From contig JACPOP010000015.1 of assembly GCA_016191465.1 (NCBI GenBank), forward strand, positions 210,261 to 274,260: 64,000 bases of DNA, in the 5' to 3' direction. The translations under genes were made by a program, and so were the position numbers. The notes under the pieces are model-generated. The model ran no database searches and was not told the DNA's origin. It saw nothing but the letters and a program-made list of their open reading frames with translations. The DNA is from Chloroflexota bacterium. GTDB lineage: Bacteria > Chloroflexota > UBA6077 > CF-72. This document shows positions 1 through 64,000 of the stretch, in pieces (the stretch's first letter is position 1; every line of letters begins with the position of its first letter).

Positions 1-899
1 GGGCTGCGGACCAGCCGGTGCTCGCGGCCGACGGACGTGCGCTGCGAACCGTTGTCGTGCAGCCCGCCCGGGTCGTGCCGCTGCCAGCGCGGGACCAGGC
101 TCCGTCGTGTACGCGCCACGGCAGCGGCCTCGCCGGGCTGCTGGAGGAGTCCGGACTGCGACGCTTCGCGGGCCACGCCGCTCGGTATGAGGCCGACATC
201 GCGGCGGTGGGCGCGGAACAGGCGCTGTGGCGTGGCCTGCTGGAATCGATGGGCTACGCGGAGAACCGCACGCCGTTCGGGCGTCTTGCGGACCTCGTGC
301 CGTGGTGTGAGGTGAGCCGCTTGGCTCGCGGCGGCGCGGAGGCTGTGGAGGGCTTGCTCAGCGAAGCCTCTGGCCTCGGGAGCACGCGGAGCGCGGTCGC
401 CCAGGAGCGGGCCGCCTGGACCCTCTGCGCGGTCCGCCCTGCGAACCACCCTTTGCGGCGCATCGAGGGCCTGGCGCGGCTGTCCGTTCGCTGGGCAGGC
501 TCCCGCGACCGGTTCACGGCGATGGCGGAGCAGCGCGTGCTGGAGGCGGCTCGCGCGGCTCGCCCCGTCATCGATGGGTGGGCCGTGGCCAGCCCCTGGA
601 TTGGAGGCGGCCGGGCTCGAGTCGTGGGCATTAACGTCCTGCTGCCCTGGGCGGCTGCCCGCGGTCTGAGGGAAGCGGAGGCGATCTACCGACGAGCGCC
701 GGCCGAACCCGCCAGCCGACCCGTTCAGCATATGGCCATGGTGCTCGGGCTGAGCGTGCGCCAGGTTGGGACGGCCTGTTTGCGCCAGGGCCTGTTGCAG
801 GTCTACCGAGAAGCCTGCGAGCGCCGCTGGTGCGAAGGGTGCGCACTGGGCGGGTGTGGCGCGCCCGTGGCGCGAAGCACGTCGCGCTTCATCGGGTGA
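1..899 (+). CDS. DUF2851-like protein, C-terminal ~295 aa (5' end outside window)
   Basis: The frame of ORF 18..899 stays open back to base 3. The tail ...GINVLLPWAAARG...QGLLQVYREACERRWCEGCALG matches my recollection of DUF2851 C-termini (terminal CxxC). No search run. Confidence 0.4.
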   Translation, partial: AADQPVLAADGRALRTVVVQPARVVPLPARDQAPSCTRHGSGLAGLLEESGLRRFAGHAARYEADIAAVGAEQALWRGLLESMGYAENRTPFGRLADLVPWCEVSRLARGGAEAVEGLLSEASGLGSTRSAVAQERAAWTLCAVRPANHPLRRIEGLARLSVRWAGSRDRFTAMAEQRVLEAARAARPVIDGWAVASPWIGGGRARVVGINVLLPWAAARGLREAEAIYRRAPAEPASRPVQHMAMVLGLSVRQVGTACLRQGLLQVYREACERRWCEGCALGGCGAPVARSTSRFIG

Positions 900-974
900 A
901 ATGCTCAGCCCGTGCCCGCTGCTCCGTCGAACCATGCCAGGTGTGTACGTGCGGCGCGCACGTGCGGCTGTGCG

Positions 975-1259
975 TTAGACGAAGTGCACCCGCTCGCCCT
1001 GATCGGTGGGAGTCAGCCCGCCGCCACACCGTCCGCAGACGATTCGCTTGCCAAGAATCTGGGCGCTTCCAGGCGATCGCGGCCGCAGGACGGACCCGCC
1101 TTCGAGCGTCCCTGCCCATTCACCGCACAGCATGCAGGAAAGCTCTACCCACTTGACCCGCCTGACGCGGGCGCCACGTTCACTGAGGTTGACCGACACG
1201 ACCGATGAGGCTACCGGGTAAGGAGCGCGCCGTAAATCGGATTTCTCCCCACGCGGCAC
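975..1259 (-). CDS. Small zinc-ribbon protein (two CxxC knuckles), paralog of 1447..1899
   Basis: CMLCGEWAGTLE ... RIVCGRCGGG. The first knuckle is nearly identical in pattern to CYLCGSYVGSIE of the divergent neighbour. GTG start, no clear SD. Confidence 0.4.
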   Translation of the reverse strand: MPRGEKSDLRRAPYPVASSVVSVNLSERGARVRRVKWVELSCMLCGEWAGTLEGGSVLRPRSPGSAQILGKRIVCGRCGGGLTPTDQGERVHFV

Positions 1260-1446
1260 GGCCGTTGGTACGGACTGGTCCGCGGCCCCGCGCGTTCCGG
1301 GGGCGTCGAACGCCCCCGGCGGGAATACCGCGCCCGCTCATGCGTTCTCCTATGTGCGACCCGGCGCGACGGTGCTGGGACAGACAGGTTCCTTTCCTCC
1401 TCCCTTGTGGCCCCGGGGGCCTATCCCTCGGCGAGAGGCGCAGGCC

Positions 1447-1899
1447 ATGACTATGACTATGACCCCCTCCATGCCGAACGCGAGCGGTGCGTCAACGCGG
1501 AGCACGCTCGTGGACGCGGCACCTATTGACGCCAATACGACGAAGCCAGTCGTTCGCCACTTCCTGGAGGCGGACGTGAAGTGCTACCTGTGCGGATCGT
1601 ACGTTGGCAGCATCGAAAGTGAACAGCGCTCCGCTGCCCGCTCGGTGCAGTTCCGACGGCTGGGCGACGACCGCTCCCTGCCGATCCTGAGCTGGCGCCG
1701 ATTGCGGTGCGAGCGCTGTAACGGGCCCGTGTACCTGGACGAGACGCGGGTTATTACGCGCCGCTATGAGAACCTCGATTGGGCCGAGGAGCGGCCGCGT
1801 CGGGGGCGCCCGCCCAAGCACGTCGTGGAAGAGCGGCGCCGGCGGCTGGCCGAGGCCGCGGCGCTCGAAACTGAAACGTCAGCGCCCCGGGCGGCCTGA
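1447..1899 (+). CDS. Zinc-ribbon protein with AT-hook-like RRGRPPK and Arg/Glu-rich tail
   Basis: CYLCG...RCERCNG zinc ribbon, then PRRGRPPKH (GRP core). GAGAGG lies 8 nt upstream of ATG 1447. Three in-frame ATGs (ATGACT)x3 at 1447-1464. The longer ORF from 1354 is possible. Confidence 0.5.
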   Translation: MTMTMTPSMPNASGASTRSTLVDAAPIDANTTKPVVRHFLEADVKCYLCGSYVGSIESEQRSAARSVQFRRLGDDRSLPILSWRRLRCERCNGPVYLDETRVITRRYENLDWAEERPRRGRPPKHVVEERRRRLAEAAALETETSAPRAA

Positions 1900-1989
1900 G
1901 CCGGAGGAAAGCTGGCATGCACGCGCTGCCACAGCACGGACGGTGCTGCGGCTGAGCGGATGCCGCGTGCGTGCGGTGCGCCGTTGGGC

Positions 1990-2979
1990 TCAGGTGGCGC
2001 CCGCCGACCGCGCCGATCGGCTGAGCAAGGACTCTCGCGCGAACGCGCTCAGGAAGAACGCGACATTGGCCGGGCGCTCCGCCAGGCGTCGGGCCAGGTA
2101 CGGGTACCACTGTCTGCCGTAGGGCACGTAGACCCGCACGCGGTACCCCTGTCGCGCGAGCCGAAGCTGCAGGTCGCGGCGGATGCCGAACAGCATCTGG
2201 AGCTCGAAGCGGTCAGGACTGATCCGCTCGCGGCGCGCAATGTCCTGGATGTGATGGATTAACCGCTCGTCGTGCGTCGCGAAGGCGGGGTAGCGCCCGT
2301 GCAGCAGGAGCTGCTCCGCAAGCTCCGCGTACGCGCGGTCCACCGACGATTTGGCGGGGTGGGCCACGGGTGCTGGCTCGAGGTAGGCCCCTTTGCACAG
2401 GCGGACACGCACGCCGCGCTCGAGAGCGCTCGCGGTGTCCTGGCCGGTGCGGTACAGGGCGGCCTGGAGCACCACGCCGACGTTGCGCGCCCCCGCATCC
2501 CAGAGCGCCGCGTGCAGCGAGAGCGTGCGGTCCGTGTAGGCCGAAGACTCCATGTCGATGCGCACGAAGATCTCGTCGTCCGGCAGCTTCAGCCGCCGCC
2601 CGTGCAGTCGAGCCCGCTCCAGCACGCGCGAGAGGTTGAAATGGGCCAGCGCCGGGTCCACGTCGAGGCCAAGTTGGGTGAGCTTCAGCGAAATATTCGC
2701 GTCTGCGGGCGCCGCGGCGATCTCGTCCAGCAGGTGCAGGTAGTCGTCCGCCGCCGCGGCTGCTTCCGTGGCGGACGTCACGCTCTCGCCGAGGTGGTCC
2801 AGGGTGACCCGCAGGCCCTGGCTGTTGAGCGTCTGGGCTACCGCGATCGCATCTTCCACGGACTCGCCGGCCACGTAGCGCCAGGCCATGTTCCGCAGCA
2901 GGTCGTGGCGCATGACGAAGCGGTACACGTCGCGTCGATGCGAGAGGCCCAGAAAGGCCGCCTTCAGGACCTGGCTCAC
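1990..2979 (-). CDS. Proline dehydrogenase (monofunctional PutA-type)
   Basis: RYVAGESVEDAI, LDHLGES, ISLKLTQLGLD, VRIDMESS, LCKGAY, FATHD, YVPYGRQWYPYLARRLAERPAN closely follow the Thermus-type ProDH pattern. GTG start at 2979 overlaps the upstream TGA (GTGA). Confidence 0.85.
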   Translation of the reverse strand: MSQVLKAAFLGLSHRRDVYRFVMRHDLLRNMAWRYVAGESVEDAIAVAQTLNSQGLRVTLDHLGESVTSATEAAAAADDYLHLLDEIAAAPADANISLKLTQLGLDVDPALAHFNLSRVLERARLHGRRLKLPDDEIFVRIDMESSAYTDRTLSLHAALWDAGARNVGVVLQAALYRTGQDTASALERGVRVRLCKGAYLEPAPVAHPAKSSVDRAYAELAEQLLLHGRYPAFATHDERLIHHIQDIARRERISPDRFELQMLFGIRRDLQLRLARQGYRVRVYVPYGRQWYPYLARRLAERPANVAFFLSAFARESLLSRSARSAGAT

Positions 2980-5909
2980 GGCAGCACCCTTGCCAGGCCG
3001 CCCCGAGGCGCCGCCCCCCGAGCCGGACGCCGATCTCGAGCCAGCCACAACGCGCCCGTGAACGCGGCAGCCAGGGCGGCCACTCCAGCGCCCAGCCAGG
3101 GGGTGGTGGGCTCGAAGCGCACATCCACCTGGTAGGTGCCCGGGGGTAGCACGAGGGCACGGTACAGCAGGTTAGCGCGCAGCAGCGGGGTTTCCACTCC
3201 GTCGATCCGGGCTTTCCAGCCAGGGTAGTAGGTATCCGACAGCACGAGGTACCCGCCGGCGCCGCTGACTCTGGCCTGGAAGCCCGAGGGGCCATCGGCG
3301 ATGACCTGCACCGAGCTGGGCGCCTGGGCGATGGAGGCGGGGAGAGGGAGCGCGGTGGGTGCGCTGTCGGAGGCGAGGATGACGGTCTGGAGCGGATCGA
3401 AGGTGCGGCGGGTCATCACGTCTAGCGAGCCGCCGGTCGGTGCGACCTGCGCCCGCGGCACGACGAAGGCCCGCGGCAGGGCCTCCTCGTTGCGGAGCAG
3501 CACGGTAGAGCGATCGCTACTTGGCACGACGGTGTATTGAGACCGGCTCGCGGCCCCGAAGAGTTGCTGGATGGTGGCACCGGTCGGGTCAACCAGCGCC
3601 CCGCCGTACACGCGAAGCTCGCCGCGCTCCAGGCGCGGCCGAATCCGCAGCTCGCTTCCATCCGCTACCGCGGGGTCGAAAGCAATCCGGGTGAATGAGA
3701 GGAGCCGCGTTTCCCGCCCAGCCCCTTCGAAGTCGAGCCCGGCCACCTCGACCCGTGCGTGCTGCACCCTGGTTCTGACGGTGGGGTTGTCGTACGCCCA
3801 CTCCATGACGTCGGTGCCGGCGCGGATCGGCACACTCGCGGCCACCATGCCGTCCGATCGGACGATCTCGACGTCCGCGACCACGCTGTCCTGCGGAATC
3901 TCAACCGAGCCCACCAGGGCCAGCACCAGCCGGACCTCGCTGACGCGGGCGGCGGGTGGGATGCGAAAGCCATCCGACGTCGGCACGACCGCCGGGAGCA
4001 GGGTGAGGATGGGGTTGGGGGGGAAGTACTGCACCCCCTCGTACCACGCCAACTGGCCGAACTGGCGCGGCTCCAGGCGGTACCGTACGTTCCAGGCATT
4101 CAGGAGCGCGCCACCCACCGCGCGGGCACGCGCGAGATAGTCGCGGTGCCAGCGGAATTCCAGTGAGGAGTACCCGTCGGCGTCGTCCACCCCGGGCGCC
4201 TGCACGAGCAGCCGATCGGGGGCTGCCTGGCCCACCGCCGGCGACCGCAGGACGCGAGCCGGGCCAAAGCTCGGCAGGTTGCGGCGCACGTCCTGGGCCA
4301 GGGCCGTGACCGCCGGCGATGGCGCCAGGATCTGGTCCAGAACGGCCCTGGGGTGGATCTGCCACCCGAACAGGAGCAGGTCCAGCGCGGTGATGCCAAC
4401 GGCCGCGATGCCGAGAGCGGTCGCGGGGCGACCTCGTCCGGCGGAGAGTCGCAGCAGCCCGAGACTTCCGAGCACCAGCAGCACGAGCGGGCTCCAGCGA
4501 CGCCAGTCGGCGAGCGTGAAGCTGGTGGCGTCGGACAGTCCGGCCAGCACGTTGGTGGCGGTAATGGGGTACGTGTCACGCGGGAGCGAGAGGTACCAGG
4601 CGTCGGCAGCCGCGCGCACCGCCATGGGGTTCACGATCACCAGGGCCCGAACGGCCTCCAGGAAAGAGAGCACGCCCACGGCGGCGGCCAGCGTCACCCA
4701 CCCCGCCCGACGCACCGCCGCGCGTCCGCGGGCGGTTCGGGCACAGGCGCGGGCCGCATCCAGCCCGGCGGCGGCAAGCATCGCCAGGGCCAGGACCACC
4801 AGGAGCACGAAGCGGCCCGGCGCACGGAGCGACCCCATGCCCGGAAGCTGCGTCAGCAAGAAGTGCAGATTCACCGGGGTGTACTGGCCCATCGCCAGCA
4901 GCAGGCCAATCAGCGCGAAGGCACTCCAGAGCTGGACGTCGCCGCGCCGCTGGCGCCAGCGTGTGCAGAGCGCGAACACCGCCAGCACGAGGGGTAGAAC
5001 CCCCACGTACAGATAGGCTTCCCAGTGCGTCCAGAGTCCCCATTCCTGGTTTGCGGCGTCGCGGTAAAAGAAGGGGAAGAGGAGCTGCACGAGGCTGTAG
5101 GGGGTGAGCGAGTAGGCTGCCGAATCGGCGTAGCGCAGGCCCTCGCCGCGGGGCGAGAACTGGGCGAGCTCCAGGAGTGGCAGCACCTGAAACGCGGCCA
5201 GCGAGACGCCCACCAGCGCTGGTCCGAGGGTGAGCGCGGCACCGACGGCCACGCCGCCGCGGGTGCGCAGGGCGCGGCCGCCCGTCGCCACGAAGAGCCA
5301 GCGAAGCGCCACGTACAACCCCAGCGCCAGCAAATCCATCGCCAGGATCTGGATGTGGAGCCCAACCGACGCCGCTGCTACTCCGAGAATCGCGCCGACG
5401 GTCCAGCGTCGTCGGGATCGCCCGGTGGCGCGGACCGCCCGCTCTGTACAGGCCAGGACAAGCGGCAGCCAGGCCGCGCTGCGGATGATGTTCTCGTGGT
5501 GCAGCTGAGCGGAGAAGAAGCTTCCGAACGCGACGGTGCTCCCCGCCAGGAGGGCGGCCACCCCCGATCGTCCCCAGGCCCGGGCCAGGGCGTAGCCGCC
5601 GAGCCCGGCGAGCGCCAGGTGGAGACCGCGCAGCAGCACCACCGCCTGGTTCGCCGGTAGCGCCAGGAGCGACGCCAGCACCAGCGGGTTTGAGAGCCCG
5701 AGCTCGCCGTCGGCGAAGAGCGGGTACCCGCCAAAGATGCCGGGCACCCAGGCCGGGAACACGCCGGCGCGCAACTGCTCCCAGATCCAGCGCGTGAGCG
5801 GGTAATAGAAATCGAGCGTGTCGCGCTCGTAGGCCAACTGCCCGAGGAGCCAGCCGTCGGCGGTTGCCAGGACCGCCAGGCCGACCAGGAAGCACGGCTC
5901 CCACGGCAC
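2976..5909 (-). CDS. YfhO-family polytopic membrane protein (cell-envelope glycosylation family)
   Basis: Many TM segments, and a C-terminal ...LSDTYYPGWKARIDGVETPLLRANLLYRALVLPPGTYQVDVRFEP typical of YfhO. The ORF track extends to 6824, but that part overlaps two better genes. First plausible start is GTG 5909. Confidence 0.7.
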   Translation of the reverse strand: MPWEPCFLVGLAVLATADGWLLGQLAYERDTLDFYYPLTRWIWEQLRAGVFPAWVPGIFGGYPLFADGELGLSNPLVLASLLALPANQAVVLLRGLHLALAGLGGYALARAWGRSGVAALLAGSTVAFGSFFSAQLHHENIIRSAAWLPLVLACTERAVRATGRSRRRWTVGAILGVAAASVGLHIQILAMDLLALGLYVALRWLFVATGGRALRTRGGVAVGAALTLGPALVGVSLAAFQVLPLLELAQFSPRGEGLRYADSAAYSLTPYSLVQLLFPFFYRDAANQEWGLWTHWEAYLYVGVLPLVLAVFALCTRWRQRRGDVQLWSAFALIGLLLAMGQYTPVNLHFLLTQLPGMGSLRAPGRFVLLVVLALAMLAAAGLDAARACARTARGRAAVRRAGWVTLAAAVGVLSFLEAVRALVIVNPMAVRAAADAWYLSLPRDTYPITATNVLAGLSDATSFTLADWRRWSPLVLLVLGSLGLLRLSAGRGRPATALGIAAVGITALDLLLFGWQIHPRAVLDQILAPSPAVTALAQDVRRNLPSFGPARVLRSPAVGQAAPDRLLVQAPGVDDADGYSSLEFRWHRDYLARARAVGGALLNAWNVRYRLEPRQFGQLAWYEGVQYFPPNPILTLLPAVVPTSDGFRIPPAARVSEVRLVLALVGSVEIPQDSVVADVEIVRSDGMVAASVPIRAGTDVMEWAYDNPTVRTRVQHARVEVAGLDFEGAGRETRLLSFTRIAFDPAVADGSELRIRPRLERGELRVYGGALVDPTGATIQQLFGAASRSQYTVVPSSDRSTVLLRNEEALPRAFVVPRAQVAPTGGSLDVMTRRTFDPLQTVILASDSAPTALPLPASIAQAPSSVQVIADGPSGFQARVSGAGGYLVLSDTYYPGWKARIDGVETPLLRANLLYRALVLPPGTYQVDVRFEPTTPWLGAGVAALAAAFTGALWLARDRRPARGAAPRGGLARVLP

Positions 5910-5960
5910 CCGCCGACTCCGACGCGGGTGGGGTGGCTCGCCGTGTAGGCTTCCGCGCCA

Positions 5961-6317
5961 ATGAGCATGCAGGATCTGCCGGAGCCGCGAGGCGCCACCA
6001 CGCCGGTGGAAATCGAGCTGGACCGGGAAGCCCACGCGCTGCGCTTCGTGTGGTCCGACGGACAGAAGGCGGCCTTCGATTGGGAGTTCCTCCGCTGGCG
6101 CTGCCCGTGTGCGTTCTGCAGCGGCGAGGGAGGCCGCCCCGGCGAGCTCGAGGGCCGCACCGAGCTCCGGCCGGAAGAGTACGTCCTGACGGACGTCAAC
6201 GTCGTCGGCCGTTACGCGATCGTCCTCACCTGGCAGGACGGTCACGATACGGGAATTTTCACGTTCCGCGGGATGCGTGCCCTGGCCGAGCAGGCTGGCC
6301 TCATCCGCGCCGACTGA
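5961..6317 (+). CDS. DUF971 protein (gamma-butyrobetaine hydroxylase-like N-terminal domain)
   Basis: LRFVWSDGQKAAFDWEFLRWRCPCAFC...GRYAIVLTWQDGHDTGIFTF is the DUF971 signature as I recall it. Confidence 0.7.
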   Translation: MSMQDLPEPRGATTPVEIELDREAHALRFVWSDGQKAAFDWEFLRWRCPCAFCSGEGGRPGELEGRTELRPEEYVLTDVNVVGRYAIVLTWQDGHDTGIFTFRGMRALAEQAGLIRAD

Positions 6318-6343
6318 ACCATGAGCCGCGGAGGTCGTCAGGC

Positions 6344-6673
6344 TCAGCCGGCGAGCAGGCGCCACAGCACTGCGACCGCGAGCGCGATGCCGAACAGCAG
6401 CCGCAGGTGGCGCAGCCCATCGCGAGCGTTGTGGTACCAGAGCACGTCGTCGTCGCTCAGCCCCTCCGCGGCCTGGAGCCGCGCCCCGAAGCTGGCGTAG
6501 CCCAGCGAAATGAGCCCCAGCCACGCGGCAAGGAACAGCACCGCCAGCGTGCGGCTCCACACCTCGCCAATGACCGCCGCGGCGATGGCGACCAGGGTGA
6601 ACAAAATCTCGTAGAAGAAAACCATGGGGCTGCGCTGAGGTCGTCCGAGTGCGCCGAACAGTATGCGGGGCAC
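6344..6673 (-). CDS. Small membrane protein (about 3 TM), unknown function
   Basis: Hydrophobic 109-aa ORF sitting in a gap between real genes. GTG start; alternative ATG at 6625. Confidence 0.4.
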   Translation of the reverse strand: MPRILFGALGRPQRSPMVFFYEILFTLVAIAAAVIGEVWSRTLAVLFLAAWLGLISLGYASFGARLQAAEGLSDDDVLWYHNARDGLRHLRLLFGIALAVAVLWRLLAG

Positions 6674-6822
6674 ATGGGTAACGGCCTCGAATGGTCCGCG
6701 CGTGACAATGGAGCCCGACGCGCGCGACCGTGTGGCGGCCGGCCCGGAGATTCCATCCGAATGGGTTGCAGCGCACTGGTAAACTCACAGACAGGTGGGC
6801 GGTGCGTTGCGCCGCCTCTGCC

Positions 6823-9063
6823 ATGAGTACAGCCGCCGTTCAGCAGCCCCGCAGCCACCAGACCTTGCTGGAGGAAGCAGGGCGCTATCTCCTTGCGCCC
6901 GACGTCGAGCGCATTGATCGGGCATACGCGTTTGCATGTGAGGCCCACCGTCCGCAGGTCCGAGAGTCTGGCGAGCCGTACATCAACCACCCGCTCGCGG
7001 TCGCCGAGACGCTGGCGCAGCTCCGACTGGACACCGACACGATTGTTGGCGCGCTCTTGCACGACGTCCTCGAGGACTGTGGAATCCCCAGCAGCGAGAT
7101 CGAGACGCGCTTCGGGCGCACCGTTGCCTTGCTCGTCGACGGCGTCACCAAGCTCGACAAGATGCAGTTCTTCCAGCTCGACGCGGGTGCTGGCACCGGC
7201 GATGGACTGGGCGCAACTCGCACCACCCAGGAGCTGTGGGCGGAGAACATGCGCAAGATGTTCCTGGCCATGGCCGAGGACATCCGGGTAGTCCTCATCA
7301 AGCTGGCCGATCGCCTGCACAACATGAAGACGCTCCAGTACCGGGCTCCTGCCAAGCGGCGGCGCGTGGCCCAGGAGACGCTGGAGATCTACGCGCCGCT
7401 GGCGAACCGGCTGGGAATCTGGGAGATCAAATGGCAGCTCGAGGACCTCTCATTCCGCCACCTCGAGCCGGAGCTGTACCACCAGATCGCGGATAAGCTG
7501 GCCAGCCGCCGCCTGGTGCGTGAAAAGTACATCCACCGGGTCATCGAGATGCTGCGCATGGAGCTCGAGGATCGCGGGATTCGCGCCGAGTTGTCCGGCC
7601 GGCCGAAGCACATTTACAGCATCTACCGCAAGATGCAGCGTCGCGGGGTGGACGTGGACCAGATCTACGACCAGCTGGCGGTGCGGATATTGGTGGCCGA
7701 CGTCCCCGCCTGCTACGCGGCCCTCGGTGTGGTCCACTCCATGTGGCGGCCGCTGCCTGGCCAGTTCGACGACTACATCGCCACGCCCAAAGAAAGCATG
7801 TACCAGTCGCTCCACACCACGGTGCTGGCGGTGGACGGTCGGCCGCTCGAGATCCAGATCCGCACCCAGGACATGCACAGCGTGGCCGAATACGGCGTCG
7901 CCGCGCACTGGCGGTACAAGGAAGGGACCCGCCACGACCAGAAGTTCGACGCCAAGGTGGCGTGGCTGCGCCAGCTCATGGACTGGCAGAAGGACGTGGC
8001 CGGCGGCGCCCAGGAGTTCGTGGACTCGCTCAAGACCGAGCTGTTCCAGGACCAGGTCTACGTCTTCACTCCCAAGGGCGAAATCAAGGAGCTGCCAACC
8101 GGCGCCACGCCCCTCGACTTTGCTTACCGCATCCATACCGACGTGGGACACAAATGCGTCGGGTCCAAGGTCAACGGACGTCTCGTGGCGCTGGACACGA
8201 AGCTCCGGAATGGCGACGTGGTGGAGATCATCACGGCCAAGGGTTCACGCGGGCCGAGCCGCGACTGGCTGAACTCCAACCTGGGCTACGTTCACACCGC
8301 CCACGCCCGCGAGAAAATCCGCCAGTGGTTCCGCAAGCAGCAGCGCGGGGAGAACGTGCAGCGGGGACGTGAGCTGGTGGAGAAGGCCTTGAAGCGCGTC
8401 AACGTGGACGGGGTGAAGCTCGACGAGCTGGGCGCCCACTTCAAGTTCGACAAGCTGGACGATTTCCTGGCGGCTGTCGGCTACGGCGACGTGAACCCGG
8501 ACGAAGTTGTGCGCTACGTGCTCGCACGGGTGGAGGACGGCCGCAAGAGTGACCAGCCGCCAGAGGCCCCCACCACGTTTGCACAGGCGAGCGCCCCCAC
8601 GGGCGGGCTCAGGGTCATGGGCGTGGGCGACCTGCTGACCCGCATCTGCCGGTCCTGCAACCCTGTGCCGGGAGACGACATCGTGGGATTCATCACCCGC
8701 GGCCGGGGAGTCACCGTGCACCGCATGGACTGCTCATCGGTCCTGAACGAGGACGAGCTGGAGCGGCTCGTGACCGTCGATTGGAGCGGAACGGAGCAGC
8801 AGGTATTCCCGGTGACGGTGCGCGTGGAAGCATGGGACCGGGAGGGGCTGGTGCGCGACGTCTCGGCGACGCTTGCGGACGAGAAGGTGAACATCGTTGC
8901 CCTGACCGCGGTGGTCCACAAGGATCAAACCGCGACCGTGTGGGCGACCGTCGAGGTGCCGAAGCTCGACCGCCTCAGCCGCATCATGTCACGCCTCGAG
9001 GCCATCCGCGACGTATTCAACGTGATCCGGGACATCGGCGGCCACCAGTCCGCCCGGGCCTGA
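6823..9063 (+). CDS. relA: Bifunctional (p)ppGpp synthetase/hydrolase RelA/SpoT
   Basis: HD hydrolase (HPLAVA...LHDVLED), synthetase (RPKHIYSIYRKM, DQLAVRILV, YQSLHT), TGS and ACT regions. ATG 6823 chosen over the ORF-track start 6730. Confidence 0.95.
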   Translation: MSTAAVQQPRSHQTLLEEAGRYLLAPDVERIDRAYAFACEAHRPQVRESGEPYINHPLAVAETLAQLRLDTDTIVGALLHDVLEDCGIPSSEIETRFGRTVALLVDGVTKLDKMQFFQLDAGAGTGDGLGATRTTQELWAENMRKMFLAMAEDIRVVLIKLADRLHNMKTLQYRAPAKRRRVAQETLEIYAPLANRLGIWEIKWQLEDLSFRHLEPELYHQIADKLASRRLVREKYIHRVIEMLRMELEDRGIRAELSGRPKHIYSIYRKMQRRGVDVDQIYDQLAVRILVADVPACYAALGVVHSMWRPLPGQFDDYIATPKESMYQSLHTTVLAVDGRPLEIQIRTQDMHSVAEYGVAAHWRYKEGTRHDQKFDAKVAWLRQLMDWQKDVAGGAQEFVDSLKTELFQDQVYVFTPKGEIKELPTGATPLDFAYRIHTDVGHKCVGSKVNGRLVALDTKLRNGDVVEIITAKGSRGPSRDWLNSNLGYVHTAHAREKIRQWFRKQQRGENVQRGRELVEKALKRVNVDGVKLDELGAHFKFDKLDDFLAAVGYGDVNPDEVVRYVLARVEDGRKSDQPPEAPTTFAQASAPTGGLRVMGVGDLLTRICRSCNPVPGDDIVGFITRGRGVTVHRMDCSSVLNEDELERLVTVDWSGTEQQVFPVTVRVEAWDREGLVRDVSATLADEKVNIVALTAVVHKDQTATVWATVEVPKLDRLSRIMSRLEAIRDVFNVIRDIGGHQSARA

Positions 9064-9084
9064 GGGCTGGAGCTCAGCTGGCAG

Positions 9085-10359
9085 TCAGTCGCCGACGAGC
9101 CGCACCGCGGCCACCCGGGCGTCATAGCTATGGCCCTGGCCCATCACCTCGAAGCTCAGCACCCGGAACGGTTTCCGCTCCTCGTTCTGGTCCATGAGGT
9201 TGACGCGGTACGTGACCCATTCGCCTTGCGGCACTTCCACCGCGTTGCGCACCGGCCGGTTCTCCGGGTTCGCGTAGAAGAAGCCCACCAGCCAGTCGGG
9301 CCGGGTGCCTTCGCGCACGCCTTCGTACTGGACGCGCAGCATCATCGGGTACTCGGAGCCGACCTGCCCGCCGCCGGAGAGGCTTGCGCTATCGACCCGG
9401 ATGAGGGCTTCCACGTACAGGCTCCGGAATCCGGACACGTCTACGTCCAGCGGACGCCGTAAGCCCGTCTCGCCGTGGGAGAGCGCGATGGAGTTCCGCA
9501 GGATGCGCAAGGCGGACAGCGGCTGGCCGTCCACGGTTGGGCCGGGGACGAAATACCGTTCGCCGTCCGTATCCGGCGGACCGTTCTGCACGTCGATCGT
9601 CTCCCAGCCGTCCGCTTGTCGGGCAAAGTCGCCATTGTCAAACAGCGACATCGCACGAGCCACGGGCGATGAAATCTGGCGGTCCGGGCGCAGGTCTGCC
9701 CGCTGACCGGCACGAACGGTGACCGGGAGCGCGGAAGCACCCTCCAGACTCACCTCGCCGTCGTAGACGAGCACCCTGGCCGTGCCGTCTGGCTGGATCC
9801 AGATGGTGGAATCGCCTTTGCGGACGGTGGCCCGGCCGCCCGCAAGCTCGACGACGATGTCGCTCGCCGGCTCGTAGCGGACCGAACCCTGATCCTGGCG
9901 CAGGATGACGGTGCTGCGGTTGATGAACCGCCCAACGTCCATGCGCACGAGCTGCAGCCGGCCTTCGGACAGGACTGTGGCGGACGAGCTTTCAAACAGC
10001 TGGATGCGTCCCGAGGCGCCGCGGGTGGATTCCACCACCGCGCCCACGGGGAGGCTACGGTCGGCGGTGCTCAAGCGCACCTGGGGCCCATCGGCAATCT
10101 GCGCATAAACCTCGCCCCGGATGTTGTCCGCGCGCGCGGTCCGGTCCACGTCGGAGTGCGTCACGTACTGGTACGCCACCTGGACCGCGACTCCCAGTAG
10201 CACGCACAGGGTCCCAAAGGCCACCCAGAGCGTCAGCCAGGCTCGACGGGCCGCGCGGCTTTCCGCCTCCACGCCGACCCTGGGCAGGACGAATGGGCGC
10301 GGCCGGGCGCTGGCGACGGTGTCGGCCGATACCTCAGACGGGGGTTGGAGTGTCTTCAC
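9085..10359 (-). CDS. Membrane-anchored protein with FecR-like beta-rich domain and C-terminal beta-sandwich
   Basis: N-terminal TM (WLTLWVAFGTLCVLLGVAV), and a FecR-like periodic pattern (GRIQLFESSSATVLSEGRLQLV...VLVYDGEVSL...VRAGQRADL). Weak call. Confidence 0.45.
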   Translation of the reverse strand: MKTLQPPSEVSADTVASARPRPFVLPRVGVEAESRAARRAWLTLWVAFGTLCVLLGVAVQVAYQYVTHSDVDRTARADNIRGEVYAQIADGPQVRLSTADRSLPVGAVVESTRGASGRIQLFESSSATVLSEGRLQLVRMDVGRFINRSTVILRQDQGSVRYEPASDIVVELAGGRATVRKGDSTIWIQPDGTARVLVYDGEVSLEGASALPVTVRAGQRADLRPDRQISSPVARAMSLFDNGDFARQADGWETIDVQNGPPDTDGERYFVPGPTVDGQPLSALRILRNSIALSHGETGLRRPLDVDVSGFRSLYVEALIRVDSASLSGGGQVGSEYPMMLRVQYEGVREGTRPDWLVGFFYANPENRPVRNAVEVPQGEWVTYRVNLMDQNEERKPFRVLSFEVMGQGHSYDARVAAVRLVGD

Positions 10360-10483
10360 TGCGGAAAGAGACGGGGAACACCGCGTTGGCGCTTGATAGC
10401 CGAGTCTATCAACGGACCTGGCACCTGCCGCGTGACGCCGGGGGCGTGCCGCGCCGGTTCCGGCCGGTTGCCCACGATACAGC

Positions 10484-11617
10484 TCAGCACGCGGCGGACG
10501 CTTCGAGAGGCTGCGACCCGGCTATGCCGGCCTTCAAGCGCGAAGCAAGGAGTCCGCTCCGTAGCCGCTCGAGGCGCTCCGCGAGCACCGTCAGGTTGTG
10601 GATCGACGCTAACCGGTAGCCCAGCGGATCGCCGGCCTGGAAGAAGGCGGCGACCGCGCCGGCGGGCCAGCCCTCGCACGTCTGGCAGGGGCAGCCCTCC
10701 AACAAAGGCCCTTGCAGCTCCAGCGTGGCTCGCTTGCGGAGGTTGAGGCGGCCCTCGGTATGGCGGTCCGCCCAGACCGCGCCATTGCGCGCCAGACGGG
10801 TGGGCAGCACGCAGTCGAAGAGGTCCACGCCCAGGCGGGCATACGCCACGACTTCCACGGGCGTGCCGACGCCCATGAGGTAGCGCGGGCGGTCGCGCGG
10901 GAGCTCCGCGAGGGTGGCGGCAAGCACGGGTGCCGCGACGTGGCGCTCCTCGCCAATGCTGAAGCCGCCGATCGCGAAGCCGGGCGCGCCCGTGGTGGCG
11001 GCGAAGCGACCCGCCGCGCGACGGAGGTCCACGAACAGGCCGCCCTGAACCAGGTGGAAGAGCGCCTGGTCTTCCCGCCGTCGTGCGCGCCGGCTGCGCT
11101 CCCACCAGCGCTGGGTGCGCTCGAGTGCTGCCTCGGCTTCAGCGCGTGTGGCGGTGGCGGGGACGCACTCGTCCAGGGGCATGATCAGGTCGGCGCCGAG
11201 CGCTTCCTCAAGCTGGACCACGGACTCGGGCGTGAAGCGCAAGGCATGGCCGTCCAGGTGCGACTGAAAGGTTACCCCGTCGTCGTCCACCGTTCGCTGA
11301 TGGCCCAGGCTGAAGACCTGGAACCCGCCGCTGTCCGTCAGGATGGCGCCGTCCCAGCGCATCATGCCGTGCAGGCCCCCGAGACACCGCACCGTTTCTG
11401 GGCCGGGCCGCAGCGCCAGGTGATAGGTGTTGGCCAGGACACACCGGGCGCCCGTGTTCCAGACGTCGCCGGGCGTGAGCGATTTCACGGTTGCCAGGGT
11501 GCCCACCGGCATGAATGCCGGTGTGGGAATCGGCCCGTGGGGGGTGTGCAGGATCCCGGCGCGCAGCCGGGAGTGCGGGTCTTCGGCAAGCACCTCGAAG
11601 GCGAAGGGCGCGGGCAT
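10484..11617 (-). CDS. tgt: Queuine tRNA-ribosyltransferase
   Basis: TPAFMPVGT, ANTYHL, DSGGFQV, LMGVGTP, CxC..C zinc site (CPCQTC). Trimmed from fused ORF 10484..12550 to ATG 11617. Confidence 0.95.
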   Translation of the reverse strand: MPAPFAFEVLAEDPHSRLRAGILHTPHGPIPTPAFMPVGTLATVKSLTPGDVWNTGARCVLANTYHLALRPGPETVRCLGGLHGMMRWDGAILTDSGGFQVFSLGHQRTVDDDGVTFQSHLDGHALRFTPESVVQLEEALGADLIMPLDECVPATATRAEAEAALERTQRWWERSRRARRREDQALFHLVQGGLFVDLRRAAGRFAATTGAPGFAIGGFSIGEERHVAAPVLAATLAELPRDRPRYLMGVGTPVEVVAYARLGVDLFDCVLPTRLARNGAVWADRHTEGRLNLRKRATLELQGPLLEGCPCQTCEGWPAGAVAAFFQAGDPLGYRLASIHNLTVLAERLERLRSGLLASRLKAGIAGSQPLEASAAC

Positions 11618-11629
11618 CGCACTCGGAGT

Positions 11630-12682
11630 ATGCCGGGATGGCACGCCTATACTCGGCAGCTTCGCGTGCGCATCGACGAGTTCGATTATCTGCTGCCTGC
11701 CGAATCGATCGCTCAGACACCTGCCGAACCGCGGGACAGCGCCCGGCTGCTGGTCGTCCGCCGTGGCTCCGACACGTACGAGGACCGCAACGTGTTCGAC
11801 CTTCCGGACCTGCTGCAGGCGGGCGACCTCGTCGTCGTCAACCGCTCGCGGGTGCTGCCCGCGCGGGTGCTCGGCCGCCTCGCCAGCGGCGGACAGGCCG
11901 AGCTGTTGTTGCTGCGCCGTCTCGCGCCGGGCCGCTGGCAGGCCCTGGCTCGGCCGGCGCGGCGGCTCCGTATCGGCGCCAGCTTCCTCGCGGCTGGCGG
12001 CGTCCGCGCGGAGGTCGTCGGGGTCGGCGACGCGGGCCAGCGGGAGATCCGGGTCATCAACCCCGACAGCCCCGAGGCAGGGGACGCAGCCTTGCTGGCC
12101 GCCGGCAGCGTGCCGTTGCCGCCGTACATCCACGGCTGGGTGGGCGACCCCGAGCGCTATCAGACGATCTTCGCCACGGACCCTGGCTCGGCTGCCGCGC
12201 CCACCGCCGGACTGCACTTCACGCCGGACCTGGTGGCGCGGCTGCGCGCCGCCAGGGTGGACGTGCAGGAAGTCGTCCTGCACGTGGGACTCGACACGTT
12301 CCGGCCTGTCGGCGAGGAGGACCCCGCGCAGCATCGCATGCACCAGGAGTGGTACGTGGTGCCCTCCCCCACTCGCTCGGCGGTACAGCAGACCCGGCTG
12401 CGCGGCGGCCGGGTGGTCGCGGTGGGCACGACGTGCGTACGCTCGCTCGAGGCCTGGTCGGCCACGGGACAGGCGGAAGGGTGGACAGACCTGTTCATTC
12501 TCCCGGGCTTCCGCTTTCAGGTGGTGGATGCCCTGCTGACGAATTTTCACCTGCCGCGCTCAACCCTGCTCATGCTCGTGAGCGCTTTCGCAGGCCGTGA
12601 GCCAGTCCTCGACGCCTACGCCGAGGCGGTCCGTCGAGGCTACCGCTTCTTCTCATTCGGCGACGCAACGCTGTTCCTCTGA
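11630..12682 (+). CDS. queA: S-adenosylmethionine:tRNA ribosyltransferase-isomerase
   Basis: RIDEFDYLLPAESIAQTPAEPRDSARLLVV, VVNRSRVLPAR, LPPYI, TAGLHFT, VGTT, FHLPRSTLLMLVSAF. Start is ATG 11630 or the canonical-looking GTG 11666. Confidence 0.93.
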   Translation: MPGWHAYTRQLRVRIDEFDYLLPAESIAQTPAEPRDSARLLVVRRGSDTYEDRNVFDLPDLLQAGDLVVVNRSRVLPARVLGRLASGGQAELLLLRRLAPGRWQALARPARRLRIGASFLAAGGVRAEVVGVGDAGQREIRVINPDSPEAGDAALLAAGSVPLPPYIHGWVGDPERYQTIFATDPGSAAAPTAGLHFTPDLVARLRAARVDVQEVVLHVGLDTFRPVGEEDPAQHRMHQEWYVVPSPTRSAVQQTRLRGGRVVAVGTTCVRSLEAWSATGQAEGWTDLFILPGFRFQVVDALLTNFHLPRSTLLMLVSAFAGREPVLDAYAEAVRRGYRFFSFGDATLFL

Positions 12683-12699
12683 GGGGCCGCCCGCGACCG

Positions 12700-12870
12700 T
12701 AGGGCATCCTCCACGAGCCGGACGCGCGTGGGGTGAACTCCCGACACGTGGCTGCTTAACGGGGCGCGAACTGCGCACATTTGGGCGAATTGGGCAGGAA
12801 GCAACCCTTGCGCCGGTCCGCGGGAGTGCCCATAGTCGCCCGTCCCCCGCGGACAGCCCTCGTCAGAGGA
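12700..12870 (+). ncRNA. Candidate ydaO-type (c-di-AMP) riboswitch-like leader of the glucosaminidase gene (unverified)
   Basis: 255-nt leader with blocks GGGGUGAAC (12730-38), AACGGGG (12758-64), GGGCGAAUU (12783-91) and GACAGCCCUCGU (12852-63). Also a 7-bp stem CCGCGGG/CCCGCGG. Resemblance to RF00379 is from memory only. Confidence 0.3.
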
Positions 12871-12937
12871 CCCAGCCACTCAGGCGGTCGGCGACGGAGG
12901 AATTCCAGTCCGGCCCACGCGGAGAGCCTCACTACCC

Positions 12938-14449
12938 ATGATCCTGACTCGATTCCCGCTTACTTCGATAGCCACTGGAGCCCTAGCCACGGGCGGACTC
13001 CTGGTTGTCCTGTCCGTCCCCGCGTTCGGCTTCTTTGGCGGCGGTGGCGTGACCGAGCTTTCTCAGCGGAGCGCCGCGCTGCCCCAGCCGCAGGCCCAGG
13101 TGCGGGTCGAAGCACCAGTCCTCCCCCTGAACCTGCTCCTGACCAACGACTCCGAGGGCGCATCCCAGATCGGCCCCGCGGCACCCGCGAGCCCGGAGTG
13201 GGTTCGCACCACGCGCGCCGTGCTCCTGTGGTCAGCCTCAGCCGACGACGCCAAAATTTTTACCGATGCCCCGGAGGGCACGATCCTGCGGCTGCTGGGC
13301 CAGACCCAGTCTGGACGAGTCATGGTTTCCTACGCTGGGGATGGGCTGTTCCGGAAGCCCGGAACGGCGTGGGTGGACGCCACCTCCGTTGCCGGGACCG
13401 ATGCCCCGGCTGACCTGAGCGCGATCAACGACATGGCCTTCAAAGGCCTTTCTGATTGGATGGTTACCCAACGGGTGGTTGCGCTCTGGTCCGGGCCGGA
13501 CCAGAAGGCAGTCAGCCTGGTGGAGCTGCCGAAGGGCGCGTACGTGCAAGCCCAGGGACCAGTCCGTGACGGTCGGGCCCTGGTCTCGTACGAGGGTGAC
13601 TTCGGCGCGCGCCAGCCGGGTGTTGGCTGGGTCGAGCAAGCCGCCACGGCTACCTCGGCTGCGCCGGGCCGCTGGCTGCAGGCGAAGGTCGTCTCCAGCC
13701 TGTACTCGGGTTCAGATGACAGGGCGTCCCGCTTCACCGATCTGCCGGCCCGCAGCCTGGTCAAGATCGTGGAGGCCAGCGCTGCCTCGGACAAGCGGAT
13801 CCAGGTTGAGTATTTCGGGGATGGCGGCACCCGCCTGCCGGGGGTTGCCTGGGCGCCGAAGGCGGATCTGGCCAGTGTGACCGCACCGTCGCCGCTGCCC
13901 ACGCGCCCCGCGCCGACGTCGCCCAACGTCTCGGCAGCCAGGCCGAGCACGCCCAGCACCATGACGCCCATCCAGCCCTACACGGTGAAGAATAACGCCG
14001 ACTTTATCGCCCAGGTGGGCACGGCCGCCCAGCGCTCCATGAAGATCACCAACGTCCCGGCCAGCGTCACCGTGGCGCAGGCGATCCTCGAATCTGACTG
14101 GGGCCGTTCGGGGCTCTCCCGCAAGGCCAACAACCTCTTCGGCATCAAGGCGACGCGGGTGGTAGGAAGCGCGGGCTACATTGTGATGCCTACCTGGGAA
14201 AACGTGGACGGCGAGGACGTCACGGTGAACCAGTCGTTCCGAGCCTACGCGACACTCGAAGATTCGGTCACGGACCACGGCAAGCTGTTTCAGCAGAGCA
14301 ACTTCCGCAAGGCCATGGCCGTCGCCAGCGACCCGCGCTCCTTCGCGCAGGCGATCGCGGATGCTGGCTATGCCACGGACCCTGCCTACGCCAGCAAGCT
14401 GATCGCGATCATGGATCGCTACAACCTGTACCAGTTCGACGCTCGGTAG
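12938..14449 (+). CDS. Secreted peptidoglycan hydrolase: three SH3-like repeats plus C-terminal mannosyl-glycoprotein endo-beta-N-acetylglucosaminidase domain
   Basis: Signal/TM at the N-terminus, three ~65-aa repeats (ALWSGPD...VSYEGD...GWV), and C-terminal AQAILESDWGRSGLSRKANNLFGIKA...YATDPAYASKLIAIM. Confidence 0.85.
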   Translation: MILTRFPLTSIATGALATGGLLVVLSVPAFGFFGGGGVTELSQRSAALPQPQAQVRVEAPVLPLNLLLTNDSEGASQIGPAAPASPEWVRTTRAVLLWSASADDAKIFTDAPEGTILRLLGQTQSGRVMVSYAGDGLFRKPGTAWVDATSVAGTDAPADLSAINDMAFKGLSDWMVTQRVVALWSGPDQKAVSLVELPKGAYVQAQGPVRDGRALVSYEGDFGARQPGVGWVEQAATATSAAPGRWLQAKVVSSLYSGSDDRASRFTDLPARSLVKIVEASAASDKRIQVEYFGDGGTRLPGVAWAPKADLASVTAPSPLPTRPAPTSPNVSAARPSTPSTMTPIQPYTVKNNADFIAQVGTAAQRSMKITNVPASVTVAQAILESDWGRSGLSRKANNLFGIKATRVVGSAGYIVMPTWENVDGEDVTVNQSFRAYATLEDSVTDHGKLFQQSNFRKAMAVASDPRSFAQAIADAGYATDPAYASKLIAIMDRYNLYQFDAR

Positions 14450-14502
14450 AAGCCCCGGGCCCCTGATGCGCAGGGGCACTGGGCGGCCTGCTGCGAAGCG
14501 TC

Positions 14503-14540
14503 CGGAGGCCCTGGAGCATGCTCCAGGGCCTCCGCGTTTC
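14503..14540. terminator. Bidirectional hairpin terminator between convergent genes
   Basis: Perfect 32-nt palindrome CGGAGGCCCTGGAGCA|TGCTCCAGGGCCTCCG (14503-14534), followed by CGTTTC. It lies between the stops at 14449 (+) and 14579 (-). Confidence 0.6.
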
Positions 14541-14578
14541 CCAGGGCTCGTGCTCGCAAGTCCGAACCCCGCGCTGGC

Positions 14579-15316
14579 TCAGTGCTCCAGGGGGCGGCCA
14601 CAGGTGGGGCAGGCCGAGACGGCCGGCTCGGGCTGGGCGGCTTCGAAGGGTCGGGCGGAGCCGCACTTCGGGCATCCTTCGGGGGCCCGTTTGGCGCGGA
14701 CCACGTAGCCGCAGCGGGTACACGCCCAGCGGTACGCCAGCTCTCGCACCAGGTCGGCTCGACTGATCAGGCCGGCCAGCCGTCCATCCTCGCCCACCAC
14801 CGGCACGCGTTTAAGCCGCCGTGACACGAACAGCGCCCGCACGGTCTCCAGCGTGGCCGACGTGGGCACGCTGACGACGTCCCGCGACATGATGTCCCCG
14901 ACCGTCTTCCCGCTCCGCGCGATGAGGTCGTACTCGGACAGGACCCCCACCAGGGCGTCACGATAGTCGCACACGGGCAGGCCGCTGATCCGGTGCTCGG
15001 CCAGCAGCTCCGCGGCCTCGTGGATCGTGGTCTGGGGAGTCACGGTGATTGGCTCGGTGCTCATGATGTCCTGGGCGGTCACCGGCAGCGGCCGGTGGTC
15101 CATCTCTTCCACCTGGTCGAGCAGGGCCGAGATCTCGTGGTCATCCAGGGTTATCCCCAGCGACGCGAGCGCCCCGGTAGGCGCCCCCAGGACCCACGAA
15201 CGGAGCGCCGGCTCGCGCCGGAGCCGCTCCAGGATCTCCGCCAGGCTTTGCTCCTGGTCGTCCGCCTCCGTTGTTACGGCTGCGCCCGCTGGCGTGCCCC
15301 CATTGGTTCCAACCAT
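14579..15316 (-). CDS. CBS-pair protein with C-terminal rubredoxin-like zinc ribbon
   Basis: Two CBS motifs (IMSTEPITV...ISGLPV; IMSRDVVSV...LKRVPVV), then CTRCG...CPKCG...CPTCG. Confidence 0.8.
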   Translation of the reverse strand: MVGTNGGTPAGAAVTTEADDQEQSLAEILERLRREPALRSWVLGAPTGALASLGITLDDHEISALLDQVEEMDHRPLPVTAQDIMSTEPITVTPQTTIHEAAELLAEHRISGLPVCDYRDALVGVLSEYDLIARSGKTVGDIMSRDVVSVPTSATLETVRALFVSRRLKRVPVVGEDGRLAGLISRADLVRELAYRWACTRCGYVVRAKRAPEGCPKCGSARPFEAAQPEPAVSACPTCGRPLEH

Positions 15317-15368
15317 GGACCTATGCTATCGCCACCAGCGGTAAACGTCACCTGGGAGGATTGATCGC

Positions 15369-15908
15369 TTGGCACTCGGCTCAAACTCAATCAACACGAA
15401 TGGGCTTTCACCATCAGTCAGGGTCGGAGCGGAGGTCTGGATTGCCCCGGGCGCCGTCGTCGATGGCGACGTGGCGCTCTCGGACCGCGCCAACATCTGG
15501 TTCGCCGCCGTGGTGCGGTCGAATGGCGCGCCGGTGGTGTTGCACGAAGGGGCGAACGTCCAGGACAACTGCGTGGTGGAGAGCCAGCCTGGCCACCCGG
15601 CGATCCTCGGGCGCTATGCGACGATGGGCCACAACGCACGGGTGCTGGGCGCCATCATCGAAGAGCGCGTGCTCATCGCCATGGGCGCAACCGTACGCGC
15701 CGGAGCCCGAGTGGGCACGGGCAGCATCATTGGCGCGCAGGCCGAGGTGCCGGAAGGCACGGACATACCGCCGCGGTCGCTGGTTGTCGGAAATGGGCGT
15801 ATCCTGCGCCCCACCACAGATGCCGAGGTGGCCCGAATCCACCTGGGCGGCAGCGAGTACGAGCGACTCTCTCGCGAGTACCGCGCGGCCGTAGGCGGTC
15901 AGGCCTGA
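15369..15908 (+). CDS. Gamma-carbonic-anhydrase-like / left-handed beta-helix (hexapeptide) protein
   Basis: Hexapeptide periodicity: VWIAPGAVVDGDVALSDRANIWFAAVVR...NVQDNCVV. TTG start. Confidence 0.8.
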   Translation: MALGSNSINTNGLSPSVRVGAEVWIAPGAVVDGDVALSDRANIWFAAVVRSNGAPVVLHEGANVQDNCVVESQPGHPAILGRYATMGHNARVLGAIIEERVLIAMGATVRAGARVGTGSIIGAQAEVPEGTDIPPRSLVVGNGRILRPTTDAEVARIHLGGSEYERLSREYRAAVGGQA

Positions 15909-16393
15909 AGGCCGAGCGCCGCACGGACGCGCCGAAAGGTCTCGGCGCGCTCCTCGGCTGTCGTGCCGCGGGTACGGCGGCCGGGAACGCCCTCGACGTA
16001 GCTGTTCTCCGGAAAGCTCTGCCCTTCTGCGACCAGGCTGTCCGGCGCCACGATGCTCCCGGCGCCCACGCTGGATCGGCTGAGCACGACTGCTCGGCCT
16101 TCGATGCGCACGCCGTCGCCAATAGACGTGGCATGCACCACGGCGCCGTCCCCAACCCACACGTCCGCGCCAATGGAGGTCGGATGATCCACCTCCACGT
16201 GGACGCTGCAGCCCGACCCGAAGACGACGCGTGGTCCCGCCGCGATGTGCGACTGGTCGCCGCGCAACACGGTGCTGGCGCCGAAAGCTGCCGGGCCGCG
16301 GACGGACACGTTCCCGGCCAGAACTGCCGTAGGATCCAGGAGAACGTGTTCATCGGTGGCCGGTCGATGTTCACGGTACGGGTAGATCGGCAT
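15899..16393 (-). CDS. Gamma-carbonic-anhydrase-like / hexapeptide protein (second copy, convergent)
   Basis: MPIYPYREHRP...VLAGNVSVRG...VLRGDQSHI...; ATG 16393 chosen. The 3' end overlaps the previous gene by 10 bp. Confidence 0.8.
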   Translation of the reverse strand: MPIYPYREHRPATDEHVLLDPTAVLAGNVSVRGPAAFGASTVLRGDQSHIAAGPRVVFGSGCSVHVEVDHPTSIGADVWVGDGAVVHATSIGDGVRIEGRAVVLSRSSVGAGSIVAPDSLVAEGQSFPENSYVEGVPGRRTRGTTAEERAETFRRVRAALGLQA

Positions 16394-16506
16394 GAGTCGA
16401 CGAATAGCGTACCTGCCTTGCGGAAGCCGTCGGAGGGTTCGTAGGCTGGGGATCAACACGTGTCACTTTCTCGCGCGACGCGGGGACATTCCAGGCTTAG
16501 GGGCCG

Positions 16507-18510
16507 ATGAAAGCGGGGAACCCAGTCACGATGACTCTTGAGACTGCCGCCAGTACGACCGGGCAGATTGACGCGCTTCTGCAAGAGGATCGGCGCTACC
16601 CGCCATCCGCGGCGTTTCACGCGGCCGCGAACCTGTCGGATGCCGCGGTGTACGAACGCGCCGCCGCCAACCCAGAAGGATTCTGGGAGGAGGAGGCCAG
16701 GACCCGGATCACCTGGTTCAAGCCCTGGGACCGGGTCCTAGAATGGGACGCGCCGCGGGCACGGTGGTTTGTTGGCGCCGAAGTCAATGCTGCCTACAAC
16801 TGCGTGGACCGCCACCTTCAAAGCTGGCGGCGGAATAAGGCCGCCATCATCTGGGAGGGCGAGCCGGGCGAGCAGCGGGTCCTCACCTACCGCGACCTGT
16901 ACCGCGAGGTGAATCGGGCGTCGGCGGCGCTCAAGCGGATGGGCGTCGTCAAAGGTGATCGCGTCGCGATCTACATGGGCATGGTCCCCGAGATCGTCAT
17001 TGCGATGCTGGCGTGCGCCCGAATCGGCGCCACGCACACCGTCATCTTCGGCGGTTTCAGCGCTGAATCAATCTCCGATCGCGTCAACGATTGCAGCGCG
17101 AAGCTCGTCATCACCGCGGATGGCGGCTGGCGGCGCGGCGCTCGCGTAGGGCTCAAAGAGGTCGTCGACAGAGCGCTCGCGACCTGCCCCACGGTGCAGC
17201 GGGTCCTGGTGGTCAACCGCACTGACGACCCACGCGTGGTGCCGATGCAGGACGGCCGCGACGTGTGGTGGCACCGTGCGATGGCCGACTCTGGCGCCGA
17301 GATCGTCGAGCCGGAACGGCTTGACAGTGAGCACCCGCTGTACATCCTGTACACCTCCGGTACCACCGGCAAGCCGAAGGGGATGCTGCACACGACGGGC
17401 GGCTACCTGGTGGGCACGGCCACGACGCACGATACGATTTTCGACCTGAAGGAAGACGACGTGTACTGGTGTACCGCCGACGTCGGCTGGGTGACCGGGC
17501 ACTCGTACCTGGTCTACGGGCCGCTCGCCAACGGCGCCACCTGCGTGATGTACGAGGGCACACCAGATTACCCGGACAAGGACCGCTTCTGGTCCGTCAT
17601 CGAGAAGTACGGCGTCACCATCCTGTACACCGCTCCCACGGCGATCCGCACGTTTATGAAGTGGGGCAGCGAATACCCGGCGAAGCACGACCTGTCGTCG
17701 TTGCGGATCCTGGGGACCGTGGGCGAGCCGATTAACCCGGCGGCGTGGGTGTGGTACCGCGAGGTGATCGGCGGCGATCGCTGTCCCGTGGTGGACACCT
17801 GGTGGATGACCGAGACCGGCCAGATCCTGATCGCGCCGTTGCCCGGGATCACTACGCTCAAACCCGGTTCGGCCACGTTCCCGTACCCGAGCATCGAGGC
17901 GGACGTCGTAGACGACCAGGGCAACAGCGTTCCACTCGGGAAGGGTGGTTACCTCGTCCTCAAGCGGCCGTGGCCCGCGATGGCCCGCACCATCTGGGGT
18001 GATCCGGAGCGCTACGAGAAGCAGTACTGGAGCCGCTTCCCGGGCAGCTACTTCGCGGGCGATGGGGCCAGGCGCGACGAGGAGGGCTACTTCTGGCTCC
18101 TCGGGCGTGTCGACGACGTGCTGAACGTCTCGGCGCACCGCATTGGCACCATGGAAGTGGAATCGGCGCTGGTCAGCCACCCGGCGGTGGCCGAGGCAGC
18201 GGTCATCGGTATCCCGCACGAGATCAAGGGCCAGGCGATCGCGGCCTTCTGTTCGCTCCGCGCTGGATTTACGCCCGACGACCAGATGGCCGAGGCGATC
18301 CGCGCCCACGTTGGCGAAAAGATTGGCGCCATTGCGAAGCCGGACAAGGTGTTTTTCACCGCCGAGCTGCCGAAGACCCGCTCGGCCAAGATCATGCGGC
18401 GGCTGCTGCGCGACATCGCCGAAGGCAAGGTGCTCGGCGATACCACGACGCTGGCCGACCCGGCAGTCCTGGCGTCCATCAAGGAGCAGTACGAGCATAC
18501 GGAGAGCTGA
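16507..18510 (+). CDS. acs: Acetyl-CoA synthetase
   Basis: YTSGTTGKPKG, WWMTETG, TVGEPINP, LPKTRSAKIMRRLLR; full-length AMP-forming Acs. Alternative ATG at 16531. Confidence 0.97.
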   Translation: MKAGNPVTMTLETAASTTGQIDALLQEDRRYPPSAAFHAAANLSDAAVYERAAANPEGFWEEEARTRITWFKPWDRVLEWDAPRARWFVGAEVNAAYNCVDRHLQSWRRNKAAIIWEGEPGEQRVLTYRDLYREVNRASAALKRMGVVKGDRVAIYMGMVPEIVIAMLACARIGATHTVIFGGFSAESISDRVNDCSAKLVITADGGWRRGARVGLKEVVDRALATCPTVQRVLVVNRTDDPRVVPMQDGRDVWWHRAMADSGAEIVEPERLDSEHPLYILYTSGTTGKPKGMLHTTGGYLVGTATTHDTIFDLKEDDVYWCTADVGWVTGHSYLVYGPLANGATCVMYEGTPDYPDKDRFWSVIEKYGVTILYTAPTAIRTFMKWGSEYPAKHDLSSLRILGTVGEPINPAAWVWYREVIGGDRCPVVDTWWMTETGQILIAPLPGITTLKPGSATFPYPSIEADVVDDQGNSVPLGKGGYLVLKRPWPAMARTIWGDPERYEKQYWSRFPGSYFAGDGARRDEEGYFWLLGRVDDVLNVSAHRIGTMEVESALVSHPAVAEAAVIGIPHEIKGQAIAAFCSLRAGFTPDDQMAEAIRAHVGEKIGAIAKPDKVFFTAELPKTRSAKIMRRLLRDIAEGKVLGDTTTLADPAVLASIKEQYEHTES

Positions 18511-18534
18511 CGGGTAAGTGCCGCGTCGCCCCCG

Positions 18535-19338
18535 ATGGCCGCGATGTCGGCTATCGTCTCTGGCGTGAAGCTCGCCGTACTGTCCTGGGGCGGTGAAGAC
18601 CTCCCCGGGACCGCCGTGCTCGTCCACGGCATCACGTCCAACGCCCGGTCCTGGGCACGCGTCGCGGAGGCGCTGGTTGGGCGCGGTTACCGGGTCCTGG
18701 CACCCGACCTTCGTGGCCATGGGCGCACCGGGCCGGGCGATCGTGCCTACGGATTCCGCGACCTCGAGGCTGATCTTGCGGAGTCACTGCCGTGCGAGCC
18801 GGACGTGCTGATCGGCCACTCGCTCGGTGGCATCCTGTCGCTGCTCGCGGTCACGGATGGCCTGCTGAAGCCGAGGCGGCTGGTCCTGGAAGATCCAGCC
18901 ATCGTGCTGCCCTCGAAGGATTCCGCGGAGCGGTACGTGGCAAGCAGTCGCACGCAGCCCACCACAAGCGAGGCGATTCTGGCGGCAAACCCGTCGTGGC
19001 GTGTGGAAGATGCGGAAGCCAAGGCCGAAGCGCTGGCCGCACTCGACTGGGACGACATGCGGTTGCTGATGGAAGGGAACGCACCATGGGACGGCCGCTC
19101 GCGCCTCGCTGACCTCGTGGGGCTGCGCATCCCGACCCTGCTTATCCTGGCTGGCCCGAGTGACCTGGTACCGCCCGCGGAAGCCCGTCGTGCGGAAGCG
19201 ATCCTCGGCCCGGGCTCGACGGTGGTCGTCAACGGCGCCGGCCACAGCGTGCACCGGGACGCACTCCCGCGCTTCCTCGCGGCGCTCTTTGCCTGGCTGG
19301 ACCGCCCAGCGCCCCTCCCGGCCTCGGCCTCGGCCTGA
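18535..19338 (+). CDS. Alpha/beta-fold hydrolase
   Basis: VLVHGITSNARSW, nucleophile elbow GHSLGG, C-terminal GAGHSVH. Confidence 0.8.
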   Translation: MAAMSAIVSGVKLAVLSWGGEDLPGTAVLVHGITSNARSWARVAEALVGRGYRVLAPDLRGHGRTGPGDRAYGFRDLEADLAESLPCEPDVLIGHSLGGILSLLAVTDGLLKPRRLVLEDPAIVLPSKDSAERYVASSRTQPTTSEAILAANPSWRVEDAEAKAEALAALDWDDMRLLMEGNAPWDGRSRLADLVGLRIPTLLILAGPSDLVPPAEARRAEAILGPGSTVVVNGAGHSVHRDALPRFLAALFAWLDRPAPLPASASA

Positions 19339-19344
19339 CCGCGA

Positions 19345-19737
19345 CTACGCGCTCGGCGGCGGGACGCCGGGCGCCGCAAGGCCCGGGAGCGGCGCGGACT
19401 CGGACTCGGGCGCGGCGAGGGCCGGCTTCATGGCCGGGTCGTCGGTGTTCACGGAGCTCGCGGCCTGTGACTCCAGCTCGCGGATGCGCGCCTCCGCCCG
19501 CTTGAGCTGCTGGCCCAAGCTGCGGTGGCGGAGCTGCAAGCGGACCTCGCGTGCGACGCCGAGCAGGAGCATCACCCCGGCGCCCAGCGCGGCCGACACT
19601 AGGACCAGCACGGACACGGCCACACCATCGGCCCGGAGCACTAGGAATGTTACCGCCACTGGCACCGTGTTCTGCACGGCGAAAATGGCAATGACAATCG
19701 AAAAGGCGAGCGCGAGAAAGACGAAGACTTGCAGCAT
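19345..19737 (-). CDS. LapA/DUF1049-domain membrane protein
   Basis: FSIVIAIFAVQNTVPVAVTFL...LLLG, then a coiled-coil RLQLRHRSLGQQLKRAEARIRELE. ATG 19737 chosen over 19950. Confidence 0.6.
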   Translation of the reverse strand: MLQVFVFLALAFSIVIAIFAVQNTVPVAVTFLVLRADGVAVSVLVLVSAALGAGVMLLLGVAREVRLQLRHRSLGQQLKRAEARIRELESQAASSVNTDDPAMKPALAAPESESAPLPGLAAPGVPPPSA

Positions 19738-19789
19738 GCGATGGCCTTGTGCGCCGGGGGGTGCCTGGTCGCGCTTCGCCCGAAGGCTC

Positions 19790-20008
19790 TCAGCCGGCCG
19801 CTTCCTGGGCCGGACCGGGGGATCGGCGCCGGTCGCGGTCACCGCCGCCACCGCCACCGCCACCGCCGCCCATGCGGTCGCGTGGAACCTCGCGCGTCTG
19901 CCGCTCGTGCGGGGGGCGCGGGTCGTGAATGCCGCACAGGATGCGGCCATTCACCAGGTGTCGTGAGGGCTGGTCAACCTTGCGGTTGCACTCTTCGCAG
20001 CGAGCCAT
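19790..20008 (-). CDS. 72-aa protein with CxxC...CxxH zinc-knuckle N-terminus and a Gly10 / Arg-Asp-rich tail
   Basis: AAGGAG lies 7 nt upstream of ATG 20008. MARCEECNRK...ILCGIH...MGGGGGGGGGGDRDRRR. 52 nt upstream of the LapA-like gene on the same strand. Confidence 0.5.
   Translation of the reverse strand: MARCEECNRKVDQPSRHLVNGRILCGIHDPRPPHERQTREVPRDRMGGGGGGGGGGDRDRRRSPGPAQEAAG
19841..19870. repeat. Hexanucleotide tandem repeat (ACCGCC-type, ~5 units) encoding poly-Gly on the minus strand
   Basis: accgccgccaccgccaccgccaccgccgcc, read directly. Confidence 0.9.
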
Positions 20009-20282
20009 GCAGGAGCTCCTTACTCGGTCAGTCGTTGGTTCGTTCATTCGTTCGGCGTATGTTCGCTGGTTCGGTCAGGGCCGCCCAGAGGCAGTGGCCC
20101 ACGCTCACTGTAACCGAACGTCCGCACCGCTCTGGGGGATGGCCAGCGACGGTGCTAACGCCTGGCGTGGTTCCACGGCGCTGACCACCCGTCCTGCGCC
20201 CCCGCGACGTGGACCACGGAGGGCTGACGGCGATCGGTGTGGACGTTCGACCGCTTCCGCTGGATAATGCGCTCCAGAGACC

Positions 20283-20831
20283 ATGGGAGTGCTGACGGAG
20301 CGCCTGAGCCAGGACCTGCGGGATGCGATGCGCGCCGGCGACAGCGTGCGTCGCGACGAGATCCGCGGCGTGGTGGCCGCGCTCCGCGCTGAGCAGCAGG
20401 CCCGCCTCACCCGCGCGCTCGCGAAGCGGGGGCTCATCCTCCAGGGTGAAAACCAGCATCTCACCCCGGAGCAGGAGGCCGAGGTGGAGCGGATTCGGGC
20501 AGGCTCCGGGTTGACCGATGAGGAGGAGCTGGCAGTCCTGCTTCAGCGCGTGAAACAGCACCGTCAATCCATCGAAGGCTTCGAGCGAGGTGCGCGTGCT
20601 GACCTGGTGGCGATGGAGCAAGCGCAGCTCGCGGTGCTCGATGCGTACCTGCCCCAGCAGGCCGCCCCCGAAGACATCGACCGCGAAGTGCTGGCCGCGA
20701 TTGCGGACAGCGGCGCGAGTGGCCCGAGGGACATGGCCAGGGTTATGCAGGTCCTCTCGCCGAAGCTTCGCGGACGGGCGGACATGAAAGCCGTCAGCGC
20801 GCGTGTCCAGGCTCTCCTCGCGAGCGGCTGA
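20283..20831 (+). CDS. yqeY: GatB/YqeY-domain protein
   Basis: LSQDLRDAMRAGDSVRRDEIRGVVAALR...DIDREVLAAIADSGASGPRDMARVMQVL. Confidence 0.85.
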   Translation: MGVLTERLSQDLRDAMRAGDSVRRDEIRGVVAALRAEQQARLTRALAKRGLILQGENQHLTPEQEAEVERIRAGSGLTDEEELAVLLQRVKQHRQSIEGFERGARADLVAMEQAQLAVLDAYLPQQAAPEDIDREVLAAIADSGASGPRDMARVMQVLSPKLRGRADMKAVSARVQALLASG

Positions 20832-20858
20832 CCCCAACGGGTTGGGGGCACGATCGCG

Positions 20859-22367
20859 GTGGTAGTGCGGCCAGGCCCTCCTCCAGGGCCAGGGCTGGAT
20901 CCGGTTCAGGCCCGCGTTGGTGCGCTGGCGCGTGCCGCCGGAATTGGCGGCGCCACCGCCGTCCTGCTGTGCCTTGCACTCACGCTCACGTTTGTTCCAC
21001 GTGGGAACGACGTGCCGGACGAGCTGGTCTGGCGTTCCTTCGCCTCCTCGGGCCTGCTGGCGATCTCGCTGGTGGGTGTACTGGCCCTCTACCTGTGGCA
21101 CTTCCATCCGCGGACGGTCCGCAGCCCGCGGCGTTTGCTGTTCCTCGCGTCGCTCCTGGTCCTGACCGTGCTGGCCGCCAAAATTGTGACGGCGAGCCGT
21201 CCGCTGTGGGTCTTCGTGTTCCCCTTGGCGGCTGGATCGATGCTGGTGAGCACGCTCCTCGACGCGCGACTGGCCATCATGGTCGGGATGATCATGGCGG
21301 TGCTGGTTGCGTGGGTCTCTGGCGGGACGCTCGAGGTGGCCGTCATTCTCAGCGTCGGAGCCGCGACCGGGGCGCTGGGGGTCTGGCACAAGGAGCGGCT
21401 CCACGCGTTCTTCGTGGCAGGCCTGGGGGTGGCCGCCGCACAGGCCGTGGTCTGGCTGGCGTTCTTCCTGGCGCAGCGCTCGGAGGACTGGTCGTTGCTG
21501 GGCGTGGTCAGCTTTGAGCTGCTCGTGAATGGCCTGCTCTCGGCACTGCTGACCATCGGTAGCGTGACGCTGGTGGGCCGCCTCTTCGGCATCCTCACCA
21601 GGCTGCAGCTCCTTGAGCTCGCGAGTCCGACGCAGCCGTTGCTGCGGCGCCTGCTGAACGAGGCGCCCGGCACCTACCACCATTCCATCATGGTCGGCAA
21701 CCTTGCCGAACGCGCCGCGGAGGTCGTTGGCGCGGACTCCCTGTTGGTCCGGGTAGCTGCCTACTACCACGATGTTGGGAAGCTGGAGCGCCCCTGGGCA
21801 TTCATCGAGAACCAGGCGGACATGGGAGAAAATATCCACGACGCCCTCGAACCGATGGATTCCGCGCAACTGATCGCGGCCCACGTCGTGGACGGCATGG
21901 CGCTGGCCGAGAAGTACGAGCTGCCCGCGCCCGTGCGGGAGATGATCCCGCAGCACCACGGCACCCGAACCGTGAGCTTCTTCTATCAGCAGGCAGTCGA
22001 GCGGGCGGGCGAATCCGTTGACCCGGCTCCCTTCACCTACCCCGGGCCAAAGCCGCAGAGCCGCGAGGCGGCTCTGCTGATGCTGGCCGATAGCACCGAG
22101 GCCGCCGCGCGCGCGGCCCGCGATCACTCGCGCCCCGCGATCGAAGGCCTGGTGGACCAGATCGTTCGGGAGCGGCTCGAAGAGGGCCAGTTCGACGACT
22201 GCAATCTGACCCTGCGGGACCTGACCGTGATCAAGCGCTCCTTCGTGACGTTGCTCTCCGGCATGTACCACTCCCGCATTCCCTATCCTGCGAAGAAAGA
22301 CGAGGACCACGCGGATGCGCCCGATGGGCCCATCATGCTGCGGCCCCCTCGTGATGCCCATGCCTGA
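20859..22367 (+). CDS. pgpH: 7TM-receptor HD phosphohydrolase (PgpH/YqfF family, c-di-AMP phosphodiesterase-type)
   Basis: Seven TM helices followed by an HD domain (HHSIMVGNLAE, YYHDVGKL, IPQHHGT). Conserved position before ybeY. Confidence 0.85.
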   Translation: MVVRPGPPPGPGLDPVQARVGALARAAGIGGATAVLLCLALTLTFVPRGNDVPDELVWRSFASSGLLAISLVGVLALYLWHFHPRTVRSPRRLLFLASLLVLTVLAAKIVTASRPLWVFVFPLAAGSMLVSTLLDARLAIMVGMIMAVLVAWVSGGTLEVAVILSVGAATGALGVWHKERLHAFFVAGLGVAAAQAVVWLAFFLAQRSEDWSLLGVVSFELLVNGLLSALLTIGSVTLVGRLFGILTRLQLLELASPTQPLLRRLLNEAPGTYHHSIMVGNLAERAAEVVGADSLLVRVAAYYHDVGKLERPWAFIENQADMGENIHDALEPMDSAQLIAAHVVDGMALAEKYELPAPVREMIPQHHGTRTVSFFYQQAVERAGESVDPAPFTYPGPKPQSREAALLMLADSTEAAARAARDHSRPAIEGLVDQIVRERLEEGQFDDCNLTLRDLTVIKRSFVTLLSGMYHSRIPYPAKKDEDHADAPDGPIMLRPPRDAHA

Positions 22368-22866
22368 ACAACCCGTCCGCCTCACCGCCCTCCGTGCCGT
22401 CGTCGACGTTGAGCTTGCGGCCGATCCGATGCTCGACGGGGGCTGGGACGCCGTGCGGATTGAGTCGCTCGTCCAAAGCATCGTGGAGCGTGAAGTTGGC
22501 CCGGGCCATTACAGCATGGCGCTGTACCTGGTCGGCGATGACGAGATCCGCGCGCTCAACCGGGAGCACCGCGGACAGGATGCCCACACCGACGTGCTGT
22601 CGTTCCCGCTGCATGATCCGACCGGCATGCGCTTCGTAACGCCGCCCGACGAGCCGATAGCGCTTGGCGACGTGGTCGTGTCGTGGCCACGAGCGCTCGA
22701 ACAGGCGCGGGAATTCGGGCACACCCCAGCGCGCGAGATCGCCTACCTGGTCGCCCACGGTGTGCTGCACGTGCTGGGGTACGACCACGAGCGCGAGGCG
22801 GATCAGCGTGTCATGCGCGCACGCGAGGAGGAGTCCCTGGCGGCCTTTGGCCTGACCCGCGACTGA
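22354..22866 (+). CDS. ybeY: rRNA maturation endoribonuclease YbeY
   Basis: HGVLHVLGYDHE zinc motif. ATG 22354/22360 overlaps the pgpH stop (22365-67). Confidence 0.9.
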   Translation: MPMPEQPVRLTALRAVVDVELAADPMLDGGWDAVRIESLVQSIVEREVGPGHYSMALYLVGDDEIRALNREHRGQDAHTDVLSFPLHDPTGMRFVTPPDEPIALGDVVVSWPRALEQAREFGHTPAREIAYLVAHGVLHVLGYDHEREADQRVMRAREEESLAAFGLTRD

Positions 22867-22867
22867 C

Positions 22868-23248
22868 GTGGAGGATCGGCCGGCATCAGGTCTGACGCGG
22901 ACGGTGCGCTCGTTCCGCTACGCGCTGGACGGCGTTCGGAGCGTGGCCCTGCGCGAGCCGAACTTCCGCGTGCATCTGGCCGCGGGAGCCGGCGCCGTGG
23001 TAGCCGGGTGGCTCGCGGCATTGTCCGGCGCGGAGATGGCGGTGCTCGCGCTCACGATCGCCCTGGTGCTGACGGCCGAGGCGCTGAACACCGCCATCGA
23101 GGCCGCCGTGGACCTCGCGTCGCCCGAGTGGCACCCGCTCGCACAGCGCGCCAAGGATGCCGCGGCGGCCGGCGTCCTCCTTGCGGCGGTAGGCGCCGTG
23201 GGAGTTGGCGTGGCCTTGTTCGGGCCGCGGCTCGCGGGCCTGCGATAG
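22868..23248 (+). CDS. dgkA: Diacylglycerol/undecaprenol kinase family protein
   Basis: FRYALDG...NFRVHL...LVLTAEALNTAIEAAVDL. GTG start 1 nt after the ybeY stop. Confidence 0.85.
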   Translation: MEDRPASGLTRTVRSFRYALDGVRSVALREPNFRVHLAAGAGAVVAGWLAALSGAEMAVLALTIALVLTAEALNTAIEAAVDLASPEWHPLAQRAKDAAAAGVLLAAVGAVGVGVALFGPRLAGLR

Positions 23249-23270
23249 AGGGAGATTGCCGCGGGGTAAG

Positions 23271-24272
23271 CTACCCCTGCCAGCGCCAGGCTGCCGTGGC
23301 CCACGACAGACCCGCTCCGAACCCGGCCATGACGATGAGGTCGCCCGGCACGATGAGGCCGTCGTCCAGCGCTTCACACAGCGCAAGCGGGATACTAGCG
23401 GCAGACGTGTTGCCGTACCGTTGGACGTTCGTGAAGACCTTCGACTCGTCGATCCCGAGGCGCTTCACGGCCGCGTCGATGATGCGCACGTTCGCCTGGT
23501 GCGGGATCAGCAGGTCAATGTCACCCGGCACCAGCCCGGCACGATCGAGGGTCTGGCTCACCGACTCGGGAACGATGCGGGTGGCGAAGCGGAACACCTC
23601 CCGGCCCTGCATCTTTACATAATGTTTTCGTTCCGCGACCGTCTCGGCGGTTGTCGGCTCGCGGCTTCCGCCCGCTGGCACGTACAGGCTGCACGCGCCG
23701 GACCCGTCGCTGCCGAGCACGAACGATAGGAGCCCGCCGGGCTGCTCCGTGGACTGGAGCACCACCGCGCCGGCACCATCTCCAAACAGCACACAGGTCG
23801 AACGGTCCTGCCAGTCCAGGATGCGTGTGAACGTCTCCGCACCGATGACGAGCACGTTCCGGTAGGCTCCGCTGAGCACGAACTGGCTGGCGGTCGCGAG
23901 CGCATAGACGAAGCCGCTGCACACCGCGTTCAGGTCGAAGGCGCCAGCGCGGCGAGCGTGCAGCGCGTCCTGCACGAGCGAGGCAGTGGAAGGCATGCTG
24001 GCGTAGTCCGGGGTACAGGTGGCCACCATCACCAGGTCCAGGTCCTCGGCGGTGATACCTGCCCGCTGCATCGCCGCGGTCGCGGCTTCCGTCGCCAGCG
24101 TGCTGGTGGTTTCCCCCGGGCCGGCGATGCGACGCTCCTGGATGCCGGTCCGAGCCCTGATCCACTCGTCCGTGGTGTCGACCCGCCCTTCGAGAGCCGC
24201 ATTCGTCACGGATTCGCGCGGGAGGGCTTTGCCCCACCCCGCGATGCGAACGTACCGGGTGTTCGTGCTCAA
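23271..24272 (-). CDS. fabH: 3-oxoacyl-ACP synthase III
   Basis: AFDLNAVCSGFVYAL, HQANVRII, GNTSAASIPLAL, GFGAGLSW. TTG start overlaps the accB stop (TTGA). Confidence 0.95.
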   Translation of the reverse strand: MSTNTRYVRIAGWGKALPRESVTNAALEGRVDTTDEWIRARTGIQERRIAGPGETTSTLATEAATAAMQRAGITAEDLDLVMVATCTPDYASMPSTASLVQDALHARRAGAFDLNAVCSGFVYALATASQFVLSGAYRNVLVIGAETFTRILDWQDRSTCVLFGDGAGAVVLQSTEQPGGLLSFVLGSDGSGACSLYVPAGGSREPTTAETVAERKHYVKMQGREVFRFATRIVPESVSQTLDRAGLVPGDIDLLIPHQANVRIIDAAVKRLGIDESKVFTNVQRYGNTSAASIPLALCEALDDGLIVPGDLIVMAGFGAGLSWATAAWRWQG

Positions 24273-24730
24273 ATGCCGGGCTCCGGCTCGGCCGCGGAGC
24301 GTTCCGCCGGCTCGAGCAGGAGCAGCGGCTCGCCAGCGTGCGTGAGGGCGCCTGGCTCGGCCAGGAAGCGAACCACCCGCCCCGGACGATCGGCCGTCAC
24401 CTCGTTGAAAATCTTCATCGTCTCGATCAGCCCGACCACCGACTCGGCGTCGACCCAGTCACCTTCGGACACGTACGGCTTCGCCGTGGGCGAGGGGGCA
24501 CGGTAGAACACCCCGGTCAGCGGCGCTGCCACGCGGTGCAGGTGCGCATCGGCGGCGGCGGCCACACTGGGCGCTTCGCCCAGGCCCGTCGCCGCCACCA
24601 TCGCGCCCACGTTGCGTCGCAGGTGCACCGAGAAATCGCCGCGCGTGACGGAAAGCTCGGCGACGTCGCTCTCCGCAACCGCCTGCACCACCCGGCGCAC
24701 GGCGTCCAGCCAGGTTTGCTTCTCGCTCAC
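24269..24730 (-). CDS. accB: Biotin carboxyl carrier protein
   Basis: C-terminal biotinyl domain with VGLIETMKIFNEV (E-x-MK biotinylation motif). Confidence 0.85.
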   Translation of the reverse strand: MSEKQTWLDAVRRVVQAVAESDVAELSVTRGDFSVHLRRNVGAMVAATGLGEAPSVAAAADAHLHRVAAPLTGVFYRAPSPTAKPYVSEGDWVDAESVVGLIETMKIFNEVTADRPGRVVRFLAEPGALTHAGEPLLLLEPAERSAAEPEPGI

Positions 24731-24775
24731 GGCTGGCTCAGATGGCGCGATCGTCGCGCCTGGCCGATGCCACGG

Positions 24776-26047
24776 TCATTCGGCAAACCGCCGCAGGATC
24801 AGGGCCGTATTGTGCCCGCCGAAGCCAAACGAGTTGGACATGGCGGTATCGACACTCGCACAGCGTGAGGCATTTGGCACCACGTCCAACTGCACCTCGG
24901 GATCGAGCGCCTCCACGTTAATCGTCGGTGGAAGACAGCCATCCTGGATGACCTTGACGCAGATCATCGCCTCCACGACGCCGGCTGCACCGAGCAAGTG
25001 GCCCGTCATGCTCTTCGTCGACGACACGGGCGGAGCGTTGCCACCGAAGACGGAGCGCACCGCGCGCGCCTCGGACACGTCGCCGGCGGGCGTTGAGGTG
25101 GCGTGGGCGTTGACATAGCGGATCTCTGAAGGGTCTATGCGACCCTTACGAAACGCCATTCGCATGGCGCGGGCCGCGCCCTCGCCGCCCTCGCTGGGCG
25201 CGGTCATGTGGTACGCGTCGCCCGAGAGGCCGTAGCCAACCAGCTCGGCGTGGATGCGCGCTCCGCGGCGCCGGGCGTGTTCGAGCGATTCCAGCACCAC
25301 TGCCCCGGCCCCTTCCCCGAGCACGAAGCCGTCCCGCCCCGCATCAAACGGCCGGCTGGCCTTCTCGGGCTGCGCGTTCTGCCGCGAGAGGGCGCGCATG
25401 GAATCGAAGGCAGCCATCGTCAGGCGCGTAATCGCGGATTCGCAGCCGCCAGCGATCATGACGTCCGCATCGCCGCGGCGGATGATCTCCATGCCCTCGC
25501 CAAGGGCGTGGCCGCTGGTGGCGCACGCGCTCGACACGGCGTAGTTCGGGCCCTTCGCTCCCGTGCGGATAGACAGCAGGCCGCTGAGCATGTCGGGCAG
25601 GAACATCGGGATCGTGAACGGGCTGACGCGGTCCGGGCCTCGGCTGAGCAGCACTTCGATCTGCTCCACCATGGTGGTGAGGCCGCCAATCCCGCTGCCC
25701 AGCAGCACGCCGACCTGCTCGGCGTTGCTGTCGTCGATCGTGAGGCCAGAATCGTCCAAGGCCTGGTGGCCCGCGGCCAGCCCAAGCTGGAGGAAGCGGT
25801 CCAGGCGCCGCGCTTCCTTCCTGTCGAAGTACCGCAGGGGGTCGAAGCCCTTGACTTCGCCTGCGATCTTCACGTCCAGGTCGCTGCTGTCCACGAGCGT
25901 GATCGGCCCAATGCCCGAGCGGCCTGCAGTGAGGCCGGCCCACGTGGTGGCGAGGTCAAGCCCGAGTGGCGTGACTGCTCCCATCCCGGTGATGACGACG
26001 CGTCGCGCGTCTGGCTGCTGCGAGGTCGTGCCGGAGAGCGAAGTCAT
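24776..26047 (-). CDS. fabF: 3-oxoacyl-ACP synthase II
   Basis: RRVVITGMGAVTPLG, SSACATSGHA, NAHATSTPAGD, KSMTGHLLGAAG, SNSFGFGGHN. ATG 26047 chosen over 26470. Confidence 0.95.
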   Translation of the reverse strand: MTSLSGTTSQQPDARRVVITGMGAVTPLGLDLATTWAGLTAGRSGIGPITLVDSSDLDVKIAGEVKGFDPLRYFDRKEARRLDRFLQLGLAAGHQALDDSGLTIDDSNAEQVGVLLGSGIGGLTTMVEQIEVLLSRGPDRVSPFTIPMFLPDMLSGLLSIRTGAKGPNYAVSSACATSGHALGEGMEIIRRGDADVMIAGGCESAITRLTMAAFDSMRALSRQNAQPEKASRPFDAGRDGFVLGEGAGAVVLESLEHARRRGARIHAELVGYGLSGDAYHMTAPSEGGEGAARAMRMAFRKGRIDPSEIRYVNAHATSTPAGDVSEARAVRSVFGGNAPPVSSTKSMTGHLLGAAGVVEAMICVKVIQDGCLPPTINVEALDPEVQLDVVPNASRCASVDTAMSNSFGFGGHNTALILRRFAE

Positions 26048-26245
26048 GCTGCGTGCGCCTTCAGGTCTGGCTTGGAGTCCAGTGTGCGCGCCTGGCCAGG
26101 AGCCCAGCGCCACCGTCGCCGAGTATACGGGGGCTCTGCACGGCGGACCTGCCGCGCGGCCGGAACACTCCGGGGTTTTTACGAGAATGCATAGAATCAC
26201 CGCACCTTGAGGCTCGGCCCTGCCGATAGCTGAAGCACACCGGAC

Positions 26246-27385
26246 ATGCCTGTTTCCTCCACCAACAAGCGCGATTACTACGAGGTGCTCGGCGTCGGCC
26301 GAAGTGCATCGGACGACGACGTCAAGAAGGCGTACCGCAAGCTGGCGTTGCAGTTCCACCCGGACCGCAACACGGAACCGGACGCCACCGACAAGTTCAA
26401 GGAAGCCACCGAGGCGTACCAGGTTCTCGCTGATCCCGAGAAGCGCGGGATGTACGACCGCTACGGCCACGCCGCATTCGAGCGCAATGGCGGCGGCGCC
26501 GACTTCGGCAACTTTGCCGGGATCAACATCGAGGACATCTTCGAGTCGTTCTTTGGTGCCGCCGGCTCACGCGGCACGCGCCAGCGGGTCCAGCGTGGCC
26601 AGGACCTGCGCTACGACCTGCGGCTAACGCTGGAGGAAGCAGCCTTCGGCGTGGAGAAGGACATCACCAGCACGAAGAGCGTGGTGTGTGAGCGCTGCAC
26701 CGGTGCCGGGGTTGAGCCCGGCAGCGAGCCGGTCACCTGCGCGCGCTGCGCGGGCAGCGGCGAGATTCGACGGGCGCAGCAATCCATCTTCGGGCAGTTC
26801 GTCAACGTGACGCTGTGTGACCGCTGCAACGGCGAGGGCAAGGTCATCCCCGATCCGTGTACGGGCTGCCAGGGCCGGGGCCTCGTGCGAGGCCAGCGGA
26901 CGCTCCGAGTGAGCATTCCCCCCGGCGCCGACGACGGTTTGCAAATTCGCATCTCCGGCGAGGGCGAAGCCGCGCCGCGGGGCGGCATCCCGGGCCACCT
27001 GTACGTGGTGCTCCACGTGCAGCCGCACCGCTACTTCAAGCGGCAGGGCAGCGACCTGATGATGGAGGTTCCCATTAACGTCGCCCAGGCCACGCTCGGG
27101 ACCGAGTTCAAGGTGCAGGGGCTGGACGGGAAAGAGATCAACGTGAAGGTGCCCGCCGGCACCCAGAGCGGACGCATTCATCGCGTCAAGGGGGAGGGCG
27201 TGCCCCACCTGCGCGAGAACGGGCGAGGAGACCTCCAGGTCCACCTGAGGGTACGCATCCCAACCGAGCTCACCGATGAGCAGCGCAAGCTCTTCAAGCA
27301 GCTTGCTGCTACCTTCGGCACGACGAACGTCCCGAGCGAGAACAAGGGCTTCTTCGACAAGGTGAAGGACGTCTTCGGCGGCTAA
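26246..27385 (+). CDS. dnaJ: Chaperone DnaJ
   Basis: J-domain DYYEVLGV...HPDRN, G/F region, four CxxCxGxG zinc motifs, and a C-terminal domain. Confidence 0.97.
27341..27385. repeat. Left copy of 45-bp direct repeat (attL-like; native 3' end of dnaJ)
   Basis: AACAAGGGCTTCTTCGACAAGGTGAAGGACGTCTTCGGCGGCTAA. 43/45 identical to 29211-29255. Confidence 0.85.
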
Positions 27386-27397
27386 ACCATTCTGAGC

Positions 27398-27640
27398 TCA
27401 AACGAGCCCTCCGGACGAAGTGAGCTGCGGCCGTTCGCCGGGGAGGATCCTGAGCTGCTGCCGAACCTGGATGCGTTTGGCGTCAAGATCGACGTCCTGG
27501 CTGCCCAGCCCCAGTGCTTCGCCCATGCGCAGGCCGGTGGCCAGCACGAACGTGCATAGCCGCTCGTACTCGTGGCCGCGGAGCACGGCCAGGAAAGCGC
27601 TCGCCCGGTCGGGTCTCAGGAGTTGCGGCTCCGCCTCGTC
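27398..27640 (-). pseudogene. Tyrosine recombinase (phage-integrase family) fragment, truncated
   Basis: LRPDRASAFLAVLRGHEYERLCTFVLATGLRMGEALGLGSQDVDLDAKRIQVRQQL matches the start of the catalytic domain (TGLRxGE...W.DVDL). It stops 12 nt from the repeat, so the R-H-R-Y part is missing. The upstream region is frameshifted. Confidence 0.6.
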
Positions 27641-27678
27641 GCCCGCGCTCCCCAGCGCGTCGCCGATCTCCACGCGGA

Positions 27679-28149
27679 TCACGTGTTGCTCCGATCTCGC
27701 AGGCACCAGAGTCTCCGGGGACTCGCTGCGCAGCTGCTGGCGTGCGGGCGGTTCACGTGGATTAGCACGGCCAGTACGTGCTTGCATCTCGCGGTGCGGT
27801 ATCGGAAGTCGGGGCGGGTGCACTCGCGGGTGTTGGCCAGTTGCAGGATGCTCGGACTCCGATCGCTGGCGATGCCGTAGGCGAGCGGGTTGCCCGTCAC
27901 CACGTCGCGCACCTTGCCCCGCTGGCCAGAGCTGCGAGCCAGGCGCCGCGCCTTCAGCGGGCGCGGGTCGGGGCTCGGCGCCGCCGCGGCGGGACGGTAG
28001 GTCGGGCACTTCTTGAAGCCATGACGGTAGTCGAGCACTGTCTGATCGATCAGCCGCCTGGCCTCGGCGGCGGAGTCATACGTCGTGAGTGCCGGCGTCT
28101 CGATCTCCACCTGGTGCCCACACGCGATGTCCACGATCGTCCGTTCCAT
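27679..28149 (-). CDS. Hypothetical protein with degenerate SWIM-like zinc-finger tail (possibly decaying)
   Basis: ECTRPDFRYRTARCKHVLAVL resembles SWIM CxCPDF...CKHxxAV, with the second Cys replaced by Arg. It runs into the integrase fragment in a different frame. Confidence 0.3.
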   Translation of the reverse strand: MERTIVDIACGHQVEIETPALTTYDSAAEARRLIDQTVLDYRHGFKKCPTYRPAAAAPSPDPRPLKARRLARSSGQRGKVRDVVTGNPLAYGIASDRSPSILQLANTRECTRPDFRYRTARCKHVLAVLIHVNRPHASSCAASPRRLWCLRDRSNT

Positions 28150-28200
28150 CTGTCTTGCCGATCTATTCGCCTACGAAGTGCTAACTCTATGGTAACCTGT

Positions 28201-28220
28201 TGCGTGCCTCTCAGCACGCA
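28201..28220. promoter_or_regulatory. Inverted-repeat operator candidate in the divergent control region of the element
   Basis: TGCGTGC-ctctca-GCACGCA, located between the minus-strand ORF start (28149) and the XRE gene. Confidence 0.4.
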
Positions 28221-28224
28221 CTAG

Positions 28225-28503
28225 GTGCGAGTTGTGACAACACTCGGCAAGCAACTGGCACGCAAACGGTGTACACTCCGCGTTGAGGAGACGCTGTTGG
28301 GACTTCCCCGCCTAAAGGAATGGCGCGAGCGGCGCTTGCTGACTCAGGCCGATCTCGCTGAACGGTCCGGCGTCGCTGAGACCACGATCAACCGCATTGA
28401 GAACGGGCATCACGAGGCGCGATTCAGCACGACGAGGAAGCTGGCCTCAGCGCTGGATGTCCCTCCGTCCGAACTGATGGAGCCCGAGGGCACCAGAACG
28501 TGA
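28225..28503 (+). CDS. XRE-family helix-turn-helix regulator
   Basis: LKEWRERRLLTQADLAERSGVAETTINRIENGHHEARFSTTRKLASALDV. The more likely start is TTG 28297, preceded by GAGGAG. Confidence 0.75.
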   Translation: MRVVTTLGKQLARKRCTLRVEETLLGLPRLKEWRERRLLTQADLAERSGVAETTINRIENGHHEARFSTTRKLASALDVPPSELMEPEGTRT

Positions 28504-28539
28504 CGCACCCGGTGTGAACGTCGAGAGGAGGAGAAGCAC

Positions 28540-28746
28540 ATGACGACGAAGGAACGGCTGCTCGACCTGGTGGACCAGCTCGACGAGGCCGAAGTCGACG
28601 AGCTGCTCGACTACGCCGGCTGGCTCGCCCAGGAGATTGACACACTCACGAGCAAAGAGCTGGCGCGGGTGCAGGCCGGTGAGGCGGAGATCGCCCGCGG
28701 TGCATGCACGACGCTTCAGGATCTGCGCGGCCGCCTCGGGCTTTGA
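28540..28746 (+). CDS. Type II antitoxin (68 aa, acidic)
   Basis: Small acidic ORF whose TGA overlaps the toxin start (TTGA at 28743-28746). Confidence 0.65.
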   Translation: MTTKERLLDLVDQLDEAEVDELLDYAGWLAQEIDTLTSKELARVQAGEAEIARGACTTLQDLRGRLGL

Positions 28747-29006
28747 CCTACACCGTCCGCCTTGCCCGTCAGGCGGAGCGCTACCTCGAACGTCTCCCGC
28801 AGGACGTGCAGCGGCGCATGCTGGAGCGCCTCGGCCAGCTCGCCCACGACCCATACGGCGTGAATACCAAGCCCTTACAGGGCGCCCTTGGGCGGCGCTC
28901 CTCGCGCGTTGGCGGGTGGCGGATCCTTTTTCGCGTTGATGAGGAGGCGTCCGAAGTGGACGTGTCTGACATCGGCCCGCGTGGGCAGATCTACAGGGGG
29001 CTCTGA
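28743..29006 (+). CDS. RelE/ParE-family type II toxin
   Basis: YTVRLARQAERYLERLPQDVQRRMLERLGQLAHDP...LQGALGRRSSRVGGWRILFRVDEEASEVDVSDIGPRGQIY fits the RelE/ParE pattern (RVGDYRIIY..I..RG.VY). Confidence 0.75.
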   Translation: MTYTVRLARQAERYLERLPQDVQRRMLERLGQLAHDPYGVNTKPLQGALGRRSSRVGGWRILFRVDEEASEVDVSDIGPRGQIYRGL

Positions 29007-29095
29007 TGACAGATCGGCCGCGACCTTGCGCCCCGCATGACCCAATTCACTGGACACCGCAAAAAGGCGGTCCCCACGTAGTGAGCAGTACGCCT

Positions 29096-29119
29096 GGGTA
29101 GCAACCGTGGGTAGCAACC
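29096..29119. repeat. Tandem 11-bp direct repeat GGGTAGCAACC x2 (arm-type recombinase site candidate)
   Basis: 29096-29106 and 29109-29119 are identical. They lie ~90 bp inside the right repeat and are flanked by CTGGGT...ACCCAG. Confidence 0.4.
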
Positions 29120-29210
29120 CAGTCGCCCGAGCCTGCCATCCCCCACCCCTTGACGCCTGCTACCCTCCTTGGGGCGACTAATGACGACCCGTCCCGCCCA
29201 ACCTGCGCTC

Positions 29211-29255
29211 AACAAAGGCTTCTTCGACAAGGTGAAAGACGTCTTCGGCGGCTAA
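29211..29255. repeat. Right copy of 45-bp direct repeat (attR-like; orphan dnaJ 3' end)
   Basis: AACAAAGGCTTCTTCGACAAGGTGAAAGACGTCTTCGGCGGCTAA. It differs from the left copy only at 29216 and 29237, both synonymous AAG>AAA. Confidence 0.85.
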
Positions 29256-29422
29256 TCACACCTCTGGTGAAAGCGCCTGCCTCACCCGTTCCCGGAGATT
29301 TGGTCTGTGTTGCGGCAGGCTCTCGCGGATCCGACGGCTGCCCGAGTTTGTCGGTCCTCTATGCGCTGGTTGTTAATGAATGTACGCCCCATGGAAGGCT
29401 CGCAATCAGCTCGCGACCAGGT

Positions 29423-30382
29423 ATGAGTGAGACGCCCAGGAACGTTCCAGCCGCTGCGGCCCCGGACGCGTGGCTCGAGCTGACGTGTGAAGCCGAGCCC
29501 GAAGCGGTCGAGTCCGTATCGGAGGCGTTTGCCCGGTGGGGGCAGGGGGTTGCCATCGAGCAGCCGGTGGTCTCCTCGCGGGACGGAGACGAAGTCTCGA
29601 TACCGGCGGACGCACCGGTGATCGTCAAGACCTATCTGCCGTTGCTGGACCCGGAGACGCCCGAACGGCGCGAGCAGATCGAGCGGGCGGTTTGGGCGCT
29701 GGGCAAGCTCCGCCAGGTCGGGCCGCTGCGCGTCCAGACACTCCGCGAGGAGGACTGGGCGAACGCTTGGAAGGAGCACTTCTTCGTCCACCGCATGGGA
29801 ACGCGGACGGTGGTCGTCCCATCGTGGCGGCAGGATGAGTACGAGCCGCGCGAGGGCGACGTGGTACTGGTGCTCGACCCCGGCATGGCCTTCGGCACAG
29901 GACTCCATCCCACCACACGCCTGTGCATCTCGGCTCTCGAAGGCCTTGTGCAGCGGGGGATGCGGGTTCTCGACGTGGGTGCCGGTTCTGGGATCCTGTC
30001 AATTGGCGCGGCAAAGATGGGAGCCGCCCAGGTCGACGCCGTTGAGATCGAGCATGTCGCGGTTGAAGTCTGCCGCGAAAATGCCAGACTGAATGACGTG
30101 TCCGATCTGGTAGCAGTCCATCAGGGGACGCTCGACCCCGCGCACGGCGATGCCGCTCCCTACGATCTGCTGGTGGCGAACATCACCATTCGGGTGCTGA
30201 CCGAGCTCTTCCCACTGTTTGCCCAGCACCTGCGGCCTGCCGCCCCCGCCATTCTCTCCGGCGTGCTCGAAGAGCGCGCCGACGAGCTGATCGCCGCGAT
30301 GACCGCGGCCGGCTGGCGACACGAGCGCACCGACGTCGAGGGCGACTGGGTGGCGCTGCAGCTTCGCGCTCCCGATGCCTGA
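29423..30382 (+). CDS. prmA: Ribosomal protein L11 methyltransferase
   Basis: WLELTCEAEPEAVESVSEAF, DWANAWKEHF, PGMAFGTGLHPTT, VLDVGAGSGILSI. ATG 29423; the ORF-track extension to 29150 crosses the repeat. Confidence 0.93.
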   Translation: MSETPRNVPAAAAPDAWLELTCEAEPEAVESVSEAFARWGQGVAIEQPVVSSRDGDEVSIPADAPVIVKTYLPLLDPETPERREQIERAVWALGKLRQVGPLRVQTLREEDWANAWKEHFFVHRMGTRTVVVPSWRQDEYEPREGDVVLVLDPGMAFGTGLHPTTRLCISALEGLVQRGMRVLDVGAGSGILSIGAAKMGAAQVDAVEIEHVAVEVCRENARLNDVSDLVAVHQGTLDPAHGDAAPYDLLVANITIRVLTELFPLFAQHLRPAAPAILSGVLEERADELIAAMTAAGWRHERTDVEGDWVALQLRAPDA

Positions 30383-31139
30383 CGGCGAGCGGCCCCCACG
30401 CCACCGCTTCTATGTGCCTGCCGAGCGCTGGGACAGCGCTCGAGTGAGGTTCTCACCCACTCAGCAGCAACAGATGCATCGTGTGCTCCGGCTCAGCACC
30501 GGCGATCTCGTCCGCGCTTTCGACGGGCTGCGGAGTGACGACTCGGTGGCCGCGCTGGCGCAGGAGGATGACGCGCTGGTGGGCGTGGTTGTTGGGTCCG
30601 CGGAGTGCGCCCCGGAGCCGACGCTGAACGTGCACGCCTACCCGGCCGTGCTGCCGCGGGATCGGTACGAGCTGGTGCTTCGGCAACTGGTCGAGGTCGG
30701 CGCCGCGAGCATCACGCCGCTCGTGACCGAGCGCTGCGTCGCCACAATCGGCGACGAGTGGGAGAGGCGGCGGCCCCGCTGGGAGCGCATCCTCGTCGAG
30801 GCTGCCGAGCAATCAGAGCGGGCGCGAGTCCCACTCCTGCGAGAGCCGGCCCAACTGGGACGCGCACTCGCCTCGGCGGCCGCGCTCGGTCCGGTGATCG
30901 TCGCGGACCCCCGCCACGAGTCCGCGATCCCATTTAGTCGCCTGCGGGAGCGGGTCGGAACCCCGGGCACCATCAGCCTGTTCGTCGGCCCCGAGGGCGG
31001 ATTCTCCAGGGACGAAGTTGGTGGAGCCCTGAGAGCCGGAGCCCGGCTCGCGTTTGCCGGGCGCACCGTGCTGCGCGCCGAGACGGCCTCGCCCGTCCTC
31101 GCCGCGCTCCTCCTGCACGCGCTGGCCCGGGACGGCTGA
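30375..31139 (+). CDS. rsmE: 16S rRNA (uracil1498-N3)-methyltransferase
   Basis: HRFYVP...QMHRVLRL..GD; C-terminal FVGPEGGFSRDE...LRAETA. Overlaps the prmA end by 8 nt. Confidence 0.9.
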   Translation: MPDGERPPRHRFYVPAERWDSARVRFSPTQQQQMHRVLRLSTGDLVRAFDGLRSDDSVAALAQEDDALVGVVVGSAECAPEPTLNVHAYPAVLPRDRYELVLRQLVEVGAASITPLVTERCVATIGDEWERRRPRWERILVEAAEQSERARVPLLREPAQLGRALASAAALGPVIVADPRHESAIPFSRLRERVGTPGTISLFVGPEGGFSRDEVGGALRAGARLAFAGRTVLRAETASPVLAALLLHALARDG

Positions 31140-31164
31140 GCGGGCGTCGTACCATCCTCAGACT

Positions 31165-31536
31165 ATGGTGGAGCAGCACGAGCGCGATCGAGAACCCGCC
31201 TGCCTCTTCTGCAAGATTGTCGCCGGTGACATCCCCTCGGCCAGGGTGTACGAGGACGACCGCACGTATGCGTTCCGCGACATCAGCCCGGTGATGCCCG
31301 TGCATACGCTGCTCATCCCCAAGCGGCACATCGCCAACACCCTCGCGCTTCGACCCGAGCACGACGCGGCGGTCGGGGCGCTGCTGCGTGCCGCGCAGGA
31401 AGTCGCTCGCCTGGAAGGCGTGGACGCATCCGGGTATCGGCTTGTCGTCAACACCGGCGACGATGCCCTCAACACCGTGCCGCATCTGCACGTCCATCTG
31501 CTCGGCGGCCGAAAGATGGATTGGCCTCCTGGCTGA
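31165..31536 (+). CDS. HIT-family (histidine triad) nucleotide hydrolase
   Basis: CLFCKIVAGDIPS, and the HLHVHLLGG histidine triad. Confidence 0.9.
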   Translation: MVEQHERDREPACLFCKIVAGDIPSARVYEDDRTYAFRDISPVMPVHTLLIPKRHIANTLALRPEHDAAVGALLRAAQEVARLEGVDASGYRLVVNTGDDALNTVPHLHVHLLGGRKMDWPPG

Positions 31537-31689
31537 TCGGGCCGCTCGACGCGAGCGGTCCCGCCGCTACACTCACCGATGGACCGAGCCAGCGCGACCA
31601 GCGGGCCGCCCCCCGCGCGCCGTTCCTTCCGCGCCTGGGTGAATCACCGCCCGGCGTGCGCTGGTGGAGGGTCAGAGGAGTAGCGCTCG

Positions 31690-32847
31690 GTGGATCTGTT
31701 CGAGTACCAGGGCAAGCAGTACTTTGCCCGCTGGGAGATTTCGGTCTCGCCCGGCGGTGTGGCGGACACGGTGGAGGAAGCGGTAACCCAGGCTGATAGG
31801 GCCGGCTATCCGGTTGTCGTCAAGGCCCAGGTGCAGGTAGGCGGGCGGGGCAAGGCGGGTGGGATCAAGCTCGCCAACAACGCCGATGAGGCTCGCCACC
31901 ACGCCGGCAACATCCTCGGTATGGATATCAAAGGCCACCGCGTCAACCGGGTGTGGGTGGAGCATGCCTCGGACATCAAGCACGAGTACTACGCATCCTT
32001 CACGCTGGATCGCGCGGCCCGGCTCCACCTGGGCATGGTCTCGGCGAAAGGCGGGGTCGAGATCGAACAGGTTGCGGAGGAGGACCCTTCGGCCATAGCG
32101 CGCCTGCACATCGATCCGGTGCAAGGGCTCACCGAGGCGGATGCTCGCACGCTCGTCGAGGATGCAGGGCTGCACGAAGAGGCCCGGGGTGGCGCGGTCG
32201 AGACCCTCATGAAGCTGTACCGGTGCTTCGTAGAAGGCGACGCCGACCTGGTGGAGATCAATCCACTGATCCTCACTCCCGAAGGCCAGGTCCACGCGCT
32301 CGATGCGAAGGTCAGCCTGGATAACAACGCTATGTTCCGCCACCCCGAGTGGGCGGAGTACGCGGCAACCGAGGTGCTGGACGAACGCGAAACCCTGGCC
32401 CGGAGCAAGGGGCTCCAATACATCGGCCTTGCTGGTAGCGTCGGGATCATCGCCAACGGTGCCGGCCTGGCCATGAGCACGCTCGACGTGGTGAATCAGG
32501 CCGGCGGCCAGCCGGCGAACTTTCTCGACGTGGGCGGCGGTGCCAGCGCGGAGGTGATGACCAACGCCCTCGAAGTCATCAACTCCGATCCGAACGTTCG
32601 CGCCATCTTCATCAACATCTTCGGGGGCATCACCCGCGGCGAAGAGGTGGCGAACGGCATCGTCGAGGCGCTCACGCGCGTGCAGATCAACTCACCAATC
32701 GTCATCCGCATCGACGGTACCAACGCCGAGCAGGGGCGGGCGATCCTCAAGGAGCACGAGTCCGACCGGCTCATGTCGCGTCCGACCATGCTGGACGCCG
32801 CGCGCACCGTCGTGGAACTCGCCGCAAGGGGAGCCCGTTCAGCATGA
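31690..32847 (+). CDS. sucC: Succinyl-CoA synthetase beta subunit
   Basis: DLFEYQGKQ, VVKAQVQVGGRGKAGGIK, EINPL, ANGAGLAMSTLD, NFLDVGGGA. GTG start. Confidence 0.97.
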   Translation: MDLFEYQGKQYFARWEISVSPGGVADTVEEAVTQADRAGYPVVVKAQVQVGGRGKAGGIKLANNADEARHHAGNILGMDIKGHRVNRVWVEHASDIKHEYYASFTLDRAARLHLGMVSAKGGVEIEQVAEEDPSAIARLHIDPVQGLTEADARTLVEDAGLHEEARGGAVETLMKLYRCFVEGDADLVEINPLILTPEGQVHALDAKVSLDNNAMFRHPEWAEYAATEVLDERETLARSKGLQYIGLAGSVGIIANGAGLAMSTLDVVNQAGGQPANFLDVGGGASAEVMTNALEVINSDPNVRAIFINIFGGITRGEEVANGIVEALTRVQINSPIVIRIDGTNAEQGRAILKEHESDRLMSRPTMLDAARTVVELAARGARSA

Positions 32848-33728
32848 GCATCTGGGTTGACAGGAACACCAGGGTCATCTACCAGGGCATCACCGGGTCC
32901 GCCGGGCGCTTCTATGCCCTGCGGAACCAGGCCTATGGCACCCAGGTAGTGGGCGGAACGAACCCGAAGAAGGCCGGCACGGACGTGGAGGGGATTCCCG
33001 TCTTTGCCACCGTGAAGGAAGCTGTGGCGCAAACTGGTGCAACAGCCTCGTGCATCTTTGTGCCCGCTCCCGGCGTGGAGTCGGCCGTGATGGAAGCCGC
33101 CGAAGGGGGCGTCACCTTCATCGCGGTCATCACCGAGGGCGTGCCCGCGCAGGACGAAGCGCGCTTTTACAACCGTCTGAAACAGGATTACCCGCGGGTG
33201 CGCTTGCTGGGGCCGAACTGCCCCGGCATCATTACCCCCGGCGAGTGCAACATCGGGATTACCGCCGGCGAGATTGCCACGCCTGGCGGGCCCGTGGGCA
33301 TTGTGAGCCGCTCGGGCACTCTCACGTACCAGGCCCTGTACGAGCTCACCCAGAAGGGGATCGGCGTGACCACGTGCGTCGGGATCGGCGGCGACCCCGT
33401 GCCTGGCACCACATTTATCGATGCGCTCCAGGCGTTCCATGCCGATTCCGCCACGCGGGCGGTGATGTTGATCGGCGAGATTGGCGGCTCCGAGGAGGAG
33501 AAGGGCGCCGCGTTCATCAAGTCCACCCTGCGCAAGCCCGTGGCGGCCTACATCGCAGGGGTGACTGCGCCGGCGGGGAAGAAGATGGGCCACGCCGGGG
33601 CGATTATCTCGGGCTCCAGGGGAACGGCCCAGGCCAAGATGGAAGCGCTTGAGGATGCCGGCGTGCGCGTGGCCATCAACCCAACACAGGCTGCCGAGAT
33701 GATGGCCGAGCTGGTGCGCTCCCTCTGA
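32844..33728 (+). CDS. sucD: Succinyl-CoA synthetase alpha subunit
   Basis: VIYQGITGSAG, GPNCPGII, SRSGTLTY, GIGGDP, and GHAGAII (phosphohistidine loop). 4-nt overlap with sucC. Confidence 0.97.
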   Translation: MSIWVDRNTRVIYQGITGSAGRFYALRNQAYGTQVVGGTNPKKAGTDVEGIPVFATVKEAVAQTGATASCIFVPAPGVESAVMEAAEGGVTFIAVITEGVPAQDEARFYNRLKQDYPRVRLLGPNCPGIITPGECNIGITAGEIATPGGPVGIVSRSGTLTYQALYELTQKGIGVTTCVGIGGDPVPGTTFIDALQAFHADSATRAVMLIGEIGGSEEEKGAAFIKSTLRKPVAAYIAGVTAPAGKKMGHAGAIISGSRGTAQAKMEALEDAGVRVAINPTQAAEMMAELVRSL

Positions 33729-33813
33729 GCGCACCAGGTCGGACGCGGCTTCAGCCGACGCGGCGGTTCTGCTGAGGCCGCCATACGCACTTTGACGCCA
33801 CTGGACCGACTCC

Positions 33814-35028
33814 GTGAGCTACGCTGCTGACGAGCGCGACAGGGCCCGTGAGCGCGATCTGACCGCACTCCTCCGCGAACGGATCGCCCGGCGAGGCGGG
33901 ACCATCTCCTTCGCGGAGCTGATGGAGCAGGCGCTGTATCACCCGTCGCTGGGCTACTACAGCACCCTCCGTGGTTTTGGTGCGGAGGGTGACTTCGTGA
34001 CCAGTCCCGAGCTGCATCCGGTCTTCGGGCTGTTGCTGGCGCGCCAGGTCGCGGACGCCTGGGAAGCGCTGGGCAAGCCCGGTCAGTTTCGGGTGCTGGA
34101 GCTGGGCGCGGGGAGCGGTGCCCTTGCCACAGCCCTGCTCGACGGCCTGGCAGGAGAGTACCCCGCATGCGCCGAGGCCGTTCGCTACGTGGTCCACGAG
34201 GTCAGCGTGTCGTTACGAACGCTCCAGATGGCGCGCCTGGCCGGGCGCAACGTGACCTGGGAGGACGATGCACCGGTGGATGTCTGCATCGCCAATGAGG
34301 TGGTGGACGCCCTGCCCGTGGCCCGGGTGACCGTCCGCGCTGGCGCGCTCGTCGAGCTGCGCGTGGCGTGGTTGGACGACGGCTTCCAGTGGACAGAGGC
34401 ACCCGCGCCAGCGGCGATTTGCCACTACTTCAACCGGCTCGGCCTGCTCCCGCCCGAGGGTGCCGTGACGGAGGTCAACCTGGGCCTGGGGCGGTGGGTG
34501 GCGGACCTGGCCCGGAGGATCCCCCGCGGCGCGGTGTTTCTGCTGGATTACGGCCATACGGCCGAGCACCTGTACGGGCGCCAGCAAGGCACGCTCCTCA
34601 CGTACTACCAGCACTCCCTCGGAAGCGACCCCCTCATCCGCGTGGGCCGCCAGGACATCTCGGCGCACGTGGACTTCACCACCCTCGCCTCGCTGGCCAG
34701 CAAGGCCGGGTTCTCGGTGGCGGGCCTCACGTCTCAGCGCCAGCTTTTGCAGAACCTCGGCCTCGACGCGCTGCGCACGGCGCTCCCGGGCAACGCGGAT
34801 CAACGTGCCCTGGCAGCTCTCACGGACGCGAACGGCCTCGGGCGTATCGGCGTGCTTGCCCTGACGCGGGAGCTTCCGGGGTATGTGCCGGTGGGGCTTT
34901 CCCGCGCTGGAAGGGACCGGCCGGTGCCGGCCGCGCTTCCCCGATTGGCGCCCGAGCCGCCGCCCGCCGACTTCCTGGACCTGTGGCGTGAAGCGTTCGC
35001 GGGCGAGGACGAGGCGCCCAGCGGGTAG
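33814..35028 (+). CDS. SAM-dependent methyltransferase, DUF185/NDUFAF7 (MidA) family
   Basis: LYHPSLGYYS...GAEGDFVTSPELHPVFG...ELGAGSG...ANEVVDALPV. Confidence 0.8.
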   Translation: MSYAADERDRARERDLTALLRERIARRGGTISFAELMEQALYHPSLGYYSTLRGFGAEGDFVTSPELHPVFGLLLARQVADAWEALGKPGQFRVLELGAGSGALATALLDGLAGEYPACAEAVRYVVHEVSVSLRTLQMARLAGRNVTWEDDAPVDVCIANEVVDALPVARVTVRAGALVELRVAWLDDGFQWTEAPAPAAICHYFNRLGLLPPEGAVTEVNLGLGRWVADLARRIPRGAVFLLDYGHTAEHLYGRQQGTLLTYYQHSLGSDPLIRVGRQDISAHVDFTTLASLASKAGFSVAGLTSQRQLLQNLGLDALRTALPGNADQRALAALTDANGLGRIGVLALTRELPGYVPVGLSRAGRDRPVPAALPRLAPEPPPADFLDLWREAFAGEDEAPSG

Positions 35029-35043
35029 CATCTCCAGGACACG

Positions 35044-37797
35044 ATGGCCACCCGCACCGATCCCCGTCTCGAGAGCCGTCCAGTAGTGGCTCCCAGCACC
35101 GTGGGCGACTACGCGCCGTACAACCCTGGCGACACCGAGGCGAAGTGGTACGACTTCTGGGTTGAACGGGGCCTTTTCAAGCCAGAGAACCACAAGAACT
35201 TCGGCACACGCGCGCCGTTCGTGGTGACGATGCCGCCGCCGAACGTGACCGGCGGCCTGCACAACGGCCACACCCTCTTCGTCACGCTGGAAGACATCAT
35301 GGTGCGCTGGCACCGCATGCTGGGCGATCCGAGCCTATGGTTGCCGGGGCGGGACCATGCCGGAATTGCTGGCCAACTGGTTGTCGAGCGCGACCTGCGC
35401 ACCCGGGGCATCTCGCGCCACGATCTCGGCCGCGAGAAGTTCCTCGAACAGATGTGGGAGTGGATGGAGACGTATGGCCTCCACATCCAGCTCCAGCTCC
35501 GCAAGCTTGGCGCCTCGTCGGACTGGTCGCGGGACATGTTCACGATGGACCCCCACCACGTTCGAGCGGTGCGCACGGCGTTCGTGCGGCTCTTCGACAA
35601 GGGGCTGGTCTACCGTGGGTTACGGATCGCCAACTGGTGCAAGGACTGCGCGACCGTGCTGTCTGACCTGGAGGTGGAGCACAAGGAGACGAAGGGCTCG
35701 CTCACCTACTTCAACTACCCGGTGGTGGACGATGCGAACCAGCCGACGGGCGACGTCGTGCCTGTTGCCACCACCCGGCCCGAGACGATCCTGGGCGACG
35801 TGGGCGTGGCCGTCCACCCCGAGGATCCTCGCTACCGCCACCTGATCGGCCAGGCCGTCCTGGTGCCGCACGTGCGCCGGCGCGGGGTCATCGTCGCCGA
35901 CGATGCCGTAGATAGGGCGTTCGGTACCGGCGCGGTCAAGCTGACGCCCGCCCATGACCCCGTCGACTACGAGATCGCGAAGCGCCACGACCTACCGTTC
36001 ATCACGGTGATGAACCTCGACGGCACCATGAACGCCGAGGCCGGGAGTTACGAGGGCGTCTCGTCGGCACAGGCGCGGAAGTCAATGGTGGCCGAGCTTG
36101 GGGCCAGCGGGCAACTGATTCGCCAGGAGGAGTACACCCACGCGGTGGGCCACTGCCAGCGATCTGGGACGGTCCTCGAGCCCATGCTGCTGGACCAGTG
36201 GTACCTGCGTATCAAGCCACTGGCAGAGCCCGCCATTGCCGCGGTCCGAAGCGGTGAGATCCAGATCATCCCGGACCGCTTCACCCGGGTCTACTTCAAC
36301 TGGATGGAGAACATCCGCGACTGGCCCATTTCGCGTCAACTGTGGTGGGGCCATCGCATTCCTGTCTACACCTGCGAGCGCGAGGACTGCGCGCACGTGT
36401 GGGCTTCGGTGGACGAGCCCGACCGTTGTCCATCGTGCGGCACCATCGCTCTTCGCCAGGACCCGGACGTGCTGGACACCTGGTTCTCCTCCGGGCTGTG
36501 GCCGTTCAGCACGCTCGGGTGGCCCGACGACACGGACGACCTGCGGCATTTCTATCCCACCTCCGTCATGGAGACGGGTTACGACATCCTGTTCTTCTGG
36601 GTTGCGCGGATGATCATGTTCGGGCTGGAGTTCACCGGGAAGGCGCCGTTCCACACGGTGTACCTGCACGGACTGGTGAAGGCCGAGGGCGGCCAGAAGA
36701 TGAGCAAGACCAAGGGCAACGTCCAGGACCCGCTGGACTTGATCGAGCAGTACGGCACGGACGCGCTGCGGCTCGCGGTGACGATTGGGAACGCACCTGG
36801 CAACGACTTCACGCTCACCCCCGGCAGCCTGGAGGCGAAGCGTGACTTCGTCAACAAGCTGTGGAACCTTGGCCGGTTCGTGCAGGCCAATACCACCGCC
36901 GCCGAGCGCGGCGACGCCCTCGAACGTGCTCGTCCGCTTCCGGGTGCGCCGCTCGCGGATCGCTGGATCTGCAGTCGGCTGGACCAGGTGATCCAGGACA
37001 CCACACGGCTCCTGGGCGACTTCAACTTCGGAGAGGCCGGCCGGGCCGTGTACGACTTCGCCTGGGACGAGCTGGCCGACTGGTACGTGGAGTCGTTCAA
37101 GGTGGCCGCCCGCGCCGGTGAGGCCGATGGCTCGCTCCTGGCCCGCGTGTACGAGAAAGTGCTGCGATTGCTCCACCCGCTGGCGCCGTTCGCCACCGAA
37201 GACCTCTGGCAGCGGCTGACCGCCGAGGCGTCGTATCGGCCGGTGGCGCTGATGGTTGCCGATTGGCCCGAGCCCGCGGGAGTCACGGACCCGGAGGCCG
37301 AGGCGCGCTGGGCGGCTGTCCAGGCAGTCGTGCGGGCCGCGCGGACGTTGAGGACTGATTATCGCATCGAGCCGGCGCGCCTTGTGGCCGCTACGATCGG
37401 GGTAGGCAATGGCCAGGACCGCGCCTTCTGGGAAACGCAGGCCGCGCTGATTGGCGCGCTCCCAGGCTCCCGGCTCCGCCCGGTGGAGGTGCGTTCCCTC
37501 GCCGAGCTGGGCGACGTGCCGACGCGCTCCATCGCCGCCGTGGCCGGAGGCGTGGAGCTGCTGGTGCCGGCGGAAGGATTGTTCGACGTCGAAGCCGAGT
37601 CCACGCGCGTCGGGGCGGAGATCGCGGAGGTGGAAGTCCAGGTGCGCCGACTGGAGGGCTTGCTTGGCGGCGAGTTCGCCACGAAGGCACCGCCTGACAA
37701 AGTCCAGGGCGAGCGCGAGCGCCTGGCACAGCAGCGCCAGCGCCTGGAGGCACTCGAGCGCCGCGGGGAGACCCTGACACGGCTGCGCGGAGCGTAA
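35044..37797 (+). CDS. valS: Valyl-tRNA synthetase
   Basis: PPNVTGGLHNGH (HIGH), KMSKTKGN (KMSKS), editing domain, and a C-terminal coiled coil. Confidence 0.97.
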   Translation: MATRTDPRLESRPVVAPSTVGDYAPYNPGDTEAKWYDFWVERGLFKPENHKNFGTRAPFVVTMPPPNVTGGLHNGHTLFVTLEDIMVRWHRMLGDPSLWLPGRDHAGIAGQLVVERDLRTRGISRHDLGREKFLEQMWEWMETYGLHIQLQLRKLGASSDWSRDMFTMDPHHVRAVRTAFVRLFDKGLVYRGLRIANWCKDCATVLSDLEVEHKETKGSLTYFNYPVVDDANQPTGDVVPVATTRPETILGDVGVAVHPEDPRYRHLIGQAVLVPHVRRRGVIVADDAVDRAFGTGAVKLTPAHDPVDYEIAKRHDLPFITVMNLDGTMNAEAGSYEGVSSAQARKSMVAELGASGQLIRQEEYTHAVGHCQRSGTVLEPMLLDQWYLRIKPLAEPAIAAVRSGEIQIIPDRFTRVYFNWMENIRDWPISRQLWWGHRIPVYTCEREDCAHVWASVDEPDRCPSCGTIALRQDPDVLDTWFSSGLWPFSTLGWPDDTDDLRHFYPTSVMETGYDILFFWVARMIMFGLEFTGKAPFHTVYLHGLVKAEGGQKMSKTKGNVQDPLDLIEQYGTDALRLAVTIGNAPGNDFTLTPGSLEAKRDFVNKLWNLGRFVQANTTAAERGDALERARPLPGAPLADRWICSRLDQVIQDTTRLLGDFNFGEAGRAVYDFAWDELADWYVESFKVAARAGEADGSLLARVYEKVLRLLHPLAPFATEDLWQRLTAEASYRPVALMVADWPEPAGVTDPEAEARWAAVQAVVRAARTLRTDYRIEPARLVAATIGVGNGQDRAFWETQAALIGALPGSRLRPVEVRSLAELGDVPTRSIAAVAGGVELLVPAEGLFDVEAESTRVGAEIAEVEVQVRRLEGLLGGEFATKAPPDKVQGERERLAQQRQRLEALERRGETLTRLRGA

Positions 37798-37886
37798 GGG
37801 CGTCAGGCGCACGGCGCGGGCGGCCGCCGCGCCGCGGGCTCGGCGCCAGCGCACGCAACGCCCTCGCTCGCGCGGGGGTCTTCGTC

Positions 37887-38261
37887 GTGTCGTTTATCCC
37901 GATTCTGCTGGTGTATGGAACCAAGGAGCGGGCGCTCATCACGGCGCTGCCGGTGGGCCTCATCGGCGCCGCGGTGGCCTGGTTCAACGCTCGCCACGTG
38001 CGGTCCTCGGCGCGCGGGCGGCAGATCCGGTACGCGGTCATCGTGGGGCTGGTGATGGCCCAGCTCACCTGGGCGCTTGGCTACTGGGCCGTGATCCCCC
38101 TGGTGGGTGCGGCTGCTCTGTGGCTCGCGCTCTACGCGCTCTCGGGCATCGCCGAGCACGCCCAGGCCGCCACGCTCGACCGCCGCGTGGCCGCCGAGTT
38201 CGGCGCGGTCGCCGCGATTGGCGTGGTGATCGTGCTGTTCAGCCAGCCGTGGCGCGCCTGA
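37887..38261 (+). CDS. Small membrane protein (4 TM), unknown function
   Basis: Hydrophobic 124-aa ORF filling the valS-livF gap. GTG start. Confidence 0.45.
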   Translation: MSFIPILLVYGTKERALITALPVGLIGAAVAWFNARHVRSSARGRQIRYAVIVGLVMAQLTWALGYWAVIPLVGAAALWLALYALSGIAEHAQAATLDRRVAAEFGAVAAIGVVIVLFSQPWRA

Positions 38262-38279
38262 AACAGGTCCCGGGTCCAG

Positions 38280-39046
<767 letters not shown>

Positions 39047-39050
<4 letters not shown>

Positions 39051-39865
39051 GCGAAGCGCTCCGCCAGGGGCGGTGGTGCAGGGGCGGTAATCTCTGCCGC
39101 GGCTCCGCGGCCGAGGTACGCCTCGATCACGCGCGGGTCGCGCTGCACCTCACGGGGCGTGCCTTCCGCGATCTTCTGGCCGTAGTCCAGCACGGTCACG
39201 CGATCGGAAATCCCCATGACGACCTTCATGTCGTGCTCGATCAGCAGAATGGTCAGGCCACGCTCCTGGCGGAGGCGGCTGATGAGCCGCGTGAGCTCGG
39301 CAGTCTCCCGCGGGTTCATGCCGGCGGTCGGCTCATCCAGCAGCAGGAGGGTTGGCTCGGTGGCCAGGGCGCGGGCCACCTCGAGCCGCCGCTGATCTCC
39401 GTACGGGAGGTTCCGCGCCCACGCTTCTTCGCGGCCCCGCAGCCCCACGAACTCCAGGAGCGCCAGCCCTCGCACGCGCGCCTCGCGCTCCTCGCGCCGT
39501 TCACGCGGGGTTCGGAGCACCGCGTCGAACGCGTTCGCCTTGAGCCGGGCGTGCATGCCCACGAGCACGTTGTCCAGCGCGCTCATGGCGCCGAAGAGGC
39601 GGATGTTCTGGAACGTCCGTGCGAGACCCAGACGCGTGATCTCGTGCGGCTTGCGCCCGGTCAGCCTGGTGCCGCGGAACACGACGTCGCCGCTGGTGGT
39701 GGTGTACAGCCCGGCCAGCAAGTTGAAGAACGTGGTCTTCCCCGCTCCGTTGGGGCCGATGAGGCTGACGATCGATCCCGCCTCGACGGTGAAGTCGACG
39801 CTGTTGACGGCGACGAGGCCGCCGAAGCGCTTCGTCACCTGGCGGGCCTCGAGGATCACCGTCAT
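39047..39865 (-). CDS. livG: Branched-chain amino acid ABC transporter ATP-binding protein
   Basis: [32 protein letters not shown], and the LivG-type C-terminus. Confidence 0.9.
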
Positions 39866-41073
39866 GCGCGCGCCCCCGCCGCGGTCCGTTCCTCGGTGGT
39901 GATCGCGTCGCCCGCCTCCGGGCCGGCCTCGCCTTTCATTTCAAGGGCGCGTGCCCGGTTCGGGAACAGCCCCTCGGGCCGCGTGAGCATCAGGATCACG
40001 AGGGCGGCGCCGAAGATGCCGAACTTGAAGTTGGTGAGATCGATCTCCTTCAGGACGCTCGATATCACCGGCAGGTCCACGGCGGCACCGATGCCCCGAA
40101 GCCATGAAGTGGCGTCACTGGTCAGGATTCGGTCGTAAAAACCGAGCACTGCTCCGCCGAAGATGACGCCCCAGGTGTTGCCGATGCCGCCCAGGATAAC
40201 CATTGCCAGGACGATCACCGAGATCGAGAAGTCGAACTGAAAGGGATCGATGAACTGCAGCATGCTGGCCCAGATAGAGCCCGCGAAGCCCGAGAAGGAT
40301 GCACCGATGGCGAAGGCGAGCAGCTTCGTCTGGACCAGGTTGATGCCCATCGCACCCGCGGCCAGCTCGTCCTCGCGCATCGCCATCCACGCGCGCCCGA
40401 TGCGCGAGTGGGCGAGTCGGTAGATGGCAAACACGGAGATCGCCCCGACCGTGAAGATGAGGTAGTACCACTCGGTCTGGTTCTGGTTGTAGATCTCGTA
40501 CAGCCCGACCTGCCCATTCTGGACGGTCGGAAGGGTCGGTACGCCAATGGCCTTCATGCCTCTGGCGCCCTTCGTCCACTGCTCCAGGTTCAGGATGACC
40601 CGCGGCACGATCTCGCCAAACGCCAGCGTCACGATGGCCAGGTAATCGCCGCGCAGGCGCAGTGTTGGCGCGCCAAGAATGACGCCGAACAGCGCCGCCA
40701 CGAAGAACGACAGGATCATGGCAACGTAGAAGTTGGTCTGGAAATAGGGCGCGAGCGGGCTCGTGGGCGAGGTGAGGAATGCTGCCGTGTACCCGCCAAT
40801 CGCAAAAAACGCCGCGTAGCCAAGGTCCAGCAGGCCGGCGAAGCCCACCACGATGTTCAGCCCGAGCGCGAGGATGGTGAAGATAAGGATGCCCGGGACG
40901 GCACCCATCTTCTGCAACCCCAAGCCCCTGTCGATGATCGGGTAGAGGGCGAGAAAGATGATGAACGTCACCAGGACGGCATTCCGCACGACCCCATCCG
41001 GGGTCTGGCCGTTTCGGCGCAGCCCGAAGGCTGGATTCTGGCGAGCTTTTGAGGTGGTGGCCGCGGCGCTCAT
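39862..41073 (-). CDS. livM: Branched-chain amino acid ABC transporter permease
   Basis: Polytopic: GLLDLGYAAFFAIGGY, AMREDELAA..MGIN. ATG 41073 overlaps the livH stop (ATGA). Confidence 0.9.
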   Translation of the reverse strand: MSAAATTSKARQNPAFGLRRNGQTPDGVVRNAVLVTFIIFLALYPIIDRGLGLQKMGAVPGILIFTILALGLNIVVGFAGLLDLGYAAFFAIGGYTAAFLTSPTSPLAPYFQTNFYVAMILSFFVAALFGVILGAPTLRLRGDYLAIVTLAFGEIVPRVILNLEQWTKGARGMKAIGVPTLPTVQNGQVGLYEIYNQNQTEWYYLIFTVGAISVFAIYRLAHSRIGRAWMAMREDELAAGAMGINLVQTKLLAFAIGASFSGFAGSIWASMLQFIDPFQFDFSISVIVLAMVILGGIGNTWGVIFGGAVLGFYDRILTSDATSWLRGIGAAVDLPVISSVLKEIDLTNFKFGIFGAALVILMLTRPEGLFPNRARALEMKGEAGPEAGDAITTEERTAAGARA

Positions 41074-42056
41074 GCCCGTTCCGTGGTCTCTTCGCCCAGG
41101 ATGCCGGTTGGCTTGAAGATGAGGACCAGAATCAGGAGCCCGAAGACTACGACCTGGGTCCAGCGAGCATCGATGACGCGATCTGAAATGGCCGCCACGA
41201 TGCCGATGGCCATCCCGCCGATGTAGGCGCCTCGCAAGTTCCCGATCCCGCCCATCACCGCTGCAGTGAAGGCGTACAGGCCGCCCCGAAAGCCCTGAAA
41301 GGCCCACGCCGAATTGTTGTACAGCCCGTTGATGGCGCCCGCCGCGCCGGCGAGCGCACCGCCCAGAAGGAACGTCAGGGCGATGGTCAGATTGATGTCG
41401 ATGCCCATCATCGACGCGGCGTCGCGGTCCTGCGCCGTGGCGCGCATGGCCTTTCCGAGCCGGGTGTGCTGCACGAAGAGGTGCAAACCCAGCATGAGGG
41501 GCACGGCGATCACGATGGCCAGCAGGTCCTTGAACGTGAAGAGGACCAGCGTGTTGATGCCCAACCAGTCGCGAAAGATGTCAACCTGGGGTAGGAGGTC
41601 CGGAAAGTTGAGCTGGGAGGGTCCTTTCCACAGGAGGCCCACGTTCACCAGGACAAACGAGACGCCGATAGCGGAGATCAGGGGCGCCAGTTTGGGTGCA
41701 GCGCGCAGCCGGCGGTAAGCCACCCGCTCCACGACGACATTGAGGAGTGCGCAGGTGACCATCGCCGCGACCAGCGAGCCGAGGACGATCAGCGCCACGA
41801 TGGGTCCCGGCAGGGTGAACGCCTGCTTGACCCCGAAGAGGCTCGGTACCCAGGTCACAATGGTGAGCGCGGCCATGGTGCCGATCATGAACACCTCGCC
41901 GTGCGCGAAGTTGATCAGCTCGATGATGCCGTAGACGAGCGTATACCCGAGGGCGATCAGGGCGATGATGGCGCCGTTGGCGATGCCAATCAGCAGCACC
42001 TGCAGCACTTCTTCCTGGATCTGCATGCAGCGAGGTGGGCCGTGCCACTCCTTCAT
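41070..42056 (-). CDS. livH: Branched-chain amino acid ABC transporter permease
   Basis: NGAIIALIALGYTLVYGIIELINFAHGE, RATAQDRDAASMMGI. Start is 42056 or ATG 42026. Confidence 0.9.
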   Translation of the reverse strand: MKEWHGPPRCMQIQEEVLQVLLIGIANGAIIALIALGYTLVYGIIELINFAHGEVFMIGTMAALTIVTWVPSLFGVKQAFTLPGPIVALIVLGSLVAAMVTCALLNVVVERVAYRRLRAAPKLAPLISAIGVSFVLVNVGLLWKGPSQLNFPDLLPQVDIFRDWLGINTLVLFTFKDLLAIVIAVPLMLGLHLFVQHTRLGKAMRATAQDRDAASMMGIDINLTIALTFLLGGALAGAAGAINGLYNNSAWAFQGFRGGLYAFTAAVMGGIGNLRGAYIGGMAIGIVAAISDRVIDARWTQVVVFGLLILVLIFKPTGILGEETTERA

Positions 42057-42211
42057 GGGTTGGTGGAGATCCGGAGCTTCCCCTCGAAGCCCGGATGGAC
42101 GAGAAGGCCGGCCTCCTGGTGGAAGCCAGCCCCCTCGCGATGCTACTCGGATGGGCGGGTCAGCGTGTCAGAACGACATGCCGGCCCGCCCCAAGCGTTG
42201 CTGCCCCTGCG

Positions 42212-43630
42212 CTACTGGGGCGCCTGGAGTGTCACCGAGTTCGCGGAATCGAACTTTCCGCTCTTGACGATCGAGCCTGACATGGTTGTGAGAGACGTGT
42301 CGCCGGTCGGCAGGAAGCTCCACGAGCCGAGGATGCCGGTGAAGTCCTTGGTGCTGGTTACCGCGTCACGAATCGCCACCCGGTCCTTGCGCCCGGCCCG
42401 CTGGATGGCATCTAGCGCGACCTTCATGGACTCGTAGCCATAGGAGGCGTACGGCTCCGGCTCGGAGTTGTACTGCTGCTTGTACCGCCCGTACCACTCG
42501 GCGCCTCGCCCCGTGAGCTTGGGTGCCGGGACGCCACCGAAGGTGGTGTAGGTGTTCTCCGCGGCCTGGCCAGCGGCGTCGATGAAGGCCTGCTCCTGGA
42601 TGCCGTCTGGCCCCATCAGGCGAACGCTGGTGCCGAGCGTGGCGCGGAGATCTTGCCACAGCTTGCCGGCATTGTTCTGGGTGATCCCCCCGAAGAAGAC
42701 CACGTCGGCACCGGTGCCGCGGATCTTCTGGGCGAGCGCACGGTAATCGCTGGCCTTCGGATCGATACTTTCGGGCCCGCCGACCACCTGCAGGCCGACC
42801 TTGGGCGCGGTGATGTTGTAGAAGACGGCGATACCGCGGCCGTACGCCTCGCTGTCATCGAGGATGTAGGCCTTGGTGGCGCCGAGGTCCTTGGACCACT
42901 TGGCGGCCGCGGCGCCCTGGATCTCGTCGGACGGCACCACGCGGGTGTAGTTCCGCTTGCAACCGCCGGGGTAGTAGACGTCCGGCTCGTTGGCTTCGAC
43001 GCCTTCGATCTTCTTGGTGAGCCCGGGGTACGTGTTCGCGGGTGAGATCATCGTCAGGTTCGCGCGGCACAGAATAGGGATCGAGACTGCCGCCGCGCCC
43101 GAGTTGAACGTTCCCAGGTACACCATGACGTCGGGGTCGTTCACGGCCCGGTTGGCGTTCTCGGCTTCCTTGTCCGCCGTCCACTTCCCTGCCGCCGCCG
43201 TGGCGTCGTCCAGGTCTTCATAGACAATCGTGGCGCCACCAACGCGGTTGTTCGCTTCCGCCAGCGCCATCTTGTAGGCGTTGACGATGGTGTCGGTCTG
43301 GCCCTTGCTGGAGCCGGTGCGTGGCAGGCTGGAGACGATCTTGATCGTCCCGCTCAGGTTGCCACCGCCCGCGACCGGCGAGGCGACGGGCGAGGCGGCG
43401 GCGGCCGCTGAGGGTGAGGCCACCGGCGATGCCGGCTTGGCGACGGGCGACGCGGCGGCTGCCGGCGCGGTGGTTGCGGCCGGGGCCGTCGGCTTGGCCA
43501 CCTCAGTCGGCTTGGCTGGAGCCGTGGTGGGGCTCGGCTGTGCAGCTGGCTGGCAGGCGGCGATAAAGAGGCCCGTGCCAGCCAGCAGGGGCGCGAAGCG
43601 CGCGAGCGAGGCTCTACGCTGTCCGTTCAC
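42212..43630 (-). CDS. livK: Amino-acid ABC substrate-binding lipoprotein (LivK-like) with Ala/Pro-rich linker
   Basis: GGAGG plus GTG 43630, a lipobox-like LFIAAC, a low-complexity APA linker, then a periplasmic-binding type I fold (VSSLPRTGSSKGQ...). Confidence 0.85.
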   Translation of the reverse strand: MNGQRRASLARFAPLLAGTGLFIAACQPAAQPSPTTAPAKPTEVAKPTAPAATTAPAAAASPVAKPASPVASPSAAAAASPVASPVAGGGNLSGTIKIVSSLPRTGSSKGQTDTIVNAYKMALAEANNRVGGATIVYEDLDDATAAAGKWTADKEAENANRAVNDPDVMVYLGTFNSGAAAVSIPILCRANLTMISPANTYPGLTKKIEGVEANEPDVYYPGGCKRNYTRVVPSDEIQGAAAAKWSKDLGATKAYILDDSEAYGRGIAVFYNITAPKVGLQVVGGPESIDPKASDYRALAQKIRGTGADVVFFGGITQNNAGKLWQDLRATLGTSVRLMGPDGIQEQAFIDAAGQAAENTYTTFGGVPAPKLTGRGAEWYGRYKQQYNSEPEPYASYGYESMKVALDAIQRAGRKDRVAIRDAVTSTKDFTGILGSWSFLPTGDTSLTTMSGSIVKSGKFDSANSVTLQAPQ

Positions 43631-44025
43631 GTGTGTTCCTCCTTCGGAACTGATGTGATGTGCTCGAGCGACATCTGTTCGCCCGGCGTGTTTGTCAGCC
43701 CGATCTACCGCGGTTCCCCAACGCGACGGTAGCGGACATCCTGCTGAGCGTACTCGACCGGCGGAGTGCGTGTGTGCGGCTCGGCCATAGAAGCTCATGA
43801 ATCTGGGACGCCGATCCGGCAGATTGGTTCCCTATGGCGCTGGAACGCATCGTGCGACGGGAGGGCACTTCGATTGCCGAGGCGCCCTGGCGTGTTTGCG
43901 CGGCGCGGTCAAGCTGGCGGCGCATCGGTTGTGACGACGACCCGCCTGGCGCGTAGACTGAGCGGCCCCGCGCCGCGCTGACCCAGCGCCCTCGGATCGA
44001 GTTCCAGGACTCTCCAGATATCGGG

Positions 44026-44907
44026 GTGGTGACCCACAACATGGCCGTGTTTGAATCCGAGGATAGAGTCCGTCAGAAGCGGGCGAAGACCGAGCAGGCG
44101 ATTAACCTTGCCACCAAGGGGCGCTGGGACGAGGCTGCCCGCCTCAATGAGGAGATCCTGGCACTGGCGCCCCAGGACGTCGACGCCCACAACCGCCTGG
44201 GCAAGGCGCTGATGGAGCTGGGGCGGTACGCGGAATCGCGCGACGCGTACGCGGCAACGCTGAAGCTGGACCCCATGAACAGCATCGCCCAGAAGAACGC
44301 CGCGCGGCTTCAGAAGCTGGCCGATGAGGGCGGTTCGGCCTTACCGCCAAGCGCCGTCGACCCGAGGCTGTTCATCGAAGAGAGCGGCAAGACCACGGTG
44401 ACGCAGCTCACCGGCGTGCATCGCGGCGACGCCATCGCCAAGCTGGCAGCCGGTGAGCAGCTCCAGATGGAGCTCGCCGAAAACAGAATCGTCGTGCGTG
44501 ACCAGGCGGGTTCTGAGATCGGACGCATCGAGCCCAAGCTTGAACAGGACCTGCTGCGCCTCTTTAAGCTGGGCAACCGGTACTCGATGTTTGTGACGGC
44601 CGCGAGCGAGTCGTCGGTGAGCGTCATCATCCGCGAGACGGCGCGTTCGGCTCAGATGGGCACCCGCCCTTCCTTCCGGCCTTCGTCGATCCCGGAGGGC
44701 GGGTTCCGCTCGTATACCCGCGAAGGTGTGCTGCGCTACGACCTTGACGACGACGACGATGACTTCGACGACGACGACGACGTGGAGCCGGGTGACCGGG
44801 TCGTCGCCGACCCGGACAGCGAGCCCGAAGTGGATGCCGACAACGTGGAGGTCGCGCCCCTGGAAACGCTCGCCGCCGCCGAGGCGGAGGCCGAGGAGAC
44901 CACGTAA
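44026..44907 (+). CDS. TPR-repeat protein with poly-Asp/Glu C-terminal tail
   Basis: GRWDEAARLNEEILALAPQDVDAHNRLGKALMELGRYAESRDAYAATLKLDP TPR units; tail DLDDDDDDFDDDDD. Alternative ATG 44041. Confidence 0.6.
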   Translation: MVTHNMAVFESEDRVRQKRAKTEQAINLATKGRWDEAARLNEEILALAPQDVDAHNRLGKALMELGRYAESRDAYAATLKLDPMNSIAQKNAARLQKLADEGGSALPPSAVDPRLFIEESGKTTVTQLTGVHRGDAIAKLAAGEQLQMELAENRIVVRDQAGSEIGRIEPKLEQDLLRLFKLGNRYSMFVTAASESSVSVIIRETARSAQMGTRPSFRPSSIPEGGFRSYTREGVLRYDLDDDDDDFDDDDDVEPGDRVVADPDSEPEVDADNVEVAPLETLAAAEAEAEETT

Positions 44908-44933
44908 TCCTCCCTGGCGGCCCCAGTACGAGT

Positions 44934-44977
44934 GCGGCCCGTGGCTCTCGAAGGAGCCACGGGCCGCTGTTTGTGTG
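44934..44977 (+). terminator. Rho-independent-like terminator
   Basis: 14-bp stem GCGGCCCGTGGCTC/GAGCCACGGGCCGC, 6-nt loop, then TGTTTGTGTG. Lies between convergent genes. Confidence 0.6.
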
Positions 44978-45030
44978 CCCGTGCCACCTCGCTCCCACGC
45001 CGGGTCATCCCGGAGCGGGAGGAATGGCGG

Positions 45031-45921
45031 TCAGTCGAAGATGGTGAACTGCTGCTGGGTGACGGTCTCGCGGCCCGTCACGCTGGATCGGGCGTACACG
45101 AACAACTGGTGCGAGTCGGACTTGTACTTCGTGGGGCTGAACCGCAGTTGCCACCCTGCGCGGGAGAATTGAATCCCGTAGGCGGCAGCCTCGCTGCTGT
45201 CGTACCCCAGGTCCGCGGCGCCCAACCGAATTGTCGAAGCATCGAACTTCGGATAATCCAGGTACACCTCGACTCGATCCACGCCGCTGCCCTGCGTGGG
45301 GCTCGCGTTTCGATCGAACGAGTAGCCGGTGATGATGTAATCGGCATCGGTCCGGACGCGCTCGCTGCTTTGCGGCTTCGTGATGCCGGTCAGGGGGTCG
45401 CTCGGGTTGGGCAAGTTCGCCGTCCCGTTCACCGAGACCGTGCGAAACCAGAAGCCCTTGTTCTGGGAGTGCGCGTACACGTAGATCTGCCGCTGGCCCT
45501 GGCCGAGCTTGTTCGCGGGCACCGAGAGCGAGAAGCCCGAGGCGCTCCAGTAGCCGTTGTTGAATGCCCGAGACACGTCCTCACGAGTCTGTGCGATGGC
45601 CGCCTTGCCAAGGAGCGTGCCGCCAGAATTCATGGGTCCGTCCCACACCTGGACCTCGTCGATGCCGGCCCAGCCCTGGGCGGTGGTATCAACCACCCAG
45701 CCCCGCACGGTGAACGGCGCGACCACCGGGATGTTCTGGCCGGGCGTGGGTCCGTCGACAAAACCGGCGTAGGTGTTGGTGCCGACCGCCGACGGGCCGG
45801 CGCTCCAGGCGGAGCCGTCGGCAGTCTGGGCCGATGCGGCTGGGGCAAGGGTGGCGATGAGCAGTGCGCTCGCCAAGAGGGGCAGGATGGCGGGCCGCCA
45901 TGCCCTGAGCGTGTTGTGCAT
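45031..45921 (-). CDS. Secreted protein with two tandem Ig-like/beta-sandwich repeats
   Basis: GGAGGA SD plus ATG 45921, signal peptide ...APAASAQT, and two ~120-aa repeats (GWVVD...VQVWDG...IYVYAHS / GYSFD...VEVYLD...LFVYARS). Confidence 0.6.
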   Translation of the reverse strand: MHNTLRAWRPAILPLLASALLIATLAPAASAQTADGSAWSAGPSAVGTNTYAGFVDGPTPGQNIPVVAPFTVRGWVVDTTAQGWAGIDEVQVWDGPMNSGGTLLGKAAIAQTREDVSRAFNNGYWSASGFSLSVPANKLGQGQRQIYVYAHSQNKGFWFRTVSVNGTANLPNPSDPLTGITKPQSSERVRTDADYIITGYSFDRNASPTQGSGVDRVEVYLDYPKFDASTIRLGAADLGYDSSEAAAYGIQFSRAGWQLRFSPTKYKSDSHQLFVYARSSVTGRETVTQQQFTIFD

Positions 45922-46127
45922 ACGGCAATCCTCCGATGGGGAATGAGACTGTGCGCGGCCACCAGTAAAAGCGGGCCGGCGGGGCAAACGTTGCGCCATG
46001 GCGCCGCGTCGCCGGGATCGGAACGCACCTGTGACGGCTCCGGCACCGCGGCCGGTTCCGCCACAATGTGACGAATCGGCGGCTCGCGGGCGAGCGGCAC
46101 GCGAGCCGGCCAGCCCAAGGAGTGACG

Positions 46128-47279
46128 ATGGCACGAGGCGAGCGCGTTCTGGTGACGGGAGGTGCAGGGTTTGTCGGGTCGCACCTTGCCGACGCCCTGT
46201 TAGCGTCCGGGCACGAGGTGACGCTGTTCGACAACCTGGAGCCGCAGGTCCACGGGCAGGTCGAAGACGGCGGCCGTCCTCCCTACCTAACGGCAGAGGT
46301 GCGTCTGGTCCGCGGCGACATCCGCGATCAGGACGCGGTCCGGGCAGCGCTCCGCGCGGCGCGCCCGGACGTGGTGTTCCACCTGGCCGCGATGGTCGGC
46401 GTGGGCCAGAGCATGTACCAGATCGTGCGCTACACCGAGGTCAACGCGCTTGGCGCCGCCAACCTCCTGGAATGCCTGGTCGAGGAGCGGGGCGCGGTCC
46501 GCAAGGTGGTCGTTGCGTCCTCCATGTCCATCTACGGCGAAGGGGCGTACGACTGCCCGTCATGTGGAGCGGTAGCACCCCGATTACGACCGCGGGCGCA
46601 GCTTGAGCAGAAGCAGTGGGAGCTTCTCTGCCCGGACTGCGGTCGAGTCCTGACGCCGCGCGCCACGGCCGAGGAGAAGCCGCTGTACCCGACTTCGATC
46701 TACGCCATCAACAAGCGCGACCACGAGGAGATGGTGCTGGCCTTCGGCGACGCGTACGCCGTGCCCTCCGTAGCGCTCCGCTTCTTCAACATCTACGGTT
46801 CGCGCCAGGCGCTCACGAACCCGTACACCGGGGTCGCGGCGATCTTTTCCGGCCGCATGCTCGGCAACCAGCGGCCGATCGTGTTCGAGGACGGCGGCCA
46901 GCTCCGCGACTTCGTGCACGTGCGCGACATCGTCCAGGGCTGCCTGCTGGCAATGGACCGGCCGGAGGCCGACGGCTCGGTCGTGAACGTGGGCTCCGGC
47001 CGCCCGGTGAGGGTGCTCGACGTTGGTGAGATCCTGGCCAGAGAGCTTGGCTGGGAAGGCGGTTTCGAGGTCACCGGCCAGTTCCGCGCCGGCGATATCC
47101 GCCACTGCTTCGCGGACATCACGCGGATTCGGACCAGCCTCGGCTACGAGCCGACCGTCACCTTCGAGCAGGGCGTCGCCGAGCTTGTCCGCTGGGTGGC
47201 CGAGCAGCGCGGCAGCGCCCTGCACAACGACGCCTCGGCTGCCACGCGGGAGCTCGCGGCGCGAGGTCTGGTGCGCTGA
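46128..47279 (+). CDS. NAD-dependent epimerase/dehydratase (extended SDR) with inserted zinc ribbon
   Basis: AAGGAG SD, VLVTGGAGFVGSHL, SSMSIYG, YAINK (YxxxK). A CPSCG...CPDCG insertion sits between the Ser and Tyr motifs. Confidence 0.88.
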   Translation: MARGERVLVTGGAGFVGSHLADALLASGHEVTLFDNLEPQVHGQVEDGGRPPYLTAEVRLVRGDIRDQDAVRAALRAARPDVVFHLAAMVGVGQSMYQIVRYTEVNALGAANLLECLVEERGAVRKVVVASSMSIYGEGAYDCPSCGAVAPRLRPRAQLEQKQWELLCPDCGRVLTPRATAEEKPLYPTSIYAINKRDHEEMVLAFGDAYAVPSVALRFFNIYGSRQALTNPYTGVAAIFSGRMLGNQRPIVFEDGGQLRDFVHVRDIVQGCLLAMDRPEADGSVVNVGSGRPVRVLDVGEILARELGWEGGFEVTGQFRAGDIRHCFADITRIRTSLGYEPTVTFEQGVAELVRWVAEQRGSALHNDASAATRELAARGLVR

Positions 47280-47472
47280 GCGCGACCACGCGGCGCGTCG
47301 AAAAGGCCCTCGGCGCGCCCGCCCTGGACGGCTCCCCGGCCTGCCCGGCGTGTGGTCAGACACGCGCCAGCAGGGCGCCATAGGCTGCCGCGGCGCGGGC
47401 TGCTACATGCGCTGCCTTCGGGGCAGAAAGAAGGCCACTCCTGCGATGGGGAATGGCCCGTTCGGGGTGGGG

Positions 47473-47547
47473 TGGAGCGGAAGACGAGATTCGAACTCGC
47501 GACCCTCTGCTTGGGAAGCAGATGCGCTACCGCTGCGCCACTTCCGC
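47473..47547 (-). tRNA. tRNA-Gly (anticodon CCC), CCA encoded
   Basis: Reverse complement GCGGAAGTGGCGCAGCGGTAGCGCATCTGCTTCCCAAGCAGAGGGTCGCGAGTTCGAATCTCGTCTTCCGCTCCA folds as a cloverleaf. 7-bp acceptor, anticodon loop TTCCCAA, T-loop TTCGAAT, discriminator U. Confidence 0.93.
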
Positions 47548-47650
47548 GAGTCAGCCAGCCACGGTGCTGGCGACCGACGCCTGGATCATACCGGGACCAA
47601 ATCGATGCCGCAACGCCACCCGCCCACCAGGCTGCCGTGGCAGCCACCTT

Positions 47651-48202
47651 TCAGTCGGGGCGGCGGGCCACGATCACCTGGGCCGGACGCAGAATTCGTT
47701 CGCCGCGGCGGTAACCGGAGCGAACGACCTGGACCACGGTGCCCTCGTCCGCGTCAGCGGTCGGCTGATGCGCCAGCGCCTCGTGCTCCCAGGGGTTGAA
47801 CTCCGTGCCTAGCGCCTCGATGGGTTGTACGTCCTCGGAAGCGAGCAGCGCCCGCAGGTTCCGCTCGATCAGCAGGACCCCTTTGCCCCACGGCGACTCC
47901 AGCTCGTCCGGCTGGGCCTGGCTCAGCGCTCGCGCCAGGTCATCGACAATCGGGAGCAGACGCAGCACCAGGTCTCTGTTTGCATCGAGGGCACGTTGCG
48001 ACCGTTCCTCGTCCATCCGACGACGGAAGTTCGTGAAGTCTGCCCGCGCTCGTTTCAGCAGGTCCAGGTACTCATCGCGCTTGGACTCAGCCTCGGCGAG
48101 CCGCGACTCCAGGGAAGCCTCGGCTGGCTCCGGGGTGCTTTCCTCCGTCGCCGTCGGACTCTGTTCGGGTTCTGATCCGGTCTCCTCGTGAGGGTGAGAC
48201 AT
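47651..48202 (-). CDS. grpE: Nucleotide exchange factor GrpE
   Basis: YLDLLKRARADFTNFRRRMDEE...LLPIVDDLARAL...G...GYRRGERILRPAQVIV. ATG 48202. Confidence 0.93.
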   Translation of the reverse strand: MSHPHEETGSEPEQSPTATEESTPEPAEASLESRLAEAESKRDEYLDLLKRARADFTNFRRRMDEERSQRALDANRDLVLRLLPIVDDLARALSQAQPDELESPWGKGVLLIERNLRALLASEDVQPIEALGTEFNPWEHEALAHQPTADADEGTVVQVVRSGYRRGERILRPAQVIVARRPD

Positions 48203-48238
48203 AGGGTTCTCCGTGCTTCTCACAGGAAGCGCTACACT

Positions 48239-48259
48239 CTTGATAGTGGATGTATCAAT
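48239..48259. promoter_or_regulatory. HAIR-like inverted repeat (candidate HspR operator)
   Basis: CTTGATA-GTGGATG-TATCAAT: TTGATA/TATCAA arms with an N7 spacer, as in HAIR (CTTGAGT-N7-ACTCAAG). Lies in the grpE/hspR divergent intergenic region. Confidence 0.55.
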
Positions 48260-48375
48260 GGACGCGGGAGGCGCGTACACACTTCCCAAAGGCCCACTCT
48301 GCCATGTTCCTGGGCAACATTATATGCCATCCCTCGAAGAAAACCTGCCGCAAGGCGCGTTAAGTCTGTACAGTT

Positions 48376-48747
48376 ATGGCGGAGAGGAGGTTCCGCGAAC
48401 GCGTGAAGGTCTCAGATGCACTCTACGTCATCAGTGTTGCCGCCAGGCTCGTGGATCTCCACCCCACGACGCTCCGCAAGTACGAGCGAGTCGGCTTTCT
48501 CGCGCCCTTGCGCACGCCCGGGCGCACCCGGATGTATTCCTTCGAGGATCTGCGCCGGCTCCGCCAGATCAAGCGCCTGGTGGACGAGCGCGACATGAAC
48601 CTGGCGGGGGTTCAGATGGCGCTCGAGGTGACCCGCGCGTTGCGCGAGATCGACCAGGCGCTCGCCGAAATCTCCGACCTCGACACGATCCGCCATCGCG
48701 TGCGCGCCCCGCTTCAACGAGCGTTTGCCTCGGTCGCCGCCGACTGA
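48376..48747 (+). CDS. hspR: MerR-family heat-shock repressor HspR
   Basis: YVISVAARLVDLHPTTLRKYERVGFLAPLRTPGRTRMYSFEDLRRLRQIKRLV.ERDMNLAGV. Immediately upstream of dnaK. Confidence 0.85.
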   Translation: MAERRFRERVKVSDALYVISVAARLVDLHPTTLRKYERVGFLAPLRTPGRTRMYSFEDLRRLRQIKRLVDERDMNLAGVQMALEVTRALREIDQALAEISDLDTIRHRVRAPLQRAFASVAAD

Positions 48748-48802
48748 GTTCCCCATGAGCTCACACCCACTGACCACGGAAGGCAGGTAGGAAGAAACAA
48801 CT

Positions 48803-50701
48803 ATGGCAAAGGTTTTAGGCATTGACCTCGGCACGACGAACTCCGTCGTCGCAATCATGGAAGCCGGCGAGCCCACCGTGCTCGAGAACTCGGAGGGCAG
48901 CCGCATCACCCCGTCCGTCGTGGCCAGCAACCCGAAGACGGGCGAGCGCCTCGTGGGCCAGGTGGCCCGCCGCCAGGCCGTCACCAACCCAGAGAACACC
49001 ATCTTCAGCGTCAAGCGGTTCATGGGCCGCAAGTTCGAAGACGCGCAGGTCCAGAAGGCCGTCAAGGTGGTCCCCTACAAGGTCTCGCGGGCCAGCAACG
49101 GCGACGTCCGGGTCGGCATGGGCGGCAAGGACTACAGCCCACCCGAGGTCGCGGCGATGATTCTCCAGAAGCTGAAGGCGGATGCCGAGGCCAAGCTGGG
49201 TGAGACCATTACCCAGGCGGTGATTACCGTCCCCGCCTACTTCGACGACAGCCAGCGTCAGGCCACGAAGGATGCTGGCAGGATCGCCGGCCTCGCAGTG
49301 CTGCGCATCCTCAACGAGCCGACTGCCGCGTCCCTGGCCTACGGCAAGGACAAGCAGGGCAAGGACGAGACGATCGCCGTTTACGACCTTGGCGGCGGCA
49401 CGTTCGACATCAGCATCCTGAACGTGGGCGAAGGCGTCTTCGAGGTCAAGGCGACCAATGGCGACACGTTCCTCGGCGGCGACGACTTCGACCAGCGGGT
49501 CATGGACTGGATCGTCGACGAGTTCAAGAAGGACCAGGGCATTGACCTTCGCCAGGACCGGATGGCGCTCCAGCGCCTGAAGGAGTCCGCCGAGAAGGCC
49601 AAGATCGAGCTCTCAAGCACGCAGTCCACCGAGATCAACCTGCCCTTCATCACCGCCGACGCCAGCGGCCCCAAGCACCTGGCGCTGCAGTTGACGCGGG
49701 CGAAGCTGGAGCAACTGGTGGGCGACCTGGTGGAGCGCACCAAGGGCCCCGTGCTGGCGGCGCTCAAGGACGCCGGCCTCACCCCGAAGGACATCGACGA
49801 GGTCGTCCTCGTCGGCGGCCAGACGCGTATGCCGGCCGTGCAGCAGATGGTCAAGGACGTCTTCGGCAAGGAGCCGCATAAGGGCGTCAACCCGGACGAG
49901 GTGGTGGCAATCGGTGCCGCCATCCAGGCTGGCGTGCTGAAGGGCGAGGTCAAGGACATCCTGCTGTTGGACGTCTCGCCGCTCACCCTGGGCGTGGAGA
50001 CCTATGGCGGCGTAATGACCCCGCTGATCACGCGGAACACCACGATCCCGGCATCCAAGGCCGAGACGTTCACCACCGCCTCGGACGGGCAGACCAGCGT
50101 CGAAGTCCACGTGCTGCAGGGGGAACGCCCTATGGCCGTGGAGAACAAGTCGCTCGGCCGCTTCATCCTGGACGGCATCCTGCCCGCCCCGCGCGGCGTG
50201 CCGCAGGTCGAAGTGTCCTTCGACATCGACGCCAACGGCATCCTGAACGTGTCGGCCAAGGACAAGGCCACCGGCAAGGAGCAGAAGATCGTCATCCAGC
50301 CAAGCTCGGGTCTCTCCGATGCGGAGATCCAGAAGATGGTCAAGGATGCCGAAGTGCACGCGGCCGAGGACCAGAAGCGGCGCGAGGAGATTGAGACCCG
50401 CAACCATGCGGACTCCGCGCATTACCAGGCCGAGAAGATGCTGCGCGAACAGGGAGACAAGATCGCTGAGAACCTGCGGGTCGACCTGGCAGCGAAGTCG
50501 TCGGCCGTCAAGCGCGCGCTCGAGGGTACCGATAGCGCGGCCATCAAAACGGCCTACGACGAGCTTCAACAGGCGATGTTTGCCGTCGGCCAGGCGGCCT
50601 ACGGCGGCACCGAGGGAGCCCAGGCGGGGCCAACCACTGGCGCCGGGCCTGGCGGGAAGACGCCCGAGGGCACCGTCGAAGGCGAATATCGCGAGGTGTA
50701 A
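48803..50701 (+). CDS. dnaK: Chaperone DnaK (Hsp70)
   Basis: [27 protein letters not shown]; full-length Hsp70. Confidence 0.98.
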
Positions 50702-50751
50702 GCGACCCGTATCGAGGCTGGCGATTCCGCTCGGCCTTCGCACCCAGCGAC

Positions 50752-50790
50752 GAAGGAGGCGCCTCCCTGGAGGCGCCTCCTTCCGCTTTG
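50752..50790 (+). terminator. Rho-independent terminator of dnaK
   Basis: 15-nt arms GAAGGAGGCGCCTCC / GGAGGCGCCTCCTTC, followed by CGCTTTG. Confidence 0.7.
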
Positions 50791-50964
50791 CGGCACAGAA
50801 AATGCGCGGGGCGGGCCAGACCCATCCGGCCCGGGCCCGCGGCATGGTACGAGCGCGTCGCGTGCCGTGGTTGACAGACCTTTAGCGCCACGTTAGCAGC
50901 CCAATCGGATGCACGCACGTCCGAGGCGTTCTACTTGGATGAGGGCAGGCTCACTGCCGTCAAG

Positions 50965-50988
50965 AGGACAGTCAATAGGACAGTCAAT
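50965..50988. promoter_or_regulatory. Perfect 12-bp tandem direct repeat AGGACAGTCAAT x2 upstream of htrA (candidate response-regulator site)
   Basis: 50965-50976 equals 50977-50988, located 44-67 bp upstream of ATG 51032. Confidence 0.45.
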
Positions 50989-51031
50989 CGCGGCCTGGTG
51001 AGGAGAAGGAGCACTCGGAGGATGCAGCAAT

Positions 51032-52360
51032 ATGGGTAACGTTTTCCGCACGGCGAGCATCGCCATTGTCAGCTCATTGAGCACGGCACTCTTGTTTGTG
51101 GCGTGTACCGTCGACACGTCGGGCGGCCAGGGTGCTGCCGGTCCGACCAGCACCGTGCCCGCGCCGAGCGCCCAGACAAGCCAGTCGCCCCAGGCGCAGG
51201 CAACGGCTCCGGGCCAGAGCGCGGTTCGCAGCGCGCCGGCGCTCCCCCAGCCGCAGGTGGCCTCGGCGCGAGCCCAGACGCCCGCGCAAGCGGCCGTCGG
51301 CGTCAACCCGGCAGCCCAGGTATACCGCGACAACGGTGCGTCCGTGGTGAACATCACCAGTATCGCGGTCGTCCGGACCAGACAGGGCCAGAGCACCCAG
51401 CCGCAGGGCATCGGCTCGGGGTCCATCATTGACACCGAGGGCCGCATCATCACCAACAACCACGTTATCCAGGACGCCCAGCAGCTCCAGGTGACCTTCC
51501 AGGACCGAACCACGGTTCCGGCCAAGCTGGTAGGTCGCGACGTCCCCAACGACCTGGCGGTCATCCAGGTAGACCCGAACGCGAACGACGACACGGGGCG
51601 CCCCATTCGCGATCGCCTGAAGCCCGTCCGGATGGGCGATTCGGACAAGGTGGTGATCGGCGAGGACGCCATCGCCATTGGATCACCGCTGGGGCTTCAG
51701 CAGACCGTAACCTCGGGCATTATCTCGGCGCTGAGGAACCCGGGCGAGGAATCCGCGCAGGGCAGTATCGACCTGCTGGGCGGCGCCATTCAGACGGATG
51801 CATCCATCAACCCGGGCAACTCGGGCGGGCCGCTCTTTAACTCGGCCGGCGAGGTCGTGGGTATCAACACCGCCATCCTGTCGCAATCTGGCGGCAACGA
51901 AGGGATTGGCTTTGCCATCCCGATCAATGTCGCCAAGCGGATGATCCCGGAGCTTATCCAGACGGGCAGCTATCGGCACCCGCTGGTGGGCATTACCAGC
52001 ATCGCGCTCTCGTCGCTGGGCCAGGCCACCCGGCAGCAGCTCGGCGTTCCCGAGAATCAACGCGGCTTGCTGGTCCTCGACACAAGCGCGGGCGCGCAGC
52101 AAGCCGGCGTCCGGGGCGGGAGCCGCACGGTGAATGCCGGAGGCGAATCCATTCCCGCCGGCGGTGACATTATCGTCGCCATCGATGGCAAGCCGATGAC
52201 CACCAGCGGTGACTTGCGAGGCTACGTGGAGAACAACAAGCGTCCGGGCGACGCGGTGACCCTGACGGTGCTGCGCGGAGGCCAGCGGCTGGACATCCAG
52301 GTGACCCTGACGGAACGTCCGCCGGAAACTGGAACGCCCACGTCGACGACGGGGCGGTAA
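51032..52360 (+). CDS. htrA: HtrA/DegP-family serine protease with PDZ domain
   Basis: TNNHVI (His), DLAVIQV (Asp), GNSGGPLFN (Ser), and a C-terminal PDZ. N-terminal TM plus a low-complexity linker. Confidence 0.93.
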   Translation: MGNVFRTASIAIVSSLSTALLFVACTVDTSGGQGAAGPTSTVPAPSAQTSQSPQAQATAPGQSAVRSAPALPQPQVASARAQTPAQAAVGVNPAAQVYRDNGASVVNITSIAVVRTRQGQSTQPQGIGSGSIIDTEGRIITNNHVIQDAQQLQVTFQDRTTVPAKLVGRDVPNDLAVIQVDPNANDDTGRPIRDRLKPVRMGDSDKVVIGEDAIAIGSPLGLQQTVTSGIISALRNPGEESAQGSIDLLGGAIQTDASINPGNSGGPLFNSAGEVVGINTAILSQSGGNEGIGFAIPINVAKRMIPELIQTGSYRHPLVGITSIALSSLGQATRQQLGVPENQRGLLVLDTSAGAQQAGVRGGSRTVNAGGESIPAGGDIIVAIDGKPMTTSGDLRGYVENNKRPGDAVTLTVLRGGQRLDIQVTLTERPPETGTPTSTTGR

Positions 52361-52372
52361 ACCGGCATGTAC

Positions 52373-52407
52373 CCGTGGAGCACGCCCCGTCGGGGTGTGC
52401 TCCACGG
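52373..52407 (+). terminator. Strong hairpin after htrA (terminator-like, no U-tract)
   Basis: CCGTGGAGCAC-gccccgtcggggt-GTGCTCCACGG; 11-bp outer stem plus inner GCCCC/GGGGU pairing. Confidence 0.4.
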
Positions 52408-52440
52408 TACACTGGCGCCAGGCTGGAGCCACCCAATCGG

Positions 52441-53337
52441 ATGCCGGCGCACGCGGACTTCGGAGAGCTTGATCTGGGGGGGCCGCGCCTCTACTGGTTG
52501 GACGGGGGCGGCTTTCGTTCTGACGGTGGCGCGCAGTTCGGGCCGGTGCCGCGTCCGAGGTGGGCCGAGGTGTACCCGCCAGCCGACGACAACTCGGTTC
52601 CGCTGACGGCCCACGTGGTGCTGGTTCAGGCGGATGGCCAGTGGGGGCTCATCGATAGCGGCATCGGCCATCACCTCTCGGAGCGCCAGCGGCGCTTTTA
52701 CCGGGTGGAGCGCGAGTCATCCGTAGAGCGCGGCCTGGCCGAGGTGGGGATCACGCACGACCAGTTGGACTGGGTGGCACTGACCCACCTGCACCTGGAT
52801 CACGCCGGCGGTGTGTTGCGGCGCGATGACGGGGGGGAAGTGGCACCGGTGTTTCCGCGCGCGCGGGTGTGGGTGCAGACGCTCGAGGCACGCGAGGCGC
52901 GTGATGAAACGAACCGGGCGCACGCGGTGTACACCGGCGATGCCTTCGACCGACTGGAAGCTTCAGGACTGGTACACGAAATTGAAGGTGAGGCGGCGAT
53001 CAGCGCCAGCATCCGGCTCTTCCTGACGGGCGGGCACTCGCGCGGCCATCAGGGCGTGCTCATCGCAGGCGCGGACGGCTCGGCCCTCCTGCACCTGGGC
53101 GACCTGGTCATCACACGCGGCCACGTCAACCCCGGATGGGTGAGCGCGAACGACGATTTCCCGCTGGACAGCATCCGCGCCAAGCGGCATTGGCTGAGCC
53201 AAGCCGCGCAGCAGGGCTGGTGGGTCGCATTTTCGCACGACGTCGCGTACACGGCCGCCCGTCTCAGCGTCGATGGGCGAGTTGAGGCGCGGCGCGCAGC
53301 GCCGGCAAGAGCTCAGGCAGCGCGTCGCGCTGAGTGA
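52441..53337 (+). CDS. MBL-fold metallo-hydrolase
   Basis: THLHLDHAGG (HxHxDH), GGHSRGH. ATG 52441 chosen (GTG 52375 lies inside the hairpin). Confidence 0.8.
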   Translation: MPAHADFGELDLGGPRLYWLDGGGFRSDGGAQFGPVPRPRWAEVYPPADDNSVPLTAHVVLVQADGQWGLIDSGIGHHLSERQRRFYRVERESSVERGLAEVGITHDQLDWVALTHLHLDHAGGVLRRDDGGEVAPVFPRARVWVQTLEAREARDETNRAHAVYTGDAFDRLEASGLVHEIEGEAAISASIRLFLTGGHSRGHQGVLIAGADGSALLHLGDLVITRGHVNPGWVSANDDFPLDSIRAKRHWLSQAAQQGWWVAFSHDVAYTAARLSVDGRVEARRAAPARAQAARRAE

Positions 53338-53650
53338 GCCACCGGTGAGCGCCCGGGACGTTCGTTGAGACGTAGCGGCGCTCGACGGATCTTGCGACGC
53401 GCCTGGAGGTCAAGCGCGAGGAGCGCCGCGGTCGTCGCATCCTCGTCCAGGATGCCGCTGCGGTAGTTCTGCCACACGGCCCGTCGGGCCGATTCGCGGG
53501 AATTCATTCCGTGCTGCACGTGATGGGCCTTTCAAGCATGTACGGGTCACTCTCCTGAGAGGCAGAGCGCGTTCCCGCGAAGCGGCCCCCGCGTAAGCGC
53601 CCGGTTACAACGTCCCTCGATCCGTTAAAGGGCGGCGACAGTTGGCTCGG

Positions 53651-54052
53651 CTAATCACCGAACTGAATGGGGCTGCCGAAGTCGAACATGTCGAAGTAAT
53701 CGTGCACCACGATGTTGTCCATGCCCACGAGCAACTGGACTTTTGGCTCAATCGTGCCCACGTGTGATTGCTTAACAGGGCACGATTCGCAGGCGCCCTG
53801 GGCGTACACCGTGACGTGGTACTCATCCCCGCGACGCTCCGGCGGCAGGTACGACAGCGATGGCCGCCAGGCCCTGACCTGGTCATCGCCCAGCACTTCG
53901 GAAGCCGCCTGGAGGATCTCGTAGTCAAACTCCTCGGCGCGGATCTGTTCGAGCGCATCGACGATTCGATCGAGCACGGGATCAGCGCTGGGCGGCGTGA
54001 GCGGCAATTCTGGGGGCATCACCGTGGGTATGGCACACATCGTCGGCGGCAT
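53651..54052 (-). CDS. Small protein with Nfu/DUF59-like GACxxCP motif (possible Fe-S assembly relative)
   Basis: HVTVYAQGACESCPVKQSHVGTIEPKVQLLVGMDNIVVHD resembles NifU-C/DUF59 CP motifs. Lies 24 nt downstream of the SH3 gene on the same strand. Confidence 0.3.
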   Translation of the reverse strand: MPPTMCAIPTVMPPELPLTPPSADPVLDRIVDALEQIRAEEFDYEILQAASEVLGDDQVRAWRPSLSYLPPERRGDEYHVTVYAQGACESCPVKQSHVGTIEPKVQLLVGMDNIVVHDYFDMFDFGSPIQFGD

Positions 54053-54076
54053 GCCGACATTCCGGCCGGTCGATGG

Positions 54077-54886
54077 TCAGGCCGGGTCCAGGTACTGGGC
54101 TGGAACCCATCCCTCCTGGCCATTGGCTGCCTGCACACGCACCCAGTCCGCGCCGGAGCGTTCGAGGACCGTGACCTGCGTGCCCTCCAGCAGCCCACGG
54201 GGCATGCGAGCGTTGGGTTCCGGGCTGGAGCGCAGGACGACGCCCACGCCATCCGTTCGGACGACGCGCATGGTGGAGGGAGGAGCGGTCGCGGGACTGG
54301 CGGTGCGTGCCGAGGGCGTTGCGGATGCCCCGGCAACCGTGATGCTGCCGGTGCCCGGCTGGGCGGTGCCGTCGAGTACGACGCTGGATTCGGGGATCCA
54401 GCCCACAATGCCGTTGAGACCGCGCACTGATCGCCACGTTTCTGCGCCAACGCGAATGACGCCATTGGGACTCAGCAGCACCGCGCTACCATCGGGCAAC
54501 ACGGGGTCGGACGGTGTCGTGAGGTTCACGGCCTTGCGAACCTGAACACCCTGTCCGGTGCGCACGACGCCGGTCTGCCAGAGGGAGCCGGCGGCTGCCG
54601 AGGGCGGAGGTGGCGCTGCCACGACGGGCGCGGCTGTTGGGACGACCGCTGGCTCGAGTTTCGGCAACGCCGTGGGCAGTGGCGTGGGAACGGCCCTGGC
54701 GCTGTCATAGCCGCGCGCGGGGCGAACTTCGCCTGGTACGCGGGTGTCGAACACACGGGTCACAGACGGTGTAAGCCACGCATCCAGGGCGGAGCTGGCC
54801 TGCACGAATCCTCCGGAAACGGCGAACGGCACCGCAAGCATGGCGGCGCCTGCCCCGAGACCAATGAAGAATTGTGAAGCGGCCAT
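54077..54886 (-). CDS. Membrane-anchored protein with two SH3-like domains and a Pro/Ala linker
   Basis: TM FFIGLGAGAAMLAVPFAV; SH3b-like WRSVRGLNGIVGWIPESSV and VLERSGADWVRVQAANGQEGWVPAQYL. Confidence 0.6.
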   Translation of the reverse strand: MAASQFFIGLGAGAAMLAVPFAVSGGFVQASSALDAWLTPSVTRVFDTRVPGEVRPARGYDSARAVPTPLPTALPKLEPAVVPTAAPVVAAPPPPSAAAGSLWQTGVVRTGQGVQVRKAVNLTTPSDPVLPDGSAVLLSPNGVIRVGAETWRSVRGLNGIVGWIPESSVVLDGTAQPGTGSITVAGASATPSARTASPATAPPSTMRVVRTDGVGVVLRSSPEPNARMPRGLLEGTQVTVLERSGADWVRVQAANGQEGWVPAQYLDPA

Positions 54887-55002
54887 GGTTTCTGGGTATC
54901 CCCCGGTCAATCCGGCTTACTCGCGCCGTCTCGCGCGTTACGCCGAGAGCTAATTCAAGTCCCGTGCCACCTGAGAGCTCCGACTCATGGTGCGTTACCC
55001 GG

Positions 55003-55180
55003 ATGCTGGCGCTGGACCCGGTACACGGCGGCCGTGATGGTGCGATGCGAACGAGGACAAGGCTGGAGTTTCGCCAGGGCCACCTGCCGTCTGCCCGCTG
55101 GGTACCGCCCGGTGGCGCCGTGAACGTGCTGGCGGAGCTGCCACGGGACCGGCCCGTGGTGGCGTACTGCATGTACACTG
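55003..55180 (+). pseudogene. Rhodanese-like remnant (no in-frame stop before it runs antisense into the next gene)
   Basis: RTRTRLEFRQGHLPSARWVP...LPRDRPVVAYCMY resembles rhodanese (VR..EF..GHIPGA...P.VVYC), but the CRxGxR active-site loop and C-terminus are missing. Confidence 0.25.
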
Positions 55181-55287
55181 ACGAGGCCGCGCGGGTGGTG
55201 CAGGACCCTAACGGGCGAGCGGGTCGTCAGGACCCGACCACCATACGGGGAGACGACGACGGGCGACGGGGAGGCGGTGTGGCCGCG

Positions 55288-56772
55288 TCAGCGGCCCATG
55301 GACAAGATCGTGACGCTGCGCGTCTGGGTGCCGAAGCGGCGGGCCGCGGCCACATCGGGGAAGAAGATGTCGAAGATGTTGCCCTTGACGGCGCTACCCG
55401 TGTCCTCTACGACAAACACGATGTCTTCGTACCCTTCGATCTGGATCCGGGTCCCGAACGGGTAGAGACGCGTGTCGGCAGCGACCGTGCCCCAGCGGGT
55501 GGTGGCGCCGGATGCGGTGCGGCTGCTGGATGCTCCGGCGCCGGGCGCGTAGCCGGTTACCTTGGCGGTGACAACCTGGACGCCAGGCGGCGCCGCGGCA
55601 GGCGCAGGCGCCGCCGGTGCGGGTACAGCGGTGGGTGGCGCCGGTGCCCGGGTGGGCGCTGCCGCGGGAGCGGGAGCGGGGGCGGGAGCGGGGGCGGGAG
55701 CGGGGGCGGGAGCCGTCGCCTGCCGCGCGGCAGGCGTGGCTGGCGCGGCAGCCGCCGGTAGAGCCGGCTGGGCCGGCACCGCCGGCTTGGCTGCACTGCC
55801 CTCGGGAATGATCAGCGGGGTGCCCACGTGCACCAGGTTGGGGTCCGCGAATGCGTTGGCTGCCAGCAGGGTCTTCAGGTCGAGGTCGTATCGCCAGGCG
55901 ATGTCTGCCAGTGTCTCGCCAGCCTGCACGACGTGTTCGCGCGAGCGTCCAGGCACCACCTTGAGCTCGCGGCCGGGGAGCAGCAGGTCCGCGTCGTCCA
56001 AGCCATTCATCGCGATCAATGACAGGATGTCCACGCCAAAGACCTGGGCGATGCTGCGCAGCGTGTCGCCTTCGCGGACCACGTAGGTCCGCCCGGGCGG
56101 AGCCGGAGCAGGAGCGGGCCGCGTCACCGGGACGGGCGTTGTCAAGGCGGCCCGCTGCTCACCATCCTGGGCCGCGACGGGTGCTGAGCCCTCGCGCTGC
56201 ACGATTGGGCTGGCCCCGGGCACGATGATCTCCGTCCCCACGCTTACCAGGTCAGGCGCGCTGCCAAGGTCGTTGGCGGTAATGATCGCCCCGAGATCGA
56301 CGGTGTAGCGCTCGGCGATGGCGCGCAGCGTCTCGCCGGGCCGAACCGTGTGCAGCACGCCATCCACCGCTGGGATGCGTAGCTCCTGACCGACCCGGAT
56401 CAGGTCGGCGTCGGCAAGGTCGTTGGCGGCCTGAATGGTCGCGACCTGGACACCGTAGCGATTCGCCACCGAGCCGAGCGACTCGCCAGCCTCGACCACG
56501 TATACCTGGACGGGGGGACGGCGAGCCGTGCTCCCGGCGTCGGCCGTCTCCAGCGGCGTAGGAGGCGCTATCGGAGCCGGCTCGAGTACGCCCGTGCCCC
56601 GTGCGCTTTCAGGGGTGGGCCGTTGCATTGGCAGAGCGGTCGTCGAAGCAGGACCACCCTGTTCGGGGGTCCCGGCGCAGGCAGCGCTGCCGACGAGTGC
56701 AAGGGTGAGAGCCGCGAGCCCCGCCCACCTGGGATCGCTGGCGCGGCACCGGAGAAAAAAACGTATGGCCAT
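55288..56772 (-). CDS. Cell-wall protein: four LysM repeats, (Ala-Pro)n linker, C-terminal 3D domain
   Basis: Four units of Y/HxVxxGExL..IA..Y......ANxL. APAPAPAPAPAPAP linker. 3D domain TASGATTRWGTVAADTRLYPFGTRIQIEGY...VVEDTGSAVKGNIFDIFF. Confidence 0.88.
   Translation of the reverse strand: MAIRFFLRCRASDPRWAGLAALTLALVGSAACAGTPEQGGPASTTALPMQRPTPESARGTGVLEPAPIAPPTPLETADAGSTARRPPVQVYVVEAGESLGSVANRYGVQVATIQAANDLADADLIRVGQELRIPAVDGVLHTVRPGETLRAIAERYTVDLGAIITANDLGSAPDLVSVGTEIIVPGASPIVQREGSAPVAAQDGEQRAALTTPVPVTRPAPAPAPPGRTYVVREGDTLRSIAQVFGVDILSLIAMNGLDDADLLLPGRELKVVPGRSREHVVQAGETLADIAWRYDLDLKTLLAANAFADPNLVHVGTPLIIPEGSAAKPAVPAQPALPAAAAPATPAARQATAPAPAPAPAPAPAPAPAAAPTRAPAPPTAVPAPAAPAPAAAPPGVQVVTAKVTGYAPGAGASSSRTASGATTRWGTVAADTRLYPFGTRIQIEGYEDIVFVVEDTGSAVKGNIFDIFFPDVAAARRFGTQTRSVTILSMGR
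55666..55712. repeat. 12-nt tandem repeat (GGGAGCGGGGGC-type) encoding the (Ala-Pro)n linker
   Basis: gggagcgggagcgggggcgggagcgggggcgggagcgggggcgggagc, read directly. Coding low complexity, not CRISPR. Confidence 0.9.
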
Positions 56773-56799
56773 TCAGGGACGGGACAACGGGACGGCTCG

Positions 56800-57050
56800 G
56801 CTTGCGCACGAGGGGATCGACGCTGTCGCCGGGCGGGTTGTATACCAGACGGGCCACCGGTCTCAACCGCGCCGGCACGCTTCTGGCCCGTAGGAGGCCG
56901 GGCTGACGCGGTTGAGGACATTCGCCTCGGAGAGCGAATCGCACCCGGGGGCTCTGGAATGTCCACGTCAATCGACTTCATGCTTGTGGCTCGATCAACC
57001 GCGACGACGGCCCCGACCCAGCTGAGATGCTCGGCGCCCGAGCCCGTAGA
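56800..57050 (-). ncRNA. Structured leader of the LysM-3D gene, candidate ydaO-like element (unverified)
   Basis: The minus-strand RNA has CUACGGGC + GCGGUUGA twice (rc of 57042-49/56993-57002 and 56886-93/56862-70). It also has GACAGC (rc 56822-27) and CCUCGU (rc 56808-13). A 10-bp stem pairs 56862-71 with 56907-16. 654 bp here have no convincing ORF. Confidence 0.2.
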
Positions 57051-57426
57051 TTCTTCCAGGGGCGTCGTGAGGATTTGGTTTCAGGCAAGCGGGTTCGCCA
57101 CGTCGTCTGGGTGCGCGGGCCTCTGGCCCGTCCCACGCGGGCGACGCCGGAAGCGGGCGGGACGCCCGCGCACCCAGAGGTCTCGCGCTGCGGGGCGGCG
57201 CTGCCTTCAGGTGGACCTGGGTAGGATTCTCCTATCCTCAATTTGGTCGGCGAGAGAGCGGCGGACACGGGGGACTCGGGCGGATGGGGCGTAAGGTGCA
57301 TCGCCTGGACACGCCTGAGCCGCTCAATGGGCGCAGATTGGGCGGAGTGCTCCCGTGCACTGTCCGCCGCGGTCCTACGGAGCTGCATTCGGATCGACGA
57401 GCTTTTGAGGAAGGAGGAAGGCGCGC

Positions 57427-58530
57427 ATGGCGGATCGCCTGAAATTCGGGTACTTCACGCTTTCAGACAACTCGCTGGGCTACGGGGCGCGGCGAAAGAA
57501 CCCCAACACGCTCCTCAGGGAGGTCGTTGACGAGGCGATCGCCGCCGAGGGGCTCGGCTTTCACTCGGCGTGGCTGCCGGAGCACCACTTCGGCGTCTTT
57601 GGCGTGCTGCCCACACCCGCCCAGGCGCTGACGTTTGTCGCGGCGCGGACCAGCACCATCCGCCTGGCGCCCGCCACCGTGCTGCTGCCGGCGACGCAGC
57701 CCATCCGCACGGCCGAGGAGTACGCCGTCCTGGACGTGCTCTCCAACGGTCGGGCCATCTTCTCCGCCGGGCGGGGCTACGACGAGCGCGAGTACACGGC
57801 GTTTGAGATCCCCTTCCACGAGAGTCGCACCAGGTTCGACGAGGAGCTGCTGCTTATCCGCAAGCTGTGGACGGAGACGGACGTCACCTGGAGCGGACAG
57901 CACCACACGATTGCCGATCCCATCACCGTGCTCCCCCGCCCCGTACAGCAGCCGCACCCGCCGGTCTACGTGGCCTGCTTCTCCGAGCCCACCATGCGTA
58001 TGGCGGCCGAGAACGGCTTCAACATCATCTTTGCGCCGTTCGCCGCGAGCATGGTCTTCGGCAGCCTCAAGGCGGCCGTCGACAAGTTCAAGGAGCTCGC
58101 CACCGCCGCGGGCTTCCCGAGCTCGAGGGCCATGTGCTCCTATTTCACGGCGATTGCCGACACGCCGGAGCAAAAGCGTGCGGCCCAGGCGCGGCTGTTG
58201 GATTACCTGACCAACTTCATTCCGGCCGTGCCGCAGGACCCGGCCACGGCTCCGCCGACGCTGCGCTACTTCGTGGACATTGCCAACCGCGTGAAGAGCA
58301 TGAAGCCCGAGGACCTGGGCGAGCGGAGCATCGTCACGGGTACGGTGGAGGACGTTATTCGCCAGTTCGAGCAGGTGGAAGCGGCGGGTATTGAAGAGGT
58401 GATCTGCTACTTCAACTTCGCGCTCCTGCCGCACGAGGAGACGCTGAGGCAGATGGAGCGCCTGTCGCGCGAGGTCATGCCGCACTTCGGGTCGGGGCTC
58501 GGCGCGGCCACGGCCGACGCGAGGCAGTAA
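57427..58530 (+). CDS. LLM-class (luciferase-like) flavin-dependent oxidoreductase
   Basis: GGAGGAAGG SD; FGYF...EEVVDEAIAAEGLGFHSAWLPEHHF...RLAPATVLLP. Confidence 0.9.
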   Translation: MADRLKFGYFTLSDNSLGYGARRKNPNTLLREVVDEAIAAEGLGFHSAWLPEHHFGVFGVLPTPAQALTFVAARTSTIRLAPATVLLPATQPIRTAEEYAVLDVLSNGRAIFSAGRGYDEREYTAFEIPFHESRTRFDEELLLIRKLWTETDVTWSGQHHTIADPITVLPRPVQQPHPPVYVACFSEPTMRMAAENGFNIIFAPFAASMVFGSLKAAVDKFKELATAAGFPSSRAMCSYFTAIADTPEQKRAAQARLLDYLTNFIPAVPQDPATAPPTLRYFVDIANRVKSMKPEDLGERSIVTGTVEDVIRQFEQVEAAGIEEVICYFNFALLPHEETLRQMERLSREVMPHFGSGLGAATADARQ

Positions 58531-58669
58531 CGCGGGTCGCGGATTGATCGGCTGCCGCGCCACGTCACGTTGTTGGGCCCGTCCGGTCCGCCGGGTGCAT
58601 CTCGGGCGCAATGATCGTCTTCAAAGGCGGCTCGGGCGGCCGTGCCGGAGCAGCGAGCCGGGTCGTGCC

Positions 58670-59203
58670 TCAAGCCACCCAGGCGGAGGCCCCGTCACTG
58701 CGTGGGTCCGCGCTCGGGGCGTTCGCGCCGAAGCCGTGCCGGCTCGAATCGCGCGGTCCGGTGCGCTGGGCGCGCCCTCGGGGCGGTAGCGTCGCCGGAG
58801 ACTGGTCTGCCAGGATCGCGCGGACCACCTCGACCAGCTCTTCGTCGTCATACGGCTTCGGAAGCAGCCCAACGCGACCGGCGCCAGAAGCACCGCGGGC
58901 GTCTGCCAGGCGAGCGATGGCTTCACCGAGGGCATCCGAGCACAGAACCACGGGAGTTTCGGCAAGCTCCGGCAGCGCGTGCATGCTCCGGATCACGTCC
59001 CAGCCACTGACTTCCGGAAGCTGGACTTCCAGCACCACGACCGAAGGTCGAATTCGGCGCGCCACGGCTACCGCGTCGTGCCCCTGGAGCGCCGTGGCAA
59101 CCGTAAAGCCGGCTGCCTCAAGGGCCCGACGCGCCTGGTCTAAGACCCGTGGCGTGTCGTCGACGACCAGGACGGTGCGAGGGGAGGATCGGGCTGGCAA
59201 CAT
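58670..59203 (-). CDS. Stand-alone receiver (CheY-like) domain protein with Glu at the phospho-acceptor position
   Basis: VLVVDDTPRV...PSVVVLEVQLPEVSG...PVVLCSD...LLPKPYD. Canonical DD, S/T and K are present, but the acceptor is E59 (GAA, rc of 59027-29). Confidence 0.7.
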   Translation of the reverse strand: MLPARSSPRTVLVVDDTPRVLDQARRALEAAGFTVATALQGHDAVAVARRIRPSVVVLEVQLPEVSGWDVIRSMHALPELAETPVVLCSDALGEAIARLADARGASGAGRVGLLPKPYDDEELVEVVRAILADQSPATLPPRGRAQRTGPRDSSRHGFGANAPSADPRSDGASAWVA

Positions 59204-59470
59204 GATGGACGCTGAGAGCGGCGCCGCACGAAACGTACCTATTGAAAGCCTCCTGGCAGTTCGGCGGGGCGCTACAGCCTCGGCACATGGCTTGTCGCCC
59301 GTGCGTGCGGCCCGTATCCTCCGCGCCGCACGCACTGTGCCGCTTGCGTGCAGGCAAGGGATCGGAGGCTGGCTGTTCTCGGACCGGCGGCCACTTGCCA
59401 GGCAAGGCTTCATTCCACTTTTTTTGAGCTGCTCACGAAGAGCGTTTCCCAGGGAGCTTCCGTGGTCCTG

Positions 59471-60520
59471 ATGAGTTCAACTGCTTTCCGCGCCTGGCGC
59501 GCTCGCGCTGCCGCTGGTGTCGTTGCTTCGCTCCTGGCGTTGGTGATCGCCGCGCCGGCCCTCGCCCAGACGGCTCCCCCAGTACCCGCGCGGCCCGCTG
59601 CTCCCGCGGTTGCGGCGCCACCGGCTGCAACGGTTCCCGCCCCTCAGGCTCCAGCACCGGCGGTGCAGCCGACTGTGGAGTGGGTCGTGAACTTCACCGC
59701 GGCCAGCCTCGTGGCGAGTCCCGACGAAGGTGCGGAGAAAGTTGGCACCCTACGGCCGCTCACCTATCTCGAAGTGCAGGGGTATGAGGACGACTGGGCG
59801 AAGGTCTACAACCCGCGCACGCGCGCCACCGCCTACATCTCCAGCAACGTGCTTGGCCCGGCCGACCCGCCGCCAGCCTACTACACCGCGCCGGCCCCGG
59901 AGGCCATCGAGTCGATCCAGATGCCCGCCCGCATCGTCGACGGCGCGGTCGTTTCCTTCTTCCCCACGCCCGCGCCGGAAGCGGAGAGTTACCGGCTGCC
60001 GCACAACGCCTCGCTCTTCATCCAGGACAAGGTTGTTGGCGAGGATGGCGAGGATTGGTACCGCACGAGCGAGGGCGACTACGTGTCGCCGGCCAACGTG
60101 ATGCTGCCACCCGCCCCGCCGCGTACCTTCGCTGGCCGGTGGATCGATGCGAACCTGTCCACCCCGTCCGTGCTCACCGCCTACGAGGGTGACCGGGTCG
60201 TTATGACGTCTCTGGTGATCAAAGGCCTCGCGGCGTTCCAGACCTCCACCGGCGTATTCGCCATTCAGCGGCGCGTGGCTAACGAGACGATGAGCAGTGA
60301 CACGATCGGCATTCCGCGCAACGGCCCCGGTGGCTACTACCTGCAGAACGTGCTGTTCACGCAGTACTTCCTCTCGGACGGCTCAGCCATTCATTACAAC
60401 TACTGGAGCTCGGTCTGGGGCTACGCCGGATCGCGTGGCTGCCTGGGGCTGCCGTACGCGGAGAGCGAGTTCCTCTGGAACTGGGCGTCGGTGGGAACGC
60501 CTGTCTCAATTCACTACTGA
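59471..60520 (+). CDS. L,D-transpeptidase (YkuD family) with N-terminal SH3-like domain
   Basis: Signal peptide ...APALAQT; catalytic IHYNYWSSVWGYAGSRGCLGL (H...SxGC). Confidence 0.88.
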   Translation: MSSTAFRAWRARAAAGVVASLLALVIAAPALAQTAPPVPARPAAPAVAAPPAATVPAPQAPAPAVQPTVEWVVNFTAASLVASPDEGAEKVGTLRPLTYLEVQGYEDDWAKVYNPRTRATAYISSNVLGPADPPPAYYTAPAPEAIESIQMPARIVDGAVVSFFPTPAPEAESYRLPHNASLFIQDKVVGEDGEDWYRTSEGDYVSPANVMLPPAPPRTFAGRWIDANLSTPSVLTAYEGDRVVMTSLVIKGLAAFQTSTGVFAIQRRVANETMSSDTIGIPRNGPGGYYLQNVLFTQYFLSDGSAIHYNYWSSVWGYAGSRGCLGLPYAESEFLWNWASVGTPVSIHY

Positions 60521-60736
60521 CGCTAACCCCTGACGCGTGGACGCGCACCTTGCACGCTCCGGGCGTGGCGGGTGCCGTCGCGGCGCGCTTTGCCGCACGG
60601 GTTCCGCGCCCGCCCCGCCCCTCCACTCGGGTGTGTCATGCACGTGATCGAGCCTGCCTGGAGGCGGGCATCAGGGGCGGCCTAGCATGGCTCGGCGGCA
60701 CACCTCCTGCATTTGGACCTAGAGAACGGATACCCC

Positions 60737-60820
60737 ATGGAGCTCACCCTCATCTTCTCCCTTTTTGGCGCGGTCGCACTGACCCTCGTGGTTCCGGCGA
60801 TTCGCGGCATCTCTCGCTAG
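60737..60820 (+). CDS. Speculative 27-codon hydrophobic uORF upstream of corA
   Basis: ATG...TAG encoding MELTLIFSLFGAVALTLVVPAIRGISR. Locally AT-richer codons; a 7-bp hairpin (60843-49/60860-66) follows. Weak SD. Confidence 0.2.
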   Translation: MELTLIFSLFGAVALTLVVPAIRGISR

Positions 60821-60914
60821 GTCCCACCAGACTTCAGCCCGTGGCCCAGTCCAGCATGGCTGGGCCGTTCGACTTCCGCGACGGGGGCGTTGTCCGCCGC
60901 GGGGGCAGCGGTCG

Positions 60915-61931
60915 GTGATCGCTTCGGCGTTCGGCCGCCCAACTGGCTCGACCGACGCGCCGGGTCCGCTGGATCTCGCGGATGTCGAAGCGCGCACGAG
61001 AGCCGCGTTCGACTTCCTGTGGCTTGACGTCGTCGAGCCCACGGCCGCCGACCTCGCGCTTCTGGCCCGGCTCTTCGGGCTGCACCAGCTCGCGCTCGAA
61101 GACGTTGCACGTCAGCACCAGCGGCCGAAGATTGACGAGTACTCGGACCACTATTTCCTGGTGCTGTACGACGTAGCAACGCGCCCGACAGGCGTCACGA
61201 TTTCGCGTGGGCCCACCACGATCGAGCTCCAGATGTTCTGGGGCCGCGACTTCTTCGTAACGCTTCGCGCGGAGCCCTGCCCCATCGTGGACGACATCGT
61301 CTCACGGCTGCAGCAGGGGAACCTGCGCCCTGTGCTGGCAAATGCGAGTGCCAGCCACCGTTTGGTCGTGGCTGATCTCGCCTACCTCCTCATCGACGCG
61401 GTGGTGGACGGCTACTTCCCCTTCCTGGATGTTATGGCCGAGCGCAGCGAAGAGATCGAGGAGCAGATGTTCGCCACGCAGGTGCCGAGAAGCATGCTGG
61501 AGGACATCTTCTCGATGAAGAAGCAATTGATTCAGGCCCGCAAGGTCGTGGCGCCCAGCCGGGACGTGCTGAACGTCCTGCTCCGCCACGACCTCGGGCT
61601 GTTCGACTCCGAGTACGTGCCCTACTTCCAGGACGTGTACGACCACACAGTGCGGGTGATCGACAGCCTGGACACCTACCGCGACCTGTCGTCGTCGGCC
61701 ATCGACATTTACCTGTCGCTGGTATCGAACAATGTCAACCAGACAGTCAAGCGAATGACGGCACTGACGGCGATCTTCATGGTCCAGGCGCTGATCGCCG
61801 GGATCTACGGCATGAATTTCGAGAATATGCCGGAGCTCCGCTGGACGTACGGCTACCCCTGGGCGCTGGGGCTCATGGCGAGCATCGGGCTGACGATGGT
61901 GCTCGTGTTCCGCCGTATGAAGTGGCTGTGA
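60915..61931 (+). CDS. corA: Magnesium/cobalt transporter CorA
   Basis: YGMNFENMPEL (GMN motif), two C-terminal TM helices, and an N-terminal FLWLDV...LHQLALEDV. GTG start. Confidence 0.92.
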   Translation: MIASAFGRPTGSTDAPGPLDLADVEARTRAAFDFLWLDVVEPTAADLALLARLFGLHQLALEDVARQHQRPKIDEYSDHYFLVLYDVATRPTGVTISRGPTTIELQMFWGRDFFVTLRAEPCPIVDDIVSRLQQGNLRPVLANASASHRLVVADLAYLLIDAVVDGYFPFLDVMAERSEEIEEQMFATQVPRSMLEDIFSMKKQLIQARKVVAPSRDVLNVLLRHDLGLFDSEYVPYFQDVYDHTVRVIDSLDTYRDLSSSAIDIYLSLVSNNVNQTVKRMTALTAIFMVQALIAGIYGMNFENMPELRWTYGYPWALGLMASIGLTMVLVFRRMKWL

Positions 61932-61987
61932 GCTCCGCCCGAGGCAAGGAACGCCGGAGCCCCGGCGGGTACTGGGCTGGGCGCTGC

Positions 61988-62365
61988 CTAACGCAACAGG
62001 TGCGGCAGGGGCAGGCTGAAGGCGGCCGCCGAGCGAAGCGCTTGCTGGAGCTCCTCGGTGGAAGCGCCTGTCTGCACGTAGGCGTCGGCGCCAGCGGCAC
62101 GGGCTCTGATGCCGCCATTGCCTCGAAGCCCGATGCCCACGATCCCGCGCGCCAGGCGCTCTTCAGCAAGCGTTTGAATGGTCCAGGCCCCGCAACACGA
62201 AGGGAGATCCTCATCGACCAGGGCTAGCACCGGGCGCAAGCGTCGGGCCGAGGCCACGGCTTCGTCCTCCGAGGAGGCTTCACCGACCACCTCGAAACCT
62301 TCCATGGTTTCAATCGTTGCAATCAGCGCCTCGCGCACCTGGGGCTTGTGGACCGCGACGAGCAC
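61988..62365 (-). CDS. Degenerate stand-alone receiver-like domain (acidic pocket lost)
   Basis: VLVAVHKPQVREAL (DD replaced by VH)...PVLALVDEDLP...GADAYVQTG (Lys position lost). GTG 62365 chosen; the upstream part of ORF 61988..63046 is antisense to the GAF gene. Confidence 0.45.
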   Translation of the reverse strand: MLVAVHKPQVREALIATIETMEGFEVVGEASSEDEAVASARRLRPVLALVDEDLPSCCGAWTIQTLAEERLARGIVGIGLRGNGGIRARAAGADAYVQTGASTEELQQALRSAAAFSLPLPHLLR

Positions 62366-62608
62366 GGTTACCAGACCCTGGACGGGGAATTCCAAGCCAG
62401 ACACCGCTGTCTGGGCGTTCCTGGGGAAGAGCTCGATCACAGGTGAAGGGCGGGAATGGGCGACGATGCCCCGGTTCCACACCGGGTATTGTTGGAGGCC
62501 GGCCCCTGGTGACAAATCGGCCCCTCGGCGGTATGCGGACCGTACCTTCGGACGGTTCCGCGCCCGCGAGTGGCACAATCCCCCGGATGCTTCGTGCTTC
62601 GCGGGGTG

Positions 62609-64000
62609 ATGGAGTCGCGGACCGACCAACCGATGAGCGCGGATACCAACACCACGGCTGAAACCCGCGGCAGCGAGAACACGCTGGATGCGGTTGCCCG
62701 CCTTGATGACTCCAACCGCCGACTGCGGGCGCTCCTTGAGTTCGGCCGTGACCTCCGGGCGCAGATGGACGTCCAGCCCATCGTGTCCCTGCTGGCCAGC
62801 CACGCCATGGAAGGGTCCACTGCCCGTGGCGCGCTTGTCGCGCTGTACGACGCCGGCCTGCGCGAGGTTGGCCGGGTTGCCACTGCCGGCTTGCCGACGG
62901 CGTTCGCCTCGGCGTGGCGCCAGGCGGCGCGGGGAGCGAACGACGGCGAAGGGACCGAGGTGTCGCTCGCGCACACGGGCTCCCCGGGAAATACATGGGT
63001 GGTGTTCGATGGGCAAGGCGACCCACGGCTGCAGCGGGTACGGCACCTCATGGAGCCGCTTGGCCTCGCCTCCGAGGTGGTGATAGCGCTGGAAGCGCGC
63101 GGTGAGTGCCAGGGTATCCTGGTGGCCTACTTCGCCCGTCCGGAGGACGCGCGGGCGGATGAGGTGGCATCACTGGTGGCGATGGCCGACGAGGCCGCCG
63201 TAGCAATTCACAACGCTCGCCTGTATGCCCAAAGCCGTCGTGAGGTACGACGCCGAGATGCCTTGCGGCGCGTCGTGGAGTCGATCTCGTCCGAGCTTGA
63301 CCTTGACAGCCTGTTGCATCGGGTGGTGGAGAGCGCCGTGGAGCTGCTCGAGGCGAACGGCGGCAGCATCACGCTTTTCGACGGGGACGGCGTCACGGCC
63401 CGCATGCGGGCTGTCCATAACCTGCCGAGCTCGCTTGTCGGCCAGACGCTTGCACCGGGCCAGGGCATCACCGGCCTGGTGTTTCAAACGGGCGCGCCGG
63501 TTGTCGTGGCCGACTACTCACAGGACCTGCCCGGACCATTGCCATCGTTGGAGTTCCTGCACGCCTCCATAGCGGTGCCCATCTGGCGGCAGGGCCGGCT
63601 CGTCGGCGGTTTCGCGGTGTTCGACCGCCAGCCGTCACGCATGTTCGACGACGACGACCGGCAGGCGATGGAGCTGCTCGCCAACCACGTGGCGATCGCG
63701 CTCGAGAACGCGCGCCTGTACGCCGAGACGCAGGACCACGTGCATCAACTGGTCGGGTTGCAGAAGCTGAGCGCGGTCATTCTCGAGGAGCACGATTTCG
63801 ATACGGTTCTGCGCGGTATCTGCGAGCAGCTCCTGGCACTCACGGATGCCACGGGCGTGGGACTCGGGCTGCTCGAAGAGCAGGGCCGGTACGTGGAGAT
63901 GCGCACCGTGGTGGGCCCTTCAGCCAAGCTGCTGCGCGGGGCGCGGATTCCACTCGAAGGCTCGTTTGCCGGCGAGGCGCTGCGGACGAACCAGCCCCAG
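62609..64000 (+). CDS. Multi-GAF-domain sensor protein, N-terminal >460 aa (3' end outside window)
   Basis: Absent from the ORF track because there is no stop in the window. The frame is open from TGA 62510-12 and the first ATG is 62609. At least three GAF-like units end in ...LVAMADEAAVAIHNARLYA and ...LLANHVAIALENARLYA. Confidence 0.8.
   Translation, partial: MESRTDQPMSADTNTTAETRGSENTLDAVARLDDSNRRLRALLEFGRDLRAQMDVQPIVSLLASHAMEGSTARGALVALYDAGLREVGRVATAGLPTAFASAWRQAARGANDGEGTEVSLAHTGSPGNTWVVFDGQGDPRLQRVRHLMEPLGLASEVVIALEARGECQGILVAYFARPEDARADEVASLVAMADEAAVAIHNARLYAQSRREVRRRDALRRVVESISSELDLDSLLHRVVESAVELLEANGGSITLFDGDGVTARMRAVHNLPSSLVGQTLAPGQGITGLVFQTGAPVVVADYSQDLPGPLPSLEFLHASIAVPIWRQGRLVGGFAVFDRQPSRMFDDDDRQAMELLANHVAIALENARLYAETQDHVHQLVGLQKLSAVILEEHDFDTVLRGICEQLLALTDATGVGLGLLEEQGRYVEMRTVVGPSAKLLRGARIPLEGSFAGEALRTNQPQ

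Follow-up and report, generated by a model that had tools for sequence, protein, structure and literature searches.

A probable remnant of a phage-like integrative element at the 3' end of dnaJ in a Chloroflexota bacterium

The DNA analysed here is a 64,000-nucleotide stretch of a contig from a Chloroflexota bacterium (hereafter, the window). In it, dnaJ, whose product matches three Pfam domain families with E values of 1e-16 to 1e-47 and is 71-74% identical to the DnaJ of the closest Chloroflexota MAGs, is followed by a second copy of its own 3' end. The 1825 bp between the two copies hold an integrase gene fragment, a SWIM-zinc-finger-family gene, a gene for an XRE-type regulator and a putative toxin-antitoxin (TA) pair, and prmA and rsmE lie beyond the second copy (Table 1). 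This interval had been described in the original prediction as the only non-housekeeping DNA in the window; the gene calls used to check that claim covered only about 10 kb on either side.

Table 1. Genes and sequence features at the dnaJ locus (positions in the window)
Feature	Position	Strand	Remarks
dnaJ (target gene)	26246-27385	+	379 aa, intact; Pfam DnaJ, DnaJ_CXXCXGXG and DnaJ_C domains
attL core (final 14 codons and TAA of dnaJ)	27341-27385	+	Direct repeat, unique pair in the window
P' arm stub	27386-27415		Contains CTGAGCTCAAAC; +57/+69 arm-type repeats missing
Tyrosine integrase, internal fragment	27416-27643	-	76 codons, end of core-binding domain to region of first catalytic Arg (…ATGLRMGEALGL…)
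SWIM-zinc-finger-family gene	27679-28149	-	156 aa, apparently full length; Arg replaces second Cys of CxC motif
Imperfect inverted repeat	28195-28270		Arms 28195-28208 and 28257-28270, 14 nt, 48 nt apart, 86% complementary
XRE/Cro-CI-type HTH regulator	28225-28503	+	Divergent from SWIM gene; Pfam HTH_3 6e-16
Putative antitoxin	28540-28746	+	68 aa; stop overlaps toxin start by 4 nt
RelE/ParE-family toxin	28743-29006	+	87 aa; PF05016 31.2 bits, cut-off 23
Two arm-type repeats (TGGGTAGCAACC), P arm	29095-29119	+	-116 and -103 from core start; putative integrase-binding
attR core (displaced dnaJ-end copy)	29211-29255	+	Direct repeat partner
prmA	29423-30382	+	Pfam PrmA 5.8e-71
rsmE	30375-31139	+	Methyltrans_RNA 6e-35

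The duplication of the dnaJ end was reproduced in every respect in which it had been predicted. The two copies are identical at 43 of 45 positions, and both mismatches (27346/29216 and 27367/29237) are G versus A at third codon positions, giving the synonymous codons AAG and AAA, and both copies encode the same 14-residue DnaJ C-terminus. The edges of the repeat are sharp, with GAG versus CTC upstream of AACAA and an end directly after TAA on the downstream side. The possibility of a dispersed repeat family was also checked: only these two copies with three or fewer mismatches occur in the 64-kb window, and none of 100 shuffled sequences contained any match. Two cues to the position of the crossover within the core oppose each other. 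The host dnaJ prefers AAG over AAA by 19:1, a bias that would make attL the native-looking copy and place the crossover to the right, whereas the amino-acid-level conservation of the dnaJ-end mimic in related attP sites and the data on the Bifidobacterium phages discussed below favour the left part of the core. The placing of the Bifidobacterium crossover at GCAAGTT is our own reading of the published data.

An integrase fragment abutting the left repeat had been predicted, and the fragment is real; it is an internal piece of the gene rather than a gene end. It corresponds to residues ~165-240 of relatives of ~375 aa, to which it is 53-61% identical with E values down to 2e-24 (tblastn with nine full-length integrases), and its match to Pfam PF00589 (21.4 bits) falls under the cut-off. 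The N-terminal half and the residues of the catalytic R…K…HxxR…Y set beyond the first Arg are deleted in the window, whereas the integrase gene is intact in four related loci (L007, L162, L167 and L171). An extension of the homology to 27757 was considered and rejected, as a single relative (P0010) shows the extra part, with almost no identities. In a neighbor-joining tree, all dnaJ-type integrases form one clade, whose members are the nearest neighbors of the window fragment; the rest of the window contains no further integrase of this family. Because only 76 internal integrase codons are left, the window holds a remnant and not a functional integrative element.

The arms flanking the two cores differ in their state of preservation. 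The original prediction had listed tandem repeats near the right repeat, which are present with a period of 13 nt and not 11 nt (1.9 copies, 100% match by TRF); their motif does not occur elsewhere in the window. The related elements have a common attP layout: two or three P-arm repeats precede the core, at offsets of about -126 to -94, and two repeats follow the stop codon at +57/+69. Equivalent repeats stand at the window's offsets (-116/-103) in L163 and L164, and three repeats at -126/-114/-94 are found in L007 and L162. Such repeats are positionally conserved in five of five P arms and six of six P' arms, the two arms of each element carry that element's own variant of the motif, and the consensus is approximately [GT][AG][CT]AGCAA[CT]. 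They are putative integrase-binding sites. On the integrase side, the P' stub in the window resembles the attL flank of L007 (CTGAACTCAAAC) and the TTTGAACTCA motif of the L163 and L164 attP sites, but the arm motif is absent after the dnaJ stop in the window's attL flank, whereas all six intact elements have it there. Since the left side is reduced to ~30 bp of arm and the 76 integrase codons, the element is immobile; the earlier judgement that it is far too small to be autonomous is borne out by the loss of every catalytic residue past the first Arg and of the integrase-side arm repeats.

The genes between the arms were largely identified as predicted. The SWIM-like ORF belongs to a real family of small proteins, with 24 relatives in an exhaustive HMMER search, the best of which (160 aa) is 44% identical nearly end to end (E 1.6e-23). 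C110, C122 and H124 are invariant in the alignment, and C112, nearly invariant among 14 homologs, is Arg in the window protein, which reads C-T-R…C-K-H in place of the signature CxCxnCxH and scores 18.2 bits against PF04434 (cut-off 19.6). The protein is homologous to the SWIM family but probably not zinc-competent. Homologs are encoded beside XRE and/or integrase genes in L164, L172/173, L163 and L176. The closest homolog lies on a contig of only 1.2 kb that carries the SWIM gene and an HNH endonuclease gene, so its context is uninformative. The predicted XRE regulator was confirmed by its family match; it also matches PHROG transcriptional regulator/repressor families, and its counterparts in L164 and L172 are 48-49% identical to it. 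L164 and the window share the arrangement SWIM (-), XRE (+), P arm and core. An inverted repeat at the divergent start region of the two genes, with its left arm intergenic and its right arm within the listed XRE ORF, is a candidate operator.

For the TA pair, a family assignment stands for the toxin, which matches PHROG 1213 (RelE-like toxin) with an E value of 7.6e-15 over profile positions 1-85 of 88. Its partner may be an antitoxin by its position and its overlap with the toxin gene; it has a weak DUF2281 match (E 0.035) and no match in NCBIfam or PHROG. No homolog of the pair was found in the related elements that were compared, and instead of belonging to the original cargo, the pair may have been gained once the element had integrated. 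Within the island, no Rfam match and no promoter-like site were found, and the single terminator-like site is not above the 1.2 expected from shuffled sequences.

As the source is a MAG, and metagenome assemblies can collapse or become chimeric at repeats, the 45 bp in common might have caused phage-derived reads to be joined to the dnaJ locus. This origin is highly improbable: a separate assembly of run SRR12113392 (Logan) shows the identical 13.9-kb arrangement, each copy has flanks of its own and the two are distinguished by two mismatches, the element content is rearranged and deleted, unlike the phage genome segment expected of a chimera, and the coding GC3 (0.85 for the SWIM gene) matches that of the host. 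The only other contig with the window sequence (L081) is 100% identical and therefore adds no population information.

In the original prediction, dnaJ and prmA were taken to be normally adjacent. This arrangement is indeed common but not universal among the closest relatives. The distance from the dnaJ stop to the start of PrmA is a few hundred bp at most in more than 20 Chloroflexota loci, and ~150 bp or less in most of them; empty sites, in which dnaJ is followed by prmA with a single copy of the motif, were recognized in L009, L010, L012, L014, L017, L046 and others. Whether relatives lacking the island nevertheless carry both copies was thus checked directly, and the dnaJ-prmA relatives carry one. 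They are distant relatives, with DnaJ identities of 50-64%. Neither an empty site nor a full-length element was found in any close relative; since even the nearest DnaJ is 74% identical, the comparison is cross-genus or wider; an exact PrmA look-up for an empty-site strain returned nothing on record. Gaps of 2.4-9.6 kb between dnaJ and prmA, in L003, L004, L005, L006 and L008 among the closest relatives and in L079, were considered as islands and set aside, since their ORFs look ordinarily cellular (translations judged by eye), and they were not counted as elements because neither an integrase homolog nor a second dnaJ end accompanies them.

Integrated homologs with integrases of the same clade were found at the same dnaJ-end position in other Chloroflexota (L007, L162, L167/168 and L171), and among the 80 DnaJ loci compared with the island by blastn and tblastx, L007 was the only match. 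In L007, copies identical at 39 of 45 positions bound a 3.6-kb element whose integrase (419 aa) is intact and has the orientation of the window fragment. L162 has two core copies 3.4 kb apart, and a 68-codon integrase fragment abutting a core there represents an independent decayed remnant beside an intact element. In L167/168 and L171, the integrase gene is convergent with dnaJ and lies 85-105 bp from its stop; neither the attR of L171 nor the far end of L167/168 could be located in their contigs. The un-integrated, phage-like contigs L163 and L164-166 contain no dnaJ and carry a 15-residue dnaJ-end mimic, which lies ~100 bp beyond the end of the integrase gene and is flanked on either side by element genes, including those for a primase/helicase, an excisionase, an M23 peptidase/tape-measure-like protein and a virion-protein-like ORF; these free elements are relatives of the window's element and not that element itself. 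A weak tblastx match between window positions 27827-27979 and L163 positions 7986-8138 lies in a GC-rich region, is antisense to a called gene, and was treated as spurious. Other close integrases lie away from dnaJ (L170, L172, L174 and L088), and relatives at 35-45% identity lie ~100 bp from tRNA genes with the same geometry. In IMG/VR, the exact degenerate core pattern had no matches, and no dnaJ-type attP was present among the integrase relatives.

A bare short direct repeat around foreign DNA, with nothing else, could also have arisen if the dnaJ end had been duplicated locally and foreign genes had then entered by illegitimate insertion. The related elements make this history very unlikely: free elements bear the same dnaJ-end mimic beside their integrase, five diverged elements share the Asn codon at which homology begins on the left, arm repeats occur at conserved offsets, and a fragment of an integrase of the dnaJ-targeting clade abuts attL. 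Site-specific integration into the dnaJ 3' end, as originally predicted, is supported by the intact and free relatives, the empty sites and the arm repeats.

Based on these observations, the region is very probably an immobile remnant of a temperate, phage-like integrative element. The analysis established the repeat, the gene identities, the intact and free homologs and the conserved layout of the arms, and it showed that the left-arm sites and the integrase have been lost; the following course of events is proposed. A lambda-type tyrosine integrase would recombine attP with attB, the last ~45 bp of dnaJ. In this element family, attP carries a mimic of the final 14-15 dnaJ codons and stop flanked by arm-type repeats, with the integrase gene ending ~85-105 bp past the stop and reading toward dnaJ, and because attP mimics the dnaJ end, integration would leave dnaJ intact. 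The products would be attL, composed of the dnaJ end and the integrase-side arm, and attR, composed of the other arm and the second dnaJ end. At least two deletions may have followed, one reaching from about +30 in the integrase-side arm into the integrase gene as far as codon ~240 and another from codon ~165 to the 3' end of the SWIM gene, the latter removing the excision, replication and virion genes. Both cores, the complete right arm, the SWIM/XRE pair and the RelE-type TA pair survive, and the TA pair and/or the repressor may have helped the remnant to persist.

Such a remnant might still be mobilisable, although not autonomous, in the manner of a CIME (cis-mobilizable element), with the integrase and excisionase of a related element excising it in trans or recombining with it. 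The nearly identical cores, the P arm with both repeats intact and the reuse of the site in nature, as in L162, fit this possibility, which is nonetheless improbable because no excisionase gene is left and the attL flank lacks the P' repeats that each of the six intact elements has at +57/+69. In lambda-type systems, P' arm sites are required for attL x attR excision, and by analogy the same may hold here.

Taken as an immobile remnant, the feature itself is ordinary, as its mechanism is textbook site-specific integration followed by decay. Its interest lies in the family to which it leads, which occurs in a little-studied phylum where few mobile elements are known and whose attP could be defined comparatively as a core mimicking 14-15 codons of an essential chaperone gene with arm repeats at fixed offsets. 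The targeting of the dnaJ end is thereby extended beyond the Actinobacteria, where it had been called unique; until now, Bifidobacterium was the only host in which this dnaJ motif was known to be targeted by phages. The intact integrase/attP pairs (L163, L164 and L167) could be candidate integration tools for Chloroflexota, and for annotation, the extreme DnaJ C-terminus in this clade may be element-supplied.

Protein-coding 3' ends had been regarded in the original prediction as much rarer attachment sites than tRNA or tmRNA genes, and dnaJ has a precedent in the temperate phages integrated at dnaJ2 of Bifidobacterium breve and B. longum (Bb423phi1, Binf-1 and others; PMC6109161). In both systems, a tyrosine integrase acts on a core that overlaps the dnaJ 3' end, and integration reconstitutes the gene. 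Both cores cover the homologous C-terminal motif, TTCTTCAGCAAGTTGAAGGACG… (FFSKLKD…) in Bifidobacterium and TTCTTCGACAAGGTGAAGGACG… (FFDKVKD…) in the window, with ~19 of 22 nt identical by eye across TTCTTCNNCAAGNTGAAGGACG (PMC6109161, Table 3). On the other hand, the hosts belong to different phyla, the Bifidobacterium target is a dnaJ2 paralog rather than a dnaJ beside fabF and prmA, the core there is 35 bp against ~45-57 bp here, which starts 9 nt further upstream, and the Bifidobacterium prophages are intact, inducible and 39-43 kb long, in contrast to the 1.8-kb wreck in the window. The Bifidobacterium core had no match in INPHARED, where the best integrase matches were Thermus and Mycobacterium phages at 31-33% identity. 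In the tree, integrases that target tRNA genes are nearer to the Chloroflexota clade than is any INPHARED phage integrase, so an origin of dnaJ targeting independent of the Bifidobacterium phages is likely. A switch from tRNA to a protein-coding gene within one integrase clade is probable. A broader reading, offered tentatively, is that the FFxKxKD codons are a recurrent attachment hot spot, reached independently by tyrosine integrases in two phyla, in Chloroflexota through a single switch from tRNA targets within one clade. Elements would then accumulate serially, as in the tandem array of L162, and the remnant might be kept since its XRE repressor and RelE TA pair give immunity or defence against related phages while attL could still serve as attB.

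Decayed islands flanked by att sites, CIMEs among them, are exemplified by those at the fda 3' end of Streptococcus thermophilus; they have no recombination module, occupy the end of a housekeeping protein gene and undergo tandem accretion with intact elements. The window element shares the att-flanked remnant form, the missing recombination module and the position at a housekeeping gene end, and tandem accretion has a counterpart in L162. It differs in having no conjugation genes and in its phage-like intact relatives, and because one arm lacks its putative integrase-binding repeats, trans-mobilisation is doubtful. Cryptic prophage remnants may keep TA and repressor genes, as with relBE in the Qin prophage of E. 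coli K-12. The survivors in the window, a RelE-family TA pair and an XRE-type regulator, are similar, although the pair is without a homolog in the related elements compared. As in lambda/L5-type tyrosine integrase systems with arm-type sites and in tRNA-targeting genomic islands, the related integrases combine an N-terminal SAM-like/arm-binding region with a catalytic domain, repeated arm motifs occur on both sides of the core in the attP of the relatives, the integrase gene adjoins the core, and the target gene is kept intact because its 3' end is repeated in the core. In contrast to them, the target here is a protein-coding 3' end whose mimic is conserved at the amino-acid level, and the arm-site consensus and spacing are specific to the Chloroflexota dnaJ family.

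The last 45 nt of dnaJ (AACAAGGGCTTCTTCGACAAGGTGAAGGACGTCTTCGGCGGCTAA) recur beyond an island of 1825 bp with 43/45 identity, and prmA starts 167 nt past this second copy. At both mismatches (27346/29216 and 27367/29237), G stands against A in the third position of a codon, and both copies translate to an identical 14-residue DnaJ C-terminus. Homology between the copies has abrupt edges: the upstream neighbours are GAG and CTC, and those behind the stop are ACCATT and TCACAC. The silent duplication of the gene end described in the original prediction was thus confirmed by alignment, and its dispersed-repeat alternative was checked by counting: at three or fewer mismatches, the sequence occurs twice in the 64-kb window and never in 100 shuffles, so that the duplication is neither a chance match nor a dispersed repeat. 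The accompanying proposal, that a decayed att-flanked integrative-element remnant lies at the 3' end of dnaJ, is supported by the empty, occupied and free states found in relatives.

Features of the dnaJ 3' end and the adjoining island
Feature	Position	Strand	Basis or remark
dnaJ	26246-27385	+	379 aa, all three DnaJ Pfam domains
attL core	27341-27385		end of dnaJ
Integrase fragment, 76 codons	27416-27643	-	matches residues ~165-240 of tyrosine integrases of ~375 aa, 53-61% identity
SWIM-like ORF, 156 aa	27679-28149	-	NCBI locus tag HYX52_06455 (Chloroflexi bacterium MAG); 24 relatives by exhaustive HMMER search
Imperfect inverted repeat	28195-28270		ACCTGTTGCGTGCC … GGCACGCAAACGGT, arms 48 nt apart
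XRE-type HTH protein	28225-28503	+	HTH_3 6e-16; divergent from SWIM ORF
68-aa ORF (putative antitoxin)	28540-28746	+	4-nt overlap with downstream toxin gene
RelE/ParE toxin	28743-29006	+	PF05016 31.2 bits; PHROG RelE-like 7.6e-15
Tandem repeat TGGGTAGCAACC	29095-29119	+	tandem-repeat detection, period 13
attR core	29211-29255		second copy of dnaJ end

Empty sites, with prmA close behind dnaJ and one copy of the motif rather than two, are found in fairly distant relatives: in more than 20 of 80 DnaJ-relative genome loci, prmA starts no more than a few hundred bp past the dnaJ stop (mostly within about 150 bp), and the dnaJ-end motif is single. Among the occupied sites, locus L007 (DnaJ 71% identical) carries a 3.6-kb insert between its own dnaJ end and a 39/45 duplicate of that end; the insert encodes an intact 419-aa tyrosine integrase oriented as in the window. 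In locus L162, two dnaJ-end copies 3.4 kb apart enclose an intact integrase. In L167/168 and L171, the integrase gene is intact, converges with dnaJ and terminates 85-105 bp away from the dnaJ stop. Contigs L163 and L164-166 are without a dnaJ gene, yet they contain AA[TC]AA[GA]AGCTTCTTCGACAAAGTCAA[AG]GATGT…TGA ~100 bp past the integrase stop, encoding the 14-residue DnaJ end plus [GA]*, with element genes on both sides; this mimic has the look of an attP in an un-integrated element. The same contigs carry a phage-like gene set comprising a DNA primase/helicase, an HTH_17 excisionase, an M23 peptidase/tape-measure-like protein and a virion-protein-like ORF. The Logan contig L081 is 100% identical to the window over 13.9 kb and therefore gives no independent information. 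That the island is an assembly chimera is unlikely, since an independent assembly is identical and the island content is deleted and rearranged.

In five diverged elements, the homology between element and gene begins at one common Asn codon (AAC/AAT, dnaJ orientation), and in several it extends ~12 nt beyond the stop, through TTTGAACTCA. Short repeats (GGACAGCAAC) are candidate arm-type repeats in the dnaJ-type attP of the elements with integrases P0023 and P0012 (e.g. L164 ~6150-6520). In the P arm, upstream of the core, TGGGTAGCAACC occurs twice in the window (-116/-103), TGGACAGCAACG twice in L163 and L164 (-116/-104), and GTACAGCAA three times in L007 and L162 (-126/-114/-94). In the P' arm, on the integrase side downstream of the dnaJ-like stop, all six intact elements carry their own motif variant twice, at +57 and +69. 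Because their position is conserved and their sequence co-varies with integrase lineage, these repeats may be arm-type integrase-binding sites. Such an attP architecture, together with the free attP forms, contradicts a duplication that is not site-specific. By the conserved layout, the tandem repeat near the right copy, originally described with an 11-bp unit, would be the pair of P-arm sites; on its attR side, the island looks complete. On the attL side, ~30 nt of arm are left, including CTGAGCTCAAAC (cf. CTGAACTCAAAC in L007), followed by the integrase fragment; the +57/+69 repeats are gone from this flank, and beyond the P-arm pair the motif has no other occurrence in the 64-kb window. The missing P' sites and the absence of an excisionase weaken the alternative that the island is a CIME-like element that is still mobilisable.

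The integrase fragment scores only 21.4 bits by Pfam alone. Its homology breaks off after …PGERPQLT, where relatives go on with PKSxSGRR; the N-terminal half was not found upstream of it in the window, and the sole catalytic part left is the first Arg region (ATGLRMGEALGL). The SWIM-like ORF is coding-like (GC3 0.85). It matched itself alone in a word-indexed search, and the best relative from the exhaustive search, a 160-aa protein, aligns nearly end to end at 44% identity. The family consists of small SWIM proteins with CxC…CxH, in which the window copy has Arg in place of the nearly invariant second Cys. On the 1.2-kb contig L257 (100-1096, JGI Ga0613655_035028), the closest homolog (44% identity) has an HNH_3 endonuclease gene directly behind it, a neighbour that fits a phage origin of the family. 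The inverted repeat in the SWIM/XRE divergent start region, whose left arm is intergenic and whose right arm lies within the XRE ORF, may be the operator to which the XRE protein binds.

The divergent SWIM/XRE pair is a conserved module: it lies directly upstream of the integrase, as SWIM(-)/XRE(+), in L172/173 and on the P-arm side in L164. SWIM homologs also occur in L163 and in the IMG/VR viral contig L176, and in the viral contig L177 an XRE homolog lies just upstream of the integrase. The order in L164, in dnaJ orientation, is SWIM(-), XRE(+), small ORFs, P arm and core, and the window matches it with SWIM(-), XRE(+), antitoxin, RelE, P arm and attR; the right-hand ~1.6 kb of the island therefore represents the right end of such an element in collinear order. 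At the left, an arm stub and an internal integrase piece are all that is left. Two deletions would be the simplest history, the first reaching from about +30 of the P' arm to integrase codon ~240, and the second from integrase codon ~165 to just past the SWIM stop, with loss of the excision, replication and virion genes. These comparisons support reading the island as the att-flanked, decayed remains of a prophage or integrative element that sits at a protein gene's 3' end.

The elements in L007 (11137-14802) and L162 (1924-5376), 3.4-3.6 kb long with intact integrases and arm repeats on both sides, may be functional minimal or satellite-like elements, not remnants. They share homologous small ORFs (64% and 55% identity), and each has a ~310-330-aa ORF of no assigned function between dnaJ and the integrase. 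Tandem accretion at dnaJ is seen past the attR of the intact L162 element (1640-1956, JGI Ga0683598_0010055), where an integrase fragment of 68 codons, with 88% identity to the intact enzyme encoded at this locus, points toward the core and a single degenerate arm repeat is left. An older remnant thus lies behind a more recent element, and L162 shows, as an independent parallel, reuse of the dnaJ site and the same style of decay as in the window.

Two lines of evidence on the crossover point to different parts of the core. Host dnaJ lysine codons favour AAG over AAA by 19:1, by which attL appears native and the crossover would lie right of 27367. On the other hand, what is conserved in the attP mimic is the amino-acid sequence, stop included, and we read the attL/attR/attP data from Bifidobacterium (PMC6109161) as a crossover at GCAAGTT, by which the core would be mostly element-supplied and the crossover in its left part. 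DnaJ is unchanged under either position. Among loci L001-L008 of close relatives, the extreme DnaJ C-termini vary (…VFGG, …VFGGG, …VFSAG, …VFSGG, …VFHGN, …DVPS; e.g. L003:9588-9626, L005:11111-11143, L006:8483-8521); in L005 dnaJ stops early and an inverted repeat (GACGTGCCGTCATGAAGACGGCAC) comes after it, and the attR end of L007 (…VFSGG*) equals the gene end of L004. These ends could be scars of past integrations that swapped the gene end.

Elsewhere at the locus, hrcA lies between fabF and dnaJ in L167 (5408-6433) and L171 (6431-7450); in the window, dnaJ begins 195 nt (26051-26245) after a divergent fabF-like gene and hrcA is absent there. The 9.6-kb dnaJ-prmA gap of L006 (8521-18135) holds genes that by eye resemble a lasso-peptide-type cluster, with a small PqqD-like ORF, one transglutaminase-like and one 698-aa asparagine-synthase-like ORF, and an ABC transporter.

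The integrase family comprises 811 matches at E<=1e-10, and members with 35-45% identity are found ~100 bp away from tRNA genes that lie on the other strand, in the geometry seen at dnaJ. In a neighbour-joining tree without bootstrap, a single clade unites the six integrases that have a dnaJ-type site, and nested within it is P0008, from a short contig on which no target can be seen; the window fragment is nearest to members of this clade. The L172 integrase, P0018, is sister to it, sharing the arm architecture with a different core, and tRNA-targeting integrases are the outgroup. This topology suggests one target switch, from tRNA to dnaJ. The attP of L172 (6529-7000, Logan SRR29078157_27164) has the same layout, with ATGTAGCAAC-like arm repeats on both sides; AACAAGA… and …TTGAACTCAAAC stand ~51 nt apart with intervening sequence that is not dnaJ-like, so that this attP scaffold possibly serves another target gene.

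In the literature, one clear precedent for dnaJ-end integration is given by temperate phages of Bifidobacterium, in which a tyrosine integrase directs integration at the 3' end of dnaJ2 through a 35-bp core with reconstruction of the gene, at a site termed by the authors apparently unique to Actinobacteria (PMC6109161). Matches of the dnaJ-type Chloroflexota integrases in the phage collection searched reach only 31-33% identity at best. The Bifidobacterium core, TTCTTCAGCAAGTTGAAGGACGCACTGAGCTGA (FFSKLKDALS*; PMC6109161), covers the conserved motif at the DnaJ C-terminus that is also covered by the Chloroflexota core. The element family around the present locus adds a second phylum with attB in the C-terminal codons of dnaJ, and a cleanly defined attP architecture.
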